Virus record (IMG/VR): IMGVR_UViG_3300022555_000019 | Length of the DNA stretch: 64,000 bases | Strand: one strand, 5' to 3' | From: an uncultured virus (IMG/VR IMGVR_UViG_3300022555_000019) | Lineage: Duplodnaviria > Heunggongvirae > Uroviricota > Caudoviricetes | Part shown: one piece after another, positions 1 through 64,000 of the stretch | Position numbering within the stretch: the stretch's first letter is position 1 | How the letters are laid out: each line of letters opens with the position of its first letter | Program-made: the position numbers and the translations under genes | Notes under the pieces: generated by a model | Told to the model about the DNA's origin: nothing | The model's database searches: none | Seen by the model: the letters and a program-made list of their open reading frames with translations, nothing else

Positions 1-664
1 CTTTTGTTTTTCTTGATAGATATTTTTGATTTAATTTTAAAGACCTTTCATAATGTTTAAGAAATCTATGGTTCTTGATTTTCGTTCCATTAGACAACAC
101 TAAAAAATCTTTTATTCCCAAATCTATTCCTACTGGCATATTCGTTTTAACCATTGGTTCATATTCCATTTCAGTCAATATACTGACAAAATACTTTCCA
201 GTAGGAGTTTTTGATATATTGCAATGTTTGATTATTCCTTTAATTTTTCTTTCCATTATCATTTCTATACCATCAAGGAACTTGGGTATAATTAGTTTTG
301 TTCCATCGTATCTAACATTTTGTGGTATAGTAAAACTATTTTTATTTTTCCTTGATTTAAACCTTGGAAATTGAGTTCTTTTATTAAAAAATCCTTGATA
401 CGCCATATCCAAACATTTTAACGAGTATTGTAGTGTCTGTGAATTTATTTCTTTTAACCAAGTATTAATTTTTTTTATCTGTGTTAGTTCAGCGGCTTGG
501 TCATAGTAGTTTAATGATTTTTTATTATTTAAATATTCATTTTTTCTTTGGTTGAGAAAATAATTAAAAGACCATCTAACAGAACCAAAATGTTTATTCA
601 GTAATGTTTTCTGCTCATCTGTAGGTTCTAACCTAAACTTGTATGTGTATTTAATTATTTTCAT
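1..664 (-). mobile_element. tnpB: TnpB (IS200/IS605-family RNA-guided nuclease), 5' part; runs off the window
   Basis: Not in the ORF track. Manual translation from ATG at 664: MKIIKYTYKFRLEPTDEQKTLLNKHFGSVRWSFNYFL...FPRFKSRK...GIDLGIKDF, a classic TnpB N-terminus plus the RuvC-I aspartate. No tnpA upstream. Confidence 0.93.
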
Positions 665-699
665 TTTCACTTATGAAAAAATCTATATTTTTGTATAAG

Positions 700-726
700 T
701 ATATATTATAAGAAAAAAGTCATATT
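700..726 (-). promoter_or_regulatory. Extended AATATATA (late-type) promoter candidate upstream of tnpB
   Basis: Sense strand reads AAAATGGAAAAATATGACTTTTTTCTTATAATATATA, nearly the same as the motif upstream of the major capsid gene. Confidence 0.55.
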
Positions 727-740
727 TTTCCATTTTTATT

Positions 741-770
741 TTTTTATTCCAAAAATATTATGTAATTTTG
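741..770 (+). promoter_or_regulatory. Bacteroidota-type -7 promoter (TAnnTTTG) with upstream TTTTTTATT element
   Basis: TAATTTTG at 763-770. The same arrangement recurs at 889, 3111, 7969 and 10976. Confidence 0.55.
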
Positions 771-900
771 TTTTCAGTTAATCAAATGTTTAATCTAAAA
801 CAGAAAAAATGAAAAAGATTATAATGTTATTTATTGGTTGTTTTCTTTGACAATCTTTTATAAATTTTTTTTATTCATACATATTCACGATATTTGCAAA

Positions 901-1434
901 ATGAAACATCTACTCAACATAGGCAGAACAATAAGTTATCTTCTACGACACGATCCGAAAGACCTGAATATGGATAAAAATGGGTATGTTCTGGTTGAAG
1001 ATTTATTGAAAAAAATTGAAATTACAAAATCTGATTTGGATTGGATTGTTGAAAATAACGATAAAAAAAGATTTGCTTATTCAGAAGATGGTACAAAAAT
1101 AAGGGCAAGCCAGGGGCATTCCATTAAAGTTGATACTCAATTAAAAACAACCAGACCTCCAATGATTCTTTATCACGGGACCAAACTGGAAAACTTGGGA
1201 TCAATACAAAGAACTGGGCTTGAAAAAAGAAATCGCTTGCATGTTCATTTGACTGACAATTTAGATACTGCGCATGCCGTAGGTAAAAGATATTCAAAAA
1301 GATTTAAACCACTTATTCTGGAAATAAATTCTGGCGCAATGTATGCTGATGGATTTAAATTCTATTTGAGTGAAAATAAAGTATGGCTGACTGATAATGT
1401 ACCATTTAAATACATTAAAATCCAAAAACTATGA
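901..1434 (+). CDS. kptA: RNA 2'-phosphotransferase (Tpt1/KptA)
   Basis: Motifs SYLLRHDP, NDKKRF, IRASQGHS, LYHGT, RLHVHL, SENKVWL. ATG at 901 preferred over TTG at 838. Confidence 0.95.
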   Translation: MKHLLNIGRTISYLLRHDPKDLNMDKNGYVLVEDLLKKIEITKSDLDWIVENNDKKRFAYSEDGTKIRASQGHSIKVDTQLKTTRPPMILYHGTKLENLGSIQRTGLEKRNRLHVHLTDNLDTAHAVGKRYSKRFKPLILEINSGAMYADGFKFYLSENKVWLTDNVPFKYIKIQKL

Positions 1435-1742
1435 AAATTTACAGAGGAACAATTGAAATGAAGAACTGGAACATCATTCCACTTCTTCTGGCAGTAAGTA
1501 AAAGCAACATTAACGGTGATGCCAATGTTTACACAATTCATATTACCCCATTATTCGCATTTGGGATCACATGGAGAACAAAAAGCCCAAAGCCTGATGA
1601 TCCATCACTCGTCAGTAAAAAAGCTGTTACAGAGCTTAGAAATGAGCTCTACGATAGTTTACCGACTGGGGAAATCAGCGCATGGGATTTAACAAGTGTT
1701 ATTAGTGCCCATATTAAAAAATTGGACGAATTAACAAAATGA
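1431..1742 (+). CDS. hypothetical protein
   Basis: ATGA overlap with kptA; 103 aa. Confidence 0.7.
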   Translation: MKIYRGTIEMKNWNIIPLLLAVSKSNINGDANVYTIHITPLFAFGITWRTKSPKPDDPSLVSKKAVTELRNELYDSLPTGEISAWDLTSVISAHIKKLDELTK

Positions 1743-1915
1743 AAAACGAAACGTTATTCAAAATACTTTTCATATCTTTAATCGCAATATATGCTATTGT
1801 TTTTGACTACATGGTTGGATATGCGGTTCTAACTCTTTATTTTATCAGCATAGTATTAAAATTATTAGCTATACGCTTCAGAAATAAAATTTTAAAACAT
1901 AGCAAAATAAAATGA
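1739..1915 (+). CDS. small membrane protein (58 aa)
   Basis: MKNETLFKILFISLIAIYAIVFDYMVGYAVLTLYFISIVLKLLAIRFRNK...; ATGA overlaps at both ends; below the ORF-track cutoff. Confidence 0.65.
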   Translation: MKNETLFKILFISLIAIYAIVFDYMVGYAVLTLYFISIVLKLLAIRFRNKILKHSKIK

Positions 1916-2124
1916 AAATCGAAATAATAAAGGAGAACGGTAAAACATTTGAAGGATCGGAGCCTGAGTTTACACGAATTCACGATGAAAGTTGGAGTGG
2001 AAAGCATACAAGATATACCCGTTGCTGTATATGCGATAAACTTGTAGCACGGCAAGCAAGATCATGGCATAGAAGTATTCATATTGACGAAGATAATAAT
2101 AACCGATATATAATTAACTTTTAA
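1912..2124 (+). CDS. hypothetical protein with C/H cluster
   Basis: CCICD...HRSIH; coupled to the upstream ORF. Confidence 0.65.
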   Translation: MKIEIIKENGKTFEGSEPEFTRIHDESWSGKHTRYTRCCICDKLVARQARSWHRSIHIDEDNNNRYIINF

Positions 2125-2137
2125 TGTAATGTAATCT

Positions 2138-2392
2138 AAAAATCGGAGTTAAATATTTGATCTCACGCTGATTGAAAAATCAGAGGAAGTTCGCCACTAC
2201 GTTGCTCAAGGTTGGAGACCTAAACAGTCGTTTGCACAACCGAGGTAGCAATCCTAACAGTTCGAGAAGGTGAGCAATTCTAAAGAACGGGTTGGAGCAC
2301 CTCTTCATAAAGAAGAGGAAGTCGAAAGACTTAGATAAATGTGGGGTTTAAATGACAGAATGGCGGCTATAGAATATTTAACTTTGATTTTT
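2138..2392 (+). ncRNA. rnpB: RNase P RNA, minimal type-A-like form (catalytic domain, S-domain almost absent)
   Basis: P1 2138-2157/2373-2392; P2 2159-2166/2341-2348; P3 CTGATT-GAAA-AATCAG; GAGGAAGTTCGCCA (2183-2196) pairs with ACAGAA-TGGCGGCT (P4 with bulged U); P5 CTAC/GTAG followed by CAA; P6 pseudoknot TTGCTCA 2202-2208/TGAGCAA 2271-2277; conserved TAGATAAATG before the 3' strand of P2. Confidence 0.9.
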
Positions 2393-2525
2393 TTTATTTT
2401 TTTTAATAGATTCACTCAAATTCTTTCTATGTTTTTCAGTATATGTATATCCGCAAACACCATCACCCCCATTAGTCAAATTTAGCAACGGTCCTTTATT
2501 CAAATCTTTTCTACCTATCTTTACA
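2378..2525 (-). pseudogene. Remnant of GIY-YIG/NUMOD3-type homing endonuclease
   Basis: Only the C-terminal fragment GRKDLNKGPLLNLTNGGDGVCGYTYTEKHRKNLSES is present; upstream part of the track ORF is the shadow of a plus-strand gene. Confidence 0.6.
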
Positions 2526-2542
2526 TGAAAATTTGAGCATAA

Positions 2543-2806
2543 ATGAAAGTCTCTCCGCTTGGAAGTTGTCGATTTGAAAAAGGTGATTGGGTTGAAATTG
2601 TAGGAAATATTCCGTTTCCATTGAAAGATAAACCACGCCCAATAATTGGTAGAGTTACCCATGTAAACGGTGCATACGTTTTAGTAAGACCAAAATATCA
2701 ACATTGGGAAGCTGAATTTTACCATAACGAATTGCAGCCATCCAAAACTGAACTAAGAAAACTTAAACTCAATAAAATCAATGGAAAACAAGGAAAAAAT
2801 ATATGA
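2543..2806 (+). CDS. hypothetical protein (SH3/KOW-like) with C-terminal RKxKL tag
   Basis: FEKGDWVEIV...IGRVTHV; ends ELRKLKLNKIN. Confidence 0.7.
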   Translation: MKVSPLGSCRFEKGDWVEIVGNIPFPLKDKPRPIIGRVTHVNGAYVLVRPKYQHWEAEFYHNELQPSKTELRKLKLNKINGKQGKNI

Positions 2807-3086
2807 CGAGCAAATTGCGCCATTAATGGCTAAAATTATTGAAATTTGCAAAAAAGAAGATATTGCAATATTTGCAGAATTCCAAATTGCCGATAACGAT
2901 TTTTGTACTACCTTAATATCAAATAAGAACAAACACCACTGTTTATTTCCGTTACTCAATGCATTAACAAGTTGTATGGAAGGAACTGGTATCAATATTG
3001 ATAAGTTTTATATCTGGCTGTCTCAAAAATATTCAAATAAATCCAGCGTAATTATGAAACTTCTTGGTAAAGAACCAACTGGCTGA
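2781..3086 (+). CDS. hypothetical protein
   Basis: 101 aa ORF in the plus-strand operon. Confidence 0.7.
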   Translation: MENKEKIYDEQIAPLMAKIIEICKKEDIAIFAEFQIADNDFCTTLISNKNKHHCLFPLLNALTSCMEGTGINIDKFYIWLSQKYSNKSSVIMKLLGKEPTG

Positions 3087-3133
3087 TTTTTTTTATTCAC
3101 AAATTTTTTATACTTTTGTAAAAAATAAAAATT

Positions 3134-3736
3134 ATGGAACTACGAATGTTTTTTCTTGTAATGTACAATTTGTCCCCAATTCAGCAGGGAATCCAAGCTG
3201 GGCATTGTGCATTAAGGTATAGTCGCAAATATAAAGATGATGAAACTTTTGGCGATTTTGTTGATAATTATGAAACATTCGTATTGCTTAACGGTGGCAC
3301 ATCCAATTCGGGGTTTATTCAAGAACGGGAAATTGTATACAAAGACGGAACAGTTGATATTAAAGGAGTATATGATGAATTAGCTAAGGGGTCTATGGAA
3401 ATGCATGAAAAATATCTTATTGAAAATAAAATTCCATTTACTGCGTTTCGTGAACCAGATGCCAACAAATCATTAACTGCGCTTTGCTTCATTTGTGATG
3501 AACGAGTCTTTAAAATGAAAGAATACCCACCATTTAAGGATTGGATAAAGGACAACGTTGAATTCATGATAACCCCAGAATTTAATGACCCAGATTTGGA
3601 AATGTTCCTCGATACTGAAGAACCGCCATACAATCACCCAAAGCTTAACGACTTATACATAAAATGGGTAGAATTTATTGGGGGTGCTGAAAACGTTGCA
3701 AAAAAGAATTTAATCCAAGGTAAAAAACTCGCATAA
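3134..3736 (+). CDS. peptidyl-tRNA hydrolase 2 (Pth2)-superfamily protein, phage type
   Basis: YNLSPIQQGIQAGHCA and FREPDANKSLTALCFI motifs; TACTTTTG promoter at 3111. Confidence 0.7.
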   Translation: MELRMFFLVMYNLSPIQQGIQAGHCALRYSRKYKDDETFGDFVDNYETFVLLNGGTSNSGFIQEREIVYKDGTVDIKGVYDELAKGSMEMHEKYLIENKIPFTAFREPDANKSLTALCFICDERVFKMKEYPPFKDWIKDNVEFMITPEFNDPDLEMFLDTEEPPYNHPKLNDLYIKWVEFIGGAENVAKKNLIQGKKLA

Positions 3737-4095
3737 TGTCAAGAGGTGAAAAATTAAAATATCCGTTTGCTATACGTACACTTGAAGAACGAGTCACGTT
3801 AGAAAAGTCATATCTTCCAATATTCAAAAGTAAACTTAGCCAAGCCTTAAAGATTATTGCTGAACATATACGTGAAGATGCAATCGCTGAAGAATTAGCA
3901 TCGGATAGAATGATGGAATGTCATTCCTTTCGTGAATTACCAGCCAGCCCAGTAAATACTAAAGAACTGGATGGTGCTAAAAATACAGTGGAATGGGCAA
4001 ATAAAAACATCGAAAGCTGCGAATATAGAATTACCGAATTGCAAGGCAGTATAGATGCTTTAGAATTATACATCAAAACCGATAAAAATGGATAG
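3736..4095 (+). CDS. hypothetical coiled-coil protein
   Basis: 119 aa; ends in TAG overlapping the next start. Confidence 0.7.
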   Translation: MSRGEKLKYPFAIRTLEERVTLEKSYLPIFKSKLSQALKIIAEHIREDAIAEELASDRMMECHSFRELPASPVNTKELDGAKNTVEWANKNIESCEYRITELQGSIDALELYIKTDKNG

Positions 4096-4570
4096 ACTTA
4101 TCGAAGGTGTATATATTTTTTATATTGATAAGGATTATAGCAATGACAATAATGATCCAGTAAAAAACTTTGCCGAGGCATTTCTTGTAAAAATTATAGG
4201 AACTGCTAAAATTACATCTACAATCACACCAAAACAAGAACAAGATATAACAAATGGAATTTTAAAACTGAGAAATAGTGAAATTCTATATATGATTAAT
4301 TTTCTCTGTGATCACTATTATAACTTAAGCGGTAATAATCCAGAAGTTAAAGCAGCCGAAAGAATATTGGCTAACCCTGCGTTCAACATATATCGTGATA
4401 TTATTTTATTTATGGTTGATGACCCTGATGATCGTGATAAATCATCATACTTAACAATTCAAGAGTATGAAAAAAAGCTCAATATAAAAATATTCTATGA
4501 CGAAAAGGATTACATTAGCGTAAAGCAACAGAGAAAAATGAAATTAGAAAAAATATTTAATAATGAATAG
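4088..4570 (+). CDS. hypothetical protein, paralog of the next gene
   Basis: MDRLIEGVY vs MNRIIDGVY; shared ITPxQEQ, ILKLxNxEILYMI, EKDYI; C-terminal RKMKLEKI. Confidence 0.8.
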   Translation: MDRLIEGVYIFYIDKDYSNDNNDPVKNFAEAFLVKIIGTAKITSTITPKQEQDITNGILKLRNSEILYMINFLCDHYYNLSGNNPEVKAAERILANPAFNIYRDIILFMVDDPDDRDKSSYLTIQEYEKKLNIKIFYDEKDYISVKQQRKMKLEKIFNNE

Positions 4571-5003
4571 AATTATAGACGGGGTATACTGCTATTTTCA
4601 CGATTCTGGCAATGATGTGGTTGATAAATTCGCCAAGTCTATTATTAATAAGGCAATAGGGTCTCCAGAAATATCGCCAGCAATAACTCCGTCACAAGAG
4701 CAAAATTTGAAAAATGAAATTTTAAAATTAAAAAATAATGAAATTTTATATATGATAACGTATTTCTGTGACAATTACAGTTTATTCGATACTAAACCAC
4801 TACAAAGAATATTATCAGATAAGGCACTAAGCACATACCATCATGTACTTCTAACACTGTGTGATATTGATGATTGCTCCCCCAAAATTTTAGAATATGA
4901 AAAAATATTAAAAATAAGAATTTTCAATGATGAAAAAGACTACATCATCATAAAGAAACAAAGAAAAGCAAAATTAAAAAAATTAAATAAATTATTTGAA
5001 TGA
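4563..5003 (+). CDS. hypothetical protein, paralog of the previous gene
   Basis: Same shared blocks; C-terminal RKAKLKKL. Confidence 0.8.
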   Translation: MNRIIDGVYCYFHDSGNDVVDKFAKSIINKAIGSPEISPAITPSQEQNLKNEILKLKNNEILYMITYFCDNYSLFDTKPLQRILSDKALSTYHHVLLTLCDIDDCSPKILEYEKILKIRIFNDEKDYIIIKKQRKAKLKKLNKLFE

Positions 5004-5377
5004 GAGTAATCGTAAAAATATCGGATGAAGCTAAGGGATTATCATATTCCGAAGATGTAACAGCATCAATGCGGGACATTTGGAGAAGGTATAATACTAA
5101 TGGCGCAAATCCTCAATTAAAAGACAAAACTTTTGATTGGTGGGTAAGACCAATCGCATGTACTGCCGATGACATTGATCAATTTAATAACATTGAAAAT
5201 AATCATTTTATTTTTGGCTGGATGGAATGTTTTGCCCAATCACACAGACTTCAAGAATGGATGTATGATGCAGACACAATTAAAATTGAAGTTTTAAATG
5301 AAAAAGACAAAATTTATTCAAAAGATGAAAATATTCCGCATAAAAAACGTTTAAGACTAAATAAACCAAAATCATGA
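5000..5377 (+). CDS. hypothetical protein
   Basis: 125 aa with ATGA overlaps. Confidence 0.7.
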   Translation: MRVIVKISDEAKGLSYSEDVTASMRDIWRRYNTNGANPQLKDKTFDWWVRPIACTADDIDQFNNIENNHFIFGWMECFAQSHRLQEWMYDADTIKIEVLNEKDKIYSKDENIPHKKRLRLNKPKS

Positions 5378-6381
5378 AAAAAAAATTAGAAGGGTGTAAT
5401 TTTATAATTACAGCCATAAACGGTAGAATGGCATTGCAATATTCGAAAGCATCGGATTTTTACAGAAATTTGAGCAAAAAACTTAAAACGTCTGTTATTG
5501 TTGATAATACAGTAAACGAACTATATCGTCATAAAGAAATAGGTGAATTTGGATTAAATTGCTGGTTTCTGAACGATGTTCCTCTTAAAGGCTTATCCAA
5601 TGACGAGATTTTAAAATTGAGGAAGCTAATCGAAGATAATGGGGGTGAAATTCGATTTGACCCATATATCAATTGGTCCCTTTTTGGTATTCATAAAGGA
5701 TTAATTGATTTCATGTTCACCAAGGATTATACATATGTCATTGATTATAATACTCAATATTTAATAGTATCTGCAAAACTGCCCAGAGCAAGAAGAGCGG
5801 GTGAAAATAATCATCATCCAGCGAATGTTGAATTAAATGATTTTTTTACCAGACTTAATCATAAGGATATTTTTCCAAGCCAAACCCACAAAAATGCATG
5901 GGAATGTTATGACATAGACCCAATTGAGGTTAAAATGATGCTTATGAAAGCTGGGGCTAAAGTAAAATTCACAGAAAATATTAAGCCTTACAAAAAAGTT
6001 GCTGAACCAATCGCTAATATTCACAACGCTGTAAGTATTGTCAGATCAATTCGGGAAATGGACTCAACTATTGATAGGATGTCATTAATGGAAATTGATG
6101 CATTAAAATTTAGAATAAACAGGATTGAGCACGACAAAATTAAAGAAGATCGCAAGCAATATGGCATTCATTATATTTCAGAACATATGGATGTTAATTG
6201 TGATATGACAGGTATGGAAGTTGAAATTCGATTGAGTAACGGCAATATTGTTCGTGGTAAAGTGTCACTCCACGAGAATGAATGTCATACTAACATGACA
6301 ATTGTTTTGGATGAAAACCTTCACATAAACTTCAGTTGTGCTGGAATCCAAATACTCGACACAAAAGAAAGATGGTCATGA
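5374..6381 (+). CDS. hypothetical protein
   Basis: 335 aa ORF, no motif recognised. Confidence 0.75.
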   Translation: MKKKLEGCNFIITAINGRMALQYSKASDFYRNLSKKLKTSVIVDNTVNELYRHKEIGEFGLNCWFLNDVPLKGLSNDEILKLRKLIEDNGGEIRFDPYINWSLFGIHKGLIDFMFTKDYTYVIDYNTQYLIVSAKLPRARRAGENNHHPANVELNDFFTRLNHKDIFPSQTHKNAWECYDIDPIEVKMMLMKAGAKVKFTENIKPYKKVAEPIANIHNAVSIVRSIREMDSTIDRMSLMEIDALKFRINRIEHDKIKEDRKQYGIHYISEHMDVNCDMTGMEVEIRLSNGNIVRGKVSLHENECHTNMTIVLDENLHINFSCAGIQILDTKERWS

Positions 6382-6698
6382 AAAACAATAAATCACAAGG
6401 TGTAGACATAGTCTATCAAGTCGAAAAATATATGGCGGATAAATTTGATGGAAAGTTATTTGTTCACATATCACTTATTAAAATAGGTAGGCAGTACAGT
6501 GTTGATAAAGATTGGTATACTGTTCTAAATGGAATTGTTTATTGCATCGAAGGAACAAAATTGACCCCAAGTGGTGATAAATTAATCAGTATGGAATCTG
6601 AATGTAAACGGGTTGGGGTGTACAATCCAAATAAAACATACAAGCGGGTAATTAAATATTACACATATTCACAATTAAAAAAACGTCTGACATTATGA
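6378..6698 (+). CDS. hypothetical protein
   Basis: Likely ATG start at 6378 (ATGA overlap), MKNNKSQG... Confidence 0.65.
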   Translation: MKNNKSQGVDIVYQVEKYMADKFDGKLFVHISLIKIGRQYSVDKDWYTVLNGIVYCIEGTKLTPSGDKLISMESECKRVGVYNPNKTYKRVIKYYTYSQLKKRLTL

Positions 6699-7225
6699 AA
6701 GATATGAAAAAAATCATCGAAAAAATACTCTTTCAGAGTAAATGGGTTCTGGTACCATTTTATCTTGGGCTTATAATTGCACAGGTTGTTTATTTATTTT
6801 GGTATTCACAAAATCTTTATCATATGCTCACATGCGCAACAAGTGTGACAAAAGAACAGGGAATGCTTATAGTGCTTGAGCTCGTTGATATAGTCATGAT
6901 CGCTAACCTTATTAAAATGATCATTTCTGGGTCATATACATCATTTATCACTAAGGATCATCACGAGGCATCAGAAAAATCAAGTTCTGGGCTATTAAAA
7001 GTAAAAATGTCAACATCATTAATTGGTGTTAGCTCAATACATCTTTTACAATCATTTATCAATGCAGAAAAGGTGGATTGGTCCACAATTCAAAAGCAAG
7101 TTTTAATACATGGAGTATTTCTTGTCGGAGCATTTGTTCTAATGATGATCGAATACTTTCATGTTAAAGCTGAAGCCATTGAAGATCAAAAAGAATTAGC
7201 TGTTCAAAAAGAATTAAATCACTAA
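6695..7225 (+). CDS. yqhA: YqhA/UPF0114 family membrane protein
   Basis: SKWVLVPFYLGL, LELVDIVMIANL, SGSYTSF, LKVKMSTSLIGVSSIHLLQSFI. Confidence 0.85.
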   Translation: MKDMKKIIEKILFQSKWVLVPFYLGLIIAQVVYLFWYSQNLYHMLTCATSVTKEQGMLIVLELVDIVMIANLIKMIISGSYTSFITKDHHEASEKSSSGLLKVKMSTSLIGVSSIHLLQSFINAEKVDWSTIQKQVLIHGVFLVGAFVLMMIEYFHVKAEAIEDQKELAVQKELNH

Positions 7226-7343
7226 CCATTATGGAAAATAAATTCATTAAAGTGTCTTGGAACAAAGCCGTTTGGAACGAAGTTGTCAAGGCAACTAAGT
7301 TGTTTTTTGAACCATTATTCTGGATTAAAAACTTATTTAAAAA

Positions 7344-7754
7344 ATGATAAATATAAGATACCAACTGTATTGCACTCAGTGTAGCAGAGAATATAAGGAA
7401 GAACAGTTCGATAGTATGGACGATGTATTAAAATATTATCCAAAGAATTGGGTAAGAAAAAAGGTATTAAATGGCTCCGATTGGGATTTCTGCCCAAAAT
7501 GTATTGTGAACAAAAAAGAATTAATAGCGGAGATATTAGAAAAATTGGGGTTATACCAAAATGATGACTGGGCACCATTTGAGGCTGTCATTAAATTGAA
7601 AAGCAACGACTTAACAATTTTGGTTAAACAGGATGGTAATTGGGAATGGTATAACAAAAAATATTTTGATGAAATTAATGCAGACCAAGATGATAAAGAT
7701 GAGCTTCTATCGTTTTGGATGCCAATTGATGGGAAGGAGGATGAAATCGTATGA
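7344..7754 (+). CDS. hypothetical protein with CxxC/CxxC zinc ribbon
   Basis: CTQC...DFCPKC. Confidence 0.7.
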   Translation: MINIRYQLYCTQCSREYKEEQFDSMDDVLKYYPKNWVRKKVLNGSDWDFCPKCIVNKKELIAEILEKLGLYQNDDWAPFEAVIKLKSNDLTILVKQDGNWEWYNKKYFDEINADQDDKDELLSFWMPIDGKEDEIV

Positions 7755-7933
7755 TAATTCTAATATTTATTACTGGGATCATATTTTTATTCCTAAGTTC
7801 ATTTACTACAATAGAAACTTGGGTTCCAAGCAAGCAGTATTCTACGTTGTATAGCCATTACGGATTATACAATATTATTATGCTTATTTTGGGACTATCA
7901 TTTATTATTGGGGCATTTTTAACTTTAAAATAA
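7751..7933 (+). CDS. small membrane protein
   Basis: Two hydrophobic segments, 60 aa. Confidence 0.6.
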   Translation: MIILIFITGIIFLFLSSFTTIETWVPSKQYSTLYSHYGLYNIIMLILGLSFIIGAFLTLK

Positions 7934-8002
7934 TTGTTTAAAAATTTTTTTTATAAGAAAAAAGGTTTTACATTTGCATCATTAAACCTAACACAAACTA
8001 AT

Positions 8003-8371
8003 ATGGCAACCGTTTCAAATAAAAAATCCGTTGATAAAGTCGGTGGATGTGCATTTTGCTCACAAGGAGTAATGACAAACGGTCATCTTGTATATCCATA
8101 TGAAAATGAAGGTATCCATGAGCTCCGCAGTAGCGGAAGAGGAAATGTTGTTGTTCCGATTTGCCCCGATTGTTTGGTTGATATTGCAAAATTTGTAAAA
8201 GCAAATGCAGACGTTGAGTTTGCTAAAAATAATCCAGTATTAGCAAAAAGAATAAACGAAATTGAAGATAACATTGAAGATATTAAAAAAACACCAGCAT
8301 TAGCGAAAAAAATGAATGACTCTCTAATGGATTTGCACTCTCTAATGGATTTGCAAAATTTGCTAAAATAA
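8003..8371 (+). CDS. hypothetical protein with CxxC pair
   Basis: ATG at 8003 after TACATTTG promoter (7969); CAFC...CPDC. Confidence 0.7.
   Translation: MATVSNKKSVDKVGGCAFCSQGVMTNGHLVYPYENEGIHELRSSGRGNVVVPICPDCLVDIAKFVKANADVEFAKNNPVLAKRINEIEDNIEDIKKTPALAKKMNDSLMDLHSLMDLQNLLK
8319..8354. repeat. Exact 18-bp tandem duplication
   Basis: ACTCTCTAATGGATTTGC x2, giving DSLMDL-HSLMDL. Confidence 0.9.
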
Positions 8372-8419
8372 ATTTAAACAAACAACAAAAATTAATATAT
8401 AACTCAAAAAACAGAAACT

Positions 8420-8806
8420 ATGACGTAGGTAAAAAAATTAACAATCGTATCAAGACGTGATTTAAGTGCAGGGTACCAAGCTACTCAGGCGGCCCATTCT
8501 TTAGCACAATTTATCTTTGAACACCCAGCAGAAGCTACCCAATGGTTCAAAGACCCATATTTAGCAGTATTATCAGTCCAAAACGAGGAAGAGTTAAATT
8601 CCCTCATTGCTAAATTAGAAAAATCCAAAGTAAAATATTCCATCTTTCGTGAACCTGATATCAACAATCAGATCACAGCAATCGCTATAGAACCATCTGA
8701 TCAAACCAGACGGCTCACATCATCTATTCCCAAAATGTTACGTGAATACAATTTAACTGGATTGATCGATAAAAATTCGTTCCAGAAAGAAGAATGTTTT
8801 AACTAA
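8420..8806 (+). CDS. Pth2-family peptidyl-tRNA hydrolase with in-frame TAG at codon 3 (read-through candidate)
   Basis: ATG ACG TAG then open frame: VKKLTIVSRRDLSAGYQATQAAHSLA...VLSVQNEEELNSL...IFREPDINNQITAIAIEP...TAA. No in-frame ATG/GTG/TTG until near the C-terminus. Missed by the ORF track. Confidence 0.8.
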
Positions 8807-8821
8807 AAGAAAGGAGAAATT

Positions 8822-9181
8822 ATGAACCGTGAAAGACAAAAAGTATCAGTAGATTTAGGTCGGTTAACAATTGCCGAAGATTCAATCGAATCCCTTAAAG
8901 AAACAATCGCTCATTATGAAGAATTAGGTGCCGAAAAATATTACATTGGTGCAGAATGGGACCGATGCGGTGATTATGAAGGCAGCTACATTGAATTCTA
9001 TGGCTATCGGGACGAAACTGATGATGAATACAAAATCCGAATCGAAAGAGAAGAAGCTTATGAAAAGCAACGGATTGAAAACGAAAAAAAGGATGCTGAA
9101 GAAGCAATCAGAAGAAAAAATGAAAAGGATATGAAAGATTTGGAAACATATCTTAAATTGAAAGAAAAATTCGAAAAATAA
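8822..9181 (+). CDS. hypothetical protein
   Basis: 119 aa; preceded by AAAGGAG, one of very few SD-like sites. Confidence 0.75.
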   Translation: MNRERQKVSVDLGRLTIAEDSIESLKETIAHYEELGAEKYYIGAEWDRCGDYEGSYIEFYGYRDETDDEYKIRIEREEAYEKQRIENEKKDAEEAIRRKNEKDMKDLETYLKLKEKFEK

Positions 9182-9198
9182 AAATAAACTAAAAAAGA

Positions 9199-9234
9199 AA
9201 GGAGGTTGTTATGTCATAGATCAGATCGCCATAA
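9199..9234 (+). other. Strong SD plus two-codon minigene ATG-TCA-TAG (read-through gives MSxIRSP)
   Basis: AAGGAGG-TTGTT-ATG TCA TAG ATC AGA TCG CCA TAA. Confidence 0.5.
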
Positions 9235-9308
9235 AATGTGCTTCCATTAAAATAGAGCACAAAAAAATTCAAATAAAAAATTAAATTCAAACAAAAAAAA
9301 TTAAATAT

Positions 9309-9773
9309 ATGGAAGCAACAATTAAAAGTAGAGTTGAATACACTTATGATAAAGTGATCCTCGCAGCCAAAATTAATAGTACCATTGAAAACATTGAAAA
9401 ATGGATTGCCGCAAATGAATATCGTGTGATTGGAAAATTTCCGACAAAAGAACTCTTATCAGATCAACGGGTTGGAATTTATGCCGCTGCATGGTCAAAC
9501 ATTTCAAAGTCCAAGATGAAGGAAATTCAGAAAAGAATCATCTGGATTGAACGAAAAATGACACTCAGGAACGTCAATTCATTCTTAAATTTACTTTCCA
9601 AAATATTTGGATGTGATAAAGTTCAGGTCAAAATTTCCTACAAGGAAGAACAAATCCAAATCGCAAGAAAGCAATGGGTGAAAGCCAAAGAAGAAGCTGA
9701 AAGGTTACTCGCTGTGTACAAATTTCAAAAAGGCGATTTTTACAAGAAAACTGTAAATAATCTGACTAAGTAA
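9309..9773 (+). CDS. hypothetical protein
   Basis: 154 aa basic protein. Confidence 0.75.
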   Translation: MEATIKSRVEYTYDKVILAAKINSTIENIEKWIAANEYRVIGKFPTKELLSDQRVGIYAAAWSNISKSKMKEIQKRIIWIERKMTLRNVNSFLNLLSKIFGCDKVQVKISYKEEQIQIARKQWVKAKEEAERLLAVYKFQKGDFYKKTVNNLTK

Positions 9774-9804
9774 AAAATCGTGTGGGTGAAATTCCCACAC
9801 ATAC

Positions 9805-9941
9805 GGGGGATTGCAAGCTCTGAAAAGAAAAGTACGCCAGTAACACGTGAAATGCTGGCACAGGATACTCAGAAGAGAGGATGCAGACAAATTCTGTTGC
9901 AACAGAAGATTACGTTGGAGGTTCGATCCCTTCATCACCCA
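9805..9941 (+). ncRNA. tRNA-like RNA 1 (acceptor stem + T-arm, non-tRNA interior)
   Basis: GGGGGAT/ATCACCC-A (one mismatch); T-arm GGAGG-TTCGATC-CCTTC; internal hairpins GCCAGTA/TGCTGGC and TTCTGTTGCAACAGAA. Confidence 0.65.
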
Positions 9942-9952
9942 CAACAAAATAC

Positions 9953-10094
9953 GGGGTATTGCAACTCCAAGTTGAAGGTATGCTATAATAATTACGTAAT
10001 AAAAAGCAGAGAATAAAACAGCGGTGTGGTGCAACTCAGCCGAAGCCGTTGCGCAACGGTGGATGAGAGGGAGGTTCGAATCCTTCATACCTCA
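9953..10094 (+). ncRNA. tRNA-like RNA 2 (acceptor stem + T-arm, non-tRNA interior)
   Basis: GGGGTAT/ATACCTC-A; T-arm GGAGG-TTCGAAT-CCTTC; palindrome CCGTTGCGCAACGG; shares 5' ATACGGGGnATTGCAA with RNA 1. Confidence 0.65.
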
Positions 10095-10097
10095 CAT

Positions 10098-10171
10098 GAT
10101 TCTGTAGCTCAGTTGGTAGAGCAACTGTCCCTAAAATAGTTGGTCGTTGGGTTCGAGTCCCACCAGAATCT
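10098..10171 (+). tRNA. tRNA with CUA anticodon (amber suppressor candidate 1)
   Basis: Acceptor GATTCTG/CAGAATC; D-arm GCTC-AGTTGGTA-GAGC; anticodon arm ACTGT-CCCTAAA-ATAGT (CTA 10131-10133, C at position 33); T-loop TTCGAGT with one extra T in the T-stem; no encoded CCA. Confidence 0.8.
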
Positions 10172-10880
10172 CATTTTTTTTATAATATAATAACCATTTA
10201 GAAATAGATGCCCAAGAAACTCCGTACTTTTTAGCAACAGCATTTTGGCTTGTCGTACTTATTTCTTCGATGAGCTTTTTGTATGGCGGTCTTTCAACTT
10301 TTCTTTGAGATTTTGAATAACAATCAAAGCACATTTTTGATGAATGATATATAGGCTTTCCACATTCACAATCTTTTATTCGTTTTTCTTTCCGTTTTTC
10401 TTTTTTTTGTGCTGATGGCTTATTTTTACCAGAGAATGTCCCTGTTTGAGAATGACAATTTGGGCAAATAAAACATAAATTTACTAATCTATTATCGTTA
10501 TTTATACCATTTTTATGCTCAAGTTGTAATATTAATTTTTTTCCATTCCACATTCCATCATTTCCACAATTGCATTTATATTCCAATAGATTATCTTTTA
10601 TTAATTGTTTCTTTAAATATCCCCTCGAAACAGAAGAATTTTCAACAAGTAGTTCTTCAATCTTACGTTTTCTTCCAAAGTTAGCATATTTACCAAAATA
10701 ATTGTATACTGGAATAGGAATACCACGTCTTTTTAATTCGTTTTTTACTGTTTGAAAACTGCCTGTTGTAACAGAATTATATCCAACATATCTTACAATA
10801 TCACTGAAAGATTTAGAATTATTTATCAACTCTAATAAATCATCATTTGAAAATTTGGTAAGCTTATTTTTTCTTCCCAT
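10131..10880 (-). CDS. HNH homing endonuclease
   Basis: CNCGNDGMWNGKKLILQLEHKNGINNDNRLVNLCFICPNCHSQT; C-terminal zinc finger and HTH. ATG at 10880. Its TAG stop is the complement of the tRNA anticodon. Confidence 0.9.
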   Translation of the reverse strand: MGRKNKLTKFSNDDLLELINNSKSFSDIVRYVGYNSVTTGSFQTVKNELKRRGIPIPVYNYFGKYANFGRKRKIEELLVENSSVSRGYLKKQLIKDNLLEYKCNCGNDGMWNGKKLILQLEHKNGINNDNRLVNLCFICPNCHSQTGTFSGKNKPSAQKKEKRKEKRIKDCECGKPIYHSSKMCFDCYSKSQRKVERPPYKKLIEEISTTSQNAVAKKYGVSWASISKWLLYYKKNEILVGLEPNDQLF

Positions 10881-10987
10881 AAATTTTTTATTTGTATATA
10901 TAAATATATAAAACCGACAATTTATCAATATTTAAATCCATTATGGGTTCTATTTTTTTATTAGAAAATTATTCTTATATTTGCATC

Positions 10988-11056
10988 GATTCTGTCTGCT
11001 GGAATAGAAATAAAACTCTAAATTTTATAACGTGGGTTCGAGCCCCACCAGAATCA
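10988..11056 (+). tRNA. compact tRNA with CUA anticodon (amber suppressor candidate 2)
   Basis: Acceptor GATTCTG/CAGAATC-A; short D-arm TCTG-CTGGAA-TAGA; ATAAAA-CTCTAAA-TTTTAT (CTA 11018-11020); variable AAC; GTGGG-TTCGAGC-CCCAC; TATATTTG promoter at 10976-10983. Confidence 0.75.
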
Positions 11057-11072
11057 CAAAAATATAATAACT

Positions 11073-11720
11073 ATGATAACAATTGAAGAAGTTGTCAAAT
11101 CATTTCATGATAATCAAGTAATGGATTATAAGGAATGGTTAGCAAAAATAATTGAAGAAAATTCTGGTGCTGGTGGAAACACCGAAATTTTAAACTTTCT
11201 AAGAGTTTGGAAGCCTAAAATTGGAATCCTATGCGGGAGCTTCAACATGTTTCATAGCGGTCATATGAATATTCTGCTTAAAGCTGAAAAAATTTTCGAC
11301 AAAGTAATATTATGCGTTGGTATTAATCCAGAAAAACGTGTAGATTTTCCAACTGATGGTATCCCAAAAACACTTCACAAAACAAGGCAGGTCCTAACAT
11401 ATACAAGCACATTACCAGCTTTAATTGAGGGTTTCGGATATGATGTAACTCTTATTCGTGGGCTGAGAAACAGTACTGATCTTAAATATGAACTCAAACA
11501 ACTTCGTTACATGCAAGATTTCAAATCTGATATCAGTGTAATTAACATATGCTGTGATAGGGAGTTCGAACATATTGCATCTTCAGATATCAGAAATAAT
11601 ATTAGCGCATTTGGTACCTATCATCGTAGTCCTTATGAAAATAAAGATAACTGTGATGCCTTCAGAAAAAAAATTGCAGAAAAATATTTACCATTCCCAC
11701 TTTCAGAATATTCATTATGA
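11073..11720 (+). CDS. coaD: phosphopantetheine adenylyltransferase-like (CoaD)
   Basis: GSFNMFHSGH (HxGH), KIFDKVILCVGINPEK, LIRGLRNSTD, HIASSDIR. Confidence 0.8.
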   Translation: MITIEEVVKSFHDNQVMDYKEWLAKIIEENSGAGGNTEILNFLRVWKPKIGILCGSFNMFHSGHMNILLKAEKIFDKVILCVGINPEKRVDFPTDGIPKTLHKTRQVLTYTSTLPALIEGFGYDVTLIRGLRNSTDLKYELKQLRYMQDFKSDISVINICCDREFEHIASSDIRNNISAFGTYHRSPYENKDNCDAFRKKIAEKYLPFPLSEYSL

Positions 11721-12058
11721 AGCCAACTATAAGAATTTCACTTTTGGTTATTACTTTGATTAGTGCAACAATTGGAATATGCACAGCTTTTTCCAATCCA
11801 AAACTTTCATTAGAATTGTTTGTATTTGAATCCATGTTGTTAGTTATTTATTTTCTTCTATGGATCGAAGATAATGATAAGCTGAGGGTATATTCCCTTT
11901 TAACCATGGCAATAGTTGCAGTATTTGCTGTTGTATTACTTGTAATTGGGGTAATTAGCCAACATTATCTTCCAGAATTCAAAACAATGGCTGGATGGTT
12001 AGCAATATTTCAATTGGCTCTTGGTTCCGTTTATATAACTTCGTTTAAAAAAAGCTAA
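11717..12058 (+). CDS. four-TM membrane protein
   Basis: Four hydrophobic segments. Confidence 0.7.
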   Translation: MKPTIRISLLVITLISATIGICTAFSNPKLSLELFVFESMLLVIYFLLWIEDNDKLRVYSLLTMAIVAVFAVVLLVIGVISQHYLPEFKTMAGWLAIFQLALGSVYITSFKKS

Positions 12059-12059
12059 T

Positions 12060-12686
12060 ATGTCGAATGAATCTGTAATGTACTTAAAAAAAAGTATTTC
12101 AGAAGATCAGCTTTTTACCCTTATCAAAGAGATAAATGATAATTATTTTCTTGGACATTTTCAAATAATTAAATTAGATGGCGGGGTTCAAGTAAAAATT
12201 ATTTCTGAAACTCATAGTGATGATTCTTTTTATTTTGATATGAGTGGGTATGGGAAATCACCGTTCTTTCCAGACTTCAGTGAATCTGGTAAGGATTATG
12301 TTCCACAGCCATCAGAAATACCACCATTCCCATATGATGAAGTTAAAACTGATATATGTTCCCCACATAAGCAATCAAGCAATTTTATGTGGTTTGCTAA
12401 ATTTGTTTTTGAAAAGGCAATTTTGTACGATTATTGTTGTCAAGAATGGGCATATGATAGTGGAATCGGGTGGTATAAAATTAATATAGAACACTATTTA
12501 TCCCCATCAAAAAATAAAAATGAACTTCAGGAACAAATTAAAAAATTAAAAAAAAATCCAAATCAAAGCGGGTGGTTTTCTTATTGCTACAATATACCAA
12601 AAGAAACCAGAAAATTATTTTGCCTGAGTGAAGGGCCCAGCCAATGGGATATAAAAAGATTATTTGGACTTATTAAAAAACGTTAA
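12060..12686 (+). CDS. hypothetical protein
   Basis: 208 aa ORF. Confidence 0.7.
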   Translation: MSNESVMYLKKSISEDQLFTLIKEINDNYFLGHFQIIKLDGGVQVKIISETHSDDSFYFDMSGYGKSPFFPDFSESGKDYVPQPSEIPPFPYDEVKTDICSPHKQSSNFMWFAKFVFEKAILYDYCCQEWAYDSGIGWYKINIEHYLSPSKNKNELQEQIKKLKKNPNQSGWFSYCYNIPKETRKLFCLSEGPSQWDIKRLFGLIKKR

Positions 12687-12717
12687 AATATTACAAACAA
12701 CCTAAACAAACAAGCAT

Positions 12718-13518
12718 ATGAAACAGAAAATCTTATCATTTTTAGTGCTTTTCATGCTCTCAGTTGCATCATTTGCACAAAATGGCACTATGACCTATCC
12801 TTATACCGCAGATCGCCCAGGATACTCCAATTCACCTTATTTAGTTGGGCTTCATCAATTGGCTATAGAGTCTGGATTTGGGTGTAACTTAACTGAAACC
12901 CCAACATCTAAAACATTCTATAATCAAAATTTATTTCGGTATGGAATGTTTAAGCATCTTGAATTCCGTGCGCAGATTGATTTTGGTGCAACATCATCAG
13001 ATACAAGTTTTTATGGAGTTAAAACAATTAATCTTGGGTTTAAAATTCCTATTATACGAGGATATAAATATCTTCCAGATATTGGCATTTTGGGAACTGT
13101 GGCGTTACCAAAGGTTGGGAATTTATTGTATAGCTCATCAGATTATACACCAGCACTCACTTTACTTTTACAAAAAAACTTCAGCAATTTTTCTTTGGGC
13201 TGCAATGCTGGAGTATTTTGGGATAGCCACACAATATATGAAGATTCTCCATTTATAAACCCATATTCAACTGGTCATTATATACAAGGGTCATTTTCAT
13301 TAATTGCTTCATACGCAATACAAAATGTAAGTATTTTTGCTGAATCTTATGAATTTTACAGCGTAAAAACTAACCCATATATTGCATTTGATATGGGATT
13401 TGCGTATTCAATACTTCCAAAATTGCAGTTTGACATCTCAGTCGGGAGCAACTTAAAATTGGACAATTCTTTTGTAGCCATAGGTATTGCATGGCGCATA
13501 CCAAATAAATATCGCTAA
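12718..13518 (+). CDS. outer-membrane beta-barrel, MetA-pathway/'transporter' type
   Basis: Signal peptide ending SFA|Q; ADRPGYSNSPY; alternating beta strands; C-terminal GIAWRI. Confidence 0.7.
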   Translation: MKQKILSFLVLFMLSVASFAQNGTMTYPYTADRPGYSNSPYLVGLHQLAIESGFGCNLTETPTSKTFYNQNLFRYGMFKHLEFRAQIDFGATSSDTSFYGVKTINLGFKIPIIRGYKYLPDIGILGTVALPKVGNLLYSSSDYTPALTLLLQKNFSNFSLGCNAGVFWDSHTIYEDSPFINPYSTGHYIQGSFSLIASYAIQNVSIFAESYEFYSVKTNPYIAFDMGFAYSILPKLQFDISVGSNLKLDNSFVAIGIAWRIPNKYR

Positions 13519-13979
13519 ACACTTTCTCCTATAGAATACCTGTCATACAAATCCTTTGACAATTCTGGTAGATGATCTTTAATCTCCATTGCGTAAGTAA
13601 TTATTGCTTTTCTGCAAGCTGCAATATGTTTTGGATCACTACCACCATCATCTAATCGCAAAACAAAATATTCAGCATTATCATCAACTGGTTCGCCATC
13701 AGCTTTGGATATAATATATCTTTTGTGCAACCCGTTTGGATTTTCATCCTTTGATGGTAAATTCATAGAATTTTTAGCAAATGAAATTTTAATCAAATTT
13801 CCTTTGCTCATTTCATATAGCTCATCTATTTCTTTCTGAGTATAATTTTTACCAGTTGATATATTTAGATCATTTGTAGTTTTTTTCATATAATCCAAAT
13901 ATAATTCTTCAAATGATTTTAATTCTTGTCTACTCATCGAATTGAAAAATTCATCTACGTTTAATTTTAATGGCTTCAT
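13515..13979 (-). CDS. hypothetical protein
   Basis: 154 aa; YFVLRLD motif, function unknown. Confidence 0.7.
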   Translation of the reverse strand: MKPLKLNVDEFFNSMSRQELKSFEELYLDYMKKTTNDLNISTGKNYTQKEIDELYEMSKGNLIKISFAKNSMNLPSKDENPNGLHKRYIISKADGEPVDDNAEYFVLRLDDGGSDPKHIAACRKAIITYAMEIKDHLPELSKDLYDRYSIGESV

Positions 13980-13994
13980 AGTTTTTATTATTTT

Positions 13995-14768
13995 TTAAAT
14001 ACTAATTTCAAGTGCTATTAATAAATTCGTTATTTTATTATCAATAAACAAAAATGAATCAAATATATACACTGTAACTTCATCATCTGATCCAAAGCTT
14101 ATTGAATTAAAGAATTTTTTCGGAAATGTTAATGATGTATCATCAAAATCCATATCACAAATATCAAGGTCCCAATTATATTCACCAATTGATAATACTT
14201 TATTTTTTATGACAAGATTTAAGATTGGATTTTCTTCCTGAACTTCGATTTTAGATAGCTTCTTAATTTGATCAAAATTGGCTTTATTAAGCTGAAATTT
14301 GAAATTTTCATCACCAATTTTCACAATTTCTTTTATTCTATTTACATCAATATCAACGGTTAGTGCTCGACTATCCCCACCATTCAAATTCAGTTTTAAT
14401 TTTTTATTTTTAATACGTAAATTATCCACAAACGACTCCTCATTAACATAAAATTGACCACTTAAATCATCATCATAGTTCAAAAAGTTCCTCATCGTTG
14501 CTTCATATCTTTTACCATCCATGACAATATATCTTAATGTATCATCACCAATATCAGGCATATTTAAAATATCACCAATATCAAAAATAAAAGATTTAAA
14601 TGCAGTTACAATTCTCCGCTCACCAACCAATGAATATATAAGAAGGTTCTTTTTATCCATTCTTACATTGACTTGATTATCTTTATCAATACCCAACAAA
14701 TCCTTGATTTTTTCAAGGAATATATCCAATTGGGGCATGGTCATAGTAAAATCGTATGTTTTAGACAT
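13995..14768 (-). CDS. hypothetical protein, possibly DNA sliding-clamp fold
   Basis: 257 aa, acidic, repeated beta-alpha-beta pattern; functional call tentative. Confidence 0.4.
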   Translation of the reverse strand: MSKTYDFTMTMPQLDIFLEKIKDLLGIDKDNQVNVRMDKKNLLIYSLVGERRIVTAFKSFIFDIGDILNMPDIGDDTLRYIVMDGKRYEATMRNFLNYDDDLSGQFYVNEESFVDNLRIKNKKLKLNLNGGDSRALTVDIDVNRIKEIVKIGDENFKFQLNKANFDQIKKLSKIEVQEENPILNLVIKNKVLSIGEYNWDLDICDMDFDDTSLTFPKKFFNSISFGSDDEVTVYIFDSFLFIDNKITNLLIALEISI

Positions 14769-14788
14769 TAATTAGCATATTTTTTAAT

Positions 14789-14815
14789 TTATAGGAAAAA
14801 TATGCAAGAAAGTTT
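14789..14815 (-). promoter_or_regulatory. AAACTTT-N15-TATAA promoter candidate
   Basis: Same boxes and 15-nt spacer at 27443-27469 and 32405-32431; variant at 58951-58977. Confidence 0.6.
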
Positions 14816-14820
14816 AAAAA

Positions 14821-16929
14821 TTAACGTCTAAATTTTCCGAAAGGCATTCTGGTATTTGGACTTGAGTAAACCTTTTTATAAATTTCTGAGAAGTCATTTA
14901 TTTTGGCTGCACTTGGTGTACTTTCCGCAAAATCCTCAACATATTTTAATAGGTCACCTTCCAATTCATTGTTTATAAACATATCCACCATGTTCTTATA
15001 TCCTAAATTATCGAACACGGTTGATAAAATTACGGTTGTCATTACAACGTCATCATTCCCAGTTTCGGCTTTATAAGAAAAATTACCAGATATTGTCTCA
15101 TGTTTTGCAAACGACCCAATTTCATTTACGTTTGTGTCATTATGAATAAGAATCTTCTTTTTTTTGATTGCTTGTTGAAACTCCTTATCAATTATTAAAT
15201 GCTTATCTCTGGTTAACCTAAGCCCGATTCTATATTCTTCTTCAATTCCAGGTTTATAATTCGAATTTCTGTGCTTATATCTAAGAAAAACCGCACTGAA
15301 ATAATCGTTGTCATTATCAAATACATATGGTAAATGTGCTAAAAATTCAGAACCATAAGTATTGTATTCCAACACAATTTTTACTTTTTCAGCATCGAAC
15401 AGTTCAAATGCTACCATATAAAAAATATGTGCAAATTCCCTAATCGAATAAACATTGTTTCGATATAAGCCAATTTGCTCAAGTTTAAAGAGGTCATATA
15501 TTGTTTCGTAGTTTGCCTTATCTATTTCGTCACGATCTCTCAGAACGAGCCTGAATATGTTTAAAACGGTATAATCCTTGGCTAACCCTTCAGCTAAGTC
15601 AATACTCATAACAATATAGTAATCTTTGAGCTTATTTACATCAAAAAGTTCTGGGTGACCCTTTACCCATTTTAAAGAATTATATGGAATATTCAGTCTA
15701 TGATCTAAATTGTCAAATTGAACCCAATCGAAAGGATATACACGTTTTTTCATTCCATCCATTACATTCTTATCAAATAACAATCTATCACCAGTTACAA
15801 AGTATAATTCATATTCTTGCTTAAACTTATCCTCACTACTAATTAATTTTATTTCTTCTTCCCGCCAATTTGTGATCACAGCGATTTCTGGTAATGGAAC
15901 ACCAGACACTCTTAACCTTCTTATATTATCAATAAATGTTTTTTCATTTTCAGAATCATATTTAACACAATCCAGAATATCAATACCTTTATGCTTCTTA
16001 TAAAAAGTTAAACCACACACATCTCTCAATTCTCTAAGGGCACCAGACCTTGATAATCCATATTTTTTCAATTTTGAATCAACAAGCTTTATTTCTGTAT
16101 CTTCACGCCCCTGAACCTGATACCAATACACACGCATTGCCTTATATGGATTCTTAAGCGGATCACCCTCTTCTCGCTCAGCATTAATAAGTAAGTCATG
16201 AAACATATTGAAACCTTTGGGGGTTGATGTAATAATGATTCTTGAGTTGTGTACTGCTGATACAACTGGGACAACCGCAGCATAGTAATCTGCAACGTAA
16301 TTATCAGGAATGTGAGCAAACTCATCAAGATAAAGTAAGTCAATTGTAAAACCGATTGATGGGTCTTTTGTTCTATTTTCAGTTTGAATTCTGGAATTAT
16401 TTTCAAATGCTATCTGGGTTTCGTTCCAGTTTGTCGCCCCCTTTTTCAAATAGAAAGGTAATAATTTATAAATATCTTTAATCTTTTTGATAATTTCCTT
16501 TACGGTTTTACCCTTATTCGCAACGATCATACAACCTTTATCATCATTAAACAGCACAAAGTGAAGAATGACAATAGCTGCGGATACGGTCTTACCAGTC
16601 TGTCTGGATGCCATAAGAATTGATCTTGGGTTATTCATATAAAGATCAATTATATCCTTTTGGTAATCACGAAGAGTCATCGGTCCTACTGTACCATCTT
16701 CTCTTTTAATTTGACAATACCGTTCTGTGAAATATTTAATATCAAGTTTGCATTTAATATATTCATCAAGCTCAACATCAGTCATTGCAAATGTTAAATA
16801 CGGCTTTCTAACTTGCCTATTATTTTGAAACCACAATACTTCATGCCTTGATATTTTTTTACCTAAATTTTCTTTTTGTTGGATTTCATCGACAATCTTA
16901 CTGGTTAAGACATAATCTTCAACTGCCAT
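14821..16929 (-). CDS. terL: terminase large subunit (T4 gp17-like)
   Basis: LRDYQ, ASRQTGKT, LYLDEFAH, IITSTPKG, SIDLAEG, NDDVVM. Confidence 0.95.
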   Translation of the reverse strand: MAVEDYVLTSKIVDEIQQKENLGKKISRHEVLWFQNNRQVRKPYLTFAMTDVELDEYIKCKLDIKYFTERYCQIKREDGTVGPMTLRDYQKDIIDLYMNNPRSILMASRQTGKTVSAAIVILHFVLFNDDKGCMIVANKGKTVKEIIKKIKDIYKLLPFYLKKGATNWNETQIAFENNSRIQTENRTKDPSIGFTIDLLYLDEFAHIPDNYVADYYAAVVPVVSAVHNSRIIITSTPKGFNMFHDLLINAEREEGDPLKNPYKAMRVYWYQVQGREDTEIKLVDSKLKKYGLSRSGALRELRDVCGLTFYKKHKGIDILDCVKYDSENEKTFIDNIRRLRVSGVPLPEIAVITNWREEEIKLISSEDKFKQEYELYFVTGDRLLFDKNVMDGMKKRVYPFDWVQFDNLDHRLNIPYNSLKWVKGHPELFDVNKLKDYYIVMSIDLAEGLAKDYTVLNIFRLVLRDRDEIDKANYETIYDLFKLEQIGLYRNNVYSIREFAHIFYMVAFELFDAEKVKIVLEYNTYGSEFLAHLPYVFDNDNDYFSAVFLRYKHRNSNYKPGIEEEYRIGLRLTRDKHLIIDKEFQQAIKKKKILIHNDTNVNEIGSFAKHETISGNFSYKAETGNDDVVMTTVILSTVFDNLGYKNMVDMFINNELEGDLLKYVEDFAESTPSAAKINDFSEIYKKVYSSPNTRMPFGKFRR

Positions 16930-16946
16930 AAATTGGGATTAATTTT

Positions 16947-17315
16947 TTACTCGTAGATAAATTCGATGTTATAGCCTTTAATTACAAAGGAAACATATAA
17001 AATGTCTCTGGCTTCGCCATCATAAACATCGACACTCAAATCATATCCCATTTTTATTAATTCTGGAACATAAATGAAAATTTGATCTTCAATTTTCTTT
17101 TTGAGGGTACTTGTTGATACTTTAGTTTGCCATAAATAATATTCTAAGTTGGCACCAATCGGATCACCAAACACTTCACCTGAGTTTGTGAACAACACCA
17201 TTTCAAGCTTTTGAACAATTACTTCAATTTCGTCATCTTCAATAATTCTATTAACTTCATATTTTGGATGACCATCATATCGAATAACTAAATCTTTTAC
17301 ATCTTTTAAAGCCAT
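16947..17315 (-). CDS. baseplate wedge protein (gp25-like)
   Basis: LFTNSGEVFGDPIGANL...IEDQIFIYVPE. Confidence 0.7.
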   Translation of the reverse strand: MALKDVKDLVIRYDGHPKYEVNRIIEDDEIEVIVQKLEMVLFTNSGEVFGDPIGANLEYYLWQTKVSTSTLKKKIEDQIFIYVPELIKMGYDLSVDVYDGEARDILYVSFVIKGYNIEFIYE

Positions 17316-17362
17316 GGTGGAGCAATATTTTTTAATATATATTAAAAAAAACTTCTTCCCCT

Positions 17363-17653
17363 GTGGAAAATCAAGATTTTAGTAATTTTATTACAGTAAT
17401 AGATTACATTGGTAGAATGGAAAATGGTGTCGGAATTCTTCTATCTATGAAAGTTGAAGAGGATATCTACCAACTAATATATTGGTTCGATGAAGATAAT
17501 AACTATCTCTTAAGCGCAGATGCCAATTTCCTTAAAAAATATAATGTTAAAACTATTTCAGAATATAAGAACTATAAGAAATTAGCATATTATATTCACA
17601 ATTTTGTATTGACAAACAAAGAAGAAATACTAAAGGAATTTATTAAATTATAA
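17363..17653 (+). CDS. hypothetical protein
   Basis: 96 aa, GTG start, divergent from a palindromic TTAATATATATTAA site (17332-17345). Confidence 0.65.
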   Translation: MENQDFSNFITVIDYIGRMENGVGILLSMKVEEDIYQLIYWFDEDNNYLLSADANFLKKYNVKTISEYKNYKKLAYYIHNFVLTNKEEILKEFIKL

Positions 17654-18099
17654 ATCAAATCTGCTTGAAGTAAGATACACTTTCATCGCACCAACTGGTT
17701 CATCGTGTATATTAAAAATATTATCAATACGATGGTATCTTGTCGATTCTTTAAATTTTATTAATACTCTATAGTCTTTTTTAACATAAGTATTAAGCGA
17801 TTTAACTCCTATGTAGTGATATCCCTTAAAACTTATACTAACATCTTCAACTATTCCAACATGAGTTGTCCCAACAAACCTATTACGACTTTGGCAACTA
17901 TGATTATCATCGAAAGTATTACATGGCGGTGGAGTAGTTGGATCATATGAAATTTCACATTCAAAAGATACCTTCTGTCCTATTAAACTCTTAAAAATTC
18001 TCTCAAATGTAATTTATCATGAGAAACGTTTTTCCACACATTATTTATATCGATAGATATTGAAAAATCATATTTATTATATTCTGCTAAATACTTCAT
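17648..18099 (-). pseudogene. frameshifted member of the MKYL...FDL family
   Basis: MKYLAEYNKY... stops early; the shifted frame continues ITFERIFKSLIGQKV...SSRFDL*. Span is 452 nt, one short of in-frame. Confidence 0.7.
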
Positions 18100-20093
18100 T
18101 TCTTAACCAATGTTATCCCTTTCCAAATAATATTTACAGAACTGAAACCATCTGTACTTTTTGGGTCTTCGTGGTAATATACTCCATTTCTATCTGTCCA
18201 GCCACCTCTAAGTATAGCAAATTCATTTCTTCCAATTAAAATATCACCCATTGTTGGATCAATACCTTTTGACTCATTAGTATTATATTGTGTCGTATTA
18301 TACCCAACAACTGTCGTACTTCCAACAGAAACGCTTCCCCCATTATCTATCGCAGGCCCAATTAATCTTGCAGACGTTGAAACACTTGTACTAATTGGGG
18401 CAAATTTTGTTGTGTTTTTAACATTACTACTACTATCTGCGGAAGCACTTTTTTTAGCAGCTTGAGCCTGTCCATATTGAATACTTTTCATATAATCAGC
18501 ATTAACATTTACTGACGATGAATTTGCGGTATATGTTGTTTCAACCGTAGTACGTTGTTTTGTACTCAAAATAGCACCATCTTTGTGATAATCTTCATTA
18601 TCTTTACCTACAAATTCAATATTCACGCTATCAATACCATCAATTGTTTTTAGTTCCCTGATAATATCAGCTTTAATTATTCTATCATATCTTTCATTAT
18701 TTGCAAAATATGCCGATAATTTTTCAATTATTTGCTCTCTGATATTATCATCTGTCGAATCTTCAAAACGTCTTATGAAAATATTGGCAATATATCTTTT
18801 TATAGATGGATTAAGAATTTTTATAGTTGCAGTAATACTAACGGTTCCTTGTTTCTTTAAATATGTTATAATCCTTTGTTTTTGCTCTTCGCTAAGCCAA
18901 AATTTATCAAATGGAACATTAAAATAATTCACATCGCCATTGAAATAATTTATAATTTTAGGTATTAAATAAAGATACATTTCATTTATATTAATATCAT
19001 CTAATCTGCCGTCACTATCGATATCTATTTTAACCATATCCAATGTATTAAAAGCATTGACCTTGGAGAACATATTAAGCTTCTTTAGATGATAAATAAA
19101 TTGATCTGGTGTAGCTAACACAAAATTTCTGGATACGTGAGGAACAACAGTTTTTGTGTATTCGATAGATTCACCATCTGAGCCAAACATAATGTCAGTA
19201 TCAACAAAAAGATCAAATATTTGTGAAACTTGAATTGGATTACCATCATTATCAAAAATATCGTCTACAAATATAAAGTCGTTGACTTTTGGATTAAGAA
19301 TATTACCTTTAACCCCATCAGTTAAAAGATATGTTATGGTTATATCTGAACCAACTGTTGGGATAATCCCATTGGTACCATTACCAAAATAAACATCCAT
19401 ACCACCGTTAAATCCTGTTCTTGTATAGCAAGCGTATTCATTTTGAAACATATCGTACAAATGATCTTTTATGGTCATATTAATACCATTTAATGTTATC
19501 TTATAATCAAAATTATCTATTGTAGAATTATTATTGACAGTTACCTGTATCGATTGATTAGCACTTCCATCCCCAGTGTAACCTTGGGTTTCATATTTAC
19601 CCTGAACTACTGCCACAAAAAATTGGCAACCTGGTGTTAACGAATACGTACTTTTATCATTTCCGATTTTCAAAGTATAAAACCAATTATTTGTTTTATC
19701 ACGAAGTGTTGTATTTTCATAAATAACAACAGTGCCGCCAGCAACTTTATCTGTAATATTTATTCCTTGCTTCAATTTAAATTTCAGAGTACCCTTAGCT
19801 GAAATTGCTCTTGTTGGATTATGACCAGCAATTCTTGCCCAGTTAACAATAGCCCGTTTAGAATTGGACTGCTCAACATCGATCTGCTTTATGGCATTTT
19901 TCAAATATAATATATTGTGTAAGAAAAATTCCTTAACAACTTCCAATATTTGACCATACGGAGATGCAGCATTAAATAAAATACTTGATTTATTGTATAA
20001 TCCCTGTAGCCAAGCATTAACTTGCTGCGTAAGATTACTATATTTCAATTCGATAAAATCGAAGACCCTGCTCACTTTTTTACTATCAGCCAT
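18096..20093 (-). CDS. baseplate wedge subunit (gp6-like)
   Basis: ARIAGHNPTRAISA, VYFGNGTNGIIP, YLLTDGVKGN, GSDGESIE. Confidence 0.85.
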   Translation of the reverse strand: MADSKKVSRVFDFIELKYSNLTQQVNAWLQGLYNKSSILFNAASPYGQILEVVKEFFLHNILYLKNAIKQIDVEQSNSKRAIVNWARIAGHNPTRAISAKGTLKFKLKQGINITDKVAGGTVVIYENTTLRDKTNNWFYTLKIGNDKSTYSLTPGCQFFVAVVQGKYETQGYTGDGSANQSIQVTVNNNSTIDNFDYKITLNGINMTIKDHLYDMFQNEYACYTRTGFNGGMDVYFGNGTNGIIPTVGSDITITYLLTDGVKGNILNPKVNDFIFVDDIFDNDGNPIQVSQIFDLFVDTDIMFGSDGESIEYTKTVVPHVSRNFVLATPDQFIYHLKKLNMFSKVNAFNTLDMVKIDIDSDGRLDDININEMYLYLIPKIINYFNGDVNYFNVPFDKFWLSEEQKQRIITYLKKQGTVSITATIKILNPSIKRYIANIFIRRFEDSTDDNIREQIIEKLSAYFANNERYDRIIKADIIRELKTIDGIDSVNIEFVGKDNEDYHKDGAILSTKQRTTVETTYTANSSSVNVNADYMKSIQYGQAQAAKKSASADSSSNVKNTTKFAPISTSVSTSARLIGPAIDNGGSVSVGSTTVVGYNTTQYNTNESKGIDPTMGDILIGRNEFAILRGGWTDRNGVYYHEDPKSTDGFSSVNIIWKGITLVKK

Positions 20094-20746
20094 TACACTT
20101 TTATTTTATTTTTTAAGGTTTCGCCAACAACCTGAACCAGCGTATTTAGATTTGGCTGCTCAACAGTATAAAATTTATCAAAAACATTAAACTTAAGAAC
20201 AAAGACCTTATCCGATTCTTTAGTTATTTCCAACGACACATTCTGATTATTATTTAAATCTATTACGAAGCTAAAAAATAATGATTTGCATGGTTGAATT
20301 TTTATTTTTGGTTCATATTTAAAGCCAATAACGGATAACCCCTTAACATCGTTTTCACTAAACCACTCATTAAGTAACGTTGCTGGAGATTTAATAAATT
20401 TCGATAAAATTTTAAGATTTTCACCAAAATTATTTGATTTAAAAACCTCAGTTATTTTATTTGACATATCCTCAACATCAGTGAATTCTACCCTATGGTA
20501 TTCGCAATTAATGTCAAATAAATATGTGAAATAGTTCTTTGTGACATTAGTTTTATTAGCATCTGTAATAAATATCAATTTAGTATATAGAACATTTACA
20601 TCTTCATACAAAATTTTATTCATGAATATGATTAATTTGAGCTCTTCGGAATTTTCGATATGCTCATATACCGTATCAACTGAAAGTACCTTCGTTGTAT
20701 CAAAAACGGTTTTTATTTTATTAACTAAATCGGCTACAGTTATCAT
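20093..20746 (-). CDS. hypothetical protein
   Basis: 217 aa, coupled to the gp6-like gene. Confidence 0.75.
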   Translation of the reverse strand: MITVADLVNKIKTVFDTTKVLSVDTVYEHIENSEELKLIIFMNKILYEDVNVLYTKLIFITDANKTNVTKNYFTYLFDINCEYHRVEFTDVEDMSNKITEVFKSNNFGENLKILSKFIKSPATLLNEWFSENDVKGLSVIGFKYEPKIKIQPCKSLFFSFVIDLNNNQNVSLEITKESDKVFVLKFNVFDKFYTVEQPNLNTLVQVVGETLKNKIKV

Positions 20747-21129
20747 AAGTCAAATTTCTGTGTATTTTTATGTTTGATCATATCATCTTTAATCTTTTCA
20801 AAGTTTGCTTCTGGAATGTGTACTAATAACATAAATTTTGGGCTCCCAGTATAGAAGTACTGAATTGAAGGGTCCAGATTATCAAAATATTCTAACATGC
20901 GATTTATACTCTTTATCTTTTTTTTATCTACTGCTGAAGAAACTAATACAAATTTACATTGAATAATTGATGAATTTTTTTTACGGATCACTTTAATATA
21001 ATAACTCACTACATCGTTATCATCATTGGCACCAAACCCAGTAACCCCATAATACGCATCCAAATCCTTGAGAATATTAAAATATTCGAGAATACTTGAT
21101 TGTGTCTCATAAATTTTTAAATATTTCAT
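20743..21129 (-). CDS. MKYLKxYE...KFDL family protein
   Basis: N-terminal MKYLKIYE, C-terminal QKFDL; shares YFDNL with neighbour. Confidence 0.75.
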   Translation of the reverse strand: MKYLKIYETQSSILEYFNILKDLDAYYGVTGFGANDDNDVVSYYIKVIRKKNSSIIQCKFVLVSSAVDKKKIKSINRMLEYFDNLDPSIQYFYTGSPKFMLLVHIPEANFEKIKDDMIKHKNTQKFDL

Positions 21130-21497
21130 AGATCAAATCTTTTTTGTCTTTTAATTTGGTCGGTATAGTTCTTTATTTGTTTATAACATAAATTAAAAAT
21201 TGGGTCAGACATTTTTATTTCAATCAGAACACCATTAAACTTATCTGGGCGACATCTGATCAAATACCCAATTTTACTATTTAAGTTATCAAAATATTGA
21301 AATAATTCATAAATACCACGCAAATTTTCTTTATCAAGCTCAGGTAATAAGTAAATATTTCCAATTAAATAAGCCCCATCATACTTAACAACAGCCTTAA
21401 CAAACGTTGATGTGAAGCATGGTATTAATTCATTATACACTTCTTTTAATAACGAAATATTACCACTTTTTGATTCAAATAAATTAACGTGTTTCAT
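21126..21497 (-). CDS. MKHxxxFE...RFDL family protein
   Basis: MKHVNLFE...KRFDL. Confidence 0.75.
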   Translation of the reverse strand: MKHVNLFESKSGNISLLKEVYNELIPCFTSTFVKAVVKYDGAYLIGNIYLLPELDKENLRGIYELFQYFDNLNSKIGYLIRCRPDKFNGVLIEIKMSDPIFNLCYKQIKNYTDQIKRQKRFDL

Positions 21498-21871
21498 AGG
21501 TCAAATCTGCTCGTGTTTTTATATTTATCTGCAACCAATCTAAGTTTTTTTAGCAATACACTTGGGAAATTAATAGCCACTGCTAAATCATACCCAATTT
21601 TACTACTTTCACTCATTGTTTGGCACAATCCATATTGAACTTTAGGTGACAATGTTCTTAAATATGAAATAATCCTATTAAAACGATCAATATCATCAGT
21701 CTTCATAAATTCTCCAACTGCACAATACCAAATTATATTACGATAATACCCACCACTATAAAATTTGGTAGGATTATATCCAAAGCTGGCAAAAAATAGT
21801 TTTCCAACTTCATCTTTTTCGTTGTCTTGGTCTTCACGTTTAGTCTCAAACCTTTTTAATTCAATAGGCAT
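21494..21871 (-). CDS. LKRFE...RFDL family protein
   Basis: MPIELKRFE...SRFDL. Confidence 0.75.
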   Translation of the reverse strand: MPIELKRFETKREDQDNEKDEVGKLFFASFGYNPTKFYSGGYYRNIIWYCAVGEFMKTDDIDRFNRIISYLRTLSPKVQYGLCQTMSESSKIGYDLAVAINFPSVLLKKLRLVADKYKNTSRFDL

Positions 21872-21874
21872 TAT

Positions 21875-24550
21875 TTAAATTATTTTATATGAAATATCAT
21901 ATCTATCCGAAAAAGTTGAAGTGTTTGTACCATCAACCCTAAGAATTGATATTTGGACTCCTCGATAATAACTAACAAATGGATTTGACCTGTGAATATA
22001 GCCGCCAACAACTGAAGCATTCAAATTTATGACTATATCAATCCCAGTTTTTTGTAAAATTTGATATGCACCGCTGAAGTCAACTGTGTTACCAGAAATA
22101 TCTGTAAAATAAAAATTCTGAACATACACGGTATCTCCACTTTTAAACATATCTTCAGTTAAAACTAAATTTGTAAATCCAGTGGAACAGAACGATACGC
22201 CTGTTACCACATCAGTTGTATTAACATCTATATTCTCATTTGTGAAATAACTATTTGTAAATGTTGATTGGCGTGGAACAGAAACATTGTAACTTGTCAC
22301 ATCCGTAGGTAAATCCACATTGAAAATATTTATTTGAGATTTAGTATTATTCATATCAAAAATCATATTCAAATATAGACGTTGAGCATATTGTGCGTAT
22401 TCTGGGCGAACAATAATATCTAAACGCTGCTTATTTCTCAACTCACGGTCAAATACTATCAGAACATTTCCACTATCTGTAGATACATTATTATTAACAA
22501 TATTTATAAGCATTTTATTTGTAAACGATAATGCGACAGGATATGATGCCCCAGTGTTGGCAAAATTGTAGTTATACACATCAGAAACACTAAGATTCAA
22601 TATCTGATCATATTCAACACCAACAACATTAACTTTAAGCATCGGATATACCCCAGAATTATCTACAGATATTTTTGCTGTATCTGAATCAATAAGCTGG
22701 TTAGTCTGATATAATTTCAATAACGACTCCATGTTATTCATTTTTGATTTCAATTCATCCATATCCGATTGAGAATAAATGATTGTTTTCATCTGCTGTA
22801 TATCATTATTGATTCGAATAAATTCCCCTATTATATTAACAAAATTTTCATTAACCTGATATAATTTACTCATCATATCATTATACATATCAAAACCAAA
22901 CATATTATAAATAGTTGATGGATCATATGTCAATGGAAGAATGTCATTATCGATATTATAGTGAACATTAAGATTGAACATATAAGACAGACCATCGTGA
23001 ACACCATTTGTTACCAATTTATGATATGGTGTGATTAACGTATCCAGTAAATCATCATCATTTGTTGGATTGTTTAAAAATTCGATACCGTATAAATTAA
23101 CATATGAATGAAGATTGTGATCTTGATCTTCTTCAATTAATTCGTAATACCATAAAATAGCATTAAAATCAAAATCATCAGGAGCATTGCCTTCAATTGA
23201 AATAGAATTAAATTCATCAAAATTATTAACTTCCAAATTTGGAATGTTCATCTTGTAATAATGATCCTTATCGAAATCCATGAAGGTACCATCAATATTT
23301 GATGAATCAAAATCTGTCAGTTTTTCAATATACGCATCGCCATTTAAGCCAGTATTATTAGTTAGCAAAACACCATAATAATCTCCCTGATACCTTAGTT
23401 TATCACCATCACTACTCATATACGTCTGATCTGCTGTATCGAATTGCCCATAGTACGAACCAGGATAATCCTGTGGGTCACTTCTGATTGGACAATTTAG
23501 ACTCTCGGCACCATAAATTTCATCTTGAATTTCACTTGAAAGTAAAGGTATTTCCAATCCTGGATAATAATTTGTATTATCCCTTGTGCCAAATAAAATC
23601 GTTGGTGATTTTCCAGCTTGATGTGGTATATATGCTGTTATTTCCTGACCAACCCTTGAAGCTGTCTGAATATTAGAAACTGAATTTATCTCACCAACAT
23701 ATTCAACCAGCCTATTATAATTAAGGAAACAATACATATTTGAAAAATAATGATATCCTTCCCCATTAAATGGAACATCTAACCACACATATGATGTTGC
23801 CCCAGTTGTATTAAATAATATTTGACCAATGGAATAAGTAACGCCAGTTGTCAATCCAGAGAATCCCAATGATGTTATACCAGAAAATATTATTTGATCA
23901 CCTATTTTATATTTTACAATTTCATTGATAGTTAAAAGAGGGGTGTTTGATGCATATGGATAATCGGCACTTTCTTCGATTTTACCAACATTGTAATGTA
24001 TAATTTCACGCTCTTTCCACGCATATTTTCTAAAATAATCCTGATTTGTAGATGTCGTTGCGTTTGGGTTATCGAAATCAGATAAATTCTTATCCCAATC
24101 AACTTTATGGACGGCTGGTTCCCAATCAATTAAATTGAGTTTTCTACACCATTTCCAAAATATATGTTCCGTTGGTGTATACCTTTCACCAATATTATAA
24201 AAATCAGTATTCTTATTGATTCTGCTTTCATGCAAAGCTGTATCATAATTAGCTACATAGTTTCTAAGCGATTCAACCAGTTGATCACCAAAATTGGATG
24301 GTAGATTTGTGTTAGGATCAGTTGAATAAAATGGGTTAGAACCATCATTGGCTTTAGGTAAAAAGTCAAAAACACCATCTACTGGTGATGTACCATTAAC
24401 AACTTTTGGAAAATTTAAAAGTGCAAACTTGGTAAAATTAATCTTGTAATATTGACTGTAATTAGCAAGATTGAAATCTTGGGCTGACGAGGGCCAGGCG
24501 TAGAAACTTGTCCCACGAGGTTTTAAAAATTTGAATAATGGGCTACCCAT
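21875..24550 (-). CDS. large putative virion structural protein
   Basis: 891 aa, N/D/T-rich, central coiled coil; AATATATA upstream; near baseplate genes. Confidence 0.65.
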   Translation of the reverse strand: MGSPLFKFLKPRGTSFYAWPSSAQDFNLANYSQYYKINFTKFALLNFPKVVNGTSPVDGVFDFLPKANDGSNPFYSTDPNTNLPSNFGDQLVESLRNYVANYDTALHESRINKNTDFYNIGERYTPTEHIFWKWCRKLNLIDWEPAVHKVDWDKNLSDFDNPNATTSTNQDYFRKYAWKEREIIHYNVGKIEESADYPYASNTPLLTINEIVKYKIGDQIIFSGITSLGFSGLTTGVTYSIGQILFNTTGATSYVWLDVPFNGEGYHYFSNMYCFLNYNRLVEYVGEINSVSNIQTASRVGQEITAYIPHQAGKSPTILFGTRDNTNYYPGLEIPLLSSEIQDEIYGAESLNCPIRSDPQDYPGSYYGQFDTADQTYMSSDGDKLRYQGDYYGVLLTNNTGLNGDAYIEKLTDFDSSNIDGTFMDFDKDHYYKMNIPNLEVNNFDEFNSISIEGNAPDDFDFNAILWYYELIEEDQDHNLHSYVNLYGIEFLNNPTNDDDLLDTLITPYHKLVTNGVHDGLSYMFNLNVHYNIDNDILPLTYDPSTIYNMFGFDMYNDMMSKLYQVNENFVNIIGEFIRINNDIQQMKTIIYSQSDMDELKSKMNNMESLLKLYQTNQLIDSDTAKISVDNSGVYPMLKVNVVGVEYDQILNLSVSDVYNYNFANTGASYPVALSFTNKMLINIVNNNVSTDSGNVLIVFDRELRNKQRLDIIVRPEYAQYAQRLYLNMIFDMNNTKSQINIFNVDLPTDVTSYNVSVPRQSTFTNSYFTNENIDVNTTDVVTGVSFCSTGFTNLVLTEDMFKSGDTVYVQNFYFTDISGNTVDFSGAYQILQKTGIDIVINLNASVVGGYIHRSNPFVSYYRGVQISILRVDGTNTSTFSDRYDISYKII

Positions 24551-24614
24551 AAATATTTATTTGTTTTTAGTTATATATTAAATTATTACTCCCAATTCGT
24601 ATATTTTATCATAC

Positions 24615-24649
24615 AAAAAAAACCCTATCAATTTATTGATAGGGTTTTT
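24615..24649. terminator. intrinsic terminator
   Basis: A8-CCCTATCAAT-TT-ATTGATAGGG-T5. Confidence 0.85.
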
Positions 24650-24674
24650 AACTATTTTTAGTCAAATTTAATTT

Positions 24675-24908
24675 TCAACTTTCATTCCAAAGACGTTTAT
24701 TCAACTCCATTCTGATTAAACTAATATCAATTTCGTAATCAGCTTTCTTATCATCAAGATTAATTTCTCCGCCATGAGAATCAATCAAAAGCTCAATGTT
24801 TTCGAGAACAGTTTCAAGTGATGATAATTCCCTGCGTAATTTTTCAGTTGGCATTTTTTCGTATTTCTCAATAGTTGAGAGTTTTTTCTTCTTAACCATA
24901 ACCATCAA
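24675..24908 (-). CDS. hypothetical protein
   Basis: 77 aa. Confidence 0.6.
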   Translation of the reverse strand: MMVMVKKKKLSTIEKYEKMPTEKLRRELSSLETVLENIELLIDSHGGEINLDDKKADYEIDISLIRMELNKRLWNES

Positions 24909-25309
24909 TTAGATTTTATAATTTTTTTCATTTTTAGTTGGCGGTCCTTTAAAAGTTTTGCAGCTTCATATTTCACACCATAATTTAATCCTTCTGTAGT
25001 CCACGTATCAACCTCAAAACTAAGTTCAAGTGAATCATACCCCCTTATGGCTTTAAACCCGCCAGTGCCAGTCCAACACCCAAATTCAACCCCATCTTTA
25101 GCCATTGCTACCAAAAGCTTTCTTGCAACTTTTTTCATTTCCCTAATATCTGGAACACCAAAGGTTGGAATTAAAGCCCATTTCCAATCGAGAAATGTCA
25201 TTACTTTGTGAACTTTTTTGAAATCAAAATTTTGAATAACATAGTCGATATGCTCCTTGGCATTTAATGTTAATTTATTATCAGATGTTATTAATTTTTC
25301 ATCTTCCAT
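24905..25309 (-). CDS. hypothetical protein with C-terminal RxxK tag
   Basis: NFDFKKVHKVMTFLDWKW; ends DRQLKMKKI. Confidence 0.7.
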   Translation of the reverse strand: MEDEKLITSDNKLTLNAKEHIDYVIQNFDFKKVHKVMTFLDWKWALIPTFGVPDIREMKKVARKLLVAMAKDGVEFGCWTGTGGFKAIRGYDSLELSFEVDTWTTEGLNYGVKYEAAKLLKDRQLKMKKIIKSN

Positions 25310-25358
25310 TAAATATTAATTCATTTTTATAGTATATCTATTTTTAGCAAAATTGTTT

Positions 25359-25745
25359 TCAAATTTTTGCTAATTTATCAAGTTTTAATTTTCTTAACTC
25401 GGCATTCTTTATTTTATCAAGTATTTGAATAAACAATTCTCTCTGAGCCTCAGGAGCAAATCTATATTCTGTGACTTGCCTATACACTTTCCACATATAA
25501 ACAATTCTAAATCCACCGTCAACTGATACAAATTCTGGGTTTAAATAAAAATTTGTTTCCCCAGTTTCAAAATTTCCGCTATCCTCATCAAGAATATTAT
25601 TTCTTACCAAATAATTAATAAATTCGTTATTTAGTATAGATTCAACATCATGCTGCCCCCATCTATTTAAATAAGAAACATCACCAACCGTTGTAACGCA
25701 ATCTCCAGCAAGAATTTTTTTGAATGTATCGTAATTACTTAACAC
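25359..25745 (-). CDS. hypothetical protein with C-terminal RKLKL tag
   Basis: Ends ELRKLKLDKLAKI. Confidence 0.65.
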   Translation of the reverse strand: MLSNYDTFKKILAGDCVTTVGDVSYLNRWGQHDVESILNNEFINYLVRNNILDEDSGNFETGETNFYLNPEFVSVDGGFRIVYMWKVYRQVTEYRFAPEAQRELFIQILDKIKNAELRKLKLDKLAKI

Positions 25746-25980
25746 TTTTGTTTATTTTTTTAAGTTTATCAGCTCTCAACAAAATATTCTTATCAAACAC
25801 TTTGAAATGATAAGTATGCATAGTTTGATGTAAATATTCACATGCACGTTCAGCCTCTTCTTCTGTATCATAAACTTTTGCAAACATAAGTCTATCTGTA
25901 AAAGTTAAACTATCCCAATGGAATGGATAATATTTATAATCAGTGTTAATTACAACAAATTCCATATTAAAAATCTCCAT
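25735..25980 (-). CDS. hypothetical protein with C-terminal RxxKL tag
   Basis: Ends LLRADKLKKIN. Confidence 0.65.
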   Translation of the reverse strand: MEIFNMEFVVINTDYKYYPFHWDSLTFTDRLMFAKVYDTEEEAERACEYLHQTMHTYHFKVFDKNILLRADKLKKINKSVK

Positions 25981-26584
25981 TATAATAATGACAAACTAAA
26001 TATTGCGGGGAAGTTTCCAATTTTTTGTATCTGAGCCCCAAACTGGCTAATTTAATAACATATAAGAAATCATGACCATATCCACTCATCCATTCCAACC
26101 TATCATCTTTCTTATGTGTGATCGCACTGGTTCCAATTGAAGCGAATCTTGGCTCCACGATTCTGAGATGTAGTTTTTTGAATGTTGGTTCTGTAACCAT
26201 ATAATCATTATAATATACCCAATCATAATTATGAAGATCAAATTGGCTCATGATAATTTCCAAATGTCTGGTTCCGATCACATCATCAGAATCTAAATAT
26301 GAAATAACTTCCCCGCTGGCAATTCTGAGCGCAGCATTTCTCATTTCACCAGAGTAATGAGCTTGCTTATTCACCGCTGTCAACTTAATACTGTCGTCAT
26401 TAATAAAATGCTGATGATAAAGCTCAACCGTTTTTGGACAACCATCGGCAACAATAATCAACTCTTTATCGGCATATGTTTGCTTTTTGAAGCTATTAAC
26501 GGCACGAATGAATTTTTGCTCACGATTCGATGCGGACCCAGGATACGCCCCAAGATAACTTGCCATAATTACACTAACTTTCAT
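25967..26584 (-). CDS. glycosyltransferase family 2
   Basis: KVSVIMASY, QTYADKELIIVADG, RNAALRIASGEVISYLDSDD. Confidence 0.9.
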   Translation of the reverse strand: MKVSVIMASYLGAYPGSASNREQKFIRAVNSFKKQTYADKELIIVADGCPKTVELYHQHFINDDSIKLTAVNKQAHYSGEMRNAALRIASGEVISYLDSDDVIGTRHLEIIMSQFDLHNYDWVYYNDYMVTEPTFKKLHLRIVEPRFASIGTSAITHKKDDRLEWMSGYGHDFLYVIKLASLGLRYKKLETSPQYLVCHYYNGDF

Positions 26585-27423
26585 GCTATTTTATTGTTTT
26601 TTAAGAAAATATTGTTCAATTTTAGCATTCGAACCAATTTTTCTTTTTCTTTACCATCTATATGATAGCTACTACTTAGATGTATAGATAAATCATTCCA
26701 AGTATAGAAATCAATATGTTCCATATCATAAAAAAAGAAAAATCTATCTCTTATTTTAACGACAATATCATAAATACTGTCCTTATAGTATCGAACATAA
26801 AAATTACCAGTTTTTTTAACAAAAAAATTATCATTTGGATAAAATTCAATTGGAATTTCATCATCTTTATCTATTTTTTTATATGGTATTTTAATTTCCT
26901 CCAATTTATTAACAAACCACGTACTATTTTTTATAATCATAGTCGGGTCGGCATCATGTTCAAAAAAAGATTTTTTAGTAACAGCAATACCATCGCCAGA
27001 TTCACCACGTAGAATACCGTGAGCATTATTATCGTTAAAAACATTACTTTTTTTAATAAAATCTGGGTCATTAATCCTTTTAGGTGGTGAGAATTGATTA
27101 ATAACCTTTCCATTTTTTAAAATAGAAACAGTATTGCCGTCAAAAACGCCATAATAATTTTTAATTTTAATGTAGGATGTAACAACAAAGTGGGTTAATA
27201 CCAAGCTTTCAAACCTTTTTATATTAGTTTCATGCGAAAAATATGTTGCTGGAACCCCAGTTTTTTCTTGAAATTTTTTGGCTTTTTCTTCATATAACAA
27301 AGAGAAATTCTTAAATCCATCAATATTAAATGGCTCACCGACATCCTTTTTCATATTGTATAACGCCAATAATTGGCTTGGCTCAAATATCTTACAGCCT
27401 ATCATATCTTGGACAGTCATCAA
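26581..27423 (-). CDS. hypothetical protein with C-terminal RxLKL tag
   Basis: 280 aa; ends LVRMLKLNNI. Confidence 0.7.
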   Translation of the reverse strand: MMTVQDMIGCKIFEPSQLLALYNMKKDVGEPFNIDGFKNFSLLYEEKAKKFQEKTGVPATYFSHETNIKRFESLVLTHFVVTSYIKIKNYYGVFDGNTVSILKNGKVINQFSPPKRINDPDFIKKSNVFNDNNAHGILRGESGDGIAVTKKSFFEHDADPTMIIKNSTWFVNKLEEIKIPYKKIDKDDEIPIEFYPNDNFFVKKTGNFYVRYYKDSIYDIVVKIRDRFFFFYDMEHIDFYTWNDLSIHLSSSYHIDGKEKEKLVRMLKLNNIFLKNNKIA

Positions 27424-27507
27424 TAATTTCTATTTTTTATTTTTATATCAATTAAAAACCATAAAGTTTAGAAAATATATACAGATAATAAAATATGAAT
27501 TAGACCT

Positions 27508-27915
27508 ATGATAACTAAATTTAGCCAGCTTTACGAAAAAGCAAACTTAGCTGATATTGAAATAAATATTGAAAATAAAAAAGATGATTTAATCAAAAAA
27601 CTTATTGATGAATTGTCACTTGTTATATTCAAAAGAAAAGGAAACCATAAAACTGTAAGAATTACCAAATTAGATGGCGGATTTGAAAAATATGGTAAAA
27701 ATTTAATATATACAGACATTACAATAAATTTATCTAATGGGGATACCATAAATGGTAAGCTTTCTGATGAAAAAGATACTAAAAATATAGAAATTAAGAT
27801 AAATGATGAAAAAGTGTTCGATATACCAAGTTCTAAATTCAATAATGAAAAATTGATAGATAAGATTATAGACGAATATAGAAAACATATTCAAAAATCA
27901 TGGAAGATTAGATGA
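27508..27915 (+). CDS. hypothetical protein
   Basis: 135 aa; AATATATA at 27474. Confidence 0.7.
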   Translation: MITKFSQLYEKANLADIEINIENKKDDLIKKLIDELSLVIFKRKGNHKTVRITKLDGGFEKYGKNLIYTDITINLSNGDTINGKLSDEKDTKNIEIKINDEKVFDIPSSKFNNEKLIDKIIDEYRKHIQKSWKIR

Positions 27916-28346
27916 AATATTTAAATGAAACATATGCATCTGACGTAATAACAAAAATGATAGATTGGAAAAGAATTAATGATGAATTATTATCCGATGC
28001 AAAAGAAAATTTTGATTTAATAATAGAAATGTTTGATGCTATAGGTGAAATTAGAATAGAATTCAACGATATAAAACATTCTAATGGAAAATGTGTACTG
28101 TGTATTATGCGAACAGACACATACTTAAGTTTTAGTGAGAGGGATCGTAAAAAAGGAAAAGCGTTGGATGTCTATTCAAAAGAATTAGGTGTTAATTATC
28201 AAACAAGGCTGCCTTTAAGCTATTATTTAAAAGAACATATAGATTATGAAATGATTGCTATTATATTAGATGGATTAATTCAAAAATACCCAAATATTAT
28301 AAAAAGCATCCGAACAAATAGAACATCTATAAAATTTGATCTATAA
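27912..28346 (+). CDS. MKYLNE...KFDL family protein
   Basis: MKYLNETY...IKFDL. Confidence 0.75.
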   Translation: MKYLNETYASDVITKMIDWKRINDELLSDAKENFDLIIEMFDAIGEIRIEFNDIKHSNGKCVLCIMRTDTYLSFSERDRKKGKALDVYSKELGVNYQTRLPLSYYLKEHIDYEMIAIILDGLIQKYPNIIKSIRTNRTSIKFDL

Positions 28347-28359
28347 AAAAAATTAAAAT

Positions 28360-28788
28360 ATGAGAATAAAGAAAATATTAGAAACTGGAGAATGGTCAAG
28401 TGATGTTGATCTACAATACGTCAAAAATCACCCAGAAGACACTTGCGAAGAGTGTGAATGGATCAAAAGATTGAAAGAACATATAGACTACATTATTAAT
28501 GAAGTCGAAGCTGAAGGCGTTAAAATTAGCTTAAGAGATATTCGTGGATTCGATAAGTATCAAGGTCCGTATGCTCAAGTAAGTATAGAAGGTAGGACAT
28601 TCAAATTTTGGACAAGTGAAAACAATGAACTTTATATTGAAAACTTCATTGTTGACAATCAATCTGAAGATGGTAATAACGCTGGATTTGTTGGAAACAT
28701 GTATGATATTGCTAATACGATCATAATGGCATTTAAAAATAAACAAGAAATTGTAGAAAAATACGAAGAATATGGCAGATATAACTAA
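28360..28788 (+). CDS. hypothetical protein
   Basis: 142 aa. Confidence 0.7.
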   Translation: MRIKKILETGEWSSDVDLQYVKNHPEDTCEECEWIKRLKEHIDYIINEVEAEGVKISLRDIRGFDKYQGPYAQVSIEGRTFKFWTSENNELYIENFIVDNQSEDGNNAGFVGNMYDIANTIIMAFKNKQEIVEKYEEYGRYN

Positions 28789-29194
28789 GAAATTTAACGA
28801 TTTTATTGGTGGTAGATCAAAGGAATTTGATAAGATTGGCGAATTTAAACCGCTTGCCGATGATATTACAGTTCTAAAGAAACTTGACACTGGGGGTTAT
28901 GAAAAAATAGATGGAGATGTTAAAATACTTCAAGTAACTGGGGTAATTACAGACCCTGATGAAATAAAAAAATTAAATGAAATTTCTGGTGGGCCAGTTA
29001 TTAACACTGATATAAATTTGAAACAAGTAAAACGTGGGAATATAATTTTTTTAACGGTTTTACTTCAACGTCCATCTAACACAAGTACTTATAACACACA
29101 GAGTTACGGAGTATTAAAATGTAGAATCCAAGATATTTTTTACGGCTTAAATGTTTTAAATACTATTAAGCCAGAACAGGGTAAAATACTTTAA
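28772..29194 (+). CDS. hypothetical protein
   Basis: 140 aa. Confidence 0.7.
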   Translation: MADITKKFNDFIGGRSKEFDKIGEFKPLADDITVLKKLDTGGYEKIDGDVKILQVTGVITDPDEIKKLNEISGGPVINTDINLKQVKRGNIIFLTVLLQRPSNTSTYNTQSYGVLKCRIQDIFYGLNVLNTIKPEQGKIL

Positions 29195-29302
29195 AAATTG
29201 CAAGTGCTGATAATTTATGTATAACTACAAGGTCAAATAATTCCAGCAAAGGTTCTAAATTAAAACTTTAATATATAGAAAAATTTTTTATAACTTTGCA
29301 GA

Positions 29303-29458
29303 ATGAAAAAAGATAAATTTAACCCGCACAAAGAAGTACGTAAATTCCACAGGTTCGACAGATTAGAATCTGGTGCGGATCATAGAACTACATTTGTTCC
29401 TGATAAAAGCAAAAGAATCCCACCGAAAAAAATAATCATTCGGTATGAGGAGGATTAA
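29303..29458 (+). CDS. small basic protein (51 aa)
   Basis: MKKDKFNPHKEVRKFHRFDRLESGADHRTTFVPDKSKR...; directly after TAACTTTG (29291). Confidence 0.55.
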   Translation: MKKDKFNPHKEVRKFHRFDRLESGADHRTTFVPDKSKRIPPKKIIIRYEED

Positions 29459-29542
29459 GGCTTTTGAAGATTGGGAAGGATATGATGCATGGTGATGCCA
29501 ACGTAAATAGAATAAACTATCAAGAATATAAAACTTATTTGG

Positions 29543-29806
29543 CTAAAGAGAAGGGCAAGCGGTTTGATCTATAATTCTTAACTTTTCTTTTCTTAGTTCT
29601 CTTTTAGTAATAACATAATTTTCAACGCAAGTAATATACACTCTATAACCTTTTGGTCCTATAGCCATAACAGCGATTGAATATTTAGAATTGCAGACAT
29701 CCTCAATTATAAACTTATCGTATTTATTTACGCTATGTGGTGCTCCATCTACATCATACCACAATTGATCTTCATTTGAAAAAATTGTATCGCCTACCTC
29801 TAACAT
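29543..29806 (-). CDS. hypothetical protein with C-terminal RKEKL tag
   Basis: LEVGDTI...ELRKEKLRII. Confidence 0.65.
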   Translation of the reverse strand: MLEVGDTIFSNEDQLWYDVDGAPHSVNKYDKFIIEDVCNSKYSIAVMAIGPKGYRVYITCVENYVITKRELRKEKLRIIDQTACPSL

Positions 29807-30558
29807 GATTTATAAAGAATATTTTTAACATCAACATCATTAATATTGTCATACAATTGAAAATTACTGTATCTATATGTTATCATTTTATCATTAAGAA
29901 CAACCCATTTTCGGACACTATCGGCACTTATCTTATTTAACACCGTAGCATATGGTGCCGTTTGAACCCCAATAACATACTTACAACCAATCGATAAATT
30001 GGCGATATCAAGCAAGTTCATTTTCATCTCTCTGGTTGAAGGAACACCATCAACCTTATCTATGGTGATAACCTTATAGCCTTGTAGATCACTTTTAACA
30101 AATTTTATAAAATCAGCATGAGAATAATCATATTGACCAGAAAATCCAGCAGTGTTAAGTATTAAAAAATCATAATCCTGATATCGTCTAATCTCCAGAT
30201 CGTCATTGTAATAAAAAGTATCTTCCAATTTGTTGAAATAATGTGGGAATCCAAGCCTGTCAGCTAAATGATTATAAAATTCCAAATAGAATGTGTCATA
30301 ATAGATCAGCCCATCGTCTTTGGATGTGTTATTTATATATTCACCCCATTTATTTTCAGCCTGAATCCATAAATTTGTCCCAGTCATACCAAAAGGGACC
30401 AATGTTATATTTGAGTCTGCGTGTAGTTTCAACTCATGTAAATATAAAGGATTACATCCAAATTTTATTGTTAAATCTGGATTATTTTCTATCAATGTAT
30501 TTAGAAATATCAAAGAATATATGCAATCCCCCAAATGATAATGATTATAGCAGTCCAT
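29800..30558 (-). CDS. putative glycosyltransferase (GT-B, GT9-like)
   Basis: HLGDCIY; CKYVIGVQTAPY; context. Confidence 0.5.
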   Translation of the reverse strand: MDCYNHYHLGDCIYSLIFLNTLIENNPDLTIKFGCNPLYLHELKLHADSNITLVPFGMTGTNLWIQAENKWGEYINNTSKDDGLIYYDTFYLEFYNHLADRLGFPHYFNKLEDTFYYNDDLEIRRYQDYDFLILNTAGFSGQYDYSHADFIKFVKSDLQGYKVITIDKVDGVPSTREMKMNLLDIANLSIGCKYVIGVQTAPYATVLNKISADSVRKWVVLNDKMITYRYSNFQLYDNINDVDVKNILYKSC

Positions 30559-30959
30559 TATTTCTTCTCTCCTACTATCATAAACGAATTCATTCTATTA
30601 TTCCATGGTCTCCAATATACCTGAGAAAATGATGGTAAATACAAAAATAGCACACCGCCACTTTTTAGGGTTTTTGTCCAATAATTTAATGTATCTACCC
30701 AATTTTCAATATGCTCCAAGCAGTGACTTGAAAAGATATAATCAACATCCATTATAGGTAAATTCTCAGCATGATATCCGTCATTAAATGCCAAATCAAT
30801 TGGAATTGCCGTTGGAAATGCCCATTCTATGTTTTTACATCCGATATCATAACCAACCCCAGTACAAAATTGTTTTGCATATGGAATTGCATATTGCGCA
30901 GCAAACCCCATTGATTGAAGCTTTGGGTATTTATTATTTTTATAATCGATTAAATCCAT
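30558..30959 (-). CDS. class I SAM methyltransferase (short)
   Basis: GYDIGC, DYIFSSHCLEH, LKSGGVLFLYLP. Confidence 0.85.
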   Translation of the reverse strand: MDLIDYKNNKYPKLQSMGFAAQYAIPYAKQFCTGVGYDIGCKNIEWAFPTAIPIDLAFNDGYHAENLPIMDVDYIFSSHCLEHIENWVDTLNYWTKTLKSGGVLFLYLPSFSQVYWRPWNNRMNSFMIVGEKK

Positions 30960-30966
30960 GTTATAT

Positions 30967-31794
30967 TCATTTATTTATACTTCTTATAATATAATTTGCA
31001 ACAGCATCTTCGGATAAATAATCTTTATAATACTGCAAATTTTTGATATAAATATCATCAATATCTAATGATAATATATGATTAATCAAATTTTCATTTA
31101 GCTCATTCCAAGAATTTATTAAAAAAACAGGTGAATTACGATAATACCATATATCATTTTTATTCGTTGATATTACTATACAACCACTCCCAAACGATTC
31201 AGTATATCTGAAAGTATCAACACTGGTTCCGTCTGGTGCCAATGATATCTTTGTATCTCCTAATAATTTATAGTATTCATCAATTGGAACACCTGATCTA
31301 AATGTTGGTGTAACTTGGCTTAAAATATTAAATTTATTTGTTGATATCAATTGATTCAAATTATACATCAACACACTTCTATCGTAGATGCACATTTGAC
31401 CAGAATAAAATATATCGTACTTGCGCTCAGATATTTTTTTATCAGGATACATTTTCACCATTTTTTTACTTGGATCACTATGCATCGTCCAGTTATAACC
31501 GCAAGGTATTGGAAATATAAATTTTTCGTCAAATCTACCAGTTACATTATAAATTCGAAATATCGCAGCAACATCATCATTTGGATATGGATTTGATTCG
31601 AGCCTTCCCAACTCATCACCTGTAAGGATTACAATTTTTTTGTAATTAGTTTTAGGTAAAGTACGTAAATTTGGAGTTATAACAATTGAATAATCGCCAA
31701 TAAGCTGGTCTTTTATGATGTCATAAACATTATTTAAATATCTGGTCTCACACCAAAAATTCTCATCTATTTCATAAAATATTTTTTCGTTCAT
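30967..31794 (-). CDS. exostosin/GT47-like glycosyltransferase
   Basis: RKYDIFYSG, TKISLAPDG...TFRYTESFGSGCI. Confidence 0.7.
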   Translation of the reverse strand: MNEKIFYEIDENFWCETRYLNNVYDIIKDQLIGDYSIVITPNLRTLPKTNYKKIVILTGDELGRLESNPYPNDDVAAIFRIYNVTGRFDEKFIFPIPCGYNWTMHSDPSKKMVKMYPDKKISERKYDIFYSGQMCIYDRSVLMYNLNQLISTNKFNILSQVTPTFRSGVPIDEYYKLLGDTKISLAPDGTSVDTFRYTESFGSGCIVISTNKNDIWYYRNSPVFLINSWNELNENLINHILSLDIDDIYIKNLQYYKDYLSEDAVANYIIRSINK

Positions 31795-31795
31795 A

Positions 31796-32398
31796 TTAAA
31801 TATCTTTTGGTGTGATATATATGCAACCTCTTCTGGCACCATCTACTTCTTCATTGTAGTAATATATATATCCATCACTGCCATAAATATCATTAATATA
31901 GCTTTCAATGGAATCCCAATTATATTTGAAATTCGGGTAATAATCCCACCCCCAACCTGAATGACCAAGATTATGCATTCCTTCTGGGTGACTTTTTTCT
32001 GGAACAAAAAAATCATGTATTGCTATTATCGGTTTTACAACCATATTAACAAGTTCCTTTAATTCGAGTGGGGTTGGACAATAATCCCCCCAGTGAGCAT
32101 CTAAAAAAAATATTGCTTGCTTATCCTTAATTTCTTCTACTATATCCCTAATAATTGTGGAAGAATCGCCCAGATTAAATTTTATATTATTTTGATTCAA
32201 ACAATTTTGTTTAGCAATTTCTAAATATTCTGGGTTTAGCTCTATAGTAAAAACTTGATCAAAATTTTCAGACAACCAACTCGTTGTTTCACCCTGAAAG
32301 GTTCCAGTTTCCACGGCACATTCGATATTAAACTTTTTTTTCAATTTTATAAATTCTTGAGGAATATACGTATCCTCATTAAAAGGTAAATTTTTCAT
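31796..32398 (-). CDS. class I SAM methyltransferase
   Basis: VETGTFQGET, FTIEL, LGDS, FFLDAH. Confidence 0.8.
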   Translation of the reverse strand: MKNLPFNEDTYIPQEFIKLKKKFNIECAVETGTFQGETTSWLSENFDQVFTIELNPEYLEIAKQNCLNQNNIKFNLGDSSTIIRDIVEEIKDKQAIFFLDAHWGDYCPTPLELKELVNMVVKPIIAIHDFFVPEKSHPEGMHNLGHSGWGWDYYPNFKYNWDSIESYINDIYGSDGYIYYYNEEVDGARRGCIYITPKDI

Positions 32399-32432
32399 AG
32401 ATAGTTATATTATTTTTGTGATTAAAAGTTTC

Positions 32433-33404
32433 TTAAATTATTACTGTGCCATCACTTTCGAATTTGAAGTGAACTCTTTTTAGTTTTATTAAATTTTGGA
32501 TTTTACTTATTTGCGCTTCTTTTGGTATATAAAACAATAAAAACCCACCAGAACCAGCTCCTAATAATTTACCACCAATAGCACCATTTTTAATTGCCAA
32601 ATCATATATTTCATTGATACCATTATTGGATATGTTTGTAGATAATTTCTTTTTCAATTCCCAATTATAATTCATCAATTCACCAAACTCATTAAGCTTA
32701 TTAGTTTTTAATAGTTTTATAGCTTCACCAACATTATCCTTCATCTTAAACAACGTATCATTATTATATCCACTTTTTGTTTTATTGATCTGCTCCTTTA
32801 ATATGTCACTTGAATATCTATTATTGCCATAATAAAATAATGCCAGATTATTATTTAATTTTTCAAATATACTATCTTTAAATTCTATTTTTTTAACAAT
32901 AATATCATCCTTAGTAAAGATTATGTGATTAAATCCTCCTACCGCAGTCGAAATTTGATCTTGAGAACCAACATTCTCTTTAATGACTTCTTGCTCAATA
33001 TAAATAGCTTGTTTACCGTAATACGCTTTGTCGTAAATATTATTATAGTATGCATGAATAGCATTTAAAAGCCCGACAGTGAAAGATGATGACGACCCAA
33101 GCCCAGACTTTGCTGGTAAATCTCCCATGTAACTAATGTCCAATTTATCCTTCATGTTTAAATATTTAAGGCAATTCTTTATTGATGGGTGCTCTATATC
33201 ATCTAAATTATATACTTCTTCAATTTTAGAATACATAATTTTAATATTAAAATCGTAAATATCAGACAATTTTTTTACAAAAATGTATGAATATTTATCG
33301 ATAGTTGACACTAATACCTCACCACCATGCTCATTATAAAAGTCTGGATAATCTGTCCCGCCCCCAAAAAAACTTATTCTTAATGGTGTTCTTGATGATA
33401 TCAT
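32433..33404 (-). CDS. hddA: GHMP sugar kinase (heptose-7-phosphate kinase HddA-like)
   Basis: PLRISFFGGGTD, PAKSGLGSSS, GSQDQ, GGKLLGAGSGG. Confidence 0.88.
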   Translation of the reverse strand: MISSRTPLRISFFGGGTDYPDFYNEHGGEVLVSTIDKYSYIFVKKLSDIYDFNIKIMYSKIEEVYNLDDIEHPSIKNCLKYLNMKDKLDISYMGDLPAKSGLGSSSSFTVGLLNAIHAYYNNIYDKAYYGKQAIYIEQEVIKENVGSQDQISTAVGGFNHIIFTKDDIIVKKIEFKDSIFEKLNNNLALFYYGNNRYSSDILKEQINKTKSGYNNDTLFKMKDNVGEAIKLLKTNKLNEFGELMNYNWELKKKLSTNISNNGINEIYDLAIKNGAIGGKLLGAGSGGFLLFYIPKEAQISKIQNLIKLKRVHFKFESDGTVII

Positions 33405-34327
33405 TTTTCTATATTGTTTTTATACCAGTGTATAGTATTACTTAACCCCTCATCCATACTGGTATCACAATATAAATTTAAGTTATTTAATCTTGACACA
33501 TCAAAGACCTTTACCATTTGCCCATTTGGTTTTGATGTATCCCAAATAAGGTCACCATTAAAATCTACTAATTCTTTTATTTTAATGCTTAATTCCTTTA
33601 TAGATATACCAATTCCACTTGAAATATTTACTGGTTCACTTGAATTATATTCATCTATAAAAAATGGTATTGTTTTAACTACATCTTTTATGTAAACAAA
33701 ATCTCTTATGGGATCACCCGATCCCCACAGTGTAACATTATCTTTTTTAATTTTAGCTTCATAAAATTTTCTTATTAATGCTGGTATAACATGAGAATTA
33801 TTAAGATCGAAATTATCAAATTCACCATAAACATTTCCAGGAATTAAAACAATAGAATTAAAATTATATTGCTTCCTATAATATTTTGACATTACCAATA
33901 ACATTTTTTTAGATATTGAATATGCAGCACTTTCTTCTTGTGGGTAACCATTCCACATTTCATCTTCTGAAATGGGGGATTTGGCGGTTGATGGATAAGA
34001 ACACCCACCCATAAATGTAATCATTTTTTCAACATTATATTTATGAGCATACTTAAACATAAATATATTTATTAATGCATTATCATTGAAAAATTCTACT
34101 GGATATTCTTTATTAGCCAAAATCCCGCCAACTTTACCAGCCAAGTTAATAACAACATCTGGATTTATATCTAAGAACATGTTATCAACTTCCGACTCCT
34201 TTGTTAAATTGTAATTACTTTTGAGTACTTTAACAATATTACAATTTGTGTATTTTTCATCTATGATCGAGCATAAATTTGAGCCAATAAATCCATTTGA
34301 TCCAGTTATTAAAATAGTTTTTGTCAT
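33401..34327 (-). CDS. fcl: GDP-L-fucose synthase-like epimerase/reductase
   Basis: ITGSNGFIG, LAGKVGGILAN, CSYP, YSISKK, SHVIPAL, WGSGDPIRDF. Confidence 0.88.
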   Translation of the reverse strand: MTKTILITGSNGFIGSNLCSIIDEKYTNCNIVKVLKSNYNLTKESEVDNMFLDINPDVVINLAGKVGGILANKEYPVEFFNDNALINIFMFKYAHKYNVEKMITFMGGCSYPSTAKSPISEDEMWNGYPQEESAAYSISKKMLLVMSKYYRKQYNFNSIVLIPGNVYGEFDNFDLNNSHVIPALIRKFYEAKIKKDNVTLWGSGDPIRDFVYIKDVVKTIPFFIDEYNSSEPVNISSGIGISIKELSIKIKELVDFNGDLIWDTSKPNGQMVKVFDVSRLNNLNLYCDTSMDEGLSNTIHWYKNNIEK

Positions 34328-35253
34328 AAATTTGTAAACATGTTATTTTTTATAATTTTATATCCTTTTATCAATTCCTGTATTCCATCATCTAAACTAT
34401 TTTTAAAAATAAATCCAGTACTTTCTATTTTTTCATTACTAACAATATAATTTCTCTTATCAGTATCCTTATTAAATTCAGATAAAAAAACGTTAAAATC
34501 TGGCACGTATTCCTTTATTTTTTCAGTTAATTCTATTTTATTTAAATTTGCATTACTTAATCCTAAATTATACACTTGATTTTTCATTTTATCAAAATTA
34601 TTAATAGAATACAAAAACGCATTTGCAACATCTCTAACATGAACAAAATTTCGCTTAAAATGAGGTTCAAATAATACAATATATTTATCAAATATTGCTC
34701 TGTATGTAAAATCATTTACCATTAAATCTATTCTCATTCTTGGACTTGCCCCAAAAACTGTTGCCAATCTGAACGTTATAGAATTTTCATTTTCCATAAC
34801 AATTTCTTCACTCATAGTTTTAATTTTACCATATAAACTTATTGGCTTTAATGGGGTCTCCTCTGTACAAAAAATACTATCTTCACCAACACCGTAGCCA
34901 CTGTTAGTATTCGGGTACAAAATCCATTGGGATTGACTCTTATACTTCAAAATAAGTTTTATTGCTTTATAATTTATAGTTCTTGCGGCTGTAGCATCCT
35001 TGTCACACGCTTCAGCACCAACCACTGCGGCTAAAGGTATAATAATATCATTATTTCTAACCAAATCCTTTATTATATTCTCATTTCTGACATCATTATC
35101 AATTATTGTCAAATTCTTATTATAGCAACACTCCAAAAGTGAATGCTGATTATAATAAAAATTATCCAAAACTGTAACTTGATGATTTTGTAGCAAGGTC
35201 GGGGTTAAAATTGATCCAATATACCCAGCTCCACCAGTTATTAAAATTCTCAT
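34324..35253 (-). CDS. NAD-dependent epimerase/dehydratase
   Basis: ITGGAGYIGS, YGKIK, FRLATVFGASPRMR. Confidence 0.9.
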   Translation of the reverse strand: MRILITGGAGYIGSILTPTLLQNHQVTVLDNFYYNQHSLLECCYNKNLTIIDNDVRNENIIKDLVRNNDIIIPLAAVVGAEACDKDATAARTINYKAIKLILKYKSQSQWILYPNTNSGYGVGEDSIFCTEETPLKPISLYGKIKTMSEEIVMENENSITFRLATVFGASPRMRIDLMVNDFTYRAIFDKYIVLFEPHFKRNFVHVRDVANAFLYSINNFDKMKNQVYNLGLSNANLNKIELTEKIKEYVPDFNVFLSEFNKDTDKRNYIVSNEKIESTGFIFKNSLDDGIQELIKGYKIIKNNMFTNL

Positions 35254-35254
35254 A

Positions 35255-36352
35255 TTACCATCCTTTCTTTATTGTTTTTACTATTTTTTTAATGTCAGAA
35301 TTCGATAAACCATAATGAATTGGTATATTTATCTGATTATTATCAAAATATTCTTGGCTTACTAATCCACGTGTTTTTCCAAAAATTGTATTCTTATCTA
35401 TTCTTTGGTGAATAACAGATGTTGGTATACCATTATCTTTTAGCATTTTTATAAAATTATCTCTTTTTTCAACTAACATTGTATATAACCAATAAGTACT
35501 TTCTCTATCATTTTTATAATTCAATAATTTAATACCATCAAAATTTTTAAACTCTTCATTATAAATTCTCGCTATTTCTTTGTGCTTATCTAAAACCTGA
35601 TCAATACCAACTAAATTACCCAACCCAACAGCAGCAACTAAATTATTCATGTGATATTTAAACCCTATATTAGTTATATCATATTGCCGCTCACCTAATA
35701 AAGATGGTTTAGAGTTTTCTTTGTCAATACCAAACCATTTAATTTTTTTTGCTAATGTATAGTCCTCTTCATTTAAACAGCATAACAATCCACCATCTCC
35801 TGTGGTCATATGTTTTATTGACTGAAACGAAAACGCTGTAAATTTAGAAATAGAACCTATATTTCTATTTTTATAAGTTGAGCCCAATGCATGTGCAGCA
35901 TCCTCTATAACAGATAAATTATATTCATTTGCAATGTCGTTAATTTCATCCATATCACAAGGATATCCACCCCAATGAATCGCAATTATAGCTTTGGTCC
36001 TTTTTGTTATTTTTTCTCGTATTTTTTTAGGGTCTATATTTCCAGTATCGCTTTGGATATCTACAAAAATTGGGATCGCTTTTTCGTATAATACACTTAA
36101 CCCAGTCGCAACAAAGGTTTGCGGTGATAATATGACCTCATCATCAACATCTACCCCAGATAACCTAATCGCTAAATGTAAAGCAGATGTACAACTATTT
36201 AACGCAACAGGATTAATAAAGTTAAATTTTTCAGTTAGTTTTTTTTCAAATAATCTTACATAATCCCCATCGTTTAGGAATCCGCTATCTAAGACTTCAT
36301 TTATATACTTTTTAACTTCTTTTTTTGATATGTTAGAATGATGTAAATTCAT
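35255..36352 (-). CDS. DegT/DnrJ/EryC1/StrS sugar aminotransferase
   Basis: NSCTSALHLA, IEDAAHALG, FSFQSIKHMTTGDGG. Confidence 0.93.
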   Translation of the reverse strand: MNLHHSNISKKEVKKYINEVLDSGFLNDGDYVRLFEKKLTEKFNFINPVALNSCTSALHLAIRLSGVDVDDEVILSPQTFVATGLSVLYEKAIPIFVDIQSDTGNIDPKKIREKITKRTKAIIAIHWGGYPCDMDEINDIANEYNLSVIEDAAHALGSTYKNRNIGSISKFTAFSFQSIKHMTTGDGGLLCCLNEEDYTLAKKIKWFGIDKENSKPSLLGERQYDITNIGFKYHMNNLVAAVGLGNLVGIDQVLDKHKEIARIYNEEFKNFDGIKLLNYKNDRESTYWLYTMLVEKRDNFIKMLKDNGIPTSVIHQRIDKNTIFGKTRGLVSQEYFDNNQINIPIHYGLSNSDIKKIVKTIKKGW

Positions 36353-36866
36353 TTTTTAGTTCGTTATATTTTTGGATGATTTTTGACCCATCTATTATTT
36401 TAATTAATTTCGCTGGGTTCCCCTTATACACTCCCCATTCAACGGTGTCTCCTACCAATAAACTACCCGCACACAATAGCACACCCTTTCTTAATATCGA
36501 ACCTGGTAAGACTATTGAATTTGTTCCAATGTTTGAAAACATTTCCATAATTACATGTTCTTTTATTTGTCGCCCCCTATATTTATCTGGTATCATAGCA
36601 CCAAACAATCCAGAGTCATCAAATCTATCTGAACTGCAAATTATTCTGGAACCAGCCATAATATTATTAAATCCATTTGCAATAAATTCACCATCTTTAC
36701 CACCAATACAAGTTACATAGGGACTAATATGCACGAAATCGCCTATAACTAAAGATGTTGTGCAATAAAACCCCTTATCTATTGCTACACGATTTCCTAT
36801 TATTATCAAATCTGGGGATTTAAAAACAACATCACTATCAATAACAACATCCTTTCCAATTATCAT
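36333..36866 (-). CDS. hexapeptide-repeat acyltransferase
   Basis: IIGKDVVI, IGDFVHI, IGTNSIVLPG, YKGNPAK; ATG at 36866. Confidence 0.85.
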   Translation of the reverse strand: MIIGKDVVIDSDVVFKSPDLIIIGNRVAIDKGFYCTTSLVIGDFVHISPYVTCIGGKDGEFIANGFNNIMAGSRIICSSDRFDDSGLFGAMIPDKYRGRQIKEHVIMEMFSNIGTNSIVLPGSILRKGVLLCAGSLLVGDTVEWGVYKGNPAKLIKIIDGSKIIQKYNELKNEFTSF

Positions 36867-37780
36867 ATATAAAAAACATCTTTTATATTTACTGAAAATA
36901 ATATTCCAGCGGATGATGTTCCGCAATGTTTACAAATCAAATAATCACACATACCTAACAATAATGCTTGAGTCAAGCACTCATCACCTAATAATTTTCC
37001 ATGTAAATCTCTTGGTGGATTTTCATAATACCAAGTTGAAGAATTTTCACAATGTTCAATTGGTTGAGTTGTTCTTCTAAAGACATCTAAATATAATAAA
37101 TTATCAAAATTCTCCTTAAATAATTCAACACAATCATTATCCTCAGTTACCAAAAAAATACTATCTATGTCAGTAAACTTATTTAGAATATCTTTAGTGT
37201 GTTCTAAGTAGTTAAATTTTGTATGGGTACCATACATACTATGAAATTTATTCATTTCGTTTAATCTTGCCATAACACCTAAAATCTTCTTGTTCTTGAA
37301 ATTTAAGTTATAATATGAATCTACATTATCCTTAATGTGCTTTCTAATTTTAAAAAAATCATTAAAAAAGCTTTTTGCTACTTTCACCTCATCCACAATC
37401 CCACCATTCCAAAAATGGTTGGATTGATTAAAACTATTTAGAAAAATATTGAAATCTAACACTTCATCCGCTGATGATGGTATTTGTTGCTCAAACCACC
37501 AATTCCAAGTGTTTTCATCATCCATTTTTACTTCTGGTTCGGCAACTGGTACAGTTCCACAAAACGCTGTATTATTTTCAATTCCACGTATTTTATTAGC
37601 ACCATTTTCATCTAATTTAATACCAGCAAAATATGGAACAGCACTAAACCGTGTTTGTGTAAGTTCAACATATGGTATTAAATTGTTTCTCTTTGCTTCA
37701 ATAGAAGTAGATAACACTGTAAAAAAATCAGCGAAAAACCCCCCAGTGCTACAATCATTTCCTATTTTTCCAAATATCAT
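36863..37780 (-). CDS. NodZ/O-fucosyltransferase-like protein
   Basis: GGFFADF, ILGVMAR, IFLVTED, LGMCDYLIC. Confidence 0.65.
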   Translation of the reverse strand: MIFGKIGNDCSTGGFFADFFTVLSTSIEAKRNNLIPYVELTQTRFSAVPYFAGIKLDENGANKIRGIENNTAFCGTVPVAEPEVKMDDENTWNWWFEQQIPSSADEVLDFNIFLNSFNQSNHFWNGGIVDEVKVAKSFFNDFFKIRKHIKDNVDSYYNLNFKNKKILGVMARLNEMNKFHSMYGTHTKFNYLEHTKDILNKFTDIDSIFLVTEDNDCVELFKENFDNLLYLDVFRRTTQPIEHCENSSTWYYENPPRDLHGKLLGDECLTQALLLGMCDYLICKHCGTSSAGILFSVNIKDVFYI

Positions 37781-37827
37781 ATTTTTTCATATAATTTTTT
37801 AAAAACTGTATATTTCTGTTCTCTCGC

Positions 37828-38601
37828 TCATAATATATCTTCATAATATTTTTGAACTACGGAGGTTTGAAGTTGCCCTTCTCTTGAATATCCATAAAAT
37901 AAAGAATCAAATCCACTGCCAATATCCAAACAAGTTACTTGATTTTCAAATTCCATTGTTTTGTGAATTAAAGACCTTGCTGGTCTACTACTACTAAATA
38001 ATACAATAGTATCTTTTTTGGTATTTTTTAAAATATTTGAAAGTATTTCATCATATTGATAGATTACTCCATTCAAAGGGACTTCAACTAATGAATCAAC
38101 ATTCAAAAATCTTGATACTCCGTCATGTAGTCTTTTTGGTCCAACAAAAATCTTATTTCTTTTACTATTTTTAATAGCATTGAAGAAGTCATATTTCTCT
38201 TGGCATAGTGTGTTTTGTAATAATATTTCAAAATTTACCAAATTAACACTACAATTTTGAGTATTTTTAACCAATTCTGCCATATAATCCCCCCACGGTC
38301 CCCAAGTCCATTCTGCTATGTAAATTGGATTAATTTTAAACTCATTAAAGAACGCCCACGCATTTGCAGTTTTTTGACCCAACCCATTAACATCAAATGG
38401 GTGGTGATCGCAATCTTCTTTACCCCAAGCTACTAAAACTTCTGGGTTTTTACTTGATTCAATTGAAATCAAATCCCCATCACCAAATTTAACAAATGAG
38501 AAATTGTTGTTATTTTTAATAAAATCTGTCCACATAGTTAATGTATCTAAAATTTTTTTAAAATAATCAGGTTCATACGTTCTACTCGAAATTATTTCCA
38601 T
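37828..38601 (-). CDS. GT-D fold (DUF1792-like) glycosyltransferase
   Basis: FSFVKFGDGD and LDIGSGFD. Confidence 0.65.
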   Translation of the reverse strand: MEIISSRTYEPDYFKKILDTLTMWTDFIKNNNNFSFVKFGDGDLISIESSKNPEVLVAWGKEDCDHHPFDVNGLGQKTANAWAFFNEFKINPIYIAEWTWGPWGDYMAELVKNTQNCSVNLVNFEILLQNTLCQEKYDFFNAIKNSKRNKIFVGPKRLHDGVSRFLNVDSLVEVPLNGVIYQYDEILSNILKNTKKDTIVLFSSSRPARSLIHKTMEFENQVTCLDIGSGFDSLFYGYSREGQLQTSVVQKYYEDIL

Positions 38602-38606
38602 AACTT

Positions 38607-39491
38607 TTATTTATTTTTTTGATTTAATTCTTTTAATTTACTTTCCAACTCATCTATTTTAATCCAGAAATCTAACTTTTTATGCCAAAAATCATGATAA
38701 ACAACCAACTCTTTTTTTAACAAAGCTGGAGCATACCCAAACGAGCTTTTACCTAAAATTAAGATGTCCGAAAATATAAACTCTGTGAATGAGTCATAAT
38801 CTTCATAAATTTCATCATATAAAACTTCATACTTTTTAAATTTATCAAAATTAAAATTCTGCTTTTGGGTATGAATTTTTAAACTATAATTTTCTAAATT
38901 ATTTTCTATAATATCTATTATTTGTAGGTAATATTCGTCACTTAACCACCTTAAAGTAAAATTTTTATCAACATCATCTCTACGAATATGTATAGATATA
39001 TTTATTTTATCCTTATTGAAAGGATTTATCATATTAAACTTGGAAAGAATTTCTTCCTGATACCTATAAATAAGATCATCAGAAATCGTATTATCATCAA
39101 ATTGATAGCACATTTGATCAAATAAATATAATTTATTATCATAATTATCATTTTCTATTTGATTAATTATATCTTGAAATGATGGGCTATCAACAATTTG
39201 AACTGTACTTAAATCAATGTCGGTTATTTTCTTCCCAGTATAGTTAAATTTTTTATCCCACATCTCAGCACGACATCTATAGCTTTCCTTAGTTGAAAAA
39301 TAAAAATTTGTTACATCTCTATCATAAAAATTTCTACCAAACCCCTCAAAACTAAAAGGAAGATATAAAAACTCCACTTCTTTGTCATATTTTTCACGAA
39401 TGTAATATGAAAAATACATTAAATATAGCATTCTTTGAAATCTTGCACCCAACCCGTCACAATGTGGAATATTCGTAATGTAGCACTTCAT
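38607..39491 (-). CDS. fucosyltransferase-like (GT11/GT23 fold)
   Basis: DGLGARFQ, SIHIRRDD, SDILILGKSSFGY. Confidence 0.65.
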   Translation of the reverse strand: MKCYITNIPHCDGLGARFQRMLYLMYFSYYIREKYDKEVEFLYLPFSFEGFGRNFYDRDVTNFYFSTKESYRCRAEMWDKKFNYTGKKITDIDLSTVQIVDSPSFQDIINQIENDNYDNKLYLFDQMCYQFDDNTISDDLIYRYQEEILSKFNMINPFNKDKINISIHIRRDDVDKNFTLRWLSDEYYLQIIDIIENNLENYSLKIHTQKQNFNFDKFKKYEVLYDEIYEDYDSFTEFIFSDILILGKSSFGYAPALLKKELVVYHDFWHKKLDFWIKIDELESKLKELNQKNK

Positions 39492-39528
39492 ATTATCACT
39501 TTAATTTTTTTTATATATAAATAACAAT

Positions 39529-40215
39529 TTATCTTATAGAGCTTAAATATGCCCCAGTTCTACTCCCCTGAGATATGATCGGTTGCCACCAATATACTTT
39601 TGTATTTAGCGTTTTAAAGAAATAATTCAATTCGAAGTCAAACGGTAGTATGATTTTTTTTATTTCATTATGATATAATTTGGCAGCTTCTGTGCTTAGG
39701 ATATAACCATCAACAGTTCTTGTTTTTCCTGGTTCTTTTAAATAAACACCATCCGAAATCTGCGTTGTGCTTGATAGATTACAAGAATCTAACTGCTCAA
39801 TAGAATAACTATCCCCCATAAATATAAAAGAAAAATCCTTGGGGGTGTTATTCATTAATTCCAAAACACGCTGCTCAAAATTATCAACCAATCTTGAATC
39901 GTCTTCTAAAACAATTGAATACTCATCAGTATTTTTTGATATCAATTCGAAGGCTTTCAAATGTGATAATGAATTACAAATTTCTGACTTTTCTAATTCC
40001 CTAAAATCCAAAGTGAAACTATATAAATTTTTAACTCTATCATTCCACAATTCAACAGATGCATCATACCGACCATCTATTATAGTCTCATTTAATGTTT
40101 CTCTTTCGAATTCATCCACAAACACAACATTGAAGTTGTACTTTGATAATTCATTTATTAAATACGCTTTACGTTCAACCAATTTTTTATAGTGAACAAT
40201 ATAAACATTTATCAT
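39529..40215 (-). CDS. glycosyltransferase family 25
   Basis: VYIVHY..LVERK, EICNSLSH, IVLEDD, GYILSTEAA. Confidence 0.85.
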   Translation of the reverse strand: MINVYIVHYKKLVERKAYLINELSKYNFNVVFVDEFERETLNETIIDGRYDASVELWNDRVKNLYSFTLDFRELEKSEICNSLSHLKAFELISKNTDEYSIVLEDDSRLVDNFEQRVLELMNNTPKDFSFIFMGDSYSIEQLDSCNLSSTTQISDGVYLKEPGKTRTVDGYILSTEAAKLYHNEIKKIILPFDFELNYFFKTLNTKVYWWQPIISQGSRTGAYLSSIR

Positions 40216-40221
40216 ATAATA

Positions 40222-40893
40222 TTATTTTTTTGCTAATACCCAAGATTGACATGGTATACTGAAATCATTTTTTGTATTTACCTGATGATAATCGGGCCAT
40301 TGCTTCAACGAAAATATCTTATAGATATAATCAAAATTTCCCCAATGACCAATCTCAACAATATTAAACCCCGCTTGCTTGAGCAAACAGGCTAATCCAA
40401 CTGGGGTAAATCCAGTATAAAAATTATATGGGAGTATGTGCTGGATATTAACAGTTGGTACATTTACATAGAAATATGCGCCATTATTCAGATATTTATA
40501 AATATTTTTAACACAAAGAAGTGGATCATACACATGCTCTAAGGTCTGGCATAATATTGAAAAATCATAATTTCCATCAGGAATTTCTAAATTATGTAAA
40601 TCATATTTTTGATCTTTTTCATAATCGAAAACGTGCAATTTATTATGTGGAATATACTCCAACTCTGGTTCATTTCCATAGAATAGAAGCATATTTTCAG
40701 ATTTCAAATTATATTTTTTAACATAATCATCTAAATCTAACAATGAAGCAACTCTGGGGAAATCCTTTCCATTCCAATTCCAATTTTTATTGTTTCTACT
40801 TTCGTCAATATTTACATATTTATTTAAATATTGATCATTATTATTCATTAAATAAAGCATATAAGCTTCCTTAATTTGTATATCTGTTAACAT
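40222..40893 (-). CDS. class I SAM methyltransferase
   Basis: YDFSILCQTLEHVYDP, LNNGAYFYVNVP. Confidence 0.8.
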   Translation of the reverse strand: MLTDIQIKEAYMLYLMNNNDQYLNKYVNIDESRNNKNWNWNGKDFPRVASLLDLDDYVKKYNLKSENMLLFYGNEPELEYIPHNKLHVFDYEKDQKYDLHNLEIPDGNYDFSILCQTLEHVYDPLLCVKNIYKYLNNGAYFYVNVPTVNIQHILPYNFYTGFTPVGLACLLKQAGFNIVEIGHWGNFDYIYKIFSLKQWPDYHQVNTKNDFSIPCQSWVLAKK

Positions 40894-41738
40894 AATTCTA
40901 TTATTTTTTTTGCTGCCCCATTATAGGAAAAATATTCGGGATATATTTCTAACCCCATCATTTTAAAAGAATCAATTTTCCATTGAGTAAAGTTTTTCAA
41001 TTTTTCATATAACAATGGAATTTCAGATTGGTGGCATAGCACACCAATATCTTCAAACTTAATTTCATTTTTCCATGGAACCCAAAGCTTATCATAAATA
41101 TAAACTGGTATTGCACCATACTGTAAAGCTTCACATATTCTAAATGATGTTGCGCCATACCCCCTTGGACACAACGCAAATATGCTTCGCTCCATAAGAT
41201 CAGCAAAAACTTGATATCCAGAATTACCACGAATGATAACATCACGTTTATCATGCATCTCCCTAACCATATCATCCCTGACAGCATGCCTACCATTTAA
41301 CGCTCCTACAAAACTTGCAAGTACATCTCTATTTCTGTTTTTATTTATCATCGGGCTCGGCTTGCACATCAATGGTATAATAATTTGACCCAAATTTTTA
41401 AGTGGAACATTTTTTTGACCACCACCACCAGCACCAAACACCAGTATATCCAAATCCGAAATATTTTGAAGAATTCCATCATCATACTGAAGAACTGTAA
41501 AGTATTTTTTTGAACGATCCAAACCATTTAAAAATTCTTGTAAATCACTCATATCTCCATCACCATTTCCTCGTGCTAAATAGAAATTTGTCCAAAGAAC
41601 TGGTAAATATATTCTATCTGTTACAAACTTATTATTAACCATATAGTGATAAAAATAATCTTCAAATATCATATCATTAAATGGCGGATATGTATGATTA
41701 GTTTGTACTATAAATTTACTGGGTGTGTCTTGTACCAT
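40887..41738 (-). CDS. exostosin/GT47 glycosyltransferase
   Basis: SIFALCPRGYGATSFRICEALQYGAIPV. Confidence 0.85.
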   Translation of the reverse strand: MVQDTPSKFIVQTNHTYPPFNDMIFEDYFYHYMVNNKFVTDRIYLPVLWTNFYLARGNGDGDMSDLQEFLNGLDRSKKYFTVLQYDDGILQNISDLDILVFGAGGGGQKNVPLKNLGQIIIPLMCKPSPMINKNRNRDVLASFVGALNGRHAVRDDMVREMHDKRDVIIRGNSGYQVFADLMERSIFALCPRGYGATSFRICEALQYGAIPVYIYDKLWVPWKNEIKFEDIGVLCHQSEIPLLYEKLKNFTQWKIDSFKMMGLEIYPEYFSYNGAAKKIIELC

Positions 41739-41938
41739 ATTTCATTTAATTTTTTTTTCCTATCTTCTTTCAACGAAATAAATTTATCTTTTGTAAAGAA
41801 CCGTCTTTTACCTAAATCATTAATAATCCTGTACCCAATATTATCCTCAGAAATTACTGTATAAATATTATTAATTGTGATCTCTAAAGGTTTATAATAA
41901 TTATAAACTTCTTTACAAACAATTTTATCCCCAATCAT
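41708..41938 (-). CDS. hypothetical protein with C-terminal RKKKL tag
   Basis: IGDKIVC...EDRKKKLNEI. Confidence 0.65.
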   Translation of the reverse strand: MIGDKIVCKEVYNYYKPLEITINNIYTVISEDNIGYRIINDLGKRRFFTKDKFISLKEDRKKKLNEIWYKTHPVNL

Positions 41939-42058
41939 ATTAATTTTAATTTTAATAATTTTCCTCCAGTTTTATTTATAAAAATATCACTTTTCAGATT
42001 TAGCAGAAACTGACATTTTTTATTTTATATATACTAATAACTAAACAAAGTTGTATAA

Positions 42059-43273
42059 ATGAAAAGTTATCAAATAAGATTTTTTCCAACATTAAATCAA
42101 GCACTTCAATTACAAGAATTATCTGATATTCGTAAAGATATCTGGAATACACTTTGCGATATTCAACAGCAAGAATATACAACTTCAAAAAAAATATTGA
42201 GTAAATTTGACTTGAATAATTTGCTCCCAAAATTAAAAGAGCCACATTCAGCTTGGAAAAAATTGAATGCTAAAGCTGAACAAACAATATCAACTGAATT
42301 ATATGGGGCATACCAATCATTCTTTAGATTAATTAAAAAAGATAAAACAGCAAAGCCGCCAAATAAAATTGATAATAATGATTTTCATTCAATCACGTTT
42401 AACCAATCTGGATGGGTCGTTAAATCAGATAATCTAATACAGATTAACAAAATACAATTTGAATATAGATCACACTTAAATATTCAAGAAATGATTATAA
42501 AAGAAATTAGAATCAAATTTATAAATAATAAATGGTTATGTGATTTGATTGTTGATGAACCAATAAATTATAAAAATAAATTGATTATTAAAACCAAAGT
42601 ATTAGCATTAGACCTCGGAATTGAAAAACTTGCGCATGGAATAGATAACAAGGGTGATCAAGTTATTTTGCAAAACAAATCCAGACGAATCAACCATTAT
42701 TTTCAGAGCCAAATAAAAAATGTTCAATCAAAATTATCTAAAAAACAAAAAAACTCAAGAAATCGTAAAAAAATAAAATCTACTTTAAATAAACTATATC
42801 AAAAAAAGAATGCACAAGTAAAACAAACTTTACATATTCAAAGTAAATATTTAGCGAATATGAATTACAATACTATTGTAATTGGTGATTTATCAGTTAA
42901 AAAATTAATGTCAACTGAAGGCGTAAACTCAAAGAAAAAAGGTATTAGAAAATCATTTCACCATTCTAATATCAATATGTTTTTACAATTTCTTGGATAT
43001 AAATGTCAACACAATAATACAAATGTTGTTACAATTGGTGAACAATGGACAACTCAGCTTAATTGTTTAACTGGTAAGGTATTCAAAGATAAAATAGAAC
43101 TTAAAGATAGGCAAGTTCAATTATCTGATAAAATCACTATTGATCGTGACTTAAACTCAGCCATAAATATTTTGAAACGATGGTTTGATAGTCATATTGC
43201 TTCTATGAACGAGCCTCTGGATTTATCCAGTGCTCTTGTAAAGTTCAATCTTTACAAGGAAACATTAATGTAG
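42059..43273 (+). mobile_element. tnpB: solo TnpB with rearranged RuvC-II
   Basis: SYQIRFFPT, LALDLG (RuvC-I), IVIGDL plus downstream IGEQWTTQ, DRDLNSAINI (RuvC-III); opposite strand to the surrounding operon; no tnpA. Confidence 0.9.
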
Positions 43274-43295
43274 TTCATACATAGCTTTGTTATTT
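43204..43295 (+). ncRNA. putative omegaRNA 3' scaffold/right end of the TnpB element
   Basis: TATGAAC/GTTCATA (43204-10/43273-79) encloses GAGC..CTGGA-TTTA-TCCAG..GCTC and CTTGTAAAG-TTCAAT-CTTTACAAG; boundaries approximate. Confidence 0.55.
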
Positions 43296-44042
43296 CTGCC
43301 AAGTAGTATGCCATAAATGAATGCAATACGTTCTATCTGTTATAAATGATCTAATAAAATTTTGTGCGCTCTCATATGCCATGTGCCTGTAAACTGCTGG
43401 AAATGGGAAAAAGAACTTCGTTGGAAATACAACAACATTATCGGATTCGTTGATTGTGTTAAAAAATACCCTTGTTATAAAGTAAGGCCCTGTATTATTC
43501 ATAACTCCATCAATATTATCAACAAACGAATTTTTCTTCTGAAGCTCACTTACAAGTGCAGAAACAAATTTATGATTCGGCTCCGATGCCATAAGGCTAT
43601 TGAACACCTCTGGTTGATCAATGTGACCATTACCAGCAAAGAAACTCAGATCGACAAGATCATCAAATGACTTGGTGCATTCGAAATCAGTATCCAAATA
43701 AAGACCCCCCATTCTTTCTAAAATTTCATACCTAAAAATATCAGCTTTTGCTCCAAGGTTTTTGATATTATTGAACAATTTTATGTTCTTTAATCCAAAA
43801 CTTTCAACATCCTTATCTGTCCACAATTTATATTCCCAACCTTTATTTAATTCCATCATCTTATCACGAAATGGTATGTATTTTTCTGGGTATTCACCAC
43901 CAAGCCAAATTTGATGAATTATTTTAGGAATTTTTTGCTGACGGTCAGTTTTATTCTGCCAATTATCATACATATTCTCAAGCATTTTCCATCTTGGATC
44001 GCCATTTACGGAGTTTACCATGTTAACTAAATAATCACTCAT
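43290..44042 (-). CDS. glycosyltransferase family 32 (DxD, Och1-like)
   Basis: IPKIIHQIWLG, ADIFRYEIL, GGLYLDTD, TGPYF, IHLWHTTW. Confidence 0.9.
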   Translation of the reverse strand: MSDYLVNMVNSVNGDPRWKMLENMYDNWQNKTDRQQKIPKIIHQIWLGGEYPEKYIPFRDKMMELNKGWEYKLWTDKDVESFGLKNIKLFNNIKNLGAKADIFRYEILERMGGLYLDTDFECTKSFDDLVDLSFFAGNGHIDQPEVFNSLMASEPNHKFVSALVSELQKKNSFVDNIDGVMNNTGPYFITRVFFNTINESDNVVVFPTKFFFPFPAVYRHMAYESAQNFIRSFITDRTYCIHLWHTTWQK

Positions 44043-44317
44043 ATTGATTCTATTTTTTTTAATTTTTGCGCTCTAATAAAAGCAGTGGAATTAATATAAT
44101 ATTGAATTGTTCCGATCACAAGGTCTTTATGTAGAAATGGTAATATTCCACCAAATTGATTCCATTCTATGGCATGACCATTAATCTTTGCACGTATAAC
44201 TTGCACACCAAACATATTCCCAGACCCTTCTGCTGGGGTTATTTTAATAATTTGAACGTCAAAATCAGATTCTGTTAAATTAAAATCTTTTGGAATATAT
44301 ATTTTTTGTACACTCAT
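44039..44317 (-). CDS. hypothetical protein with C-terminal RxxKL tag
   Basis: Ends FIRAQKLKKI. Confidence 0.65.
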   Translation of the reverse strand: MSVQKIYIPKDFNLTESDFDVQIIKITPAEGSGNMFGVQVIRAKINGHAIEWNQFGGILPFLHKDLVIGTIQYYINSTAFIRAQKLKKIESI

Positions 44318-45105
44318 ATCATAAAATATTTTTCATAAATAACATCTTCAAGAACTTCCATTTTAAGTACTTTTTCGAAGTTTTCCTTCACATATTCCAT
44401 TTTAGAATAGTACAGTTCTGGAGTTAAATTATTAATATCAAATTCATTCAAATTTATTATTCCATTTGAATTAAAATAATTCCCAATATTGTTAGTTCCA
44501 TGATAAATTGGAATTGTTCCACTGGCAAAACAATCTAAAATTTTCTCGGTAAAATAATCATCATATTTATCATTTTCAATAGCAACCGAAAACATATAAT
44601 CAGCTAAACCTTCTTCTTTTAACTTAATTTCGTTAAAGCCCCTACCAAAAAGGTCAAATTTACCCCTATTATCTGCAATAAACTTTAATCTTAACCGTTG
44701 TCCGTCAGTGGAGCCCTTTGAGGATGAAATCATTGAAATCAACTTTGATTTATTGTAAATTTGAGGATTTTCAATCCAGAACCCCATCGCTGGAATAAAT
44801 TTTATTTTATCAGGATTTAGTTTAATCAAATCCTTATTCATAGTAAAAATTAACTCATAAGTGGCAATAAGCTGATTAATACTTTTAAAAATATCTGATG
44901 GATTGAATATTGCCCCTGATTCAAGATTCCAAGCATATTTTTTACCATTAAATTGATCATACATGCCCATTATTATACTTTCATCAACATAAAATGAAAT
45001 AGATTCGCTGAAATTGTTTTTATTCCACTCAATATATTTTGACTTTTTCCACCACGTTGATGAATGAGCGTGCTGGAACGGGCCACCAATTAAATTCATT
45101 AGCAT
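44314..45105 (-). CDS. GT10 alpha-1,3-fucosyltransferase-like
   Basis: YMFSVAIEN...DYFTEKILDCFASGTIPIYHG. Confidence 0.85.
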   Translation of the reverse strand: MLMNLIGGPFQHAHSSTWWKKSKYIEWNKNNFSESISFYVDESIIMGMYDQFNGKKYAWNLESGAIFNPSDIFKSINQLIATYELIFTMNKDLIKLNPDKIKFIPAMGFWIENPQIYNKSKLISMISSSKGSTDGQRLRLKFIADNRGKFDLFGRGFNEIKLKEEGLADYMFSVAIENDKYDDYFTEKILDCFASGTIPIYHGTNNIGNYFNSNGIINLNEFDINNLTPELYYSKMEYVKENFEKVLKMEVLEDVIYEKYFMI

Positions 45106-45120
45106 AAGATATTTATATTT

Positions 45121-45531
45121 TTAAATAATTGTGTCTTCTGTTGGGAAACCCCCAGCATCCTTTTCTTCAGTCTTTAAATTTTTTCTATGTGAACGAATTA
45201 CATTAGTTAAACTTTCATCTATTTTCAAAAAACTATATTCCATGTTATCACAATTATACATTTCAGTTACATTGTCATATTCAAACCATAATGGTGTGTG
45301 TAATACTTTTTTATTGTATTTGAAACTATATCGCCTAAACTTTTCTATTTTTTGAACATCATAATAAGTTTCACCATTAATTTCGATTACAAATGCATCT
45401 ACTTCTTTTATGTTTTTACAAAAATTCCGAACTACTTCACCATTCACATTTACTATAGTAACAACATATTCTAAACTACCTATATATTTAGATGCAAATT
45501 TCTTTACGTATTTTAATATTAATTTTCGCAT
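45121..45531 (-). CDS. hypothetical protein
   Basis: 136 aa. Confidence 0.65.
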   Translation of the reverse strand: MRKLILKYVKKFASKYIGSLEYVVTIVNVNGEVVRNFCKNIKEVDAFVIEINGETYYDVQKIEKFRRYSFKYNKKVLHTPLWFEYDNVTEMYNCDNMEYSFLKIDESLTNVIRSHRKNLKTEEKDAGGFPTEDTII

Positions 45532-45926
45532 GAACTATTTATCTTTTTTATTTTATAACTTCTTAAAAAAACATTTAAATCACTTTGTAAATTCTTTCGT
45601 GCTTCCTCGTGAACTTCATTTGCTATTACTTGGGTTTCGGCATAAGCTTGAGTTATTCTATCAAAATATTTTTTATTAATAAAATCACGATATGCCGTAG
45701 CATCTTTTCTTTCATCAAAATATGGGTAACGAACACCGTACCCAGAAGTTAAATATTTAAGTGCTTTGGCTTTATCACCGCCAAAATCATCTAAATCCAA
45801 TTCACGATCAGTTAGCGTAGCCTTTACGATACCTCGCCTTTCTTCATACTCTGAAGTGGCTTTTAATCTAATTGTCCAAAATTTTACACAATTTGGGTTT
45901 GTGATCATTCGTTTATTTCCCTTCAT
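45519..45926 (-). CDS. hypothetical protein with C-terminal RxxKI tag
   Basis: Ends FLRSYKIKKIN. Confidence 0.65.
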   Translation of the reverse strand: MKGNKRMITNPNCVKFWTIRLKATSEYEERRGIVKATLTDRELDLDDFGGDKAKALKYLTSGYGVRYPYFDERKDATAYRDFINKKYFDRITQAYAETQVIANEVHEEARKNLQSDLNVFLRSYKIKKINSSCEN

Positions 45927-45940
45927 ATAATTCCTTCCTG

Positions 45941-46552
45941 TTATTTATTTTTAATGAAAAATGCATCGCCCCATGAGGACCCATCCCAGGTAGTTTCAAC
46001 TCTTTCGAACCCATAATGGCTTAAAAATTTGTCAAGCTCAGTAACCTGAACGCACCCCTCATATAATTCTGCCCGATTAACCTCACTCATTATATAATCA
46101 ATTCCAGCAAGAGTTTTCTTGGCACCTTTAAAAACTTCTAATTCATATCCTTGGACATCGATGTTTATGAAATTATATTTGCTTCTATCAAACTCACAAT
46201 CATCCAATCTGGTCATTTCAACCTCAATTGTTTCTTTAAATTTAATGTGTGGATACTGTAATGTATGTATCTTTGGTTTTAAAACGGAGCTGGACTGACT
46301 TTGATTATCACGTTCCACATACATTTTGACCCGCTTATTATCATTTCCAAGTGCCTTGTTAACTAAAATTGCATCAGTGACGTTCTGCTTCAGTATTTCA
46401 AAAACGTGCGGCAGAGGCTCGAAAAACATCTTATTTTCGATAGCATGATTTTTATATGAATAATTTTCGGTACCATAATGGGCACCAATATGAATTACCC
46501 CGTTTATACGGAGTTTGTACTTATTGTACAGCATGTTAAGATTTAGTAACAT
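45941..46552 (-). CDS. FkbM family methyltransferase
   Basis: IHIGAHYG, FEPLP, INIDVQGYELEVFKGA. Confidence 0.9.
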   Translation of the reverse strand: MLLNLNMLYNKYKLRINGVIHIGAHYGTENYSYKNHAIENKMFFEPLPHVFEILKQNVTDAILVNKALGNDNKRVKMYVERDNQSQSSSVLKPKIHTLQYPHIKFKETIEVEMTRLDDCEFDRSKYNFINIDVQGYELEVFKGAKKTLAGIDYIMSEVNRAELYEGCVQVTELDKFLSHYGFERVETTWDGSSWGDAFFIKNK

Positions 46553-46700
46553 TGTTTTCTATTATTTTTTGTAATTTAGCTTTTCTTCCAGATGAAATTG
46601 GCAATATACTGTATTTCCATTCTTTTTCTTAATTGACCAATGATCTTCTGGTATTTCACCTACGATTTTACCACTTTCACGTTCTATTATTTTATACATA

Positions 46701-47498
46701 TTATTCTTTAATTAAATTTATATCCATCTCCTGATGGCACGATATATTCTTAAACCCCTTAAATTTTTCCATATCTATAATATTACCATTTAAAAATTGT
46801 TCATTTAATAATGAGGCGGATACATTACCGCAAACATTTGTATTAAATGTTTGGACCCTATTAATCGGTAAGTTCATGATAATAGATTCGTCAAAGCATA
46901 TCATCTTTGGTTTATTCAAAGGACAATATGCTAAAATACTTTCCATTGAATTTGGATTAGTATATGATAATACTCGGATTAATGGGAAAATGTCCTTTGT
47001 TCTAAAAATATGACCATCCAAGCTCATCGGATAACCATAGTCGCCAGCTTCTCCAAACCACCTAAAAGTCATGTTATTTTCAAAATTTGGCGGGACCATG
47101 TGAACTCTGGCTGGATAACAGTATGATAACTTAGGATGTAATCTCAACGATAAGCATAATATACTTTCATCCAGCATGAATAATTTAAATTGTTTTGATT
47201 CAAATGTGAACTGATTCTTAAATACAATATCATCGACAAAGAACATTGTATATTCATCGCTTTGATCAATTAATGAAATAACATGATCCTTAAATTTCAT
47301 TTTTTCCTTAACATAATTGATATTATCATCATTATGAACAGTTTTTAACTGCTCATACCCACGTTCAAACTTCGAATCAGAAAATGTATATAATATATTG
47401 ATTTTATTCTCACTGAATTCTTTGAAGTATAATTTCATTGACCGAAGAAATAGGTCCAATTGGCATGACCGATCTTTTGAAAAAACAATAATATTCAT
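46701..47498 (-). CDS. putative GT-A fold glycosyltransferase
   Basis: IIVFSKDRSCQL, FFVDDIVF, YPMSLDGHIF. Confidence 0.6.
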   Translation of the reverse strand: MNIIVFSKDRSCQLDLFLRSMKLYFKEFSENKINILYTFSDSKFERGYEQLKTVHNDDNINYVKEKMKFKDHVISLIDQSDEYTMFFVDDIVFKNQFTFESKQFKLFMLDESILCLSLRLHPKLSYCYPARVHMVPPNFENNMTFRWFGEAGDYGYPMSLDGHIFRTKDIFPLIRVLSYTNPNSMESILAYCPLNKPKMICFDESIIMNLPINRVQTFNTNVCGNVSASLLNEQFLNGNIIDMEKFKGFKNISCHQEMDINLIKE

Positions 47499-47572
47499 TA
47501 CTTTAAGGTTTTCTTTATTTTAGCCATAAAAAACGATTTTGTTTATTTATATTTGCATAAAACACCATTATA

Positions 47573-48013
47573 ATGAAAATATTTAAAAAGTGGGAAGATA
47601 TTCCCAGTGATGCACGAGATAGAAACGGAACATACGTATTTGACGATAGAGATTTAGAGAAATATGATGCTGGCTCCAGAACTAAAAATTTAATGCATAT
47701 TATTCCAAATAATTCATTTGAAATTGATAAAGATGTACGATACTTTCGCCCATTTTCTGAATTTAGTCGAGATGCCAATGTTGATTTTGTTGAAAGCACA
47801 TGTAATGACGGAGTTGGATGGTATAATATCTATGATAAAATTGATTATCACACACCATCCAAAGACCCAGAGAATATTAAGAACCAAATAAAGAAAATGG
47901 ATAAATGGTGGAGATATAATAACTACACATTATCCGAAACCGCAATGAAATTGTTTGATTTAAAAAAACGTGTGGATTGGAAAGAAGTTAGACGAGCAAT
48001 ATTTGGAAGATAA
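47573..48013 (+). CDS. hypothetical protein
   Basis: 146 aa; TATATTTG at 47548. Confidence 0.7.
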   Translation: MKIFKKWEDIPSDARDRNGTYVFDDRDLEKYDAGSRTKNLMHIIPNNSFEIDKDVRYFRPFSEFSRDANVDFVESTCNDGVGWYNIYDKIDYHTPSKDPENIKNQIKKMDKWWRYNNYTLSETAMKLFDLKKRVDWKEVRRAIFGR

Positions 48014-49504
48014 TCATAAAAGGGCCAACAACAATTCAAGTTTTTTTTCTATATCCTTTTTATCATAATCAACATATGATAATCTGAATAATTTGATATT
48101 ATTTATTTTGCAATAATCGTTTTTCATCTCGTCCCGTCTTTGGACGTTTTCGAATGTTTCTTCACCACCCCACCCCTCTACTGATCTAAAATGTTGCTCA
48201 CCATCAAATTCTACACACAAATTTAATTTTGGTATATAGAAATCGAAAAAAAGTAAACCCTTATCCTTTAAATCTGGAAAACTTTTCTGATATTCATACT
48301 CTATGTTGTTATTTTTAAAAAATTCCATTATCAATCGTTCACCTTTGGATTCTTTACATTTAGGGCAACCTTGTTTATTGTTTAAATGATCCTTAGGTCT
48401 TTGAAAAAAACTTCCATGCTTAGAACATATCAATTCTACTTTTTTTGTCGCTTTTTTATAAACAACCTTACTATAATCATATAAATCACCATGAACATTT
48501 TTAGCTTTATTGATAAAATCTTCTTGAGTGTCAAACGCATTCTCTAATGCACATGTTGGGCACCCACGCCCTTTTATAATATGACCACCCCAATTAGTTG
48601 TAAATTCTCCATGCTTATGGCATATAACTTGAATATTATCATGCATACATTTATGATCAATAATTAATGAATAGTCATAGAAATTATTATGCTTTATACT
48701 GGCACGTATTTTTAAATTTTCTATATTTTCTCTTTTATTTTCTATATTTATAACATTTTTACATTTTGGGCAATCACAACCATATGTATGACCACTGTTA
48801 TTAAATTTCATTGGATTATCAACTCCATATCTGCTTAAATTTGTTTCTTTATATTTTTCTCTATTATTATAATTTTTATCATTATATTTATATTCTTTTG
48901 TATTAGATATTTTTTCTTTAACTGAATCTGATTGAAGAGGAGTTTTAAAACCATATCTATCAATACACGTTTGCTCAACTTGGGTTTTTATATCTTTGTT
49001 TTTTAATGGTGAATCTACTCCGTATTTTGATATTAATGTTTCTTTAGATTTATTCTTAAAACTATTAGTTTTCATAAAATAATCTTCACCATAACGTTCT
49101 TTGCAAGTTTTCTTTTGTTTTTCTTTTACTGTATAATTTTGTGAGGCATACGGTACACCATATCTTTCTATATTAGTTAGCACACTTTTATTTTTTATTT
49201 TATTTGACTGTAATGGGGCTTCAACACCATATTTCTTAATATTTGTTTTCTTTGCCCTAATATTACAGCATTTTTTACAATAATAATTACCATTTTTTAT
49301 ATTCTTATAATAATTAGAATAATTTATTTCACAATTAGAATTGCAATTATCACAACTAACTTTAACTTTTTGTTTAGAATGAATTGGTAATTGCTCAACT
49401 CTAATTTTTATTTGATCACCAGCATTGATATCAAATCCTAATTTCTTATAATACCCAATATTCTTGATTGTTGTTTTTATGTCTAATTCAGTTGTAATAA
49501 TCAT
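48014..49504 (-). CDS. free-standing homing endonuclease (YGV repeats, zinc-finger repeats, PD-(D/E)xK C-terminus)
   Basis: Repeats of (K/R)YGVxxP, ICxKHGxF...GCPxC twice, FDFYIPKLNLCVEFDGEQHF. Confidence 0.8.
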   Translation of the reverse strand: MIITTELDIKTTIKNIGYYKKLGFDINAGDQIKIRVEQLPIHSKQKVKVSCDNCNSNCEINYSNYYKNIKNGNYYCKKCCNIRAKKTNIKKYGVEAPLQSNKIKNKSVLTNIERYGVPYASQNYTVKEKQKKTCKERYGEDYFMKTNSFKNKSKETLISKYGVDSPLKNKDIKTQVEQTCIDRYGFKTPLQSDSVKEKISNTKEYKYNDKNYNNREKYKETNLSRYGVDNPMKFNNSGHTYGCDCPKCKNVINIENKRENIENLKIRASIKHNNFYDYSLIIDHKCMHDNIQVICHKHGEFTTNWGGHIIKGRGCPTCALENAFDTQEDFINKAKNVHGDLYDYSKVVYKKATKKVELICSKHGSFFQRPKDHLNNKQGCPKCKESKGERLIMEFFKNNNIEYEYQKSFPDLKDKGLLFFDFYIPKLNLCVEFDGEQHFRSVEGWGGEETFENVQRRDEMKNDYCKINNIKLFRLSYVDYDKKDIEKKLELLLALL

Positions 49505-49588
49505 AGCAAAATTTTTATTTATATATTATAAATTTCATATAAAGTTTAATTTTATTCCATAGCCTAAAGCATTATCTTGATGTGTTAT

Positions 49589-49624
49589 AAAAAAAAAAGG
49601 TTGGAAAAATTTCCAACCTTTTTT
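49589..49624 (-). terminator. intrinsic terminator after the capsid gene
   Basis: A-run-GGTTGGAAA..TTTCCAACC-T-run. Confidence 0.85.
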
Positions 49625-49641
49625 GTATCGGCAAGCACTGA

Positions 49642-51462
49642 TTAGATCAATACACCGTTGTTATCAGTAACCTTAATGGTCATGAACTGTTTCCATGGGA
49701 AGAACCCAATGTCAGCAATTGCATAACGACTACGAATTAACATGCGTGGGGCCCAGGTAGCTTCTGAGATAAGAGAGATTGATTGAGCCATAAGGTAAGG
49801 AATGAAAACCAAACCAGGTTGTTCAATCGAGTTCTTTCTTCCAAGGAAGATTCTGTTGTCATCCCATCTCTGGTAAGGGTCAACATAGATTGTGATGTTG
49901 CCGATATTTCCCATTGGGAATAACTGACCGTTAGCGTTTAAGTTAACGTTTTTAACAGGGTTAATGGTGTAACCAGCAACATCCTGAATAACGGATGCTA
50001 AGTTACCATTGGTAATAAGATACTGGGCAGGGCCAACACGACCTTCAGTAGCAATAAAGTTACTGGCGTTGTTGATCTTGGCAATAAGCTTACGCTGGAT
50101 TGAGTGAGTTGTCTCACCTCCAGGTGTTGGAGCAGCAATTCTAAGATAAGAATCAACGTCAAAGTCAAACTTTGGTGTTCCATCTGTATTCTTAGGAGTT
50201 GTCCATGCACCCCTGTTCTGATCGCAAAGTTCTTCAACTTTATCAACGATCTGTTTTGAAATAGTCTGTGTCAACTCGTTTACAAGAACTGACTCAAGTT
50301 TCTGGACAATGTCCATCCCTGTTGCAGCCTTGATGTCCTCAATTTGAGTACGTTTCAATGCTGAACTGATTTCGATTGAACCAACCTGAATAGTTTTTGT
50401 GAAAATGTCGGGTCCGATAACACCTGGGTAGGTCTTTTCTTCAACGTCACGAGTCTGTGGGGTGTTCATATACCAAGCGGCTGAGAAACCAGGAATGTGG
50501 TCTTCCATCAAGGAAACCAATTCAATAGTTAAGCCAGTCAAAGGTACATTAGTTACGGTACTACCTGAAGCAACCTGTACTGAAGGACCAGACATCAACA
50601 ATTCGAAAATTGAATAGTTTACGCCACCAGTGTAAGTTCCTGTTGGGAAGGTATTTCTGTCATTCACAAAGTTCCAACCTTGGTTGTTAGCAGTTGTGTT
50701 AAACTGACGGAAGATTCTAAACATTGGGTAGCCATTGATACGTGACCATCCTAAGAATTCCATCCAGCCTTCTTTAGCCTGTGTTCCACCAGCAGTTGCC
50801 ATTGTTGAATCAAAATTCTTGATATCAGCATAAGCAAGTGGCTGTCCACCTAATGCATAATAAACAGCAGCAGTAGCAATAGTTCCACCTGAAAGGTGAA
50901 CATAGATTCTGTCAGTCAATCCACCAACTTTTTCCCTTACAGGCTCTAAGTTAGCATCAAGTTTTTCAGCCATTGCACCTTTTAAAGCAGCATTTAAAGC
51001 AGCCTTAACGCTTGCGTTAGCGATATTAAGACCGAACATAATTGGTCTTTCGTCTTTTGATGTAACATCAGATACGTTATCATATTTGAAATCTACGAAT
51101 AACATATCAACCTTTGGTGAAGAAGAAGGCTTAACAGCTACTAAATCAAGACCGATGGTCTGAGCTGCGATTTTCATTGATACTGGAAGAAGATTCTGTC
51201 CGATATCGCCTGATCCGATGCCACCAGCACCTGAGCCATAGTCACCCCATACTAAACCAGGAGTTGCTGAAGGCTGAGCTGCAACAACAGGACCCATACC
51301 GTTCATTGTACCTAACGTGGTATAAGCCACATTTTCGTTCAAAGAGTGCATTTCAGCATATTCGCTCATCCATTCTCTCTTATAGGGGTCGGTAACACCC
51401 AAGGAGTCCATTACTGGAGCCCACTTTTTATTAGCTTTTTGTTTGTCTACAATTAGATTCAT
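49642..51462 (-). CDS. major capsid protein (T4 gp23-like)
   Basis: KKWAPV, AAQTIGLDLVAVKP, VYVDPY-like IYVDPY, FIPY, PRMLIRSRYA; position after protease and portal. Confidence 0.92.
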   Translation of the reverse strand: MNLIVDKQKANKKWAPVMDSLGVTDPYKREWMSEYAEMHSLNENVAYTTLGTMNGMGPVVAAQPSATPGLVWGDYGSGAGGIGSGDIGQNLLPVSMKIAAQTIGLDLVAVKPSSSPKVDMLFVDFKYDNVSDVTSKDERPIMFGLNIANASVKAALNAALKGAMAEKLDANLEPVREKVGGLTDRIYVHLSGGTIATAAVYYALGGQPLAYADIKNFDSTMATAGGTQAKEGWMEFLGWSRINGYPMFRIFRQFNTTANNQGWNFVNDRNTFPTGTYTGGVNYSIFELLMSGPSVQVASGSTVTNVPLTGLTIELVSLMEDHIPGFSAAWYMNTPQTRDVEEKTYPGVIGPDIFTKTIQVGSIEISSALKRTQIEDIKAATGMDIVQKLESVLVNELTQTISKQIVDKVEELCDQNRGAWTTPKNTDGTPKFDFDVDSYLRIAAPTPGGETTHSIQRKLIAKINNASNFIATEGRVGPAQYLITNGNLASVIQDVAGYTINPVKNVNLNANGQLFPMGNIGNITIYVDPYQRWDDNRIFLGRKNSIEQPGLVFIPYLMAQSISLISEATWAPRMLIRSRYAIADIGFFPWKQFMTIKVTDNNGVLI

Positions 51463-51513
51463 TTTTATTTTTTATTTTTTAGACCTTGCGTGTCTTGTAT
51501 TTTTTAGTATTCT

Positions 51514-51550
51514 TATATATTCATCAAAAAATGTCAATTTTTTCCATTTT
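51514..51550 (-). promoter_or_regulatory. extended AATATATA late promoter candidate
   Basis: Sense strand AAAATGGAAAAAATTGACATTTTTTGATGAATATATA. Confidence 0.6.
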
Positions 51551-53928
51551 TATGATTTCAATTTTTCGAACACTGATTTGAAACGATCAAGCTCATTTTC
51601 AGATAGTTTGTTCTCATTAACGATCTTGGTTTCGGTCAATAATTTTTTTGTAGGTTTTTCGTTTGCATACCTTGATAAATCTCTGGTGTTCCAGAAACTT
51701 TCAAACTTTTGTGGGCTATCGAGGTTAGGAATTAACCTTGCTTGGCTTAAAATTGTCTGTTGGAATCTTGGATCAACTTTCTCCCATACTGGAAGTAAGT
51801 CCGAAGGCATAGCTTCGATTAAGATTTCATTGAATGATTTTCTCTTTGATGAGAGGGCTTCGCTCATGATAGCTAAAACCTGAGGTTCATTGGTGTATTT
51901 ACCTTCGCTTTCTTTTAATGCGATTTTCACCTTTGTCTTATCCTCTTCGGTTAAGTTAAAATAGGCTGCTTTTCTCTTCTCGGACAAAAACATTAAGAAG
52001 TTTGGTTGATCGTCATCTGAAGCTTTTCTTTTTTTAGTTTCTAAGATCAATCTGTTTATATTCTTTGTAAGAGATTTCTGTGATTCGAACAACTTGTCAC
52101 CTAATTTGGTAACTTTCGATTCCTGAACTTCAACAGGTTCTTCCTGTCCGTCAAGCTGGATTACTAATAATCCGCTCTGTGGGTTTACAGCAAGAACTTC
52201 ACCAGTCTGATCACCTACAGCGACTGTGTCGCCAGGTGTGTAATCCACAATCGCTTCGTCACCATCGCCAAGTTCGGCTTGTGGGTCTTCGGTTGGGAGT
52301 TCGTCTGGGGTTTCGGTTGGGAGTTCATCCTGTGCTTGAGGTACGTCAGATTGTGCCTGTGGGCTTTCTACTGGTTGTGCACCATCAACTGGTTGATCAA
52401 CTGTTGCTGGAGCTTCGGTTGGCTGAGCTGAAAGTTCATCTTCAACATCTTCGTAATACTTGTCAACATTGATAGCTTTCATATCATTAGGAGTAATGAA
52501 ATAAAATCCTTCGTTAACTTTACCCTGCTTAAGTTGTTCGGTAAGTTGCTTACTTTTTTCAATTGTTTTGTCAAGGCTTTCGGCAATATAATTGGTATAT
52601 GCCATAGCGTCATCCAAATGTTCAGCAATATATTCTGAATAGGAAATGTTATTATCTACATGCTCAGCAATATATTCTGAATAAGCAATTGTATTGTCGA
52701 GATTCTCGGCAATGTACTCTGAGTAAACAATTGAATTGTCAAGATTTTCGGCAATATATTCTGAATAGGCAATTGAATTGTCAAGATTTTCAGCCAAATA
52801 TTCTGAATAGGCAATTGAATTGTCAAGATTTTCAGCAACATATTCTGAATAATCGATAGACTTGTCAAGATTTTCAGCTAAATATTCTGAATATTTGATA
52901 TTTTTATCAACATGTTCAGCAATATATTCTGAAAAATCAATGTTCTTATCCAAAGTTTCTGCTATGTACTTGCTATAATCAATAGATTTATCAAGACTTT
53001 CAGCAATGTATTCTGAATAATTGATAGCTTTTTCAAGATTTTCAGCTAAATAATCATTGTGGTTGATCAAATCGGTTGTAGTTTTCTTCAACTCGATGTT
53101 TTCATTTACAACAATCTGGAGCTTTTCAGCCAAATAATCCAAATATTTGGTCATTTTTGTTTGAGATTCTTGTAATTTCTCGTAATACTCAAGTGCGGCT
53201 TCTAATCTGGATGGATCGAAATCTTTTTTGTTTTCAATAAGTTTATTGATTTCGCCTTTAAACTTCTCGATCTCCTCTGTTAGATAATTCGAATACTCAA
53301 GCATCTGTTTCTTTGTTACGGTTTCTTGGTTGTTCATTTCGAATAATTCATTAATTTTTGACTCTTCGGACAAATCGTAAATCCTAAAGTTGGCATTTTC
53401 GTTAAAACCTAAACTTTCGTTTATAGATTTTACTTCCATCCGTGCAGAGGAAAATCCTGGGTCTGCAACCGCATCGTAAGTAAATAGTTTTTTAACTGTC
53501 ACTGTACCATCAGACTCGGTAATGCCAGCCGCTCTTGATGATACGAAAATAGGACAGCCGTCATTGACAAGAGCTCTCGCCTCCTTGCCCCAATGAGTTG
53601 ACAACAACCGAATTTCACCACTTACTATATTTTTGTCTTTAATAAAAGTGGCACTTTCAATTGTATGTGAAACCCTTGATAATGAAGTATCAAAAACGTC
53701 AGGATGGTCAAATTCTCCATAGATTACGCCCAATTGTGCTTTTCTTTTAAGTAAATCATTTAAATGTGGCATGAACTTTTCAGCAGTGTAAACCCTGTTG
53801 TTTCTGTTTTCAACGTTGAATTCTGTGAATGTTCCACCTAAGATATACTCGCCAGATTTTTTGGCTTCCTCGTTTAGAGTTCTCAAACCGTCCGTACAAT
53901 TTTCAACAATAAGGACTGGTTTTTTCAT
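51550..53928 (-). CDS. prohead protease (gp21-like) fused to scaffold/core domain
   Basis: NRNNRVY, GEFDHP, VSH, VSSRAAG, YDAVADPGF, then 14-aa repeats and an acidic linker. Confidence 0.9.
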   Translation of the reverse strand: MKKPVLIVENCTDGLRTLNEEAKKSGEYILGGTFTEFNVENRNNRVYTAEKFMPHLNDLLKRKAQLGVIYGEFDHPDVFDTSLSRVSHTIESATFIKDKNIVSGEIRLLSTHWGKEARALVNDGCPIFVSSRAAGITESDGTVTVKKLFTYDAVADPGFSSARMEVKSINESLGFNENANFRIYDLSEESKINELFEMNNQETVTKKQMLEYSNYLTEEIEKFKGEINKLIENKKDFDPSRLEAALEYYEKLQESQTKMTKYLDYLAEKLQIVVNENIELKKTTTDLINHNDYLAENLEKAINYSEYIAESLDKSIDYSKYIAETLDKNIDFSEYIAEHVDKNIKYSEYLAENLDKSIDYSEYVAENLDNSIAYSEYLAENLDNSIAYSEYIAENLDNSIVYSEYIAENLDNTIAYSEYIAEHVDNNISYSEYIAEHLDDAMAYTNYIAESLDKTIEKSKQLTEQLKQGKVNEGFYFITPNDMKAINVDKYYEDVEDELSAQPTEAPATVDQPVDGAQPVESPQAQSDVPQAQDELPTETPDELPTEDPQAELGDGDEAIVDYTPGDTVAVGDQTGEVLAVNPQSGLLVIQLDGQEEPVEVQESKVTKLGDKLFESQKSLTKNINRLILETKKRKASDDDQPNFLMFLSEKRKAAYFNLTEEDKTKVKIALKESEGKYTNEPQVLAIMSEALSSKRKSFNEILIEAMPSDLLPVWEKVDPRFQQTILSQARLIPNLDSPQKFESFWNTRDLSRYANEKPTKKLLTETKIVNENKLSENELDRFKSVFEKLKS
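52561..53064 (-). repeat. 12 tandem 42-bp coding repeats (xYSEYIAExLDxxI)
   Basis: Direct reading of protein and DNA. Confidence 0.9.
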
Positions 53929-54007
53929 ACTTTTTTAGGTTTTTTGTTTTTATATATTATCATAAAAAAGTGACTTTTTTCTATTTTTGAGATACTGTGA
54001 TAGTTAC

Positions 54008-54047
54008 AAAAAAAAGAGCCATCAGTACACACTGATGGCTCTTTTTT
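54008..54047. terminator. intrinsic terminator
   Basis: A8-GAGCCATCAGT-ACAC-ACTGATGGCTC-T6. Confidence 0.9.
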
Positions 54048-54064
54048 AAAACCGACAAAAAATA

Positions 54065-54481
54065 TCAAAGTATATTTATGAATTCATCGTCTGATTTATT
54101 TTTTTGGTTATCGACAATTTTTATTTTTTTGTCACTAACCTTAACCCTTTTATTTTTCTTTTCTTTATCTATAAGTTCCAATGGAGTGGTGGATGTAATA
54201 TCATTTAACATTTCCAATTTTTCCGATTCAATAACTTTTTCTGTGATTAGCTCAGGGATTTTTTCAGGAACATTTTCAATTTCAACTTTTTTATGTTTTT
54301 TAATTTTACGTGGTTCATCTACCACAAAACAATCAGCATTTTCTGGAATTTTCAATTGAGTTTTCTCACCTTTCATGATGATCTCATAACAATTGTTTTT
54401 AACGCCAAGAAACTCTTCAACTTCATTTACATCAATTCCATTATACTGTAAAATTGATACTACTCTTCTGTCTAAACTCAT
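54065..54481 (-). CDS. hypothetical protein
   Basis: 138 aa between portal and protease. Confidence 0.7.
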   Translation of the reverse strand: MSLDRRVVSILQYNGIDVNEVEEFLGVKNNCYEIIMKGEKTQLKIPENADCFVVDEPRKIKKHKKVEIENVPEKIPELITEKVIESEKLEMLNDITSTTPLELIDKEKKNKRVKVSDKKIKIVDNQKNKSDDEFINIL

Positions 54482-54496
54482 ATATTTTATTATTTT

Positions 54497-56269
54497 TTAG
54501 AATTGTGGTGCTGGTTCACCCTGTGAGCCTTGGCTAATTCCGCCTCCACCACCTTGTGCTTGATTACCCCCACCTGTTGGTGCCTGTGCACCGCCACCTT
54601 GTGCTCCCTGACCTTGTGCTGGCGGTGGAGCACCTTGTGCACCTCCGCCACCTAAGCCCATATCACCTCCGCCCATATCTGCTGGTGGGGCACCACCGCC
54701 AGCAGGGGCACCACCACCACCAGATCCTGGCCCTGCGGCACCTGACATCATCTTATACTTATTGTTTTCTTCGATATCTTTATCAGTAAACTTCATAATG
54801 TTTCTTACAATCCACTCAATACTTAAATACGCCATTCCATTATGATCCTGAAGATTATTTGATAATGTTGATGCAATGTCTGATCTTTTGGCTAAGTTGT
54901 TCAAAAATTTCCACTCTTCAAACAAATTATTTGAATTGAATTCAAGTTTTAAATAACTATCGAAAACTTTATCATCCTGAAGTTCTGGAAAATCCAAAAC
55001 CATCTGTGTTTTCAAAGGCTTAATTATAATTTCTTTGAACATAGTTCTAAGCCTTGAAACAAAATTCTTGAACCTAACTTCATCCATAGTTATAGATGCA
55101 GTGTCATCTACAAAATTACCACCACCAGTTTCTTCATCAAGTCGTCCAAATGGTAATTTAGATGCCCTCTTGAGTGCTCTATAGAACCAGTTCAAAACCT
55201 GATCTTCATTTAAATCTGCTTGCTGTGGTTGAATAATATCCATTTCAGGTGTTCCCTGATCGGATGTTGGGAACCAATAATCTTTACTGTGTGGAATTTT
55301 AGTTGAACCATTTATATATGGTATGCCCAATTTGTCATCCCACTCAACATCTTCGTGGTATTCTGACATTAATTGCAAAATCTGCTGTTCTGCTTGCTGA
55401 CGAGTTAACCCCCCAACAGGAATAACAAACTTCTTATAAATTGATGCTTGGTTTATATTATACATTAACTTAGTATATTCAAGGAGTTTTAATTGGTTGT
55501 AAGGTTTAATTAAACCTTCGACATAACTGGTTTCATCATAATCCAAGTTGTTACTGTATGATATGTAAATGATACTTGCATCCAATAAGACCCGCCTTAA
55601 TTGTGGGATGTCTGGGTTTTGAATCCAAATAACGGTGGCTGTTCCTGGTTCGGTTGCTACAACAAGTGTTAATGGGTCTAACAAGTTAAGATCGATAACT
55701 TCCTTCTGCTTATCGTCATAAACTACTTCGAAAGCTAAAAACCCATCAACCAAGAATGATTTCATATAATTCCAAGCTGTAATACCATCATTAAATCCAA
55801 AATTGTTGTAAATCTTACGGAAATTTTCATGGAATTTTGTTCTAATCACCTGATCATAAATTTCTGGTAAATCCTGAATTTTGCAGAAATAATTATTATC
55901 ATCAAAAATTATTGTTTCATCTGCAACTCTAATTAAGTAATCTTTTATTTCTTCTTTAATAGCGTACTGATGTAAAATTTTTCTTTTATCTAAGTACCTA
56001 CGATCAAGGTATGCGATTGATTTTTTTTCTAATATTTTTGAAATAACCTTTTTTGTAAAAAGATCATACATGTTGGTTCCTGGTTCGTACATTAAATTGC
56101 TTGTATCCTGAAAAGCTCCGATAGCTTGACTATTTTTTACAACCATACTTTGATAATCCTGACCAAAATTTGAAAGTCGTCTTAATAATTTATTTGAGAA
56201 ACTTTTGTTGGTACCTCTACCGAATTCATACATGGAATTTGGCTGATTAAATCTATTATAGGTAGGCAT
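54497..56269 (-). CDS. portal protein (T4 gp20-like)
   Basis: FLVDG, IKPYNQLKLLE, KDYWFP, FYRALKRASKLPFGRL, ITMDEVRFKNFVSRLR; Gly-rich tail. Confidence 0.92.
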   Translation of the reverse strand: MPTYNRFNQPNSMYEFGRGTNKSFSNKLLRRLSNFGQDYQSMVVKNSQAIGAFQDTSNLMYEPGTNMYDLFTKKVISKILEKKSIAYLDRRYLDKRKILHQYAIKEEIKDYLIRVADETIIFDDNNYFCKIQDLPEIYDQVIRTKFHENFRKIYNNFGFNDGITAWNYMKSFLVDGFLAFEVVYDDKQKEVIDLNLLDPLTLVVATEPGTATVIWIQNPDIPQLRRVLLDASIIYISYSNNLDYDETSYVEGLIKPYNQLKLLEYTKLMYNINQASIYKKFVIPVGGLTRQQAEQQILQLMSEYHEDVEWDDKLGIPYINGSTKIPHSKDYWFPTSDQGTPEMDIIQPQQADLNEDQVLNWFYRALKRASKLPFGRLDEETGGGNFVDDTASITMDEVRFKNFVSRLRTMFKEIIIKPLKTQMVLDFPELQDDKVFDSYLKLEFNSNNLFEEWKFLNNLAKRSDIASTLSNNLQDHNGMAYLSIEWIVRNIMKFTDKDIEENNKYKMMSGAAGPGSGGGGAPAGGGAPPADMGGGDMGLGGGGAQGAPPPAQGQGAQGGGAQAPTGGGNQAQGGGGGISQGSQGEPAPQF

Positions 56270-56315
56270 AATTAACTATTATTTTTTGCTTATATATTAA
56301 AAATGGCTGTTCCTC

Positions 56316-57032
56316 TCACTTATAGAGTTTTAGGTTGTCTTCAAAATTGCGGAGTGCCTTATGAAATTTCTCAATATCTTGCTCATATAATTGAGCCAAT
56401 TCTTCATATTTTTCGATTTTTTTCATCAGATCAAGCTTGATTTTTTGATCTTCAGTGTGCATCAAAGTGTCAAGCATCATCTTTCTATTAATATAAAATG
56501 TATCAATAAACACAAATCTGTGTAATATCGTTGTTGATATCACATAAATCTTTTCTATTTTAAGTACATCATAAGCTGTAATGCAATATTCCTTTTTAGC
56601 ATTACGTTTTAAAAAACTATATGTATTTTCAAATGTGATATTTTTTATTGGTTGTTCACTCATAGCATCCTTACCAGCAAATTGAACATTTGCATTAAAA
56701 TTGGCAGTACTATCATCTAATAAATTATCGATTAATATTACTTTATATTCAGTTGGTAAATAATCAAAATTTATAGCAAATAATATATTCTTATTTTGAT
56801 AAATTCTGAAATCTATCGTAAATATTGGGCACCAAATTTTATTACCATTATAATTGTATCTTATAATGTAAAATTTACCCTTAAGAAGCTTTTGTATAAT
56901 AGTTGGTTTTACTTGCGGGGATGGATTCTTAAAGCAACGGGAAAACATTTCTATTGTAGAATCATCACGAATCTTTTTGATATCTTTACCATATTGCCCG
57001 TATAGAGCTCGTACATCTTCTTTGAATGACAT
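56316..57032 (-). CDS. putative DNA end protector (gp2-like)
   Basis: FAINFDYLP resembles gp2 NLHYLP; adjacent to gp4-like gene. Confidence 0.5.
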   Translation of the reverse strand: MSFKEDVRALYGQYGKDIKKIRDDSTIEMFSRCFKNPSPQVKPTIIQKLLKGKFYIIRYNYNGNKIWCPIFTIDFRIYQNKNILFAINFDYLPTEYKVILIDNLLDDSTANFNANVQFAGKDAMSEQPIKNITFENTYSFLKRNAKKEYCITAYDVLKIEKIYVISTTILHRFVFIDTFYINRKMMLDTLMHTEDQKIKLDLMKKIEKYEELAQLYEQDIEKFHKALRNFEDNLKLYK

Positions 57033-57042
57033 ACATTATATA

Positions 57043-57558
57043 TTAACGGATCAAACCCTTTTCCCGTAAAAAATCATCAGTTATAATCAAAAATTTTAAC
57101 TGCCGTCTTTCACACCATTCTTTGGCATATGCCCATTTATGAAGGTTTTTCTTGAATGTTCTAAGTGAATATTCATAATTTTCGAGCATTTTTAACGTCT
57201 GACCCTTTGGTTTTTTAGGTAGTGATAACTCAGCCACTGGCTTTATTTCAACTACAAGTCTATCGTATTTTTCCTTATTCCCAGCAGTTATCATTTCTAT
57301 GTAATAATCTGGATAATAACGATGCACTTCTACTTGACCAATATCATTTGTAATTTGATATGGAATTGCGATATTCTCAGCACTCCATTTAATAATACTT
57401 TCATTTGAATCGCAAAATTTGTTAAATGCCAGTTCCCAAGAACTCCTATAAACAATTTTAGTTGGATCACCAAGATATTTATTAGGATTCATAAGTATAT
57501 AATACCCCTGGCGATATTTTCCCTTGCTATTCCCTATGTTTGACCTGTTGTAACTCAT
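57043..57558 (-). CDS. head completion nuclease (T4 gp4, TnsA-like)
   Basis: NPNKYLGD, YRSSWE, KWSAE, HRYYPDY, VEIKP, KWAYA. Confidence 0.9.
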   Translation of the reverse strand: MSYNRSNIGNSKGKYRQGYYILMNPNKYLGDPTKIVYRSSWELAFNKFCDSNESIIKWSAENIAIPYQITNDIGQVEVHRYYPDYYIEMITAGNKEKYDRLVVEIKPVAELSLPKKPKGQTLKMLENYEYSLRTFKKNLHKWAYAKEWCERRQLKFLIITDDFLREKGLIR

Positions 57559-57695
57559 TCAAAAAAATTATATCTGATAGTTTATCCAATTTTTCTTTTC
57601 GCAATTTATTTTCATGCTTATTTTCAAATTGCTCATTTAACAGGCGGGACATATAAATTTCCCTTGCTTTTTCAATTTTAATAGTGTCCATATCC

Positions 57696-57989
57696 TTATC
57701 TTTTTTTCCTGAGATGATTGATTAAATCTGGATTTGGAGGGTCCTGAATATTTTGATAATTATTATTTACTTCAATGTAATTACCCCCATTCTTCTTAGC
57801 CACATCATATAAACTATTAAAGCCTTTATAAGCATTACTCTTAATATCTTGAAATTGAATATCTCGTACCAACATTATGAAACTTTTATCATCATAAATA
57901 TTTGATGGTAGATTGATTGGGTTGGGGGTAGAATCAACATATCCTTCCCAACGAAATTTTGCATACGGGTTTCCGCCTCTTCTTGTCAT
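57696..57989 (-). CDS. hypothetical protein
   Basis: 97 aa; TATATA motif upstream. Confidence 0.55.
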   Translation of the reverse strand: MTRRGGNPYAKFRWEGYVDSTPNPINLPSNIYDDKSFIMLVRDIQFQDIKSNAYKGFNSLYDVAKKNGGNYIEVNNNYQNIQDPPNPDLINHLRKKR

Positions 57990-58035
57990 GTTGGTATATA
58001 TATAATTTTCTATGTCGAATTTTATATATACAAAT

Positions 58036-58467
58036 ATGAAGCATTTAAAAATGTTCGAAAATAAGTAAAATTCACAACAAGAATTGGAGTATATTATTAT
58101 TGATATTGATGAACTATTTGAAAAATATGTTGGTCACAAACGAATGGAATTGGCAAAGGAAATGGATAGCGTTGGAACTATAATTAATAAGGATAAAGAA
58201 TTATCAAAAAAGATTATGGAATATGAGAAAAAATTAGAAGAATTATGCGCAGATAAGCTGGTTAGTCAATTTACTCTTACTCGTGAAATAAAAAAAGTTG
58301 TTATGTTTGTTATTGTAAACGAAAATCCACCATTTGAAACCACATTAAATTATTATGATCCACGACCATTAGATAAAATCATCGAATTACCAGAAATAAA
58401 GATTTGGTCTGATAAATACAGAAAACAATGGGAAATTAACAATAACGCAAATCGATTCGATATGTAA
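58036..58467 (+). pseudogene. MKHLKMFE...RFDM family gene with in-frame TAA at codon 11
   Basis: ATG 58036 MKHLKMFENK*NSQQEL continues in frame into track ORF 58084-58467. Confidence 0.65.
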
Positions 58468-58842
58468 TTAAATATTGTGTAATCCCTTACCTTCATTTGA
58501 ATGACTTAAACTAATCATTTTTGGTGTTTCTTGGTTGTTTCGTTTCTGATATAATTGATTCAATCCACCAGCTATTCCCCGTTTACAAATCTCCGAAAAG
58601 TATGTGAACGGGGATGAATATCTTTTTTCATTGAATCCTTTCCAATTTTGGAACATTGATAATATTCCTTGCTGCATGCAATCAAATTTATCTTCCTGTG
58701 TTTTATATCGTCTATCGAATTTTTTTATCATTTCTTCACCAATTTTTATTAGCATTCTTTCGGTTTTTTTGGTCAGTCTTCCTCGGCCCTTAGAAACAAC
58801 AATTTCAAAGTAGAATTCTGTATCATCTACATATCTTGGCAT
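58468..58842 (-). CDS. late-transcription sigma factor (T4 gp55-like)
   Basis: RYVDDTEF, DCMQQGI, FNEKRYSSPFTYFSEIC. Confidence 0.75.
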   Translation of the reverse strand: MPRYVDDTEFYFEIVVSKGRGRLTKKTERMLIKIGEEMIKKFDRRYKTQEDKFDCMQQGILSMFQNWKGFNEKRYSSPFTYFSEICKRGIAGGLNQLYQKRNNQETPKMISLSHSNEGKGLHNI

Positions 58843-58987
58843 ATATTGGGGTTGTTTTTTGCAAAAAATCTCAAATTTAAAGCCTTTTAATTAAAAAATA
58901 TCACCACACATATGAATTCATCTATATATGTAGATATGTAAATACGACTCTTATAGTAATTAATTAATTATTAGTTTAAATTAAATA

Positions 58988-59027
58988 AAAAAAATGCCCA
59001 GAAATATTATTTTCTGAGCATTTTTTA
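58988..59027. terminator. intrinsic terminator
   Basis: A-run-TGCCCAGAAA..TTTCTGAGCA-T-run. Confidence 0.65.
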
Positions 59028-59114
59028 TTTAATTGAATTATTTTACAAATGTTTGTATTTTTCTTCATGCCAACGATTTAAGACTTCGGCATAAAGTTCC
59101 TTATATTCAGACTC

Positions 59115-59144
59115 AAAAAATGCCCCGATTTTTCGGGGCATTTT
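59115..59144 (-). terminator. intrinsic terminator
   Basis: AAAAAATGCCCCGA-TTT-TCGGGGCATTTT. Confidence 0.85.
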
Positions 59145-59166
59145 ATAAGTCTTTAACTTAATTAAA

Positions 59167-60453
59167 TTATAGAATCATTCTTTTTGCCTTAATTTTATCA
59201 TCCTTTACATCTCTTAAATTTTCGTATAGTTCATGCTTATAAAGGAGTAAATCATTAAACGTTTTCTTTAATTGCTTATCTGAATTTACTAAAACTTCAT
59301 TATCCCTAAGTAATGCAATTGATTCATTAACTTCTTTAATTTTTTCTTCAACCTTTTTTTCTTTATCCTCTAATGATCGCAAGTGCTTTAATTCTTTTGA
59401 AAGTTTATTTTCTAAGAATTTTGACAAGTCATAATCAAGGTCTTTCTGAAGATCGTTGATCAGATCATTAGCGGAAGTATACTCGTAGAAAGCATTTCCT
59501 CTTCTTGCGTCTTTTGTGTATGTATACATTTTATCTTTGTAATTAAAAACATAACTTTCCATGTATGGATGTAAGAAGTTTTCAACTTTTAGTGCAATAT
59601 CCAAATCTACAAATTTATCAATGTTCTGAGCAGTTGTATAACTTAAAACGTAATAATCTTTCTTAAGCCAAGGAATAATTTTTGATGTAAATAAATTTTC
59701 CAATGTTGTTTCCTTATCCAATTTCTCTTCATTCAAAAATATATCTTTTTCATTTTTTGTTGAAATGCTAAGAGTTAAATTTTCATCAATTCTGAAGCTA
59801 ATTTTATCTTCGCTAATATCTGCCATTGATACTGCCTTTTCAAGTATTCTGATTTCTTTCAATTTTTCAGCATCCTTAATATGGTTTTCTGCCAAAGTCT
59901 GTTTAATTTCATCTGGTGTAATTAAGAACCATTTTTCAGCTATAAATGCCATCGTACCATCTTCAACTTTTTCTACCAATGTAAATACTTTAGAAGCCTT
60001 ACCTGAATTATTTAAATTCTGTCTTTCAATAGGATTTTTTGAATAGCCTGTTAAAAATAATTTAACTTCTGGAATCCAATCATGAATTACTAACTCATTC
60101 ATAATTGACTCCATTTTAGAATCATTGTCCTGTTGATTAATAATATTCAAAATAGAGTTCAAAGCTGGGCGATACATCTCACCATAATTTTTTCTTTCGA
60201 TCTTTTTGTAAAGGTCCTTTAAATTGTAATTAACTGGATCAGCCTTCAATTCAGTTTCCATCGATTCCATAAGCCTTTTAACGCCAGTATCCCAGCTATG
60301 TGGCATTAACCTTGCATTTAATTGTTCAACTAATTCCTTTTCTGATAAAAGATCATAATTTTGCATAAAATGCTCGATAATGAAACCAACCTCTGTCTCT
60401 TCAAGAGCAAGACTTCTCTTAAATTCGAATAAATCATACTTTAAGTTTTTCAT
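59167..60453 (-). CDS. hypothetical protein, likely late/virion
   Basis: 428 aa with C-terminal coiled coil; extended AATATATA motif at 60519-60550. Confidence 0.7.
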   Translation of the reverse strand: MKNLKYDLFEFKRSLALEETEVGFIIEHFMQNYDLLSEKELVEQLNARLMPHSWDTGVKRLMESMETELKADPVNYNLKDLYKKIERKNYGEMYRPALNSILNIINQQDNDSKMESIMNELVIHDWIPEVKLFLTGYSKNPIERQNLNNSGKASKVFTLVEKVEDGTMAFIAEKWFLITPDEIKQTLAENHIKDAEKLKEIRILEKAVSMADISEDKISFRIDENLTLSISTKNEKDIFLNEEKLDKETTLENLFTSKIIPWLKKDYYVLSYTTAQNIDKFVDLDIALKVENFLHPYMESYVFNYKDKMYTYTKDARRGNAFYEYTSANDLINDLQKDLDYDLSKFLENKLSKELKHLRSLEDKEKKVEEKIKEVNESIALLRDNEVLVNSDKQLKKTFNDLLLYKHELYENLRDVKDDKIKAKRMIL

Positions 60454-60561
60454 ATTTTATTTTATTTTTTTGGTAATGTATCTTGCAGTTTTTATTATTT
60501 TTGGATACAATTATGAGTTATATATTAATAAAAAAATGCCATTTTTTTCCAAAAAATACAT

Positions 60562-60587
60562 AAAAAAAGGTGGGGAATCCCACCTTT
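60562..60587 (-). terminator. intrinsic terminator
   Basis: A7-GGTGGG-GAAT-CCCACC-TTT. Confidence 0.8.
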
Positions 60588-60606
60588 AAATTTTAATAAT
60601 TTAATA

Positions 60607-62133
60607 TCATTCTATAGTGTCAACAAAAATCTTTTTACCAAAAGTTATAAAATCTGCTTTATCTTTACCTTTGATAACCCACATAACTCTACTTTTAATT
60701 CTTGAAATTAAAAATCCTGTTGGGACTGGGGAATTATCACCGTCTGTAAAATAGATCATGAAAGCTGGATTCTTACCTTTTGGGAAAACCAATTTTCTGG
60801 CTTCAAGTGGGCAATTACTATTAAACGGAGTATCTTTATCCCCCCTAATCCACTTAAACGGTGGAATAAAACTGGTTCCGCCATAACCTTTAGGTCTCAA
60901 CTTAGCAATATTTAATGGTTTTGTCCGATCAATTGTGAATTTCTGAATATTAGTAATTGCATCATCACACCATACAATATAACAATTCTCAATACTAAAT
61001 TCTTTAAAAAGCTTCAACAATTCGACAGCAAATGTATTCAATTCGGTCTCACCAATTGACCCAGATGTGTCGATAGCAACAACAACATCTTGATAATCGC
61101 CACGACCAACTTTTTTAAGAGTATTTAAATATTGACCCCTACTAACATATTTCTTATTTGGTAATGCATATTCCCACCTATTAAATACAGTAGCAACAAA
61201 TCTTTTAAGTTCCGTTTTCCAATTAATTTTGGGCTTAATTAAATCTTTAATAAATCGATCTAAACCAGCACTACCTTTACCAGAAATGTGCCTACTACCA
61301 GCCATTCGTCTTAAATCTCCCCACACTTTTGCAAGCTCACCAGCATCAAGTGTTCCTTGTAGAACCTCATTACCAGCGGCTTCACCAGCTTCTGGAGTAA
61401 ATGCATCTTCACCTTCATTACCAAGTTGCCCTGGTTGTAAGATATCATTTGCTGTCAATGCACCATCCTGATCCAACCCAGCACCTTTTTTAATAGCATC
61501 AATTATATCTTTCATTTCTTCGGGGGTTGGCATTCTACCCTGACCGCTGCCACTGCCTTGACCTGGCTTAGGTTTACCACTTCCACTACCACTACCACCT
61601 TGACCTTGACCACCTCCGCCACCTTGACCTTTTTTAGGTCTGTGCTCTTCAATAAGTTCTTCGTAAATCTGCTCAACACTCATGTTTTTATACTTATCAT
61701 CCAACAAAATTTTAACAGGGTTCGTCAAAATATTATCTGATCTCATTTCATTTAATATAATATTAATTGCATAGTCTCCAGCAATATTCCAAAGTTCACC
61801 ATTTCTTGACATTTGCCTATAAAAATGTAACATCGTATTGTGCATAATTTCATGACATAAGACAAAAACTACCTGTTTTACATCAAGTTTTTTAACGAAG
61901 TGTGGATTATAGTAAATATTCCTACCATCAGTAGCCATAGTTTCTACCTCTTTCTTATTAACCATTTCCTTCATTCTAAGATTAAAAAGTAGATCGGAGA
62001 AAAACCCAAAATTTGTCATAACAATAACCATAGCCTCCCGAATTTTCTTCAAAGCACTTTGATCGACAGCACCATTTACAGTCCATTCATTCAAATGATA
62101 GTAATTACTATAGTCTTCAAATTTAATTAGCAT
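60607..62133 (-). CDS. HExxH metallopeptidase + vWA domain protein (DUF2201-like)
   Basis: TMATDG, LCHEIMH, WNIAGDYAIN, AIDTSGSI, GGGT-like GYGGTSF, YFTDG. Confidence 0.88.
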   Translation of the reverse strand: MLIKFEDYSNYYHLNEWTVNGAVDQSALKKIREAMVIVMTNFGFFSDLLFNLRMKEMVNKKEVETMATDGRNIYYNPHFVKKLDVKQVVFVLCHEIMHNTMLHFYRQMSRNGELWNIAGDYAINIILNEMRSDNILTNPVKILLDDKYKNMSVEQIYEELIEEHRPKKGQGGGGGQGQGGSGSGSGKPKPGQGSGSGQGRMPTPEEMKDIIDAIKKGAGLDQDGALTANDILQPGQLGNEGEDAFTPEAGEAAGNEVLQGTLDAGELAKVWGDLRRMAGSRHISGKGSAGLDRFIKDLIKPKINWKTELKRFVATVFNRWEYALPNKKYVSRGQYLNTLKKVGRGDYQDVVVAIDTSGSIGETELNTFAVELLKLFKEFSIENCYIVWCDDAITNIQKFTIDRTKPLNIAKLRPKGYGGTSFIPPFKWIRGDKDTPFNSNCPLEARKLVFPKGKNPAFMIYFTDGDNSPVPTGFLISRIKSRVMWVIKGKDKADFITFGKKIFVDTIE

Positions 62134-62139
62134 GATTAT

Positions 62140-63696
62140 TTACTTTTTTTTGCCTTTAGGTTTATCTTTATCTGGGGGTGTATTATCCCCTTCACCCTCA
62201 ACTTTGTCAATGAATTCTTTACCATATTTGTCTTCGTGCCATAAGTTAAGATAATCTTGATATATATCCCTGTAAGGTTCATCTGTCTTAATATAAGGAT
62301 GTACTTTCTTAAAGAACGATATCAATAATGTAGTATTTTCGAAGTTATCCAATGTCATAGCCCAGTCAATAACATTTTTCATTTCTTGAAGTGTAACTTT
62401 TTTATTTCTCTTGAAGAATGCAATTGAGAAGATAGCAGCGGATTGTTCATGAACATTAAGACCCTTTAATGTAGCTTTAGCTTTAGCTCCATTTTCATAT
62501 ACATCTTGAACCTGTGCATAGTTAAACTTATCCTTCAAATCAAGGTATGCAGCAAATTGACCAGCAGCTTGTGGGCCAACATAATCAGTGAAGATATCAA
62601 CAATTTTCTGTCTTGGAAGTTTACCACCAGCTTCTTCTTTTCTTAAAACATAGTCATTATTAGCTTTTACCCATGTACGTGGGCTGGGCCAGTTTTCTTG
62701 TTCATCATCAGGGTCCATCTTATGTAACCATTCTTCGGAAAATTTAATGAATCCAATTAAATCACCATCAATATCAGGATTATTTGAAGCCCATTTTATC
62801 CAGTGTGGGGCATCAGTTATCATATTCATATGTTTAAAACGGTTACTCATTCTAAACCCCATATCTGTAACATCAGCATCTTCCTTCCTATTACCAGCAG
62901 CAATTATTATCCACTTGGAAGGAAGCTGATAACTTGCAGTAGGAATTGTACCGTCAAGGGCTAAGTTTAATGACGCATCAAGAACTTTTGGAGTAGCATT
63001 ATTCATTTCATCTAAGAACATTATTCCGCCATTAAGACCTAAAGATTCACAATTATCCCAAGGCATAATTATTGGAACGTTATATGAAGTTCTTCTAACA
63101 TCTTTACCTCTTGAATCAGTCGCAACTGTGACTATTTCTGGAATTCCAATAAAATCTTCAGGTGAGCAGTTTGCTAAATTTACTTCAATCATAAAAAGCC
63201 CCAGTTCTTCACAAACGGCACGAACACTTTCACTTTTACCAATACCAGGAGCCCCCCAAACAAAAAGATTTGGGTGAGATTTTGGGTTTTTAAGCTTCAT
63301 TCTAAAAAGAAATTTAATTTCATCCTGAACTTCTTCTGGAAATACATCACGAACACGCCTTGCATGCTGTAAATTATGTGCTTCAAGTGCAAGGTCTTGT
63401 TCCGATTGAATGCTTCCAGCACTTTTAAAATCATCATCTGTGTCATCTTCAATGCTCATTTTATTAATTTCAGACTCGGACGGAATATTTATTTTTTTAT
63501 TGTTTGGCATATATATTTTAACTTTACCTTTATACTGCCCCTTCTTAACTAAGAATTGTAATAATGGAAGCCACCAAGAGCTACCAGAAAACTTACGTTT
63601 AAAATATGCTAATACCTGATCAAAAGCATTTGTAAGCCAATTCTCATTAAGTCTATATTCATCTGAGAACATATCAAATTTCTTCAACTTTTCCAT
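62140..63696 (-). CDS. MoxR-type AAA+ ATPase
   Basis: WGAPGIGKS, MFLDEMN, AAGNR, NRF, PSPRTW. Confidence 0.9.
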   Translation of the reverse strand: MEKLKKFDMFSDEYRLNENWLTNAFDQVLAYFKRKFSGSSWWLPLLQFLVKKGQYKGKVKIYMPNNKKINIPSESEINKMSIEDDTDDDFKSAGSIQSEQDLALEAHNLQHARRVRDVFPEEVQDEIKFLFRMKLKNPKSHPNLFVWGAPGIGKSESVRAVCEELGLFMIEVNLANCSPEDFIGIPEIVTVATDSRGKDVRRTSYNVPIIMPWDNCESLGLNGGIMFLDEMNNATPKVLDASLNLALDGTIPTASYQLPSKWIIIAAGNRKEDADVTDMGFRMSNRFKHMNMITDAPHWIKWASNNPDIDGDLIGFIKFSEEWLHKMDPDDEQENWPSPRTWVKANNDYVLRKEEAGGKLPRQKIVDIFTDYVGPQAAGQFAAYLDLKDKFNYAQVQDVYENGAKAKATLKGLNVHEQSAAIFSIAFFKRNKKVTLQEMKNVIDWAMTLDNFENTTLLISFFKKVHPYIKTDEPYRDIYQDYLNLWHEDKYGKEFIDKVEGEGDNTPPDKDKPKGKKK

Positions 63697-63749
63697 ATGG
63701 TGAGTAATTTTTTATTTTATATATTATTTTTAAAAATCAATTTTTAAAT

Positions 63750-63781
63750 AAAAAAAAGGTGAAACAAAATCTCACCTTTTT
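63750..63781. terminator. intrinsic terminator
   Basis: A-run-GGTGA..TCACC-T-run. Confidence 0.7.
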
Positions 63782-63799
63782 ATTATTCTATCCCGATCA

Positions 63800-64000
63800 T
63801 CATTTAATTGTATCAACAAAAATCTTTTTGCCGAATTTTATGAATCCCGCATTATCTTTACCTTTAATAACCCAGAACACTCTATCCCTATATCCAGACA
63901 CCATTGTTGGGGTTGGCACTGGGGACACATCACCATCAGTAAAATAAATAATAAATGCAGGAGATGAACCCCTCGGAAATTGTATTTTTCTACTTGATAA
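63800..64000 (-). CDS. C-terminus of a second vWA protein, paralog of 60607-62133 (partial)
   Basis: ...FPRGSSPAFIIYFTDGDVSPVPT...RVFWVIKGKDNAGFIKFGKKIFVDTIK* aligns with ...FPKGKNPAFMIYFTDGDNSPVPT...RVMWVIKGKDKADFITFGKKIFVDTIE*. Confidence 0.85.
   Translation of the reverse strand, partial: LSSRKIQFPRGSSPAFIIYFTDGDVSPVPTPTMVSGYRDRVFWVIKGKDNAGFIKFGKKIFVDTIK

What the first reader, a model, noticed from the sequence alone, without database searches (positions are those of the whole stretch)
2138..2392. Phage-encoded minimal RNase P ribozyme lacking the specificity domain
Seen: this intergenic stretch folds into the catalytic domain of bacterial type-A RNase P RNA: 20-bp P1, P2, GAAA-capped P3, P4 with bulged U (AGTTCGCCA/TGGCGGCT), P5 followed by CAA, P15-P17 arm (2252-2296), a 7-bp P6 pseudoknot, two hairpins in the P18 region and no P19. 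Inside P7 (GGTTG 2210-14/CAACC 2237-41) only 22 nt remain. Established: cellular bacterial RNase P RNAs carry a large S-domain there that binds the tRNA T-loop. Inference: a ~255-nt ribozyme that borrows host RnpA or a phage protein, possibly with relaxed specificity for the odd tRNAs/tRNA-like RNAs 7.5 kb downstream.
Basis: partly seen in the sequence, partly recalled or inferred. Interest (0 to 1): 0.92.

Follow-up and report, generated by a model that had tools for sequence, protein, structure and literature searches.

The report
Phage-encoded miniature RNase P RNA
A T4-like freshwater phage carries a 255-base, roughly two-thirds-sized version of RNase P RNA, the ribozyme that trims the front end of new tRNAs; it keeps the catalytic half and replaces the substrate-reading half with a 22-base stub, and I found no paper describing such a viral gene.

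Summary

Across 47 distinct homologs from phage and metagenome contigs, 94.7% of 2,673 pair cells are standard pairs, against 32-43% when partners are slid. 47 of 59 pairs show compensatory changes, including P4 and P6, which were not in the aligning model.

The window copy itself never scores against Rfam RNase P models. Five relatives do, end to end with the S-domain skipped (E 5e-12 to 2e-6, all far below gathering). Motifs match E. coli and Bacteroidota rnpB.

The family was not found in 185,579 prokaryote species genomes by the stub pattern. tRNA arrays adjoin 5 of 13 relatives. RnpA is encoded in 1 of 16 related records and not in the window.

Best reading: a real S-domain-less RNase P RNA, probably active on phage pre-tRNAs with host RnpA. 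Catalysis and expression are untested.

Nine literature searches found no description. This scan noted similar phage RNAs in about 30 other genomes before.

The parts
2138..2392 (+). Whole mini RNase P RNA gene (255 nt, P1 to P1')
   Evidence: R1 covariance model 244.3 bits, E 2e-65; boundaries from P1 pairing
2138..2158 (+). P1 5' strand; pairs with 2372-2392
   Evidence: Inner 8 pairs tested: 8 of 8 covary, 93.7% paired
2160..2166 (+). P2 5' strand (ATCTCAC); pairs with GTGGGGT 2341-2347
   Evidence: 7 of 7 pairs covary, 90.8% paired
2168..2183 (+). P3 hairpin with GAAA loop
   Evidence: Helices 3 and 4: 99.3% and 97.2% paired
2184..2196 (+). J3/4 plus CR-I and the P4 5' strand (AGGAAGTTCGCCA, bulged U at 2190)
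   Evidence: Invariant A2184 G2185 A2187 A2188 T2191 C2192; P4 96.8% paired, 5 of 8 pairs covary, not in the model; matches GAGGAAAGTCC of E. coli rnpB
2197..2200 (+). P5 5' strand (CTAC); pairs with GTAG 2245-2248
   Evidence: 3 of 4 pairs covary, 97.3% paired
2202..2208 (+). P6 pseudoknot 5' strand (TTGCTCA); pairs with TGAGCAA 2271-2277 in the P17 loop
   Evidence: 4 of 7 pairs covary, 86.1% paired, not in the model
2210..2241 (+). P7 (GGTTG/CAACC) enclosing the 22-nt stub hairpin that stands in place of the S-domain
   Evidence: P7 97.0% paired, 4 of 5 pairs covary; stub stem 100% paired; 14 of 31 invariant columns lie here; the stub stem encloses 74 nt in L212 and 27 nt in L157
2249..2260 (+). 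CR-IV / J5-15 and P15 5' strand (CAATCCTAACAG)
   Evidence: Invariant C2249 A2250 A2251; aligns with GCAAGGCCAAATAG of E. coli rnpB
2252..2296 (+). P15-P16-P17 arm, including the L15 3' side CGGGTT (2288-2293)
   Evidence: P15 100% paired with 3 of 3 covarying, P16 94.7%, P17 95.2%; aligns with CCGGGTAGG of E. coli rnpB
2300..2331 (+). Two tandem hairpins in the P18 position; the second is GAAA-capped
   Evidence: Present with varying but paired stems in the window's subgroup; at least 18 of 47 members have only a 6-8 nt linker here
2332..2340 (+). J18/2 (TAGATAAAT)
   Evidence: Same motif in E. coli and 4 of 5 Bacteroidota rnpB
2348..2368 (+). J2/4 and CR-V with the P4 3' strand (TTAAATGACAGAATGGCGGCT)
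   Evidence: Aligns with GACAGAACCCGGCTTA of E. coli rnpB; P4 covariation

Best explanation
Window 2138-2392 (+) is a gene for a reduced, bacterial-type (type A-like) RNase P RNA carried by a T4-like phage.

Shown: it has the complete catalytic-domain architecture, namely P1-P5, P15-P17 with the P6 pseudoknot, the L15 GGU-containing loop, J18/2 and the P4 core with a bulged U. The ~150-nt specificity domain is replaced by P7 plus a 22-nt, highly conserved hairpin stub. It belongs to a family of at least 47 distinct sequences found in phage and metagenome contigs.

Inferred: it is transcribed as a small stable RNA, on its own or with neighbouring tRNA arrays, and binds an RnpA-type protein. That protein would be the host's in most phages and a phage-encoded one in LR756502. 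The complex would cleave the 5' leaders of phage pre-tRNAs and perhaps host ones. Substrate would be positioned through the acceptor-stem, leader and CCA contacts of the C-domain rather than through the tRNA elbow. This would give the phage its own tRNA-maturation capacity during infection.
For: - Structure: 94.7% of 2,673 cells paired against 32-43% in slid controls, and 47 of 59 pairs with double changes. P4 (5 of 8 pairs) and P6 (4 of 7 pairs) covary although neither was in the aligning model.
- Homology: L010/L022 copy b scores RF00010 46.4 bits, E 5.1e-12, model 1-367. L024 scores RF00010 37.7 bits, E 1.7e-8. L002, L027 and L212 score RF00373 32-35 bits, E about 1e-6, model 1-288. In each case the S-domain positions are skipped. 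All five are tied to the window by model R1.
- Motifs: identity with E. coli and Bacteroidota rnpB in CR-I, CR-IV, L15, J18/2 and CR-V.
- Strand: frequent G-U pairs, such as U-G in 39 of 47 at one P4 pair, fit only the + strand.
- tRNA link: arrays of 5-9 tRNA genes on the same strand within 2.5 kb in 5 of 13 relatives. A tRNA-Leu starts 5 nt after the RNA in L023, and tRNA hits lie directly downstream in L018 and L212.
- Protein partner: LR756502 also encodes RnpA (PF00825, 52 bits).
- Gene-like ends: TAnnTTTG lies 10-14 nt upstream in 4 of 14 loci, and hairpin plus T-run lies downstream in 3.
- Feasibility: the isolated bacterial C-domain cleaves pre-tRNA with or without RnpA, at reduced rate and affinity (PMC4919922 section 3.1, passages read).
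Against: - The window copy gives no RNase P hit in Rfam at gathering level, at E<=10 on 431 nt or at E<=1 on 5 kb.
- No family member reaches a gathering score, and only 4 of the 13 close homologs scanned score at all.
- The Rfam result is unstable: the L024 hit vanishes when a 341-nt stretch is given.
- The reciprocal test failed. R1 does not find genuine rnpB in E. coli or in 5 Bacteroidota genomes.
- There is no expression evidence and no activity test.
- The window and 15 of 16 related records lack RnpA. These include the 735-kb LR756501 and a CheckV-complete 321-kb genome.
- The window's own tRNA genes lie 7.7 kb away, and 7 of 13 relatives have no tRNA within 2.5 kb.
- The covariation alignment was fitted to the nested helices by the model, which inflates their pairing percentages. 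This does not apply to P4 and P6.
Confidence: 0.6

Rival explanations
1. RNase P-derived RNA with a changed job. The catalytic core is kept, but loss of the tRNA-elbow reader has retargeted it to other substrates: phage mRNAs or operon transcripts, tRNA-like elements, host RNAs, or atypical tRNAs only. This would parallel the way RNase MRP diverged from RNase P.
For: The S-domain that reads the tRNA D/T loops is gone, while a new 22-nt stub is the most conserved block: 12 of 31 invariant columns lie in the stub and 14 in P7 plus stub. 7 of 13 relatives have no tRNA gene within 2.5 kb. Bacterial RNase P is known to cleave non-tRNA substrates (PMC4919922 section 5.4, passage read).
Against: tRNA arrays adjoin the gene in 5 of 13 loci, and tRNA genes abut it in L023, L018 and L212. 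The L15 CGGGTT and CR-IV elements, which contact the tRNA 3' end and cleavage site in bacterial RNase P, are retained.
Confidence: 0.15
2. Decoy or regulator. The RNA is catalytically unimportant and acts by binding host RnpA, or by competing with host RNase P RNA, to throttle host tRNA maturation.
For: The C-domain holds the RnpA-binding surface. Most phage records have no RnpA gene of their own (15 of 16). An RNase P-like RNA of orthopoxviruses was inactive in vitro and was discussed as a possible decoy (PMC3001073 section 7, passage read).
Against: Elements needed for catalysis and substrate binding rather than protein binding are conserved: the bulged-U P4, J3/4 GAGGAA, ACAGAA, the L15 GGU loop and the P6 pseudoknot. 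LR756502 brings its own RnpA. These phages depend on tRNA maturation for their own tRNA arrays.
Confidence: 0.1
3. A conserved structured phage RNA that is not related to RNase P and resembles it only by convergence or chance.
For: The window copy has no Rfam RNase P hit. R1 does not find genuine rnpB. The Rfam hits of relatives are 32-46 bits against gathering scores of 84-100.
Against: Five relatives match RNase P clan models over the full model span with E 5e-12 to 2e-6, and no other Rfam family matches the element comparably. The order of P1-P2-P3-P4-P5-P6-P7 ... P5'-P15-P16-P17(P6')-P18-J18/2-P2'-P4'-P1' is reproduced, with two crossing pairings and five shared sequence motifs.
Confidence: 0.05
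4. A decaying fragment of a captured host rnpB gene with no function.
For: A truncated extra copy exists next to the full one in L022, L062, L078 and L092. L222 looks degenerate.
Against: 47 distinct sequences keep 94.7% pairing through many compensatory changes and 31 invariant columns. The family spans phage genomes from 20-kb fragments to 735 kb.
Confidence: 0.03

Closest known systems
Bacterial type A RNase P RNA (E. coli M1 RNA / rnpB, 377 nt; Rfam RF00010)
   Same: The full C-domain is shared: P1-P5, P15-P17, the P6 pseudoknot, the P4 core with bulged U, CR-I/IV/V, L15 CGGGU, J18/2 UAGAUAAAU and a GNRA-capped hairpin in the P18 position.
   Different: There is no S-domain (no P8-P14, no CR-II/III), only P7 plus a 22-nt stub. 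The RNA is 255 nt instead of 377. It is encoded by a phage. It scores below Rfam gathering or not at all. It has no P19, unlike the Bacteroidota rnpB examined. P18 is absent in at least 18 of 47 members.
Archaeal type T RNase P RNA of Pyrobaculum (Lai et al. 2010 PNAS; seen only as a reference entry in PMC4919922; the paper itself is not held; details recalled)
   Same: A natural RNase P RNA that has lost most of the S-domain yet keeps the catalytic domain. It is the closest functional analogy.
   Different: It is archaeal and cellular, and works with archaeal proteins. The phage RNA has bacterial-type P15-P17/P6 and L15. No Rfam family other than bact_a and arch matched the relatives.
Engineered C-domain-only bacterial RNase P RNAs
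   Same: The C-domain alone catalyses pre-tRNA cleavage with or without RnpA, at reduced rate and affinity (PMC4919922 section 3.1, passage read). The phage RNA is a natural counterpart.
   Different: Those are laboratory deletions. The phage RNA is evolutionarily maintained and has a conserved stub that the constructs lack.
Orthopoxvirus (camelpox) RNase P-like RNA
   Same: [quoted passage not shown]
   Different: It comes from a eukaryotic virus and showed no pre-tRNA processing activity in vitro. The similarity is described only as partial. The phage family keeps all C-domain motifs and pseudoknots.
Strongly reduced mitochondrial RNase P RNAs of yeasts (recalled, not checked here)
   Same: RNase P RNAs shrunk to little more than the P4 core.
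   Different: They are organellar, far more reduced, and depend on a large protein.

Membership tests
Bacterial type A RNase P RNA (RF00010) | P4 helix formed by CR-I and CR-V strands, with a bulged U | tested here: met
   AGTTCGCCA 2188-2196 / TGGCGGCT 2361-2368. 96.8% paired in 47 sequences, 5 of 8 pairs covary, and P4 was not in the aligning model.
Bacterial type A RNase P RNA (RF00010) | C-domain helices P1, P2, P3, P5 and P15-P17, with the P6 pseudoknot between the P5/P7 junction and the P17 loop | tested here: met
   All helices are 86-100% paired with compensatory changes. P6 is 86.1% paired and 4 of 7 pairs covary.
Bacterial type A RNase P RNA (RF00010) | Conserved single-stranded motifs: CR-IV (GCAA..CC.AA.AG), L15 GGU loop, J18/2 (UAGAUrAAU), ACAGAA of CR-V | tested here: met
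   Pairwise alignment with E. coli rnpB and motif comparison with 5 Bacteroidota rnpB; invariant columns.
Bacterial type A RNase P RNA (RF00010) | Specificity domain (P8-P14 with CR-II and CR-III) | tested here: not met
   Only 22 nt lie inside P7 (2215-2236). Rfam alignments of relatives skip about 140 model positions.
Bacterial type A RNase P RNA (RF00010) | Score at or above the Rfam gathering threshold (100 bits) | tested here: not met
   Window: no hit. Relatives: 37.7 and 46.4 bits.
Bacterial type A RNase P RNA (RF00010) | Site-specific 5' cleavage of pre-tRNA | not testable with these tools
   Needs a bench assay.
Bacterial type A RNase P RNA (RF00010) | Works with an RnpA protein | tested here: inconclusive
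   No PF00825 among 85 window ORFs. 1 of 16 related records encodes RnpA. Binding itself is not testable here.
Archaeal RNase P RNA (RF00373) and type T | Archaeal-type RNA scoring at or above gathering (84 bits) | tested here: not met
   L002, L027 and L212 score 32-35 bits. The shared core explains these hits. The P15-P17/P6/L15 region is bacterial in type.

The most novel reading that the evidence does not exclude
Phages of many lineages carry a dedicated, S-domain-less RNase P ribozyme. Its 22-nt conserved stub would be a new minimal substrate- or protein-docking module. The enzyme would have relaxed elbow recognition, letting it mature atypical phage tRNAs, such as the D-arm-shortened amber-suppressor tRNA 8.6 kb downstream of the RNA. 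It would also keep phage tRNA supply independent of host RNase P, and so act as part of a phage tRNA supply-and-repair toolkit together with the adjacent Tpt1.
Probability: 0.25. Interest if true: 0.9.

Novelty: new variant of a known kind. Interest (0 to 1): 0.85.

Why it matters
RNase P RNA is treated as a strictly cellular and organellar gene. A conserved viral version would add a ribozyme to the list of translation-related genes that phages carry.

It would also provide a natural experiment on how little RNA a bacterial-type RNase P needs. The only natural S-domain-less form I know of is archaeal type T, which I recall rather than checked here.

The finding makes several questions directly testable:
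- how substrate is recognised without the tRNA-elbow reader;
- what the invariant 22-nt stub does;
- whether phages rely on host RnpA.

It also offers a compact (about 200-255 nt), natural RNase P scaffold for structural and engineering work.

Tried and rejected
- Rfam on the window copy, three ways (gathering; E<=10 on 431 nt; E<=1 on 5 kb): no RNase P hit.
- Rfam on L024 alone (341 nt) lost the hit seen, so short-stretch scans are unreliable.
- Reciprocal search of R1 against E. coli rnpB and 5 Bacteroidota genomes: no rnpB recovered.
- Expression: no RNA holder is listed among 14 runs that hold the locus.
- Own genome: not held. The nearest record, G001, is a 23-kb fragment.
- Search for a conserved neighbouring protein partner: none. 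The best shared neighbours are a radical-SAM gene in 4 of 14 loci and Tpt1 in 2 of 14.
- Encoded CCA in neighbouring phage tRNA genes: a crude string test gave 11 of 34, some of them false positives. This is not informative about the L15 motif.
- Stub-independent pattern (J18/2 plus CR-V) in viral contigs: 118+ stretches, of which 80 were examined with R1 and 10 matched. Of 20 put through Rfam, only L212 was RNase P-like, so most are chance matches.
- L007 is a chance match in a coding repeat.
- The 17 genome contigs pattern hits all fail R1.
- A protein-coding reading was rejected: only ORFs of 42-94 aa overlap the region, and substitutions are compensatory in helices.
- The minus strand was rejected because of the G-U pairs, although its MFE z-score is equal.
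- Correction: an earlier count said 15 of 31 invariant columns lie in 2213-2239. The checked count is 14 in 2210-2241 and 12 in 2215-2236.

Full report
**Observation.** The stretch 2138-2392 lies between two small + strand ORFs (1912-2124 and 2543-2806). It is overlapped only by ORFs of 42-94 aa.
- a 20-21-bp P1 (2138-2158 / 2372-2392);
- P2 (2160-2166 / 2341-2347);
- a GAAA-capped P3 (2168-2183);
- P4 (AGTTCGCCA / TGGCGGCT) with a bulged U;
- P5 (CTAC / GTAG) followed by CAA;
- a 7-bp P6 pseudoknot (TTGCTCA 2202-2208 / TGAGCAA 2271-2277);
- P7 (2210-2214 / 2237-2241) enclosing exactly 22 nt;
- the P15-P17 arm (2252-2296);
- two hairpins (2300-2318 and 2320-2331);
- J18/2 (TAGATAAAT), and no P19.

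The single-sequence fold is unusually stable (-73.5 kcal/mol, z = -4.27, 0 of 200 shuffles as good). The minus strand is equally unusual (z = -4.30), so this alone says little.

**Relatives.** blastn against 50,697 phage records found only three. These are the 735-kb LR756501 and LR756503 (81.6% identity over query 55-270) and the 642-kb LR756502 (74.7% over 84-161). In each, the match is confined to the RNA core and does not extend into the flanks.

The most conserved block lies inside P7, and patterns built from it retrieved further loci:
- 9 and then 16 viral-contig loci, one of them a chance coding match (L007);
- 94 metagenome stretches, of which 80 loci were fetched;
- 17 loci from the collection of 185,579 prokaryote species.

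I seeded a covariance model, R1, from six close sequences. Its structure was specified by hand and deliberately left out P4, P6 and the P18 hairpins. R1 recovered:
- 14 distinct full-length RNAs among the phage loci (76-255 bits);
- matches in 54 of the 80 metagenome loci;
- none of the 17 prokaryote-genome loci.

R1 found no second copy in the window. A stub-independent pattern (J18/2 plus CR-V) added a few more members (10 of 80 loci). The combined set has 63 full-length rows, 47 of them distinct, with R1-matched lengths of 194-267 nt.

**Structure test.** I counted pairs for the full structure, with P4 and P6 written as pseudoknots.

| Measure | 14 sequences | 47 distinct sequences |
|---|---|---|
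| Cells forming standard pairs | 96.3% of 804 | 94.7% of 2,673 |
| Same, with partners slid 1-3 columns | 31.8-41.9% | 32.4-43.0% |
| Pairs with changes on both sides | 46 of 59 | 47 of 59 |

In the 47-sequence set, 0 of 500 column shuffles reach the observed value on four measures and 1 of 500 on the fifth. Per helix in that set:

| Helix | Paired | Pairs that covary |
|---|---|---|
| P1 | 93.7% | 8 of 8 |
| P2 | 90.8% | 7 of 7 |
| P4 | 96.8% | 5 of 8 |
| P5 | 97.3% | 3 of 4 |
| P6 | 86.1% | 4 of 7 |
| P7 | 97.0% | 4 of 5 |
| Stub stem | 100% | 1 of 3 |
| P15 | 100% | 3 of 3 |
| P16 | 94.7% | 4 of 4 |
| P17 | 95.2% | 3 of 4 |

Two caveats apply. The alignment was fitted by the model to the nested helices, which flatters them. 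P4 and P6 were not in the model, so their covariation is independent. The two outer P6 pairs are weak, so the solid part of P6 is 5 bp. Frequent G-U pairs, such as U-G in 39 of 47 sequences at one P4 pair, fix the + strand.

**Is it RNase P RNA?** The evidence is mixed but favourable.

Against: the window copy gives no RNase P hit in Rfam at gathering level, at E<=10 on 431 nt or at E<=1 on 5 kb.

For: of the 13 other distinct homologs scanned, 4 match RNase P clan models from the first to the last model position, with the S-domain positions skipped:
- L010/L022 copy b: RF00010, 46.4 bits, E 5.1e-12;
- L024, a member of the window's close group: RF00010, 37.7 bits, E 1.7e-8;
- L002 and L027: RF00373, 32.4 and 34.8 bits, E about 1e-6.

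A fifth, more divergent relative, L212, does the same (RF00373, 34.7 bits). All of these are far below the gathering scores of 84-100 bits. The scan is also unstable: the L024 hit disappears when only 341 nt are supplied.

The reciprocal test failed. R1 finds neither E. coli rnpB nor the genuine rnpB in five Bacteroidota genomes. Each of those genomes has one ordinary rnpB at 204-259 bits.

Direct comparison with E. coli rnpB (fetched) and with those five rnpB genes shows the same order of elements and shared motifs:
- GAGGAA..TC (CR-I);
- GCAA..CC.AA.AG (CR-IV);
- CGGGT.GG.GC (L15 3' side, shared with E. coli);
- TAGAT.AAT (J18/2);
- GACAGAA...CGGC.TA (CR-V).

Taken together, the evidence makes homology with the RNase P C-domain the only economical reading. 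I put it at about 0.9. This rests on two crossing long-range pairings in the RNase P-specific positions, five shared motifs and the Rfam matches of relatives.

**What replaces the S-domain.** Inside P7 only 22 nt remain. They form a 3-bp hairpin (GAC/GTC, which covaries with GAT/ATC) with conserved flanks. This is the most conserved part of the RNA: 14 of the 31 columns invariant in 47 sequences lie in P7 plus stub, and 12 lie in the stub itself. In L212 the same stem encloses 74 nt, and in L157 it encloses 27 nt. The stub therefore looks like the base of a once-larger arm, and less-reduced relatives still exist. Its role is unexplained.

The P18 region is optional. At least 18 of 47 members have only a 6-8 nt linker there. 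The window's subgroup has two hairpins with varying but paired stems, and the second is often GNRA-capped.

**Context.** The window is phage DNA. Pfam finds a T4-type terminase, Gp20-like portal, Gp23-like capsid protein and prohead protease. None of the 85 ORFs scanned is an RnpA. A Tpt1/KptA RNA 2'-phosphotransferase (150 bits) lies about 700 nt upstream of the RNA, and the same order recurs in L013 (69% identical). Two amber-suppressor tRNA-CUA genes lie 7.7 and 8.6 kb downstream.

Among the 13 other loci:
- 5 have arrays of 5-9 tRNA genes on the same strand within 2.5 kb;
- in L023 a tRNA-Leu starts 5 nt after the RNA;
- L018 and L212 have tRNA hits directly downstream.

PF00825 (RnpA) was sought in 16 related records and found in one, LR756502. 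The hit scores 52 bits, covers profile positions 4-104 of 109, and contains KRAVDRNRVKRLMRE. It is absent from LR756501 (735 kb) and from a CheckV-complete 321-kb record. Most of the other records are fragments.

No protein gene is consistently adjacent to the RNA. The best shared neighbour is a radical-SAM gene in 4 of 14 loci.

An exact TAnnTTTG lies 10-14 nt upstream of P1 in 4 of 14 loci, and a hairpin plus T-run follows the RNA in 3. My reading of TAnnTTTG as the Bacteroidota -7 promoter element is recalled, not checked. The window copy has neither feature. It is followed by a T-run directly after P1.

**Mechanism.** The most likely mechanism, at about 0.6, is an active, S-domain-less RNase P that matures phage pre-tRNAs together with an RnpA protein. 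That protein would be the host's in this phage and phage-encoded in LR756502.
- Shown: the architecture, its conservation, the retention of catalytic and substrate-contacting elements, and the tRNA neighbourhoods.
- From the literature: the isolated bacterial C-domain cleaves pre-tRNA with or without RnpA, with lower rate and affinity, and the S-domain supplies D/T-loop contacts (PMC4919922 section 3.1, passages read).
- Inferred: transcription, protein use, activity and any relaxed specificity.

The rivals are a retargeted RNase P derivative (0.15), an RnpA decoy (0.10), an unrelated structured RNA (0.05) and a decaying relic (0.03).

**Expression.** No RNA run holds the locus. The 14 runs that hold it are lake and freshwater DNA libraries, and three of them may be the source of this DNA.

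**Novelty.** Nine full-text searches found no paper describing a phage-encoded RNase P RNA. I read passages of five candidate papers. The nearest precedent is an orthopoxvirus 'RNase P-like RNA' that was inactive in vitro (PMC3001073 section 7). The Pyrobaculum type T paper is not held, and I cite it from the reference list of PMC4919922 and from recall. Most subscription journals are not in the library, so prior description cannot be excluded.

This scan's own earlier notes report similar miniature RNase P RNAs in about 30 other phage genomes. None concerns this sequence or genome. I used those notes only as leads.

Noticed in passing
window 10040-11057: Two paralogous amber-suppressor tRNA-CUA genes (10098-10172 and 10988-11057) with identical acceptor stems flank an HNH homing-endonuclease ORF on the minus strand (10134-10928). 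The second tRNA has a shortened D-arm region. A T-arm-like GGAGGTTCGAATCCTTC lies just upstream of the first tRNA and was not called as a tRNA.
   Followed up: partly
window 838-1431: A Tpt1/KptA RNA 2'-phosphotransferase (PF01885, 150 bits), a tRNA splicing/repair enzyme, lies about 700 nt upstream of the RNA. The same order and strand recur in L013 (3442-3966, 69% identical).
   Followed up: partly
L022 2605-2725 (-); also L062, L078, L092: A truncated copy of the RNA (model positions 21-150: P3 to P17, with no L15 3' side, J18/2 or P4 3' strand) sits directly 5' of the full copy. Its CR-I (GAGAGGAAAGTCGGGTC) is closer to the bacterial consensus than that of the full copy.
   Followed up: partly
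L029 1435-1803 (LR756502 ~525.1-525.5 kb): The 642-kb phage encodes an RnpA homolog (PF00825, 52 bits) about 90 kb from its mini RNase P RNA. That makes it a phage with both RNase P subunits.
   Followed up: partly
L212 420-626 (-), L157 254-420, L222 312-477: These are divergent relatives. In L212 the stub stem encloses 74 nt and in L157 27 nt, so their S-domain remnants are larger. L222 is a 166-nt weak match lacking P5-P7 and may be degenerate.
   Followed up: partly
L024 2436-2668: The Rfam scan is unstable. RF00010 hits at E 1.7e-8 when the whole locus is scanned with six others but gives no hit when only 2380-2720 is given. A negative short-stretch scan should not be read as absence.
   Followed up: yes
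L001 1746-2330, L013 4046-4732, L020 3196-3793, L021 2736-4076: A radical-SAM gene neighbours the RNA in 4 of 14 loci. In L021 it is fused to a methyltransferase domain.
   Followed up: partly
window 2-670, 42059-43270, 25970-47498: There is a transposase fragment at the left edge and an IS605 OrfB/TnpB-like gene at 42059-43270. A roughly 20-kb cluster of glycosyltransferase, sugar-nucleotide and methyltransferase genes lies inside the phage, next to its T4-like structural module.
   Followed up: no
L008 1-143: A weak group I intron match (RF00028, 28 bits, E 6e-4, cut at the 5' end) lies between a tRNA array and the mini RNase P RNA.
   Followed up: no
L141-L145 (Bacteroidota rnpB): Three of the five Bacteroidota rnpB genes examined lack the CGGGT L15 motif, which the phage RNAs share with E. 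coli. The phage RNA therefore does not look like a recent copy of such a host's rnpB.
   Followed up: no

Follow-up and report, generated by a model that had tools for sequence, protein, structure and literature searches.

An amber codon near the start of a Pth2-fold hydrolase gene, conserved together with linked tRNA-CUA genes in large phages

A small gene of an uncultured tailed phage, predicted to encode a relative of peptidyl-tRNA hydrolase, carries an in-frame amber codon (TAG) after its start codon and a single sense codon. We consider it probable that expression of this gene depends on a suppressor tRNA encoded by the phage, which together with a late-type promoter would form an AND gate. 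The gate at 8420-8428 is beyond chance, as it contains the sole TAG of its kind in the stretch analysed and the pattern is kept in relatives. The pairing of a gated hydrolase gene with a gene for a tRNA with anticodon CUA (tRNA-CUA) recurs in dozens of unrelated large phages.

The gated gene and its genomic setting

The whole stretch of DNA analysed here (64,000 nucleotides, referred to as the window) has a GC content of 0.31 and encodes a terminase, a portal protein, a major head protein, a prohead protease, a baseplate wedge protein and a gp55-like late sigma factor. Because of this set of terminase, portal, head, baseplate and sigma genes, the window is considered to be part of a large tailed phage. 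The sequencing runs containing the stretch are freshwater and lake metagenomes, with no RNA run among them. The gate and the domain behind it are located as follows.

8420..8428, + strand: gate, consisting of the start codon ATG (8420-8422), one sense codon ACG (8423-8425) and the amber codon TAG (8426-8428)
8429..8806, + strand: Pth2-fold domain of 125 codons (PF01981, AlphaFold2, Foldseek), plus the TAA stop codon at 8804-8806

The gene at 8420-8806 (+ strand) thus reads ATG ACG TAG, followed by 125 sense codons and TAA, and the frame after the TAG is intact. A preliminary description, made from the sequence alone, had reported this arrangement with a Pth2-like frame, and every detail that was checked is correct. 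It had also stated that no alternative standard start is available; indeed, the earliest in-frame ATG, GTG or TTG downstream of the TAG is codon 102. Under code 11, no ORF of at least 40 amino acids is found on the + strand at 8420-8806. All TAGs of the window with at least 60 open codons after them were surveyed, and the one at 8426 is unique in having a long start-less frame after it and an ATG two codons before it. A frameshift at the A7 run behind the TAG was another possibility; it was rejected because no start lies upstream in either of the other frames.

A stop at codon 3 normally marks a dead gene, and frameshifts are present in the relatives L039/L040 and L038, which would speak for a pseudogene. 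A sequencing error, or a phage using TAG as a sense codon genome-wide, would account for the stop as well. A look at independent reads of this position had been proposed, and the TAG at 8426-8428, not a sense codon, is found unchanged with 0 differences in two Logan contigs (X4, covering 8059-9200, and X7, covering 8000-8495) from two runs and two further studies, neither of them marked as a potential source of the window. Because contigs from two further studies keep the TAG, it is no artefact of assembly. A viral record of 23 kb (G001/L002) is likewise 100% identical across 8000-11200. The intact frame behind the TAG encodes a strongly conserved domain: when 43 homologues are aligned, 7 columns are invariant and 16 nearly so. 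Together with the distribution of stop codons described below, this leaves the pseudogene, error and sense-codon explanations hardly credible.

Within a greedy set of 89 ORFs, 48 end with TAA, 31 with TGA and 10 with TAG. Coding cover is 0.93 with code 11, which gives tightly packed ORFs, and 0.90 when TAG is read as sense. TAG is the rarest stop triplet on the + strand of the window (586 occurrences, with 1217 for TGA and 2219 for TAA). No second gene needing TAG read-through was found in the 64-kb window, and when four TAG-ended ORFs were extended by read-through, the added parts had no family match. Genome-wide reassignment of TAG (code 15) was rejected on these grounds: one gene needs read-through, TAG ends 10 of the 89 ORFs and code 11 is denser. 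Judged within the 64-kb window, the phage otherwise uses the standard code.

The Pth2-fold protein

The 125 residues encoded behind the gate match the Pfam family PTH2 (PF01981) over residues 3-92, with an E-value of 1.5e-7 and 32 bits (cut-off 23), and the phage family phrog_1866 with an E-value of 2.4e-13. A profile of the family, compared with PDB sequences, matches archaeal Pth2 (2zv3, E 3e-7) and the further Pth2 chains 1rzw, 1wn2, 1q7s and 1xty, with E-values from 3e-7 to 0.01 when 2zv3 is included. The AlphaFold2 model has a pLDDT of 91.9 and a pTM of 0.83, and Foldseek ranks 1-13 are all Pth2 structures (E 5e-7 to 6e-5, TM 0.54-0.79). The best structural matches are archaeal and human Pth2, whose sequences the profile matches as well, and the top Foldseek hits have a TM of 0.66-0.79. 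The first beta strand comprises residues 4-9, and the domain therefore begins directly after the gate.

The catalytic residues of Pth2, which we take to be the Lys of a G-K motif and the Asp in an R-D-A-G segment, can be located by alignment with 2zv3. The column of the archaeal G-K Lys is Y16, a position that is variable in the family (Y, A, S, T, Q, L), and the Asp column is E75; both this residue and D77 behind it are invariant, and Q20 and H23 are retained. Because the G-K Lys aligns with the variable Y16, the substrate may not be peptidyl-tRNA. As modelled, the product is a divergent hydrolase with the fold of Pth2 and a putative substrate, peptidyl-tRNA or N-blocked aminoacyl-tRNA being the likeliest candidates. 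The hydrolase domain is fused to a weakly HD-like domain in pT24, L014, Xoo-sp13 and RAS14, an arrangement that would fit work on tRNA ends; no copy of the HD-like domain was found in the window.

Two tRNA-CUA genes downstream of the hydrolase gene

Two tRNA genes with anticodon CUA are present, with an HNH endonuclease gene between them.

10098..10172, + strand: tRNA with anticodon CUA, copy 1 (ARAGORN; Rfam 55.6 bits), with a good D arm and the loop CCCUAAA, with C at position 33
10131..10928, - strand: HNH endonuclease gene (phrog_10822, E 3.4e-37)
10988..11057, + strand: tRNA with anticodon CUA, copy 2 (ARAGORN; Rfam 41.4 bits), with the canonical loop CUCUAAA and a weak D arm

The tRNA genes lie 1.29 and 2.18 kb past the end of the hydrolase gene, in agreement with the range of 1.3-2.2 kb given previously, and have identical acceptor stems. 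The true start of the HNH gene is probably further in, as its listed TTG start overlaps tRNA copy 1. An Rfam search of 9778-10097 gave no match. The possibility of an initiator-type tRNA reading UAG was rejected, as in both tRNAs position 1:72 is paired and the anticodon stem has no G-C run. The nearest paralogue of tRNA-CUA is tRNA-Lys(UUU) in two tRNA-rich genomes (72% and 62%), and is scattered elsewhere.

Conservation of the gate and its linkage to tRNA-CUA

An initial scan of viral contigs yielded 49 loci, in which nearly all AT-rich relatives show a short ATG-X-TAG before the domain. A profile scan gave 226 IMG/VR relatives, of which the best 80 were analysed. These were joined with 22 loci of the first scan and entries with identical first 300 nt were merged, which resulted in 81 distinct variants. 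Counts given below for variants and loci refer to this set (best 80 of 226 plus 22 loci), which is composed as follows.

71 variants: ATG, one to five codons and TAG, with no standard start before the conserved KL anchor; 57 with tRNA-CUA
7 variants: ordinary start and no in-frame stop; 0 with a matching suppressor tRNA in the locus
2 variants: ordinary ATG and an internal TAG; 2 with tRNA-CUA
1 variant: ATG ACG TAA; 1 with tRNA-UUA

Single-linkage clustering at 70% amino-acid identity groups the 81 variants (best 80 of 226 plus 22 loci) into 34 clusters, 29 of which are entirely gated, and the gated variants reach down to about 20% pairwise identity. The stop codon of the gate is TAG in 71 cases, TAA in one and TGA in none, at a mean GC of 0.32. 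TAG lies within five codons of the ATG in 71 of the 73 TAG-bearing variants of this set. The upstream start is ATG in all 71 gated variants, and the base 3' of the TAG is a purine in every one of them (A in 57, G in 14). In 61 of the 71 the TAG is followed by a codon for Ile or Val, a count that includes the non-start codons GTA and GTT; ungated homologues have M-A-T-I/V-K at the gate position. An in-frame stop is thus conserved while the frame behind it stays under selection, as can be seen from the 71 gated variants among the 81 (best 80 of 226 plus 22 loci) and from the 7 invariant columns of the domain. An N-terminus of the form M-x-Q is found in 40 of 55 database homologues examined, and probably reflects gene callers reading TAG as Q, not protein evidence.

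A tRNA-CUA gene is present within 3-4 kb in 57 of the 71 gated loci, compared with none of the 7 ungated ones (best 80 of 226 plus 22 loci; Fisher p 4.4e-5). All 69 tRNA-CUA genes of those gated loci are on the strand of the hydrolase gene, 129-148 nt upstream or 0.3-3.2 kb downstream of it. Where the tRNA-CUA genes of relatives are paired they are adjacent, with 6-9 nt between them in L005 and L006. The preliminary description had suggested looking for M-X-TAG in homologues; the relatives keep the TAG together with suppressor tRNAs. Its view of the amber codon as a genuine gate tied to the CUA tRNAs is in accordance with the 71 gated variants among 81 and with the distribution of tRNA-CUA between gated and ungated loci.

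Six of the 14 gated loci without tRNA-CUA in this set (best 80 of 226 plus 22 loci) were followed up. One has tRNA-CUA at +3.6 kb in a larger fetched locus, and the gene is 3.3 kb from the gate in G002 and 5.7 kb in G005, while G004 has a tRNA with an 8-nt loop reading AUUCUAAC. No tRNA-CUA was found among the 33 tRNAs of G003, which is gated and 35% complete. The genome G006, also gated, is complete (360 kb, with terminal repeats), and neither its 48 ARAGORN tRNAs nor a pattern scan gave a tRNA-CUA, Rfam matches numbering 53.

Read-through or re-initiation behind the gate

The absence of a detected tRNA-CUA from the complete, gated G006 speaks for a different explanation, in which ATG-X-TAG is a tiny upstream ORF and the hydrolase is re-initiated, or non-canonically initiated, at the next codon; tRNA-CUA would then be an unrelated neighbour or a modulator. 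The codon following the TAG is ATT, a weak start codon, in 48 of the 71 gated variants (best 80 of 226 plus 22 loci), which also agrees with this explanation. Initiation at a non-standard downstream codon had been named beforehand as an observation against the gate; no standard start is found there, although ATT is common, and none of the refuting outcomes named in the preliminary description was observed. It is further favoured by four mycobacteriophages. Bxz1 and Cane17 have ATG TAG GTG, and Myrna and ScoobyDoobyDoo have GTG TAG GTG; in all four the annotated start is the GTG directly after the TAG. Bxz1, Cane17 and Myrna have GAAGG or GGAGG at a distance of 7 nt upstream of this GTG, and ScoobyDoobyDoo has AGGGGC there. 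Because GTG is the annotated start and the ribosome-binding motif is well spaced in three of them, the gate of these phages is ambiguous and GTG may be used without read-through. All four, which like pT24 are cultured phages showing the gate pattern, have a downstream tRNA-CUA at 130-300 nt that is listed in their annotation as tRNA-OTHER or tRNA-Pyl.

In 22 of the 71 gated variants (best 80 of 226 plus 22 loci), however, the TAG is followed by a codon not known to serve as a start (GTA in 9, AAC in 4, GTT in 3, AGC in 2, and GGC, AGA, AAT and GGT in 1 each), and the window, with GTA, is one of them. Any stop codon would serve an upstream ORF, yet 71 of the 72 gates of this set have TAG, in AT-rich DNA where TAA is the commonest stop. 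The linkage to tRNA-CUA would also be left unexplained, as would the TAGs at codons 34, 46 and 69 and the fusion in L220, which are described below. We therefore consider re-initiation unlikely as the general explanation, while it may operate in those members of the family that have ATT or GTG behind the TAG.

Of the 71 gated loci (best 80 of 226 plus 22 loci), 16 have a Shine-Dalgarno sequence in the 22 nt preceding the ATG, and in 16 of 16 it ends 5-8 nt before the ATG, too distant from the codon after the TAG. In the Tenacibaculum phage pT24 the gate reads ATG AAA TAG ATA, with an annotated tRNA-Sup 2.6 kb upstream, and the annotated CDS begins further downstream. In an uncultured phage of 735 kb, AAGGAG and a spacer of nine bases precede ATG TCG TAG, and two tRNA-CUA genes are present.

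A promoter-like motif shared with structural genes

The features relevant to transcription are the following.

8393..8402, + strand: promoter-like motif TAATATATAA, ending 17 nt before the ATG at 8420; eight exact copies in the window
58468-58842: gp55-like late sigma factor

The motif AATATATA noted earlier in front of the gene is found at 8394-8401, and is part of this recurring promoter-like 10-mer, which is shared with structural genes. The eight exact copies of TAATATATAA compare with 1.78 expected, and none of 100 shuffles reaches eight. All eight are located sense-upstream of genes; the other seven are on the - strand and precede the genes for the portal, the prohead protease, an ATPase and an HNH protein, an 891-aa gene and two others. 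The distance from the end of the motif to the start codon is 20-21 nt for the portal, the prohead protease, the ATPase and the 891-aa gene. These placements suggest that TAATATATAA is a late-type promoter. Because of the Shine-Dalgarno spacing and the placement of TAATATATAA, the ATG at 8420 is likely the translation start, and the gene would be grouped with the late structural genes.

Other arrangements of stop codon and tRNA

A subgroup with a normal ATG (M-x-K-L-Y-V-L) includes three lineages whose domain is interrupted by a single TAG, at codon 34, 46 or 69. A tRNA-CUA gene lies 6-16 nt past the hydrolase gene in two of these, and about 0.45 kb past it in the third. L215, L217 and L218, from the same subgroup, have an adjacent tRNA-CUA and a gene without TAG, and two further lineages of the subgroup have neither TAG nor tRNA-CUA. 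In L220 (GC 0.57) the start-less domain continues the frame of an upstream ORF beyond the TAG that ends it, and a tRNA-CUA gene lies after the hydrolase gene.

Because L215, L217 and L218 have the tRNA and no TAG, the pairing does not rest on the gate alone and the TAG could partly be tolerated drift. A neighbouring suppressor would make a change from a sense codon to TAG nearly neutral, and the TAG would then be a step toward recoding with no regulatory role. Besides these three lineages, the varying position of the TAG among lineages is in favour of drift, and the published path to recoding starts with the acquisition of a suppressor tRNA (bioRxiv 10.1101/2021.08.26.457843). Drift would, however, scatter TAGs over many genes and positions, whereas the window has one such gene, and the clustering of 71 of 73 TAGs within five codons of the ATG (best 80 of 226 plus 22 loci) is kept down to about 20% pairwise identity. 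Drift as the whole explanation is accordingly given very little weight.

With respect to the match between stop codon and anticodon, TAG is found with CUA many times and TAA with UUA once, and there is no TGA gate. The single TAA gate is that of L038, beside a tRNA-UUA, where the gene is moreover frameshifted by the loss of 1 nt from an A run. No close relatives of L038 were found. The co-variation of TAA and UUA rests on one imperfect case, since L038 is a single contig and frameshifted. No additional TGA or TAA gate turned up in three phages reported with UCA or UUA suppressors: the PTH2 genes of RaK2 and Atu_ph07 are canonical, start normally and are ungated, and in FBKp24 nothing matched PTH2.

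A model for expression of the hydrolase

The explanation that we favour, and hold to be probable, is expression that depends on the suppressor tRNA. Translation would begin at the ATG at 8420 and meet UAG at codon 3. Full-length hydrolase would be made only if a phage tRNA-CUA (10098 or 10988) is transcribed, matured, charged by a host synthetase and able to outcompete release factor 1; otherwise, a dipeptide would be released. Because the gene shares TAATATATAA with the portal, protease and other structural genes, two inputs would be needed, namely late-type transcription and an active suppressor tRNA. Such an AND gate, or coherent feed-forward loop, would keep the enzyme off until the tRNA works and cap its level. 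That read-through takes place we infer from the sequences compared here.

A more elaborate version had been proposed in the preliminary description. In the absence of suppression, the locus would act as a minigene of the lambda bar type that loads dipeptidyl-tRNA, and with suppression, or when release factor 1 is limiting, the Pth produced would clear these. This is a sub-case of the gate and compatible with the preferred explanation. The bar minigenes of lambda act via a specific last codon in hosts where Pth is limiting, and are not in frame with a Pth gene. They resemble the present locus in consisting of an ORF of two to a few codons and a stop, tied to the biology of peptidyl-tRNA hydrolase; the differences are that the last codon varies here and that the gate is continuous with the frame of the enzyme. 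The frame before the gate is 1-5 codons long in all 71 gated variants (best 80 of 226 plus 22 loci), as in a minigene of this type, and minigenes of 1-5 codons are in the length range that causes drop-off (PMC2490762, PMC10192219). The Pth2 fold of the product is also in favour of a dual switch. Against it, the sense codon directly before the TAG varies (18 different ones, Thr in 26 of the 71; best 80 of 226 plus 22 loci), and the low cost of abortive translation explains an early gate equally well. No minigene would form in the three lineages with the TAG deep in the gene (codons 34, 46 and 69), and in one lineage the TAG comes after a whole upstream ORF. We regard the dual switch as distinctly improbable.

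A further question is what the enzyme acts on. Because gene and tRNA remain neighbours even without the gate, the suppressor tRNA itself could be the substrate, and this suggests that the enzyme may work with or on the neighbouring tRNA-CUA. Taken further, hydrolase and suppressor tRNA could form a self-contained controller of UAG decoding, in which the enzyme made by read-through acts on acylated or peptidyl suppressor tRNA, or on ribosomes held at UAG, and thereby sets its own level. This extension is rather doubtful. If true, it would be a phage counterpart of RF2 autoregulation, and would account both for orphan suppressor tRNAs in standard-code phages and for the adjacency of gene and tRNA in lineages without a gate.

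Comparison with known systems

The gene for RF2, prfB, is autoregulated by an early in-frame UGA that is escaped by +1 frameshifting, and in this way senses its own product. It is similar to the gated gene in that an early in-frame stop in the gene of a translation factor sets expression by how the stop is read. Unlike in prfB, the frame is unchanged here and the stop would be read by a tRNA, and any feedback of the hydrolase on UAG decoding is putative. In Streptomyces, the tRNA-Leu(UAA) encoded by bldA gates adpA, which carries UUA (PMC10732093). The likeness lies in a gene being gated by the availability of the one dedicated tRNA that reads its rare codon; bldA reads a sense codon in a host developmental regulator, whereas here a stop codon would be read by a phage tRNA linked in cis.

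Another comparable design is synthetic. In the leak dampener of Ho et al. (2020, PMC7969014), an amber codon right after the start and a co-controlled suppressor tRNA silence leaky toxic genes. That device is a coherent feed-forward loop built in E. coli, whereas the gate described here is natural and conserved. The adjacency of tRNA and gated hydrolase gene and their shared motif suggest that these may be co-regulated as well.

In code-15 phages (crAss-like, Lak and other gut phages), a phage tRNA-CUA likewise reads in-frame TAG, and the expression of TAG-bearing genes is thought to follow the timing of the tRNA (bioRxiv 10.1101/2021.08.26.457843, PMC9523058). Those phages differ in having scattered TAGs in many late genes and a poor coding density under the standard code, whereas here one TAG is found in one small gene, at a fixed place near the start. 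The words "peptidyl" and "hydrolase" have 0 occurrences in bioRxiv 10.1101/2021.08.26.457843. PTH2 proteins of jumbo phages belong to the same fold family as the gated hydrolase, and were proposed to free tRNAs in ribosome rescue (Iyer et al. 2021, PMC7824862); the canonical genes of RaK2 and Atu_ph07 are ungated, and the word "suppressor" has 0 occurrences in PMC7824862. No prior description of the gate was found in the full-text literature, with subscription journals and supplementary files outside the scope of the search.

Implications

To our knowledge, many standard-code phages carry stop-reading tRNAs without a known target. An example is XacN1, which has two tRNA-CUA genes and a Pth gene, and for which the authors report that no targets were found (PMC5852040). 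A conserved single-gene target makes the question of orphan suppressor tRNAs testable, and cultured systems are at hand in pT24 and in more than 200 records of cluster C mycobacteriophages. The gate also flags a systematic annotation error, in which the gene is truncated, shifted to a later start or missed. It would be the natural counterpart of a circuit devised independently in synthetic biology, and may represent the first step away from the standard code toward TAG recoding.

Promoter-like motif and other genes of the window

The motif TAATATATAA occurs eight times in the window, against 1.78 copies expected, and every copy lies upstream of a gene in the sense orientation, most of these being structural genes. 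This putative promoter resembles a T4-type late promoter, and the window carries a gene for a gp55-like sigma factor.

Motif and genes in the window
8393, 24571, 49519, 53950, 56290, 57036, 60518, 63717: copies of TAATATATAA
58468-58842: gp55-like sigma factor gene
838-1434 (+): RNA 2'-phosphotransferase (Tpt1/KptA), Pfam E 6.7e-44
3134-3736 (+): gene for a 200-aa protein
42059-43273 (+): transposase-like gene, phrog_506, E 3.7e-60

The Tpt1/KptA gene shares a + strand block with the gated Pth2-like hydrolase gene (ATG ACG TAG, then 125 codons), and likewise encodes an RNA-end-processing enzyme. Over its first 58 residues the 200-aa protein matches the opening part of phrog_3668, annotated 'hydrolase', a family that matches the gated protein as well; Pfam gives no match for the 200-aa protein, and BLAST shows no similarity between it and the gated gene. 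The transposase-like gene, which ends in TAG, is the lone + strand gene amid a run of - strand sugar-modification genes.

Fusions of the Pth2-like domain

The Pth2-like domain is joined to a domain of about 190 aa in four relatives: Tenacibaculum phage pT24, the locus L014, Xoo-sp13 and RAS14. The fused domain carries HD-like motifs (HGLSV..., HDxGKP..., HFPNHA), with a weak Pfam HD match (E 0.05). It sits at the C-terminal end in pT24 and L014, and at the N-terminal end in Xoo-sp13 and RAS14, the phages of Xanthomonas and Stenotrophomonas.

Pth2-like and HD-like fusion genes
pT24 (L051), 3001-3903
Xoo-sp13 (L054), 3461-4303

tRNA-CUA genes and their surroundings

Both tRNA-CUA copies (10098-11057 in the window) have the acceptor stem GATTCTG and differ in the remainder. 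Position 33 of copy 1 is C instead of the near-universal U, as also in the tRNA of the relative L027, while the D arm of copy 2 is degenerate. An HNH endonuclease gene separates the copies; in relatives the two tRNAs adjoin. Directly 5' of copy 1 stand further elements:

9778-10097 (+): two tRNA-like elements

Each combines a long 5'/3' terminal stem with a T-arm-like hairpin (GGAGGTTCGAxCC). Their fold z-scores are -2.87 and -1.11, and neither ARAGORN nor Rfam gave a call.

L039 and L040, two records of one phage, have in common a decayed copy of the Pth2-like gene (3989-4344) with a 1-nt deletion and additional in-frame stops. No tRNA-CUA was found within 4 kb of it, and tRNA and gene may have been lost jointly.

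The GC-rich relatives L019, L021, L026, L029, L033 and L034 (GC 0.50-0.57) have an ungated gene, beginning MATIKMGDKL..., neighboured by tRNAs whose 8-nt anticodon loops contain UCA (e.g. AUUUCAAC, ACUUCAAG). Judged by these loops, the tRNAs could be opal suppressors. In the L037 genome this loop type occurs with CUA (AUUCUAAC). Two other relatives have an odd tRNA adjoining the tRNA-CUA genes:

L004, 2421-2501: enlarged anticodon loop containing UUA
L006, 6989-7068: enlarged anticodon loop containing UUA

From its anticodon loop, this tRNA could be an ochre reader.
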